Virus record (IMG/VR): IMGVR_UViG_3300024432_000267
Coordinates: 1-6,902 of that record
DNA: 6,902 nt
Direction: 5' to 3' (one strand)
Shown here: in pieces, positions 1 to 6,902 of the stretch
Position numbering within the stretch: the stretch's first letter is position 1
Layout: each line of letters starts with the position of its first letter
Program-made: the position numbers and the translations under genes
Notes under the pieces: model-generated
What the model saw: the letters and a program-made list of their open reading frames with translations, nothing else
Databases searched by the model: none
Told to the model about the DNA's origin: nothing

Positions 1-201
1 TTATTCACTTTTATTCTTTATAGTTAAAAATAAATAAATATTAAATGTAAATACTAAAAAAGATATTAAATTTAATATAACAAAATAAATATTATATATA
101 ATTAACCAAAATATAATATTTAAAAAATTATAATAAGATATTATACTAAATATAATTAAATATAATATTATAATAAAAGGATAATTTTTCTTTTTTATCA
201 T
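1..201 (-). CDS. Small hydrophobic membrane protein (66 aa), hypothetical
   Basis: The ATG overlaps the methyltransferase stop (TAATG). Basic N-terminus, 2-3 hydrophobic stretches and a basic tail. The DNA is only ~8% GC (16/201), so the composition is low-complexity. Confidence 0.55.
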   Translation of the reverse strand: MIKKKNYPFIIILYLIIFSIISYYNFLNIIFWLIIYNIYFVILNLISFLVFTFNIYLFLTIKNKSE

Positions 202-737
202 TATTTAACCAAAATTATTTTTATACATTGACATGGAAAGATTCTTAAAAAAGTTCTTTCATAACTATTTTGTTTTTGATAAGATTTATTTATTTTATTA
301 TATAATAATCTTAAAAATGTTTTTAATATAGGAATTTTAGATTGTTCAATTTCAAGTCTAATATATATTTTTGAAAAGAAATTTATATTTCTTTCATACG
401 CAAACTTACCTTTATCTATAAAATAATAAAATGTATTACTTGAAAATTGATTTATATGTGTTGGCTCAGCATAATTACTTCTTGAAGTAAAATGTGGTAT
501 TCTAATTCTTAATATACCATTCTTTTTTAAGATTCTGTATAATTCATTCATTAATGGAAAATAATTAATATGCTCTAAAATATCCTTACATAAAATATAA
601 TCAAAATAATTATCATTAAAAGGTAAAGGTAATTTATTTAAATTATGAATAACATTTACGCCTTTTTTAAATATTATATCTAAATTTATCCAATTCTTTC
701 TAATATCGTTTCCACAACCTAAATTAAGTTTAAGCAT
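201..737 (-). CDS. Class I SAM-dependent methyltransferase (Methyltransf_11-like, the type common in glycan-modification loci)
   Basis: 178 aa. Motif I LNLGCG, then WINLD, LPLPFNDNYFDYI, ILEHI, ELYRILKKNG and IPH...EPTH. No DPPY/NPPY or PCQ-type catalytic motif in the position expected of a DNA methyltransferase. Confidence 0.9.
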   Translation of the reverse strand: MLKLNLGCGNDIRKNWINLDIIFKKGVNVIHNLNKLPLPFNDNYFDYILCKDILEHINYFPLMNELYRILKKNGILRIRIPHFTSRSNYAEPTHINQFSSNTFYYFIDKGKFAYERNINFFSKIYIRLEIEQSKIPILKTFLRLLYNKINKSYQKQNSYERTFLRIFPCQCIKIILVK

Positions 738-904
738 TATTCTTTCAATGTAATTTCTATTTTATCTATATTTTCATTATTAGTGTTTAAAAATAATCCT
801 AATTCCATATAATTCAATTCTTTTAATATATCATTTATAATAACATTAAATTTTATTTCTAATGATATATTTATTGCTTTTCCTAATAATTCATTAATAT
901 CCAT
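737..904 (-). CDS. Small acidic hypothetical protein (55 aa), not in the ORF track
   Basis: MDINELLGKAINISLEIKFNVIINDILKELNYMELGLFLNTNNENIDKIEITLKE*. The ATG is 6 nt after the upstream stop, and the stop overlaps the methyltransferase start (TAATG). Confidence 0.7.
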   Translation of the reverse strand: MDINELLGKAINISLEIKFNVIINDILKELNYMELGLFLNTNNENIDKIEITLKE

Positions 905-910
905 ATATTA

Positions 911-1213
911 TCATCTCATTTTTATTATTATTGTAATATTATTGATTAATACATAAATTCCTATGACAATTGTAAATCCAATTATTATAATGAATCCTAT
1001 TAAACCAATTTTAATATTTCTACTTAAATATATTCCAATAAAAATCATAGGAATTGAACTTAAATAAAGAAATATAGAGAATACATTAAAACCTAATATA
1101 TTAGATTCTATAACATTAGGTATTTTTAATCCTATTATAGTTAATATTATATCAAATATTTTAAAAATAAATAAAATAATCCATAAAGCAATGCTTATTT
1201 TGTATATTTTCAT
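911..1213 (-). CDS. 3-TM membrane protein, DUF5658-like
   Basis: 100 aa with three hydrophobic segments. The motif DIILTIIGL...ESNI resembles the D-x3-T-x2-GL...E-x-N-P signature of DUF5658, but the Pro is absent. The family call is tentative. Confidence 0.65.
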   Translation of the reverse strand: MKIYKISIALWIILFIFKIFDIILTIIGLKIPNVIESNILGFNVFSIFLYLSSIPMIFIGIYLSRNIKIGLIGFIIIIGFTIVIGIYVLINNITIIIKMR

Positions 1214-1222
1214 ATTTTTATT

Positions 1223-1387
1223 TTAAGGATAAATAATTTTTATTATATAAATTAATAATTGTACTTCTCTTTCATTTAGTCTTAAACTTATCCATTTATT
1301 TATAGCTTTAAGATTAATAAATATTCTTAATCCTTTACCTTTATATTTTTCAATTTTTAATCTTTTACTTATTTTAATTGTTATCAA
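1223..1387 (-). CDS. Small basic hypothetical protein (54 aa), not in the ORF track
   Basis: The open frame fills the ATPase-to-next-gene gap: (MITIK)ISKRLKIEKYKGKGLRIFINLKAINKWISLRLNEREVQLLIYIIKIIYP*. Start is TTG at 1387 (AGGA upstream) or ATA at 1372; stop TAA at 1225-1223. Confidence 0.55.
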   Translation of the reverse strand: MITIKISKRLKIEKYKGKGLRIFINLKAINKWISLRLNEREVQLLIYIIKIIYP

Positions 1388-2087
1388 TATTAATCAATCC
1401 TTTTAGATATATATATATAAATTTTTCATAGCCAATTTCAAAACCATTTAGAAGTAAGGATGTTTTAATAGAATCATGTGTTATAACCTTTAACATAGGA
1501 TTTATAATTTTGGAAATTTCTTTAATTTTTTTTAACATTGCTTTAGGATTATCTTTTAAAATATTGAATTCTAATCTACTTCTTTTTTGCGGTTCTATGA
1601 TTTCATAAGTATCATAAAGTTTAAAATACTTTTCGGCTTTTTTATAAGGAATCATAAAACTCTTTTCTGTATTAGTATCAATATCTCTATAAAGATAATA
1701 AAAATCATCTTTTTTAAAATTAATTCTTGTTTGACATTCTATTATTATATTAGCCAAATGTCGTGCTCTTTTATCCATACTTGAAAACATTTGAGCTGTT
1801 AAATAAATGTCTAAGTGTCTTTTTCTTTTTTGATAAATAAGATAACTTGTTAATAGATTTAAAGCATTGCCAGAAGTTCTTGATTCTAACCAAGTGTATG
1901 CTTCATCTAAAAAAATATTTCCTTCTTTAAGTTTATCCATATTTAATAAATCATTTATAGTGAAAGGAATATAATTATCAAGTTCAAGTTTATAATTACT
2001 ATATATATTTTTACTAAATTTAGTACCATAAAAAAGTAATAAAAAACTTTTACCACTTCCATTATTACCTAATAAAAAGATTAACAT
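1374..2087 (-). CDS. Zot/pI-like P-loop ATPase, putative virion morphogenesis/extrusion ATPase
   Basis: 237 aa. Walker A GNNGSGKS directly after the first beta strand, then IYSNY, Walker B IFLDEA, QKRKRHLDIYLTAQ (RK...hhhTxQ), MDKRAR (DxxxR) and LYDT. These motifs and their order are typical of the Zot/pI family. No TM segment. Confidence 0.88.
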   Translation of the reverse strand: MLIFLLGNNGSGKSFLLLFYGTKFSKNIYSNYKLELDNYIPFTINDLLNMDKLKEGNIFLDEAYTWLESRTSGNALNLLTSYLIYQKRKRHLDIYLTAQMFSSMDKRARHLANIIIECQTRINFKKDDFYYLYRDIDTNTEKSFMIPYKKAEKYFKLYDTYEIIEPQKRSRLEFNILKDNPKAMLKKIKEISKIINPMLKVITHDSIKTSLLLNGFEIGYEKFIYIYLKGLINIDNN

Positions 2088-2428
2088 TATACTATTTTTG
2101 TAGTCATTTTTTCCGCGTTAGATAATCTTTCTTTTTCAAGAATAGATGATATAGCTTTAATTATCTCTATTCTACTTAACCTTTTATAACTTACCATTAA
2201 ACGCTTAAAATGTTTCATAAATGATTTTATTAAATCTGATGATTTAGTTAAACCAATGATTTTTAAATATTCTTGTATTACAACTAAACCAGCTAATTGT
2301 TTTGGTTTAAAAATATGTGTTTTTAAATCTAAATTTTTGTCGCCTTCTATTAGATTGTTTAATATTTTTTGTAAGGAAATATCTTTTGTTGGAATTACTT
2401 CATTCATATATTCTCTTAATTCTGCCAT
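2087..2428 (-). CDS. Small soluble helical protein coupled to the ATPase gene (113 aa), hypothetical
   Basis: Start reassigned to MAELREY at ATG 2428, which is 1 nt after the upstream stop and preceded by GGGTGG. The stop overlaps the ATPase start (TAATG). C-terminal motif VSYKRLSRIEIIKAI. Confidence 0.8.
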   Translation of the reverse strand: MAELREYMNEVIPTKDISLQKILNNLIEGDKNLDLKTHIFKPKQLAGLVVIQEYLKIIGLTKSSDLIKSFMKHFKRLMVSYKRLSRIEIIKAISSILEKERLSNAEKMTTKIV

Positions 2429-2429
2429 T

Positions 2430-2837
2430 TTAAGCAAAACCACCCGCAATCCAGCCAATTGCTCCGCCTAAAGCTAATCCAAATATTACATACATTAAAT
2501 TAGTTCTAAAAGCGGAATCAGTTAAATTAGTTGTTAATTGTTTTATTATATGTTTTCCTATAATCATATCAATATCATCTGGGGTTATCTTAGAACTTCC
2601 TTTCTTTTTAATAAAAGATAATTGACAATCATCTGATTTATCAATATCAATAAAAAAGAATAATTTTAAAACTTTTGAATATGTCGGATTAGTTATATTA
2701 ATAATATATGTTTTATCTCTAAAACTAATTTCTGTAGTTGTTGGTTGTATTCTTTTGCTTTTTATAACTGTATATATTTCTTTTTCCTTTATTAAGAATC
2801 TAACAATATATTTTTTCTTTAATATTTTATTTAACAT
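2430..2837 (-). CDS. Tail-anchored membrane protein with a basic soluble domain, hypothetical assembly factor
   Basis: 135 aa. Lys-rich soluble N-terminal region and a single Gly-rich C-terminal TM helix (LMYVIFGLALGGAIGWIAGGFA) with GxxxG spacing. Confidence 0.8.
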   Translation of the reverse strand: MLNKILKKKYIVRFLIKEKEIYTVIKSKRIQPTTTEISFRDKTYIINITNPTYSKVLKLFFFIDIDKSDDCQLSFIKKKGSSKITPDDIDMIIGKHIIKQLTTNLTDSAFRTNLMYVIFGLALGGAIGWIAGGFA

Positions 2838-2848
2838 TTTCTTTACTC

Positions 2849-3085
2849 TTATTTATAGATTTCTAAGCTTTTAATTATAAAAATTGATAATTGAAATAAT
2901 ATAAAAAATAATGAAAAGTATGGAATAAATGGTAAGCTAATTATTGCTATTGACATAAATCCTATTATTAATGAAAATAAAAACAAAATTAGAGTAGGAA
3001 GGAATTTTTCTATTTTCTGATATAAATATAACATTAAAATAATTAATGATAACATTATTAAAATAACAGCAAACATAAAACTCAT
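2849..3085 (-). CDS. Small 3-TM membrane protein, paralog B of a tandem pair
   Basis: 78 aa from the ATG, with 30/69 identities to paralog A by hand alignment. The frame stays open upstream to 3145, so the start could be ATT at 3139 (MPANPFPECTCEAQAIILMSF...). Confidence 0.8.
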   Translation of the reverse strand: MSFMFAVILIMLSLIILMLYLYQKIEKFLPTLILFLFSLIIGFMSIAIISLPFIPYFSLFFILFQLSIFIIKSLEIYK

Positions 3086-3145
3086 TAGGATTATTGCTTG
3101 AGCTTCACAAGTACATTCTGGAAAAGGATTTGCGGGAATTTTTAA

Positions 3146-3409
3146 TCATCTCTTAAATACTTTAATTGTTTTTACTATTAAAAATAATAATTGAGTTAAG
3201 ATAAAGAATGTAGAAGTATAAGGATTAAAAGGAATATAATTTAAAGATAATGTACTTATACCTAATATAAGAGAAATTAAGAAAATAAATAAAACAAATA
3301 TCCAAATCTTTATTATTCTATATACAAATATCATAGTAATTATCAAACTAAGAAATATGACTATTATTATAATAGGTTTTAAAATATCATTCATACTTAA
3401 TAAATCCAT
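3146..3409 (-). CDS. Small 3-TM membrane protein, paralog A of a tandem pair
   Basis: 87 aa. ATG preceded by GGAGTAGGA. Aligns without gaps to the next ORF (LSLIIxM, FLxSLIxG, PFxPYxSxFFILxQL). Confidence 0.8.
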   Translation of the reverse strand: MDLLSMNDILKPIIIIVIFLSLIITMIFVYRIIKIWIFVLFIFLISLILGISTLSLNYIPFNPYTSTFFILTQLLFLIVKTIKVFKR

Positions 3410-3411
3410 TT

Positions 3412-3822
3412 TTATCCTACTCCACTCATTTTTTCTATAACTCCAATTGTATAACCTATTGTTAAAGCTGTATAAATTAATGTGCCAAAAAGTTCAATAC
3501 TAAATAAAAGTGGCATAGCTAAAACACTTAAAAACATCCAAATACCTATATAACATAATGCGACACATACAATCCTTATAGAATCATCAGATAATCCAGA
3601 GCCCAGAATCCTTAATCCTAAAAGTACTACACCAACAGCAACAATACTTATTAACACTATAGCTCCTAATAAAGGATCAAAATTAAAAGATATAGGAGTT
3701 AATTCAGTCAATTCAACTGCCAAGCTCTCTTGACCAATAAATAAACCTATAAACTCATTTCCTAATACTAAAGAAAGAATGCTCAGAATTACTAAAGGTA
3801 ATATACATATACTTATTAGCAA
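3412..3822 (-). CDS. Polytopic membrane protein (about 4 TM), probable virion/assembly protein
   Basis: 136 aa. TTG start 1 nt after the upstream stop, with SD-like AAGTGAG. N-terminal hydrophobic helix, acidic loop, then three helices with a GLRILGSGLSDD turn. Confidence 0.78.
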   Translation of the reverse strand: MLISICILPLVILSILSLVLGNEFIGLFIGQESLAVELTELTPISFNFDPLLGAIVLISIVAVGVVLLGLRILGSGLSDDSIRIVCVALCYIGIWMFLSVLAMPLLFSIELFGTLIYTALTIGYTIGVIEKMSGVG

Positions 3823-3823
3823 A

Positions 3824-4048
3824 TTATCTCACTTGATTATTTTTTAATTCAAAATACATAATAAATGTTAATACTACAATATTTAATATTAATGTCCAAT
3901 AAGGTAAAAAGCCAGCATATACAACAAAAGCATTAAAAAAAGTTAAGAAAACAAAGAATCCTTTTATATTATCAATTGTATAATGGTTTAGAACTAATGC
4001 TAATCCAAACATTATAGCAATTCCAAAAATCCAATTAGTTTCAATCAT
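3824..4048 (-). CDS. Small 3-TM membrane protein, probable minor virion/assembly protein
   Basis: 74 aa with three hydrophobic segments and a GFLPYW turn before TM3. The ATG is 2 nt after the adhesin stop. Confidence 0.75.
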   Translation of the reverse strand: MIETNWIFGIAIMFGLALVLNHYTIDNIKGFFVFLTFFNAFVVYAGFLPYWTLILNIVVLTFIMYFELKNNQVR

Positions 4049-4050
4049 TC

Positions 4051-6447
4051 TTAATCAAAACCACTTTTTTTATATTGTATAAATATTCCGCAACCATAAC
4101 ATAATAACATTATAAAGAATAATTCAAAAGGAATTAATAAAGCAACATAACAAATAATACTCATTAATATAAGTATAGGAATAACAATTTCCTTTTTTCT
4201 ATAAACAGAGTATATTCCTATTGTCGGAGCAATTATTATAATTAATGGAATCATAATAGCAAGTAAACTAATGATTATAAAATCAGTTTTTCCCGCGATT
4301 CCATAAAGTTTATACTGAAATTGTAATCCAGATATATAACCTTTTCCTATACAATTTGTATAATTATTATTTTCATTATCGAAAATTACAAAATAAAAAC
4401 GACTAAATTCTTTACCACGTTGTAATAATGTATTGATTGTTGTTTCATAAGTTTTTAAATAAAAGCGGTCATTTGGTGGTTGAAAATAACTCATATCTAT
4501 ATAAGCACTTCCAATAGTAGAAGATAACTCTCTACATTTAAAATTAATAATCATATAATCTGATGAAATATGCCTTATAAAATCAAAATAAAACATCATA
4601 TATTCTGATGTATCATTTTGAGTTATATCAAAATGATAATTTAATCTATTTGAATTGTCTACATAATAATAACTCTTATTGTTTAAATTATGATAATAAT
4701 ATTGAATTGTTATTACATGACTAAAAACATTATCAATATATTTGTTTAATTTAACACGTTCTATTAAAAGAGATAAAGATTTACTTAAATTAAAATTTGA
4801 TTGAATAATTAAAAATAAATAAGGTTTCTCAATTATACGCTCATCATCATGGAAATTATAGCAAAAACTATTATTATCAAATTCATTAAGTATTTCATTA
4901 GAGTATAATCCTTCTATTTTTCCAAAAGCAATTATTTTTATTGTTTGATTATAAGCATTAACCGAAAATACATTATGATGATTAAGATTCCAATTATCTA
5001 TTAATTCATAACTTAAATAACCATATTCTCTACACATAGAAATATTATATTGATATATTCCTATATAGTTTAATCTTAAATGATAATAATCTGTATTTGA
5101 AGTAGGATCATAACTAAAAAAGTCAATTCGATTTATACCTTTTAAATTACTTATTAAAGGAAAAGAATAAGTAGTAGTATAATCATCAGTTCTATACCAA
5201 GATAAATTAACATTGAAATTATATATATACAAATTAAATTCAAGAACTCTATTAGCATCAAGACCATGAATACTTACTAAATCTTGATAAGAACTTCCAT
5301 CATAATACTGTAAATCTGTATCTTGATTAGTTTGAGTATCAAATCTTAATCTTATTATTTCAGTATTATTTAAACTATAAATTTTAAAAAGAGTATAAGA
5401 ATTTATCTCATTCATATTAGTAATTTGAAATCCTAATGTAATATTAAATTTATCTTGAGTTAATCCTAATGATTGATTATATATACCCGTATCAGAACCA
5501 TCAAGACTACTATGAATAGTTATTCCATTTATGTTTTTTGTTTTGTTAGCTGTAAAATCTGGCGTATCTGGAAATACATCATAATTATATTGACTATAAC
5601 GTATCCAGAAATCTACTTCTGGAAATCCAAGTTGAGCATAAGGATTACCATTATCATTTAAATTAAATTCATATTTATCTTTTGTAAGAATATTAGAATC
5701 TACTTCTTGAATATTTGGATATTTATTATCATCAATAGTATAATTAGTTGACCAAGAATATCCAATAGCATCTAAACATAAACTATAAACTTCTGTAGAA
5801 GCAACAAGATAATCTACTCTATTAATCTCAATATCATTAGTATAAAAATTATAATTTCCTTCATTATAATTATTTATATATACATCAAAAGTATCTGTAA
5901 TACAATCAAAACTTAATTTAAGATGATACCATTGATTATTTACGGGAATTGTATCTAATATAAATGGATTAGCACCGTTATATATTCTAAATATATTAGC
6001 TACACTATTAAATATTACGCATTGAGTTGCTCCATTCATAAGTCTAATACTAATAGATTGAGATACATCGCTTATAGAAAACCATAATTCTACAATTCCC
6101 GATACTTGAGAACCTTCATAAAATATTTGTTCACATTGAGCGTCATTTGAATTTATAACACTTAGATTAAGAATAGTTTGATGTTTATTAAAATAAGATT
6201 GAACTGAAGTATTAGCGGGAGATACGCTTAAATCATTCCAACCAATAGGAAAACCAGAATCATTAATAAAACTATATGTTCCATTATAATCACCCGTAAT
6301 GATATTATTATGTCTTAAATTCATTTTAGATTTATTTACAGAATCAACAAGACTATCTTTTTCGAAGTCATAACGTAAAATATCTGATGATGTAGCATTA
6401 ACCTTAGGAATTAAAATAATTCCTATTAGAAATGAAGTAATAACCAA
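4051..6447 (-). CDS. Large membrane-anchored surface glycoprotein, putative receptor-binding adhesin/spike with LamG/concanavalin A-like beta-sandwich domains
   Basis: 798 aa from the TTG start; the true start is probably an ATT near 6483-6486. Signal peptide ends in V-N-A. The ectodomain is rich in N/Y/S/T and beta-like, with LamG-like motifs (SGIVELWF; NNQWYHLKLSFD...FDVYIN). About 19 N-x-S/T sequons counted by eye. Three C-terminal hydrophobic segments and a KK-containing tail. Confidence 0.75.
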   Translation of the reverse strand: MVITSFLIGIILIPKVNATSSDILRYDFEKDSLVDSVNKSKMNLRHNNIITGDYNGTYSFINDSGFPIGWNDLSVSPANTSVQSYFNKHQTILNLSVINSNDAQCEQIFYEGSQVSGIVELWFSISDVSQSISIRLMNGATQCVIFNSVANIFRIYNGANPFILDTIPVNNQWYHLKLSFDCITDTFDVYINNYNEGNYNFYTNDIEINRVDYLVASTEVYSLCLDAIGYSWSTNYTIDDNKYPNIQEVDSNILTKDKYEFNLNDNGNPYAQLGFPEVDFWIRYSQYNYDVFPDTPDFTANKTKNINGITIHSSLDGSDTGIYNQSLGLTQDKFNITLGFQITNMNEINSYTLFKIYSLNNTEIIRLRFDTQTNQDTDLQYYDGSSYQDLVSIHGLDANRVLEFNLYIYNFNVNLSWYRTDDYTTTYSFPLISNLKGINRIDFFSYDPTSNTDYYHLRLNYIGIYQYNISMCREYGYLSYELIDNWNLNHHNVFSVNAYNQTIKIIAFGKIEGLYSNEILNEFDNNSFCYNFHDDERIIEKPYLFLIIQSNFNLSKSLSLLIERVKLNKYIDNVFSHVITIQYYYHNLNNKSYYYVDNSNRLNYHFDITQNDTSEYMMFYFDFIRHISSDYMIINFKCRELSSTIGSAYIDMSYFQPPNDRFYLKTYETTINTLLQRGKEFSRFYFVIFDNENNNYTNCIGKGYISGLQFQYKLYGIAGKTDFIIISLLAIMIPLIIIIAPTIGIYSVYRKKEIVIPILILMSIICYVALLIPFELFFIMLLCYGCGIFIQYKKSGFD

Positions 6448-6476
6448 TAATAGAATAAATGATACACTTTTATTCT

Positions 6477-6617
6477 TTAAAATAATAATTTACACCAAAT
6501 TGATATAATTATAAATATAGAAGTTGTAATAAGACATGAAATTCCAGATAAAAGATTATTAGACATTTTAAGTAATTTCTTATCTAATTCTAATCTCTCT
6601 TGTTCATTTTCAGTCAT
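6477..6617 (-). CDS. Small membrane protein (46 aa), charged N-terminus and one C-terminal TM helix
   Basis: MTENEQERLELDKKLLKMSNNLLSGISCLITTSIFIIISIWCKLLF. The ATG at 6617 is preceded by SD-like AAGGT. The track's start at 6665 only adds a translation of the T-tract. Confidence 0.6.
   Translation of the reverse strand: MTENEQERLELDKKLLKMSNNLLSGISCLITTSIFIIISIWCKLLF
6493..6496 (-). promoter_or_regulatory. SD-like GGTG upstream of the proposed ATT start of the adhesin gene
   Basis: Minus strand TTTGGTGTAAATTATTATTTTAAAG. GGTG lies 6 nt before ATT(6486) and 9 nt before ATT(6483), both in frame with the 798-aa ORF. Confidence 0.4.
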
Positions 6618-6630
6618 AAATATTAACCTT

Positions 6631-6656
6631 AAAAATAAAAAAATAAAGAATAAAAG
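6631..6656 (-). terminator. Oligo-T tract after the capsid gene, candidate archaeal-type partial terminator
   Basis: Minus strand CTTTTATTCTTTATTTTTTTATTTTT begins ~10 nt after the capsid stop and contains a T7 run with no hairpin. This is one of the few non-coding-looking gaps in the array. Confidence 0.45.
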
Positions 6657-6665
6657 ATTAAACAT

Positions 6666-6902
6666 TCAATCGCTTATTCTTGGTAAAAAATACATGGTAA
6701 TACTGATTACTGCCAAAATTGGCAATAATACAGTAAGCAAAGTCAAAACCGCTGGATCGCATACATCCGCTAAAGTTTGATTGTCAGCATTAATAATAAC
6801 ATCACCAGCTCCAGAGATTAATCCAATCGCAAGTGGTAAAATTGTTGCGATAACAATTAGACTAATTGCGATAAGAATTACTTGCTTAACATTAGCTCCC
6901 AT
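6666..6902 (-). CDS. Putative major capsid protein, spindle-shaped-virus type (two hydrophobic helices forming a hairpin)
   Basis: 78 aa. Helix 1 VILIAISLIVIATILPLAIGLI, a polar loop with an N-Q-T sequon, helix 2 AVLTLLTVLLPILAVISITMYFL, then a short charged tail (PRISD). The length, the Pro late in helix 1 (ILP), the loop sequon and the TLLxxxxP pattern recall mature SSV1 VP1. It is the first gene of the array and is GC-rich for this window (hand count 83/237, ~35%). The ATG is at the window edge, so an upstream extension cannot be excluded. Confidence 0.72.
   Translation of the reverse strand: MGANVKQVILIAISLIVIATILPLAIGLISGAGDVIINADNQTLADVCDPAVLTLLTVLLPILAVISITMYFLPRISD

Follow-up and report, generated by a model that had tools for sequence, protein, structure and literature searches.

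The 6,902-nt stretch of DNA analyzed here (the window), IMG/VR record IMGVR_UViG_3300024432_000267, very probably represents a wyrdvirus module for virion structure and morphogenesis, together with a few downstream accessory genes. The wyrdviruses have been proposed as a family of viruses of Asgard archaea that is related to His1 and SSV, both spindle-shaped (Medvedeva et al., 2021; bioRxiv 10.1101/2021.07.29.453957). The original prediction, made from the DNA alone, had proposed the morphogenesis module of a probable new spindle-shaped archaeal virus and had named wyrdviruses among the candidates. The module and its spindle-virus type are supported; the virus is already known. The window sits within, and was trimmed from, JGI contig Ga0209977_10002196 (8,760 bp), which Medvedeva et al. 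named as a partial wyrdvirus genome without a replication module, and for which their Table S5 lists a His1-like capsid protein, an adhesin, a 'B277-like' protein, a pI-like ATPase, a methyltransferase, and a Zn-finger protein (10.1101/2021.07.29.453957). Our additions are small: one of the small membrane genes is duplicated in tandem, the methyltransferase is non-orthologous, and the model of the ATPase fits the STIV2 packaging NTPase about as well as it fits Zot.

The window is tiled by 15 ORFs of at least 40 aa, all 15 on the minus strand, and has a GC content of ~20%. Since a stop codon is then expected every ~10 codons, an open frame of 798 codons would occur by chance with a probability of ~1e-36. 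The ten-gene block runs from position 6902 down to 1374 on the minus strand (78, 62, 798, 74, 136, 87, 78, 135, 123, and 237 aa), with intergenic gaps of -29 to +60 nt and a coding density of 98%, and each of the ten ORFs has a collinear homologue in divergent relatives. The features of the block and of the region downstream of it are as follows.

6666-6902, minus strand: major capsid protein (MCP), His1-like, 78 aa, alpha-helical hairpin (homology, model, profiles)
6477-6665, minus strand: 62-aa protein if started at the first ATG, with two hydrophobic segments (homologues, hydropathy)
4051-6447, minus strand: adhesin/receptor-binding protein, 798 aa (position, homology, hydropathy)
3824-4048, minus strand: conserved small membrane protein, 74 aa (homology, hydrophobicity)
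3412-3822, minus strand: 136-aa conserved membrane protein, polytopic with 3-4 hydrophobic segments (homology, hydropathy)
3146-3409, minus strand: small (87-aa) membrane protein, tandem paralogue A (paralogy)
2849-3085, minus strand: small (78-aa) membrane protein, tandem paralogue B (paralogy)
2430-2837, minus strand: tail-anchored protein, 135 aa, 'B277-like' in the literature (homology, hydropathy)
2087-2458, minus strand: conserved soluble protein, 123 aa from a TTG (homology)
1374-2087, minus strand: Zot/pI-like P-loop ATPase, 237 aa, soluble (Pfam, PHROG, hhalign, AF2/Foldseek)
1223-1387, minus strand: basic ORF of 54 aa that overlaps the stop of the ATPase gene by 14 nt
201-737, minus strand: class I SAM-dependent methyltransferase, 178 aa, Methyltransf_11 type (Pfam PF08241, E = 6.5e-8)

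The predicted arrangement of ten tightly packed, co-oriented genes, leading from a hairpin capsid-like protein through an adhesin and small membrane proteins to a Zot/pI-type ATPase, is confirmed by the ORFs, their homologues, and Pfam. The predicted absence of HK97, portal, terminase, and tail genes also holds: Pfam and PHROGs scans of the window detected no HK97 capsid, portal, or tail protein, and the sole terminase match was to the P-loop (E = 0.59). No tRNA or Rfam match was obtained. Inspection of the flanks, which had been suggested as a check, revealed no replicase, no integrase, and no terminal repeats, whether inverted or direct, in the 8.76-kb parent contig, which is incomplete; the window has no replication module because the contig is partial. 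Two further contigs encoding the exact ATPase are 100% identical to the window's DNA and therefore provide no independent variation.

Lokiarchaeota virus WyrdV1 (MZ666939) shares with the window the MCP, the small ORF, the adhesin, the small membrane block, the tail-anchored and soluble proteins, and the pI-like ATPase, with a methyltransferase later. Eight of the ten block genes are collinear with WyrdV1 at 27-56% aa identity, five match Muninn virus, and all ten match the related locus L010. Between adhesin and ATPase the window encodes six small proteins, all but one of them membrane proteins, whereas WyrdV1 has five genes there; all five have homologues in like order in the window (35-56%), one of them duplicated. 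WyrdV1 also has two MCP genes rather than one and a GC content of 28% compared with ~20%, and the two methyltransferases belong to different Pfam families. The wyrdvirus traits of an ~80-aa His1-like MCP, a large adhesin downstream of the MCP, and a pI-related ATPase devoid of transmembrane segments were all found in the window. Muninn virus (OM716000, Candidatus Odinarchaeum yellowstonii) contains collinear homologues of the MCP, the 136-aa, 135-aa, and 123-aa proteins, and the ATPase (29-43%), but it is more distant, has a protein-primed PolB, and its 580-aa adhesin has no detectable similarity to that of the window.

The 78-aa MCP consists of two hydrophobic helices with one NxT sequon in the loop, and an AF2 model (pLDDT 77.6) places the helices at residues 5-31 and 50-76. 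Its identity is 51-54% with the pair of WyrdV1 MCPs and 43% with that of Muninn virus. In a comparison with Pfam His1_capsid (PF25665) it reaches 9.3 bits (E = 1.5), short of the 27-bit cut-off, but its profile aligns with the His1-family profile over 64 columns (hhalign 75%, E = 2.5e-5), and 32 of 67 distant profile matches, reached via intermediate sequences, are members of Pfam His1_capsid (best E = 7e-12). Relatedness to His1_capsid is visible only at the profile level and through intermediate sequences. No PDB or BFVD entry reached an E-value below 3 in a Foldseek comparison with the hairpin model, a fold of two helices being too simple to discriminate, and the profile produced only chance matches to membrane proteins among PDB sequences. 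A tblastn search of phage records had no match, probably through removal of the hydrophobic query by the low-complexity filter. The proposal of a two-helix hydrophobic capsid protein of the spindle-virus type is sustained by the hairpin model and the His1_capsid profile links. Of the capsid comparisons that had been suggested for it, the one with the His1 family is positive at the profile level, and Foldseek does not discriminate. The profile detects no relation to SSV1 VP3. The protein links to no pilin family in a comparison that left pleolipovirus matrix proteins outside its scope.

The 62-aa ORF that follows the MCP was called by JGI as 46 aa (6477-6617). It has a homologue at the equivalent position in L010 (50-69% identity) and matches phrog_9743 (E = 3.9e-5), and a 57-aa gene occupies its position in WyrdV1. 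The 798-aa adhesin has one N-terminal and two C-terminal hydrophobic segments and 19 NxS/T N-glycosylation sequons. It is 27% identical over ~740 aa to the WyrdV1 adhesin at the equivalent position, 38% identical to the homologue in L010, and 23% identical to that in L012. No match was found in Pfam, NCBIfam, or PDB sequences, and a relative gives only a sub-threshold match to a sialidase-like CBM. The published annotation is an adhesin with a 6-bladed beta-propeller (10.1101/2021.07.29.453957).

Among the small membrane proteins, the 74-aa protein is 44% identical to WyrdV1 gene 22, 53-59% to L010, and 41% to L012 at the equivalent position, and the 136-aa protein is 51% identical to WyrdV1 gene 23, 58% to L010, and 33-35% to Muninn virus. 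The tandem paralogues A and B are 39% identical to each other (E = 4e-11); homologues of A occur in L010 (two copies), L012, and L013, and B is 45% identical to the single WyrdV1 gene 24 and 48-56% identical to its L012 and L010 counterparts. The 135-aa protein combines a soluble N-terminal domain with a Gly-rich C-terminal membrane helix (hydrophobic at residues 113-135), and is 35% identical to WyrdV1 gene 25, 37% to L010, and 27-34% to Muninn virus, L012, L013, L014, and L015. Its 'B277-like' label was not confirmed, hhalign against SSV1 B277 giving 20% and covering the membrane helix only. The gene for the 123-aa protein has received three different start calls on identical DNA, and an alternative ATG at 2428 would give a 113-aa protein without the overlap. 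The protein contains a MVSYxRxSRxE motif and no hydrophobic segment, is 56% identical to WyrdV1 gene 26, and has homologues in all seven related loci. It has no Pfam match, and profiles of the 123-aa and 135-aa proteins retrieved nothing from PDB.

Identification of the 237-aa protein as a Zot/pI-like ATPase stands. It contains a Walker A motif, GNNGSGKS, at residues 7-14 and Walker B residues D61-E62, and is 44% identical to the WyrdV1 ATPase. It scores 24.7 bits against Pfam Zot (PF05707), above the 20.3-bit gathering cut-off, and its PHROG match is morphogenesis/pI of M13. The profile aligns with M13 pI (hhalign 96.7%, E = 4e-10) over pI residues 1-158, that is, the N-terminal domain only. 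Within the ATPase family, 20 of 34 members match Zot and none matches a conjugative family. The ATPase thus does not group with conjugative ATPases, and none of the findings that would have refuted the original prediction was obtained. The window protein thus shares with the inovirus pI/Zot family a homologous P-loop ATPase domain and a fold match to 2r2a, but inoviruses are a different kind of virus, and their pI has a membrane helix, a periplasmic C-terminal domain, and a pIV secretin partner. Hydropathy analysis detected no hydrophobic segment in the window ATPase, neither the membrane-spanning helix nor the periplasmic C-terminal domain of the pI architecture was found, and Pfam and PHROGs revealed no pIV secretin gene in the window.

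Similarity to other archaeal viruses is more limited. His1 virus (Halspiviridae) has a two-helix capsid protein that falls into one family with the window MCP by profile comparison, and His1 ORF16 is weakly similar to the ATPase profile (69%, E = 4.4e-5), but there is no BLAST-level similarity in any gene, the gene order is different, and His1 infects haloarchaea. Neither the terminally inverted repeats of the linear Halspiviridae genome nor a protein-primed PolB is present in the partial 8.76-kb contig; such a polymerase is encoded by two relatives, L013 and L014. SSV1 (Fuselloviridae) resembles the window in its small hydrophobic capsid protein, its large end-filament/adhesin, and, according to the literature, non-lytic release. 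It differs in that VP3 is not matched, B251 aligns with the ATPase at the P-loop only (16%), B277 reaches only the 20% noted above, and the window contig has no integrase. None of the Fuselloviridae characters (VP1/VP3 capsid, B251 DnaA-like ATPase, SSV-type integrase) was found.

Downstream of the block, the 54-aa ORF has no family match and is near-identical in the sibling contig L016, whereas the L016 ATPase has diverged. The 178-aa methyltransferase has a 40% identical homologue in L014 and is dissimilar to the Methyltransf_24/TylF-type enzyme of WyrdV1; it was previously annotated as a carbohydrate O-methyltransferase (10.1101/2021.07.29.453957). A 100-aa membrane protein (911-1213, minus strand) was considered as a relative of DUF5658 and SSV1 A-102 on the basis of a Pfam E-value of 0.35 and a pairwise E-value of 0.077, and was rejected (hhalign 0.2%). 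A metagenome scan with this protein recovered one sibling contig only, from the same sample.

The contigs that carry relatives of the window are 7.5-14 kb long and are binned in MAGs of Promethearchaeia and Hermodarchaeota; one is found in a Thermoplasmatota bin. By analogy with its relatives, the window's virus may infect an Asgard archaeon and may be spindle-shaped. In the assembly pathway that we propose, the hairpin capsid protein (78 aa) would be inserted into the host cytoplasmic membrane along with the small membrane proteins, and the glycosylated, membrane-anchored adhesin would be located at one tip of the virion for host attachment. The soluble pI-type ATPase would probably be brought to the membrane by its tail-anchored 135-aa and soluble 123-aa neighbors, where it would use ATP to load viral DNA into the growing capsid-protein lattice. 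Virions would exit by budding or extrusion and leave the cell unlysed, a mode of release reported for other spindle-shaped viruses. The ATPase homology behind the predicted "extrusion system" is borne out; extrusion itself is an analogy, the membrane and periplasmic parts of pI and the secretin being absent, and we infer that assembly may be of an extrusion or a budding type.

It is also conceivable, but unlikely, that in the same virus the ATPase packages the genome as an FtsK/HerA-A32-type motor similar to STIV B204, pumping dsDNA into a pre-formed or closing capsid. The AF2 model of the ATPase (pLDDT 90.5) has its best Foldseek E-value with the STIV2 B204 packaging NTPase (4kfu_A, E = 2.9e-8, TM 0.51), nearly equal to that with the Zot N-domain (2r2a, E = 3.1e-8), and the window ATPase is soluble, as is B204. 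The TM-scores are slightly higher for 2r2a (0.59-0.60), and because the Zot and B204 families are related ASCE P-loop folds, the near-tie in fold is weak evidence. Sequence comparison favors Zot/pI, through the Pfam threshold, the M13 pI alignment, and 2r2a as the only significant PDB sequence match, whereas B204 has no sequence-level match; STIV2 is an icosahedral, double-jelly-roll virus, unlike that of the window. Because the ATPase lacks the membrane and periplasmic domains of pI and fits STIV2 B204 equally well, the role proposed for it above is provisional.

Two further explanations concern the nature of the particle and of the locus. A pleomorphic, vesicle-like virion such as that of pleolipoviruses would be formally compatible with a gene set in which a large anchored spike accompanies a small membrane protein and a P-loop NTPase, and to our knowledge no virion of wyrdviruses sensu stricto has been seen or imaged. 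We consider it improbable, given that the MCP family links to His1_capsid and to no other family, and that NMV3, an Asgard virus with the same types of MCP and ATPase (His1-like and pI-like), has been tied by cryo-ET to spindle-shaped particles on its host (2026 preprint). Least probable is a non-viral origin, as a membrane secretion or pilus-like cassette of a cell or plasmid. Small membrane proteins with no assigned family do make up most of the set, and the 8.76-kb contig carries neither replicase nor integrase, but the block follows the gene order of WyrdV1, itself the target of a CRISPR spacer (10.1101/2021.07.29.453957), its relatives lie on virus-sized contigs with viral protein-primed polymerases, the capsid protein has a viral family link, and pilin and conjugation families are unmatched.

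Returning to the wyrdvirus module with a pI-type ATPase, the genes for the 135-aa protein, the 123-aa protein, and the ATPase are always found together, and they abut or overlap in the window. In the rearranged contig L014 the three adjoin one another and the MCP gene, and the short contig L015 retains the trio alone. We tentatively suggest that the two proteins and the TM-less ATPase could form a 'split pI', an archaeal membrane assembly/egress motor, in which the anchor and coupling functions that are fused to the ATPase in filamentous phages might be supplied in trans. If true, such a motor would have no described counterpart. The significance of this genome belongs to the 2021-2022 work on the contig, to which the window adds one more, partial member of the family and a few details rather than a new principle. 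For wyrdviruses as a group, the pI-like ATPase hints at a principle of assembly or egress held in common with the filamentous phages of bacteria.

The window has the same sequence as IMG/VR UViG_3300024432_000267, a trimmed part of the 8,760-bp JGI contig Ga0209977_10002196, of which 100% identical copies were found in two further IMG data sets. The contig prefix was traced by full-text search to Medvedeva et al., 'Viruses of Asgard archaea' (bioRxiv 10.1101/2021.07.29.453957), where Table S5 annotates Ga0209977_10002196 gene by gene, listing a His1-like MCP (HHsearch 99.43), an adhesin with a 6-bladed beta-propeller, a 'conserved fusellovirus protein B277', an AAA+ ATPase related to pI (99.78), a carbohydrate O-methyltransferase, and a Zn-finger protein. 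What was found here had thus been published before: the window belongs to a partial wyrdvirus genome already described, and the "probable new" virus of the original prediction is not new. The IMG/VR trimming falls exactly on gene boundaries, with contig positions 1-1357 and 8260-8760 lying outside the window. The trimmed flank contains a 177-aa CxxC...CxxC Zn-ribbon protein encoded on the opposite strand and an AT-rich divergent intergenic region of 421 nt with the GC palindrome CAGGGCCCTG (about 1213-1222). The flank also has two copies of a 42-nt motif (365-406 and 1237-1278), which share 81% identity; the latter copy precedes the start of the MCP gene by ~80 nt.

Fifteen ORFs, every one on the minus strand, tile the 6,902 nt (GC ~20%) with a coding density of 98% and junctions of -29 to +60 nt. 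The predicted co-oriented cassette was confirmed as ten minus-strand ORFs running from 6902 to 1374, in this order:

First of the ten, minus strand: 78-aa capsid protein (MCP), two hydrophobic helices
6477-6665, minus strand: 62-aa hydrophobic protein
Minus strand: 798-aa adhesin, hydrophobic at both ends, 19 N-glycosylation sequons
Minus strand: four small polytopic membrane proteins of 74, 136, 87 (3146-3409) and 78 aa (2849-3085)
Minus strand: 135-aa protein, single C-terminal membrane helix
2087-2458, minus strand: 123-aa soluble protein
1374-2087, minus strand: 237-aa soluble P-loop ATPase

The open frames of these genes far exceed chance, a stop being expected about once per ten codons at the window composition, and all ten are kept in the same order in divergent relatives. 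As predicted, Pfam and PHROGs scans of the window proteins gave no match to HK97 capsid, portal or tail proteins, and the sole terminase match was a P-loop match (E=0.59). The start codon of the 2087-2458 gene, which adjoins the ATPase gene upstream, is ambiguous: three gene calls on identical DNA give 123, 113, and 118 aa, and an ATG at 2428 would abolish the 29-nt overlap. Also ambiguous is the start of 6477-6665, after the MCP gene (46 aa in the JGI call versus 62 aa from the first ATG). A basic 54-aa ORF (1223-1387, minus strand) overlaps the ATPase stop; it is nearly identical in the sibling contig L016 (1553-1717), whereas the L016 ATPase is markedly diverged. This ORF is probably a real, constrained gene.

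By tblastn, eight of the ten genes are collinear with those of the Lokiarchaeota virus WyrdV1 (MZ666939): the MCP (51-54% identity, to both WyrdV1 paralogues), adhesin (27%), 74-aa (44%), 136-aa (51%), 78-aa membrane (45%), 135-aa (35%), and 123-aa (56%) proteins, and the ATPase (44%). In Muninn virus of Odinarchaeum, five window genes are matched, at 29-43%. The wyrdvirus-type family is sizeable, with ~60 clusters at 90% identity for the MCP, ~60 for the ATPase, and 152 representatives at 50% identity for the MCP profile. Searching species-representative genomes with the ATPase profile located collinear modules, each on a contig 7.5-14 kb in total length; the contigs are binned with one Promethearchaeia, one Hermodarchaeota, and one Thermoplasmatota MAG. 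A protein-primed family-B polymerase (PF03175) is encoded on two of them. The module context is mobile and viral, not that of a fixed chromosomal cassette.

The closest long relative found is L010 (ENA ZHAN22-2 scaffold_2030, 17,369 bp), with a short-gene array upstream of the MCP gene, as in WyrdV1. A related module is carried by L014 (JAWOGM010000025.1, 14,113 bp), where protein-primed PolB is at 11145-12980, the MCP gene directly adjoins the 135-aa/123-aa/ATPase trio, and the 136-aa homologue runs in the opposite direction. Either L014 was misbinned as Thermoplasmatota, or the hosts extend beyond Asgard archaea.

Several points receive no emphasis in published work. The membrane genes of 87 and 78 aa form a tandem pair of paralogues (39% identity, E=4e-11). 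WyrdV1 carries a single copy and L010 two, with a 408-aa gene between them. This contig therefore has six genes between adhesin and ATPase, in contrast to the published 'block of five'. The window methyltransferase (201-737, minus strand) is of the Methyltransf_11 type and has a 40% identical homologue in L014 (613-1107), whereas the enzyme at the analogous place in WyrdV1 is of the Methyltransf_24/TylF type and has no similarity to it. MCP identity between L010 and the window reaches 79%, yet the two ATPases share only 39%, below the figure for the WyrdV1 ATPase; this suggests recombination (mosaicism) or markedly unequal rates inside the module. WyrdV1 also differs in GC content, at 28%.

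AF2 models the MCP as a helix-loop-helix hairpin (helices at 5-31 and 50-76, pLDDT 77.6), with an NxT sequon in the variable loop, here and in many relatives. By itself the window MCP is far under the Pfam His1_capsid threshold. At the profile level the link to His1 holds (75% probability, E=2.5e-5), with an alignment spanning almost all of either family. Of the 67 remote matches of the wyrdvirus MCP profile, 32 are themselves His1_capsid matches (best E=7e-12), every other family accounting for at most two. For SSV1 VP3 no relationship could be detected, and Foldseek was uninformative, the fold being too simple.

The ATPase scores above the Pfam Zot gathering threshold and matches the PHROGs 'head morphogenesis', 'protein I of M13', and 'Zot-like'. 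Zot is matched by 20 of the 34 family members, and conjugative ATPase families by none. Walker A (G7, G12, K13) and Walker B (D61, E62) residues are invariant. M13 pI is matched by hhalign (96.7%, E=4e-10), residues 1-128 aligning to pI 1-158, the cytoplasmic ATPase domain only; His1 ORF16 matches weakly (69%), and SSV1 B251 only at the P-loop (16%). The Zot/pI-like character and the spindle-shaped-virus-type module were correctly recognized in the original prediction, and none of the findings that it named as refuting was made. No membrane segment was found in the 237-aa protein, as also remarked for this pI-related ATPase by Medvedeva et al. (bioRxiv 10.1101/2021.07.29.453957). The AF2 model (pLDDT 90.5) fits the Neisseria Zot N-terminal domain (2r2a; TM 0.59-0.60) and the STIV2 B204 genome-packaging NTPase (TM ~0.51) equally well, with E near 3e-8 in both Foldseek comparisons. 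The B204 match may point to a packaging motor, and between this and a pI-like role in assembly or extrusion the sequence does not discriminate.

From the homology, gene order, and predicted membrane topology established here, we infer each step of a mechanism. The MCP and small proteins would reside in the cell membrane, and the anchored, glycosylated adhesin would mark one virion tip. The 135-aa/123-aa/ATPase trio abuts or overlaps in the window and remains a unit in L014, where the order is otherwise rearranged, and in the related contig L015. Because the ATPase lacks its own anchor, the obvious candidates for tethering or coupling it are its conserved neighbours, the tail-anchored 135-aa protein and the soluble 123-aa protein. 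At the membrane, the ATPase would power both the loading of DNA and assembly, and non-lytic release would follow.

What the first reader, a model, noticed from the sequence alone, without database searches (positions are those of the whole stretch)
1374..2837. TM-less pI-like ATPase with two coupled upstream partners: a possible split extrusion motor
Seen: the ATPase has no hydrophobic segment. It is preceded by a tail-anchored protein with a GxxxG-rich helix and by a 113-aa helical protein whose stop overlaps the ATPase start. Known: canonical inovirus pI/Zot carries its own TM anchor, and fusellovirus ATPase B251 is encoded next to the small conserved protein A154. Inference: the 113-aa protein is an A154-like adaptor and the 135-aa protein supplies the membrane anchor in trans.
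Basis: partly seen in the sequence, partly recalled or inferred. Interest (0 to 1): 0.6.

Follow-up and report, generated by a model that had tools for sequence, protein, structure and literature searches.

The report
Wyrdvirus assembly ATPase and two partners

Summary
On the minus strand, window 2837-1374 encodes three proteins. The first is a 135-aa tail-anchored protein with a GxxxG zipper helix. The second is a 113-aa all-helical protein whose TAA overlaps the ATG of the third. The third is a 237-aa Zot/pI-like P-loop ATPase with no membrane segment.

The whole window is the morphogenetic module of a wyrdvirus-like spindle-shaped archaeal virus. Its gene order matches Lokiarchaeota virus WyrdV1, with ATPase identity of 44%.

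The order 135-aa, 113-aa, ATPase is kept in 12 of 13 ATPase-bearing loci. Medvedeva et al. (2021) already reported the TM-less ATPase and the conserved gene block before it, so the kind is known.

- **A154 link:** the 113-aa family resembles fusellovirus A154 through a C-terminal motif. Family-to-family hhalign gives E 6e-4, a bridging member gives E 4e-5, and HMM top hits are reciprocal.
- **B277 link:** the 135-aa family resembles B277 weakly (hhalign E 1.4e-3) and fails the Pfam PF17623 threshold.
- **Binding:** ATPase with the 113-aa protein got only weak support (score 0.52, best control 0.03).
- **Anchor in trans:** this role was not tested.

Verdict: a new member of a known kind, of modest interest.

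The parts
2430..2837 (-). Gene for the 135-aa tail-anchored membrane protein, B277-like in architecture. It has a basic N-terminus, a six-strand beta domain (aa 9-64), two short helices and a C-terminal TM helix.
   Evidence: ORF. AlphaFold2 model with pLDDT 75. BLASTP against WyrdV1 gp25 gives 35% identity, E 2e-24. hhalign against a B277 alignment gives E 1.4e-3.
2442..2498 (-). Codons 114-132 of the 135-aa protein: the only hydrophobic segment, with the glycine zipper G120-x3-G124-x3-G128-x3-G132. It ends 3 residues before the stop.
   Evidence: Hydropathy and GxxxG count. All 17 family members have one such C-terminal segment.
2087..2428 (-). Gene for the 113-aa all-helical protein, A154-like. 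It starts one base after the stop of the 135-aa gene, and its stop overlaps the ATPase start codon.
   Evidence: AlphaFold2 model with pLDDT 86 and helices at 42-57, 61-77 and 81-112. BLASTP against WyrdV1 gp26 gives 56% identity, E 7e-29.
2150..2197 (-). Codons 78-93 of the 113-aa protein: the family's most conserved motif, MVSYKRLSRIEIIKAI. S80, R83, R86 and E88 are nearly invariant. This is the stretch that aligns with the A154 motif YLVSKGGRGRRDILRVL.
   Evidence: Alignments; hhalign.
1374..2087 (-). Gene for the 237-aa soluble P-loop ATPase of the Zot/pI kind, the counterpart of fusellovirus B251.
   Evidence: Pfam Zot at 24.7 bits and PHROG morphogenesis families. 44% identity to the WyrdV1 AAA+ ATPase. 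Profile match to PDB 2r2a at E 1e-3. hhalign against a B251 alignment gives E 1.6e-4.
2046..2069 (-). Walker A motif GNNGSGKS (aa 7-14).
   Evidence: G7, G12 and K13 are invariant in 56 homologues.
1902..1916 (-). Walker B motif IFLDE (aa 58-62).
   Evidence: D61 and E62 are invariant in 56 homologues.
1223..1387 (-). Small downstream ORF of 54 aa with a TTG start. It overlaps the ATPase 3' end by 14 nt and may be a fourth coupled gene.
   Evidence: An ORF of 53-58 aa sits in the same position in L003, L009, L010 and L021-L024; most of them share an alignable pattern.

Best explanation
Identity (shown). The region is the 3' end of the virion-morphogenesis operon of a wyrdvirus-like spindle-shaped virus of marine-sediment archaea, probably Asgard. 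It holds three tightly packed genes:
- a tail-anchored membrane protein (135 aa) whose folded beta domain should face the cytoplasm;
- a small helical protein (113 aa);
- a soluble pI/Zot-like P-loop ATPase (237 aa).

These are the counterparts of the fusellovirus gene run B277 - A154 - B251.

Mechanism (inferred). The helical protein binds the ATPase, and the pair recognises the viral genome and brings it to the membrane. There the hydrophobic capsid protein and adhesin accumulate, and ATP hydrolysis drives loading or extrusion of DNA into the budding spindle. The tail-anchored protein probably oligomerises through its glycine zipper and provides, or marks, the membrane site. In that role it would stand in for the membrane segment that inovirus pI carries itself.
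For: Whole-module synteny with WyrdV1:
- The gene order MCP, small ORF, adhesin, small membrane proteins, 135-aa, 113-aa, ATPase, with a methyltransferase further on, matches WyrdV1.
- Pairwise similarity: MCP 54% identity, adhesin E 1e-39, 135-aa 35%, 113-aa 56%, ATPase 44%.

Conservation of the trio:
- HMMs place the three families in the same order in 12 of 13 ATPase loci.
- These include Muninn virus of Odinarchaeum (hhalign E 2e-20) and a higher-GC group (L005, E 1.6e-19).
- The gaps between the genes run from -4 to +21 nt, except in L010, where the ATPase call is truncated.
- The trio stays with the capsid and adhesin genes whatever the replication gene. Protein-primed PolB is present in L003, L009, L010 and L024. 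Medvedeva et al. report rolling-circle Rep in other wyrdviruses.

Link to fuselloviruses:
- All 9 fusellovirus regions show B277 - A154 - B251.
- 113-aa family against A154: hhalign E 6e-4; bridging member E 4e-5, probability 70%.
- The 113-aa HMM ranks all A154 orthologues first among 523 fusellovirus ORFs, at E 0.002-0.025; the next hit is at 0.56 and the best reversed decoy at 0.056.
- The A154 HMM's best hit among 474 ORFs from wyrdvirus-like loci is a 113-aa family member, at E 1.4e-4.
- 135-aa family against B277: hhalign E 1.4e-3 over 73 columns. B277 orthologues fill the first 8 HMM ranks. Both ESM Atlas leads point to PF17623.

Functional hint from the literature: the satellite pSSVx carries only the tandem A154/B251 homologues and is packaged by helper SSVs. 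These two are described as putative DNA packaging components (PMC1635272; PMC9608457).

Binding test, ATPase plus the 113-aa protein: weak support.
- Score 0.52, best of 3 controls 0.03.
- The mark was reached by 58 of 80 solved complexes and 2 of 110 mismatched pairs.
- At 0.60 or under it was reached by only 7 of those 80, and by both mismatches that passed.
- The runs agree in at least 89% of contacts; the partner's pLDDT is at least 53.
Against: - No experiment exists for any wyrdvirus protein.
- The complex prediction is only 'weak support', and the tool gave no interface.
- Binding of the 135-aa protein to either partner was not tested.
- The A154 similarity rests statistically on a motif of about 35-52 residues. 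Global and relaxed hhalign runs added nothing.
- None of 17 members of the 135-aa family reaches Pfam B277 (best E 7). Part of the profile similarity may come from the glycine-rich TM helix.
- In small viral genomes nearly all genes abut, so close spacing alone is weak evidence of a shared complex. The whole block is syntenic, not only these three genes.
- pSSVx lacks a B277 homologue, so the membrane protein is not needed in cis.
- Neither partner has a solved structural relative that would suggest a function.
Confidence: 0.5

Rival explanations
1. The ATPase and the 113-aa protein work together as a genome-recognition and packaging pair. The 135-aa tail-anchored protein does an independent job, such as an envelope or virion component or a budding-site factor, and is not an anchor for the ATPase.
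For: pSSVx carries the A154/B251 tandem without B277 and is still packaged. B277 is present in just over 90% of fusellovirus genomes, while A154 and B251 are in all of them (PMC9608457). The genes before the 135-aa gene also encode small membrane proteins, so it may belong with them. Only the ATPase/113-aa pair was put to a binding test.
Against: The 135-aa gene is contiguous with the 113-aa gene, with gaps of -4 to +21 nt, in 11 of 13 loci, across ATPase divergence down to about 30% identity. Tail-anchored topology puts its folded domain in the cytoplasm, where the ATPase is.
Confidence: 0.25
2. The trio is a membrane-attached replication-initiation complex. The ATPase would act as a DnaA-like initiator, and the two small proteins would be parts of a replication factory.
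For: B251 and His1 ORF16 are annotated as DnaA-like replication initiation proteins in RefSeq. The SSV10 study labels all T9 ORFs, including the B277, A154 and B251 homologues, as 'replication complex' or 'replication initiation' (PMC6080066).
Against: The window ATPase matches Zot/pI morphogenesis families, and DnaA is not among its Pfam or PHROG hits. The trio sits inside the capsid and adhesin block. It is kept in relatives that have their own unrelated replication proteins, either PolB or, per Medvedeva et al., rolling-circle Rep.
Confidence: 0.12
3. The adjacency has no functional meaning. It would be three unrelated genes packed together by genome compaction.
For: Most genes in the window abut or overlap.
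Against: The same order holds in 12 of 13 loci, including groups as distant as Muninn virus and L005, and probably in fuselloviruses too.
Confidence: 0.03

Closest known systems
Wyrdviridae morphogenetic module (Lokiarchaeota virus WyrdV1, MZ666939, gp25-gp26-gp27; Medvedeva et al.)
   Same: The gene order is the same across the whole window. All three proteins are clearly homologous (35%, 56% and 44% identity). The ATPase has no TM segment, as already noted in that paper.
   Different: GC content is much lower (14-26%). [quoted passage not shown] The source contig is 8.76 kb and incomplete, and is not among the named wyrdviruses.
Fusellovirus T9 genes B277 - A154 - B251 (SSV1 and relatives), and the pSSVx tandem ORF154-ORF288
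   Same: The order is the same: a single-pass glycine-zipper membrane protein, then a small soluble protein, then a TM-less P-loop ATPase, with the small gene abutting or overlapping the ATPase start. There is remote profile similarity for all three.
   Different: B277 is twice as long. It has an N-terminal coiled-coil region of about 100 residues and a Thr/Ser-rich tail of 30-47 residues after the TM helix, so it is not tail-anchored. A154 has an extra N-terminal coiled coil and an acidic linker. Sequence similarity is marginal, and the 135-aa family fails Pfam PF17623.
Inovirus pI / Zot assembly ATPase (Pfam PF05707; PDB 2r2a)
   Same: The P-loop ATPase domain is the same and scores above the Pfam gathering threshold. 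Medvedeva et al. infer a non-lytic, extrusion-like release for wyrdviruses.
   Different: pI carries its own TM helix and a periplasmic domain (established knowledge, also stated). Here the ATPase is soluble and ends in a helical C-terminal region of about 75 residues. The partner genes are unrelated to pXI or pIV.
His1 (Halspiviridae) ORF20-ORF18-ORF16
   Same: An ATPase (ORF16) is preceded by a 145-aa ORF18. ORF18 is the only His1 ORF hit by the 113-aa family HMM (E 0.024 among 186 ORFs). Further upstream is a 137-aa protein with a C-terminal anchor (ORF20).
   Different: The hits are not significant. Extra small ORFs lie between the genes. ORF16 has a C-terminal winged-helix domain.

Membership tests
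Wyrdvirus-like spindle-shaped viruses (morphogenetic module) | His1-like major capsid protein of about 80 aa with two hydrophobic segments | tested here: met
   Window 6902-6666 encodes 78 aa with 54% identity to the WyrdV1 MCP, E 2e-23.
Wyrdvirus-like spindle-shaped viruses (morphogenetic module) | Large adhesin followed by a conserved block of small genes and then the ATPase | tested here: met
   Adhesin against WyrdV1 gp21 gives E 1e-39. The same order is seen in L001, L003, L009, L010 and L021-L024.
Wyrdvirus-like spindle-shaped viruses (morphogenetic module) | Asgard archaeal host | not testable with these tools
   Only indirect evidence. The nearest named relatives infect Loki- and Odinarchaea. 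One ATPase homologue comes from a Promethearchaeota MAG. The DNA is found in subsurface, cold-seep and marine-sediment metagenomes. No CRISPR spacer match was attempted.
Pfam PF05707 Zot / inovirus pI | P-loop ATPase domain scoring above the gathering threshold | tested here: met
   24.7 bits against a cut-off of 20.3, residues 51-160. PHROG families for M13 protein I morphogenesis and Zot-like toxin also match.
Pfam PF05707 Zot / inovirus pI | Own transmembrane helix after the ATPase domain | tested here: not met
   Highest hydropathy is 1.26, at the P-loop. No homologue has a TM-like segment outside the P-loop.
Fusellovirus A154 family | Sequence similarity to A154 orthologues | tested here: inconclusive
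   hhalign gives E 6e-4 at 29% probability over 35 columns. The bridging member L023 gives E 4e-5 at 70% probability. HMM top hits are reciprocal. Nothing was gained by global alignment, and no Pfam model exists for A154.
Fusellovirus A154 family | Gene lies immediately before the B251-type ATPase and abuts or overlaps it | tested here: met
   Window TAATG overlap. SSV1 A154 ends 32 nt inside B251. The same position is seen in 8 other fuselloviruses.
Pfam PF17623 B277 | Match to the Pfam model above its threshold (27 bits) | tested here: not met
   None of the 17 members matches; the best is E 7. SSV4 ORF280 scores 448.8 bits as a positive control.
Pfam PF17623 B277 | Single glycine-zipper TM helix near the C-terminus, preceded by a soluble domain; gene lies two places before the ATPase | tested here: met
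   Profile-profile comparison gives E 1.4e-3 over 73 columns. The ESM Atlas leads are 0.76 by features and TM 0.40 by structure. These show likeness, not membership.

The most novel reading that the evidence does not exclude
The run of membrane protein, small helical protein and soluble ATPase is an ancestral three-part genome-delivery machine shared by all spindle-shaped archaeal viruses: fusello-, wyrd-, Muninn-like and perhaps halspiviruses. It would work as an inovirus pI split into separate polypeptides. The large, unannotated 113-aa family (576 clusters at 50% identity) would be the piece that couples genome recognition to the ATPase.
Probability: 0.3. Interest if true: 0.6.

Novelty: new member of a known kind. 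Interest (0 to 1): 0.3.

Why it matters
How spindle-shaped viruses load DNA and leave the cell without lysis is still unknown, and no partner of their signature ATPase has been characterised. This window adds no new kind of system. It does help define a compact candidate set for experiments: three small proteins conserved from Sulfolobus viruses to Asgard viruses. It also gives a probable name, A154-like, to a widespread family of small proteins that databases leave blank.

Tried and rejected
- Searching viral contigs with the single ATPase protein found nothing. An alignment was needed.
- The narrow 51-sequence profile of the 113-aa family against A154 was not significant (E 0.11). Only the 150-sequence profile and the L023 member gave signal.
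- Relaxed and global hhalign runs did not extend the A154 similarity.
- Foldseek of the 113-aa model against the PDB gave no match at E <= 0.001. In BFVD the only notable hit was AMDV2_15 of an acid-mine-drainage virus (E 6.5e-3, TM 0.58).
- The 135-aa model had no structural relative: VIA-align best Z 2.8 and BFVD best E 0.18.
- Pfam and PHROGs gave nothing for either partner.
- The ORFs directly before the ATPase in L006 and L007 are not family members. L006 has distant, longer versions further upstream. L007 has none.
- The B251 HMM does not pick out wyrdvirus ATPases by plain HMM search. Only the profile-profile comparison links them.
- No RNA run holds the stretch, so read laying was not used and expression is unknown.
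Full report
**What is in the window.** The window is 6902 nt with 14-26% GC. All substantial ORFs lie on the minus strand. The 'genome' held for it is the window itself. The same DNA is part of an 8760-nt JGI metagenome contig, Ga0209977_10002196. Read 5' to 3' on the minus strand, the genes are:
- a 78-aa hydrophobic hairpin protein;
- a 62-aa ORF;
- a 798-aa protein with a C-terminal membrane region;
- four small membrane proteins of 74, 136, 87 and 78 aa;
- the three genes of the finding;
- ORFs of 54, 100 and 55 aa;
- a methyltransferase;
- a 66-aa ORF.

**Check of the observation.**
- ATPase: 2087-1374, 237 aa, with Walker A GNNGSGKS and Walker B IFLDE. It matches Pfam Zot above threshold (24.7 against 20.3 bits) and PHROG families annotated as head morphogenesis, M13 protein I morphogenesis and Zot-like toxin. 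A profile of the family finds PDB entry 2r2a at E 1e-3.
- No membrane segment in the ATPase: the highest 19-residue hydropathy mean is 1.26, at the P-loop strand. The few homologues above 1.6 reach it only in that same stretch.
- 113-aa gene: it starts at the ATG at 2428, one base after the TAA of the 135-aa gene. It ends in TAA at 2089-2087, sharing base 2087 with the ATPase ATG.
- 113-aa fold: AlphaFold2 with 150 sequences gives an all-helical model with pLDDT 86.
- 135-aa protein: one hydrophobic helix at residues 114-132, with glycines at 120, 124, 128 and 132, three residues from the end, and a strongly basic N-terminus.
- 135-aa fold: the model (pLDDT 75) shows a six-strand beta domain at residues 9-64, two short helices and the TM helix.

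**What it is.** A tblastn search of phage records with the ATPase finds Lokiarchaeota virus WyrdV1 (44% identity, E 2e-58) and Muninn virus of Odinarchaeum (32%). Three inovirus-type records follow far behind.

WyrdV1 has the same gene order across the whole module. Similarity to WyrdV1 is:
- capsid protein: 54% identical;
- adhesin: E 1e-39;
- 135-aa protein against gp25: 35%;
- 113-aa protein against gp26: 56%.

The window is therefore the morphogenetic module of a wyrdvirus-like spindle-shaped virus. Near-identical DNA is held by subsurface, cold-seep and marine-sediment metagenomes. No RNA run holds it.

**Co-occurrence.** I collected 13 loci that carry a homologous ATPase, from three sources: IMG/VR, contigs encoding homologues, and the two named viruses. 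HMMs of the three families find them in the order 135-aa, 113-aa, ATPase in 12 of the 13.
- In 11 loci the three genes are contiguous, with gaps between -4 and +21 nt, apart from one truncated ATPase call.
- In L006 the matches are distant and two other ORFs intervene. L007 has neither partner.
- The conserved set reaches Muninn virus (hhalign E 2e-20) and a higher-GC group (L005, E 1.6e-19), where the ATPase is only about 30% identical.
- The 113-aa family is large: 576 representatives of 50%-identity clusters at E <= 1e-3, nearly all 100-135 aa. None of them has a Pfam domain, and the only names on record are generic ones.

**What was already known.** Medvedeva et al. (bioRxiv 10.1101/2021.07.29.453957) made three statements about wyrdviruses:
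- the ATPase is most similar to pI of filamentous phages;
It leaves gp26 as hypothetical. The core observation is thus published for the family, and this window is a further member.

**Test of the A154 idea.** In SSV1, A154 runs from 15223 across the origin to 222 and overlaps the start of B251 at 191. Eight other fuselloviruses show B277, A154 and B251 in a row.
- The 150-sequence profile of the 113-aa family against an A154 alignment gives hhalign E 6e-4 at 29% probability. This covers 35 columns over the family's most conserved motif, YMVSxxRxSRxEII against YLVSKGGRGRRDIL.
- A narrower profile had given only E 0.11.
- Among 523 stop-to-stop ORFs from nine fusellovirus regions, the ten best HMM hits are all A154 (E 0.002-0.025). 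The next hit is at 0.56, and the best reversed decoy at 0.056.
- In reverse, the A154 HMM's best hit among 474 ORFs from wyrdvirus-like loci is a family member from L023, at E 1.4e-4.
- That member aligns to A154 with 33% identity over 52 columns, E 4e-5, probability 70%.
- Global or relaxed alignment adds nothing.

I judge homology of the C-terminal domain likely, at about three in four, but not settled.

**Test of the B277 idea.**
- The 135-aa family against a B277 alignment gives hhalign E 1.4e-3 at 17.5% probability, over 73 columns that include the region before the TM helix.
- B277 orthologues fill the first eight HMM ranks.
- The B277 HMM's two best hits in wyrdvirus-like loci are gp25 of WyrdV1 and its Muninn counterpart.
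- Both ESM Atlas leads point to PF17623.
- No member reaches the Pfam model, though. B277 also differs in having a long N-terminal coiled coil and an external Thr/Ser tail.

I therefore call the 135-aa protein B277-like in architecture and position. Homology is plausible but unproven, and it is not a Pfam member.

**ATPase against B251.** hhalign gives E 1.6e-4 at 51% probability, over 115 columns that span both Walker motifs.

**Binding.** The verdict was weak support.
- Score 0.52 (runs 0.43, 0.52 and 0.55), against 0.03 for the best of three controls.
- The mark was reached by 58 of 80 solved complexes and 2 of 110 mismatched pairs.
- At 0.60 or under it was reached by only 7 of those 80, and by both mismatches that passed.
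- The runs agree in at least 89% of contacts; the partner's pLDDT is at least 53.
- No interface was reported.

The tool says such a pass is more often wrong than right unless the guess was likely beforehand. Here the prior was fair, given the start/stop overlap, the conserved adjacency, and the pSSVx tandem of A154 and B251 homologues described as putative packaging components (PMC1635272; PMC9608457). The result raises my odds a little. Nothing was tested for the 135-aa protein.

**Mechanism.**
- Shown: the identity of the genes, their conservation as a set, the soluble nature of the ATPase, and the tail-anchored topology of the 135-aa protein.
- Inferred: that the helical protein and the ATPase form a pair that selects the genome and brings it to the membrane assembly site, and that the tail-anchored protein oligomerises and supplies or marks that site.

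That pSSVx carries the pair without a B277 homologue fits a division of labour: a genome-specific pair and a generic membrane platform. It equally fits the rival in which the membrane protein works independently.

The replication-complex reading used in some fusellovirus papers (PMC6080066) is less likely here. The trio stays with the capsid and adhesin genes while the replication genes differ between relatives. The ATPase also matches morphogenesis families, and DnaA is not among its hits.

**Verdict.** The system is a new member of a known kind. The modest new content is the probable A154 identity of the gene before the ATPase, and with it the suggestion that B277 - A154 - ATPase is a cassette shared across families of spindle-shaped viruses.

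Noticed in passing
window 1223-1387 (-): A 54-aa ORF with a TTG start overlaps the ATPase 3' end by 14 nt. An ORF of 53-58 aa sits in the same position after the ATPase in L003, L009, L010 and L021-L024; most of them share an alignable pattern (KI..K.lKI..y...giKif). It may be a fourth coupled gene.
   Followed up: partly
window 3146-3409 and 2849-3085 (-): The 87-aa and 78-aa membrane proteins are paralogues (39% identity over 59 residues, E 4e-11). WyrdV1 has a single 100-aa gene at this place. L024 also has two.
   Followed up: partly
window 201-737 (-): This is a class I methyltransferase fragment-like protein of 178 aa, matching only the C-terminal part of Methyltransf_11. A methyltransferase follows the ATPase in relatives too, but from different Pfam families: O-methyltransferase in WyrdV1, Methyltransf_24 in L021 and DUF268 in L022.
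   Followed up: no
L008 (JGI Ga0209977_10002196, 8760 nt); window = L008 1358-8259 reversed: The source contig extends about 1.36 kb beyond the capsid gene and 0.5 kb beyond the other end. No replication gene is visible, so the genome is incomplete.
   Followed up: partly
L006 6803-8085 (+): This distant relative has enlarged versions of both partners: a 181-aa protein with two TM segments (E 2e-4) and a 246-aa protein (E 1e-5). A Zn-finger ORF and a 111-aa ORF lie between them and the ATPase.
   Followed up: no
L025 (His1) 6242-6679 (-) and 6808-7221 (-): His1 ORF18, two genes before the ATPase ORF16, is the only His1 ORF hit by the 113-aa family HMM (E 0.024). ORF20, a 137-aa protein with a C-terminal anchor, is the second BFVD hit of the 135-aa model (E 0.5, not significant).
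   Followed up: partly
113-aa model (window 2087-2428): The best viral structural match is AMDV2_15 from an acid-mine-drainage virus (E 6.5e-3, TM 0.58, 105 columns). This hints that the family reaches viruses of other archaeal lineages.
   Followed up: no
L012 (SSV1 NC_001338) 15223-15465: RefSeq lists A154 as a partial 'DNA gyrase-like protein' cut by the record's origin. Read across the origin, the full ORF is 154 aa and ends 32 nt inside B251.
   Followed up: yes
window 1-500: GC content falls to 14% at the 3' end of the module. Short AT-rich direct and inverted repeats cluster at 57-185. This may be a regulatory or intergenic region that overlaps the 66-aa ORF.
   Followed up: no

What the first reader, a model, noticed from the sequence alone, without database searches (positions are those of the whole stretch)
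5053..6291. Tandem LamG-like domains in the adhesin; the first resembles a module I associate with Lokiarchaeia surface proteins
Seen: two related segments at about aa 53-241 and 258-465, with paired motifs YSF..GFPIGW / YEF..GFPEVDFW, FRIYNG / LQYYDG and EINRVDY..LCLDAIGY / GINRIDF..LRLNYIGIY. From recollection, not a search: the string YxxTYSF...GxxExW...WYHxxxxFDC...DAIGYSWxxNYxIxDN occurs in extracellular proteins of Lokiarchaeia genomes. Inference: a lectin-like receptor-binding domain shared with or captured from an Asgard host, which is the main clue to host identity.
Basis: partly seen in the sequence, partly recalled or inferred. Interest (0 to 1): 0.65.

Follow-up and report, generated by a model that had tools for sequence, protein, structure and literature searches.

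The report
Wyrdvirus adhesin with swappable Lokiarchaeal lectin head
The gene is the host-attachment protein of an already published spindle-shaped virus of Lokiarchaeia (a wyrdvirus); its two outer domains are lectin-like jelly rolls. The outermost belongs to the same domain family as a module repeated many times in giant surface proteins of Lokiarchaeia and has been swapped as a cassette between related viruses.

Summary
ORF 4051-6447(-) (798 aa) has two tandem domains, aa 57-241 and 257-469. Their profiles align collinearly (hhalign E 5e-6). Both AlphaFold models (pLDDT 80) are ConA-like jelly rolls, and both match the same PDB domain best (5mqr 416-614; Z 23.5 and 18.9).

The D1 profile finds 3-8 tandem copies (E 1e-30 to 1e-52) in membrane-anchored ORFs of about 380 to 20,619 aa. 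45 of 57 genome hits are Asgard, mostly Lokiarchaeota. It occurs in 108 of 400 Asgard genomes but in 0 of 390 control genomes sampled from the phylum of a Bathyarchaeia MAG. The cellular consensus reproduces the recalled motif.

Host identity does not rest on this clue. The contig (Ga0209977_10002196) is already published as a partial wyrdvirus genome, and the orthologue in WyrdV1 is annotated "adhesin, carbohydrate-binding protein".

As far as I could find, two things are new. D1 is a recombining cassette: close relatives are 72-86% identical elsewhere in the protein but only 23-27% identical in D1. One relative's D1 is 57% identical to a copy in a Lokiarchaeal giant protein. D2 and D3 occur only on wyrdvirus-like contigs.

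Glycan binding, the ligand and the direction of transfer are inferred, not shown. "LamG" is loose: Pfam gives no hit for this protein, so "ConA-like" is the safer name.

The parts
4051..6447 (-). Adhesin gene (798 aa, TTG start): signal peptide, D1, D2, D3 and C-terminal membrane anchor. It is the orthologue of the WyrdV1 'adhesin, carbohydrate-binding protein'.
6280..6447 (-). aa 1-56: signal peptide (aa 1 to about 19) and a conserved N-terminal leader ending in NLRHNNIIT. This is the 5' flank of the D1 cassette; it is 82-86% nt identical to relative P0006.
5725..6279 (-). D1, aa 57-241: distal ConA-like lectin module of the family repeated in Lokiarchaeal surface proteins. It is the hypervariable, swapped cassette. 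Residues invariant in viral and cellular copies: F60, H89, E120, W173, D226, Y236, N241.
5680..5724 (-). Conserved linker aa 242-256 (NKYPNIxxVDSNIL): the 3' edge of the cassette, where identity to close relatives returns.
5041..5679 (-). D2, aa 257-469: second ConA-like domain, a diverged duplicate of D1. It was found only on wyrdvirus-like contigs.
4243..5040 (-). D3, aa 470-735: conserved, virus-specific ectodomain of unknown fold.
4054..4242 (-). aa 736-798: two or three hydrophobic helices, the most conserved segment (84-92% identity). Presumed anchor in the virion envelope or MCP lattice.
6666..6902 (-). His1-like major capsid protein (78 aa, two hydrophobic segments), 51-54% identical to both WyrdV1 MCPs.
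2087..4048 (-). [quoted passage not shown] They correspond to the conserved wyrdvirus morphogenetic block; the 87-aa and 78-aa genes are paralogues.
1374..2087 (-). pI/Zot-like AAA+ morphogenesis ATPase (237 aa), 44% identical to the WyrdV1 ATPase.
201..737 (-). Methyltransferase (178 aa), 63% identical to a gene that lies between glycosyltransferase genes in an Asgard MAG.

Best explanation
The window is the morphogenetic module of a wyrdvirus, a spindle-shaped virus group assigned to Lokiarchaeia. The 798-aa gene is its receptor-binding adhesin. The protein is secreted through a signal peptide and held in the virion by two or three C-terminal helices. Outward from the anchor it has a conserved virus-specific stalk (D3), a conserved ConA-like domain (D2) and a distal ConA-like lectin head (D1).

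D1 and D2 arose by duplication. D1 belongs to a domain family that Lokiarchaeia use as a tandemly repeated module in giant membrane-anchored surface proteins. D1 evolves as a cassette that is replaced by recombination between conserved flanks (NLRHNNIIT and NKYPNI..VDSNIL). The replacement copies come from other wyrdviruses and, at least once, from an exchange with a cellular gene.

Inferred mechanism: D1 binds a surface glycan of the host, possibly the ligand that the host's own D1 modules recognise. Cassette swapping would then retarget the virus.

Shown: domain architecture, folds, homology, taxonomic distribution, mosaicism and virus identity. Inferred: carbohydrate binding, the ligand, position at the virion tip, and direction of transfer.
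For: Virus identity:
- The contig that holds the window (L002 = Ga0209977_10002196) is named as a partial wyrdvirus genome in bioRxiv 10.1101/2021.07.29.453957.
- The window's ORFs are orthologous to the WyrdV1 MCPs, adhesin, middle genes and ATPase.

Folds:
- D1 and D2 both match 5mqr 416-614 best (Z 23.5 and 18.9), followed by sialidase CBMs, L-type lectins, GH16 and CBM66.
- Duplication: hhalign E 5.3e-6; the second domain of WyrdV1 hits the D1 profile at 3.5e-23.

Host module:
- 165 D1 copies (63 ORFs, 160 copies excluding the viral loci L001-L005) in 68 ORFs of the fetched loci, 3-8 per protein.
- 45 of 57 loci are Asgard.
- 108 of 400 Asgard genomes carry D1, against 0 of 390 control genomes.
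- The cellular proteins have signal-like N-termini and C-terminal TM, Loki-CTERM-like or zinc-ribbon tails.

Cassette behaviour:
- P0001 vs P0006: leader 79%, D1 24%, D2 71%, D3 72%, TM 86%.
- Nucleotide identity runs 82-86%, then 30-50%, then 70-94% along the gene.
- P0005 D1 is 57% identical (E 1e-76) to a copy in a >=4197-aa ORF of Promethearchaeota YT_039, but only 27% identical to P0001 D1. The two group at 98-99% SH-aLRT.
- D1 is more similar than the rest of the protein in some distant pairs.
- Some family members lack D1 altogether (L066).

D2 and D3 occur only on wyrdvirus-like contigs in about 400 Asgard genomes.
Against: - No binding data and no ligand; a ConA-like fold does not prove lectin activity.
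- P0001 has no Pfam or NCBIfam hit.
- The AU test does not reject a single clade of all viral D1 copies (p 0.219). The tree alone therefore does not prove several independent captures, and the direction of transfer is open.
- GC3 of D1 equals the viral background, so there is no compositional trace of recent capture.
- D1 also occurs outside Asgard: two 0.8-Mb archaeal MAGs, single Bathyarchaeia, Thermoplasmata and Dehalococcoidales MAGs, and one Patescibacteria MAG.
- No CRISPR spacer match ties this particular contig to a host.
- The wyrdvirus-like contigs inside Asgard MAGs are short whole contigs (7.3-7.8 kb). Their binning is weak evidence.
Confidence: 0.72

Rival explanations
1. The resemblance to Lokiarchaeal proteins is generic. 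D1 is simply a widespread ConA-like/LamG domain common in sediment microbes, and says nothing specific about virus-host relations.
For: The ConA-like fold is ubiquitous. D1-type copies also turn up in a few non-Asgard MAGs.
Against: The matches are family-level, not fold-level: per-domain E 1e-30 to 1e-52, with a shared signature motif. Prevalence is 108/400 Asgard genomes against 0/390 genomes of another archaeal phylum. One viral D1 is 57% identical to a Lokiarchaeal copy.
Confidence: 0.07
2. One of the jelly rolls is an enzyme (a GH16- or PL7-like glycanase or lyase) that digests the host's glycan coat, so the protein acts as a depolymerase rather than a lectin.
For: GH16 glucanases and PL7 alginate lyases are among the structural matches (Z 14-16 for D1; top Foldseek rows for D2). 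Many phage receptor-binding proteins are depolymerases (my own knowledge).
Against: For both domains the best match by a clear margin is the same non-GH16/PL7 domain of 5mqr (residues 416-614; its own function not established here), followed by sialidase-associated domains of Akkermansia GH181 sialidases and V. cholerae sialidase. D2's invariant residues are aromatic and Asn, with no conserved acid or His pair. D1 has a conserved H89/E120/D226/N241 set shared with the non-enzymatic-looking tandem repeats of the host proteins. I saw no ExDxxE-type motif in the sequence.
Confidence: 0.1
3. The transfer ran from virus to cell. The D1 copies in the cellular giant proteins descend from viral adhesin heads (for example captured from integrated wyrdviruses) and might serve as decoys or for superinfection exclusion.
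For: A single viral clade is not rejected (p-AU 0.219). In that tree the L036 copy would sit inside the viral diversity. D1 composition gives no direction.
Against: Cellular copies are far more numerous and more diverse: 138 copies were used for the consensus, in 108 genomes, with intra-protein arrays of up to 8. The viral pair P0005/P0006 nests among cellular copies in the free tree. Some wyrdvirus adhesins lack D1.
Confidence: 0.1

Closest known systems
Adhesin of Lokiarchaeota virus WyrdV1 (GenBank MZ666939.1, QYW08118.1; Medvedeva et al., 'Viruses of Asgard archaea')
   Same: It is the orthologue: 26.9% identity over 98% of the query. The gene order is the same (MCP, small ORF, adhesin, conserved block, pI-like ATPase). 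The layout is the same: N-terminal ConA-like domains, then D3, then the C-terminal anchor. It is annotated 'adhesin, carbohydrate-binding protein'.
   Different: WyrdV1's protein is 973 aa, and its second domain is still D1-type (3.5e-23 to the D1 profile, no hit to the D2 profile). In the window's clade the second domain has diverged into a separate D2 type.
Tandem-repeat giant surface proteins of Lokiarchaeia (for example the ORFs in L006, L015, L016, L036 and L039; up to 20,619 aa in G209:C13)
   Same: They carry the same domain family as D1: the shared signature YxATYxFE..GTIExW..WYHxxIDFxC..DAIGYSWxxxYxIGDN, per-domain E 1e-30 to 1e-52, and up to 57% identity to a viral D1.
   Different: They are cellular, with 1-8 copies per protein and C-terminal Loki-CTERM-like/TM or zinc-ribbon tails. 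They have no D2 or D3.
PDB 5mqr, Bacteroides thetaiotaomicron BT_1020, residues about 416-614 (Pfam PF22585 Sialidase-like_CBM); also the Akkermansia GH181 sialidase CBM and the V. cholerae sialidase lectin domains
   Same: This is the best structural match for both D1 (Z 23.5, rmsd 1.9 A over 168 residues, 17% identity) and D2 (Z 18.9). One cellular relative passes the PF22585 threshold (28.8 against 27 bits).
   Different: It is a bacterial accessory domain of a glycoside hydrolase. P0001 shows no sequence-level family membership.
Terminal adhesins of other spindle-shaped archaeal viruses (fusellovirus and halspivirus tail-end proteins)
   Same: In each case a large membrane-anchored glycoprotein is encoded next to a small hydrophobic MCP, and in fuselloviruses and halspiviruses it sits at a pointed end of the virion (stated in the paper).
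   Different: No sequence similarity was detected here: the only hit in 50,697 phage and archaeal virus records is WyrdV1.
Phage receptor-binding proteins with exchangeable carbohydrate-binding modules (for example the Lactobacillus phage J-1 Dit CBM2, PDB 5ly8)
   Same: They have a ConA-like/CBM jelly roll at the distal end of a host-recognition protein (5ly8 is a structural match, Z 13.9). They also evolve modularly (my own knowledge).
   Different: They belong to a different virion type (tailed phage baseplate) and are not homologous at sequence level.

Membership tests
Wyrdviruses (Asgard spindle-shaped virus group) | His1-like MCP of about 80 aa with two hydrophobic segments | tested here: met
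   Window 6666-6902(-) encodes 78 aa, 51-54% identical to both annotated WyrdV1 MCPs.
Wyrdviruses (Asgard spindle-shaped virus group) | Morphogenetic module in the order MCP, adhesin, conserved block of small genes, pI-like AAA+ ATPase without a TM domain | tested here: met
   The gene order is the same, and there are pairwise hits for the adhesin, four of the middle genes and the ATPase (44% identity, E 1e-69). Pfam Zot and PHROG pI hits support the ATPase.
Wyrdviruses (Asgard spindle-shaped virus group) | The contig is listed as a member by the authors who defined the group | tested here: met
   L002 = Ga0209977_10002196 holds the window at 100% identity and is named a partial wyrdvirus genome.
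Wyrdviruses (Asgard spindle-shaped virus group) | Asgard host shown by a CRISPR spacer for this contig | tested here: not met
   BLAST of the window against 400 Asgard genomes gave only short AT-rich or genic matches; none of the 10 checked lies in a repeat array. The test has low sensitivity, because only 2 candidates were scored per genome.
ConA-like lectin/glucanase superfamily | Two-sheet jelly-roll sandwich fold | tested here: met
   The models for D1 and D2 have pLDDT 80. There are hundreds of ConA-like matches, with top Z of 23.5 and 18.9.
Pfam Laminin_G_3 (PF13385) / Laminin G | Sequence match at the gathering threshold | tested here: not met
   P0001 has no Pfam hit at E <= 1. P0016 scores 21.1 and cellular L015 26.9 bits, against a cut-off of 27.6. 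Only the distant P0020 passes, at 35.1 bits.
Lectin (carbohydrate-binding function) | Demonstrated sugar binding, or a conserved known sugar/Ca2+ site | not testable with these tools
   There is only a conserved H89/E120/D226/N241 set plus aromatic residues shared by viral and cellular copies. The WyrdV1 annotation calls its orthologue carbohydrate-binding.
Lokiarchaeal D1 surface-repeat module (unnamed family) | Profile match over the whole domain plus the signature motifs | tested here: met
   Per-domain E is 1e-30 to 1e-52 over profile positions of about 35-226. The consensus comparison agrees.
Internal duplication (D1 and D2 homologous) | Significant collinear profile-profile alignment and the same fold | tested here: met
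   hhalign E 5.3e-6 with probability 85.8% over 170 columns. Both have the same best structural match. The second domains of WyrdV1 and L068 hit the D1 profile. Single-sequence BLASTP alone is not significant.
Integrated provirus (IMG/VR label) | Host flanks, an integrase or a tRNA attachment site | tested here: not met
   The 8.76-kb parent contig has no tRNA gene. Its flanking ORFs have no Pfam hit and the same GC of about 21%. The authors treat the contig as a partial virus genome.

The most novel reading that the evidence does not exclude
Wyrdvirus adhesins and the giant surface proteins of Lokiarchaeia draw on one shared pool of lectin cassettes that is exchanged in both directions. The virus's attachment head would then mimic the module with which Lokiarchaeal cells bind their own or their partners' surface glycans. 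Cassette swapping would be the main way these viruses change host range. The glycan-cluster-type methyltransferase that the virus carries could modify the same glycan, for example to exclude superinfection.
Probability: 0.3. Interest if true: 0.7.

Novelty: new member of a known kind. Interest (0 to 1): 0.5.

Why it matters
Almost nothing is known about how Asgard archaeal viruses recognise their hosts. The surface coat of Lokiarchaeia is also poorly defined at the molecular level.

This result gives a concrete, testable handle on both. It defines a roughly 185-aa lectin-like module that is the variable tip of a published Lokiarchaeal virus adhesin and also the building block of giant Lokiarchaeal surface proteins.

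The module offers a marker for assigning uncultured spindle-shaped viruses to Lokiarchaeial hosts. It could serve as a probe (tagged D1) for the cognate surface glycan in the few Lokiarchaeal cultures. It is also an example of host-range evolution by cassette exchange in an archaeal, non-tailed virus.

It does not change the published host assignment or the classification of the virus.

Tried and rejected
- BLASTP of the two halves of the protein against each other is not significant (E 0.2). Profiles were needed.
- Pfam, PHROGs and NCBIfam gave nothing useful for P0001.
- D3 identity is unresolved. There is no profile relation to D1 or D2 (the 9-column hit is only the overlap of the cut points). 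There is no PDB sequence hit. ESM-Atlas feature scores of 0.78 are within the noise.
- CRISPR/DNA search of the window against 400 Asgard genomes gave mostly AT-rich chance matches. The 10 best short matches are not in repeat arrays. This is inconclusive rather than negative.
- AU test for separate origins of viral D1 copies. The 112-row run did not finish. The 46-row run gives p 0.219, so a single viral clade is not rejected. That set left out three long or compositionally odd rows and a random part of the cellular copies, and the group was named after the tree had been seen.
- GC and GC3 of D1 against the rest of the gene show no foreign signature.
- No terminal repeats were found on the parent contigs, so completeness could not be shown.
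- The provirus label is rejected as unsupported.
- Literature searches for a prior description of the cellular module or of the virus-host domain sharing found nothing. The published Nature Microbiology version of the wyrdvirus paper is not held, so it may say more than the preprint.
- The large representative-protein search, the reads tools and complex prediction were not used. No claim here rests on them.
Full report
**What the window is.** The 6,902-nt window is a whole IMG/VR record with about 21% GC, and every gene lies on the minus strand. It sits at 100% identity inside JGI contig Ga0209977_10002196 (L002, 8,760 nt). The preprint 'Viruses of Asgard archaea' (bioRxiv 10.1101/2021.07.29.453957) names that contig as a partial wyrdvirus genome lacking the replication module.

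The window's ORFs are orthologous to those of Lokiarchaeota virus WyrdV1 (GenBank MZ666939.1, host given as Ca. Lokiarchaeota archaeon 6Rcc_78):
- a 78-aa His1-like MCP, 51-54% identical;
- the large gene, which hits the CDS annotated 'adhesin; carbohydrate-binding protein' (26.9% identity over 98% of its length);
- four of the small middle genes;
- the pI/Zot-like ATPase, 44% identical.

The IMG/VR label 'provirus' is not supported. The parent contig has no tRNA gene, no recognisable flanking genes and the same GC throughout.

**The observation.** The finding lies in ORF 4051-6447(-), 798 aa. The protein has a signal peptide, about 715 aa of ectodomain with 19 N-glycosylation sequons, and two or three C-terminal hydrophobic helices. 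About 17 metagenomic relatives of roughly 800 aa exist, all without annotation.

Single-sequence BLASTP of the two halves against each other is not significant (E 0.2).

The AlphaFold2 models of both segments have mean pLDDT 80.3 and are all-beta. Foldseek returns hundreds of ConA-like lectins, CBMs, GH16 and PL7 enzymes, calreticulin and clostridial-toxin Hc domains. VIA-align ranks the same domain first for both models, PDB 5mqr residues 416-614:
- D1: Z 23.5, rmsd 1.9 A over 168 residues;
- D2: Z 18.9, rmsd 2.3 A over 175 residues.

In WyrdV1 both N-terminal domains hit the D1 profile (1e-36 and 3.5e-23). D2 of the window's clade is therefore a diverged duplicate of D1. The third ectodomain, D3 (aa 470-735), is unrelated to either, and its fold stays unknown.

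**The recollection about Lokiarchaeia.** A pattern-plus-tblastn scan of one genome for each of 185,579 species with the D1 alignment returned 57 loci. Their origins are as follows:
- 36 are named Promethearchaeota, the NCBI name that now replaces Ca. Lokiarchaeota.
- 4 are named as other Asgard phyla.
- 5 'uncultured archaeon' loci belong to genomes of the GTDB Asgard phylum.

That makes 45 of 57 Asgard. The remainder are two 0.8-Mb archaeal MAGs, a few single non-Asgard MAGs and weak partial matches.

hmmsearch shows that D1 occurs as up to eight tandem copies, typically 3-8 in the larger proteins and only one or two in many ORFs (per-domain E 1e-30 to 1e-52), in ORFs from about 380 to more than 4,000 aa in the fetched loci. 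Whole-genome search finds it in ORFs of up to 20,619 aa. At E <= 1e-10 it is present in 108 of 400 Asgard-phylum genomes. It is absent from all 390 other sampled genomes in the phylum of a Bathyarchaeia MAG.

F60, H89, E120, W173, D226, Y236 and N241 are invariant in the viral copies and near-invariant (96-100%) in the cellular copies; G117, W122, H175 and W232 are also highly conserved (82-100%) in both sets.

The cellular proteins have signal-like N-termini. Their C-termini carry TM anchors, some with a P[GSA][FY] motif, sub-threshold Loki-CTERM matches (17.5 and 15.4 bits against a cut-off of 19.9) or cytoplasmic zinc ribbons. This fits surface proteins.

**What is specific to the virus.** D2 and D3 profiles hit nothing in the cellular loci. 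In about 400 Asgard genomes they hit only short contigs (7.3-7.8 kb) that carry the wyrdvirus gene order. Two more wyrdvirus-like contigs surfaced in the DNA search. Six Asgard MAGs thus contain wyrdvirus-like contigs, but binning of such short contigs is weak evidence of host.

**D1 is a cassette.** Among close relatives, identity is high everywhere except in D1.

| Pair | Leader | D1 | D2 | D3 | Anchor |
|---|---|---|---|---|---|
| P0001 vs P0006 | 79% | 24% | 71% | 72% | 86% |
| P0001 vs P0002 | 83% | 42% | 86% | 75% | 92% |

At nucleotide level, P0001 vs P0006 runs at 82-86% up to aa 60, 30-50% over aa 61-232, and 70-94% afterwards. This places the breakpoints at the conserved NLRHNNIIT and NKYPNI..VDSNIL flanks, roughly window 5728-6279.

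Some distant pairs show the opposite pattern, with D1 more similar than the rest of the protein (for example P0001 vs P0010, 46% against 33%). P0005 and P0006 come from the same sediment metagenome as one of the contigs (L003) that carries the window's sequence.

Their D1 is 57% identical (E 1e-76) to one copy in a >=4,197-aa ORF on a 99-kb contig of Promethearchaeota YT_039. P0001's D1 is only 29% identical to that copy. The three group with 98-99% SH-aLRT. One family member lacks D1 altogether (L066).

Two caveats apply:
- The AU test does not reject a tree in which all viral D1 copies form one clade (p 0.219).
- D1 has viral GC3.

An exchange between the virus and the Lokiarchaeal gene pool is therefore well supported. 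Its direction and the number of events are not settled.

**Mechanism.** I take the protein to be the receptor-binding adhesin. It would be anchored in the virion by its C-terminal helices, with D3 and D2 forming a conserved stalk and D1 the exchangeable distal lectin head that binds a Lokiarchaeal surface glycan.

The architecture, the fold matches, the behaviour typical of receptor-binding domains (the most variable segment, recombining between conserved flanks) and the WyrdV1 annotation support this reading. Binding, the ligand and the position on the virion are inferred. An enzymatic role (glycanase or lyase) is possible but less likely, because the best matches are non-catalytic modules and D2 lacks conserved catalytic-type residues.

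**Comparison and novelty.** The virus, its host assignment and the 'carbohydrate-binding adhesin' label are already published. I found three points described nowhere in the held literature:
- the two-domain ConA-like architecture with a diverged duplicate;
- the identification of D1 as a member of a large Lokiarchaeal surface-repeat family;
- the cassette-swap evidence.

The journal version of the wyrdvirus paper could not be read. Strictly, 'LamG' membership is not met by Pfam thresholds, so 'ConA-like' is the safe term. I rate this a new member of a known kind (a viral receptor-binding protein with an exchangeable carbohydrate-binding module), of moderate interest.

Noticed in passing
window 201-737 (-): The viral methyltransferase is 63% (aa) and about 71% (nt) identical to a gene in Asgard MAG contig G206:C48. 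That gene lies between GT2 and GT4 glycosyltransferase genes on a contig with 24.6% GC. A second homologue (54% identity) is in G208:C338. This points to a glycan-modifying gene shared with low-GC Asgard hosts.
   Followed up: partly
whole window; parent contig L002 1-8760: The IMG/VR label 'provirus' looks wrong. There is no tRNA, integrase or recognisable host gene in the flanks, GC is about 21% throughout, and the literature treats the contig as a partial virus genome. No terminal repeats were found.
   Followed up: partly
window 3146-3409 (-) and 2849-3085 (-): The two adjacent small membrane proteins (87 and 78 aa) are paralogues: both hit the same single proteins in relatives L005 and L068. 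This is a tandem duplication inside the conserved morphogenetic block.
   Followed up: no
L066 703-2505; L093 5278-8199; L067 2735-4984: Adhesin architecture varies across wyrdvirus-like contigs. L066 has D2+D3 only. WyrdV1 has two D1-type domains plus an extra segment and D3. L067 has a different, partly masked N-terminal part.
   Followed up: partly
G404 and G405 (loci L009, L012): Two archaeal MAGs of only about 0.8 Mb carry 3 and 10 D1-type copies. The module is therefore not exclusive to Asgard. These could be small-genome episymbionts or mis-binned contigs.
   Followed up: no
G209:C13, G197:C3, G189:C47, G243:C74, G240:C48, G159:C163: Asgard genomes hold open frames of 11,600 to 20,600 aa that contain D1 modules. 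These are exceptionally large archaeal surface proteins.
   Followed up: no
L013 (JANBVM010000006.1, labelled Patescibacteria): A 37-kb contig with 30.6% GC, binned as Patescibacteria, encodes a 1,749-aa protein with three strong D1 copies (E 1e-42). It may be a mis-binned Asgard contig.
   Followed up: no
window 1873-1918 vs L068 1767-1812: A 46-nt island of 91% nucleotide identity lies inside the ATPase genes of otherwise diverged elements (38% aa identity overall).
   Followed up: no
window 6447 (TTG start) and 6477-6665 (-): The adhesin starts at TTG, with no upstream ATG in frame. The small ORF between the MCP and the adhesin is called as 46 aa by JGI but is 62 aa from its first ATG. It is conserved in L005.
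   Followed up: no
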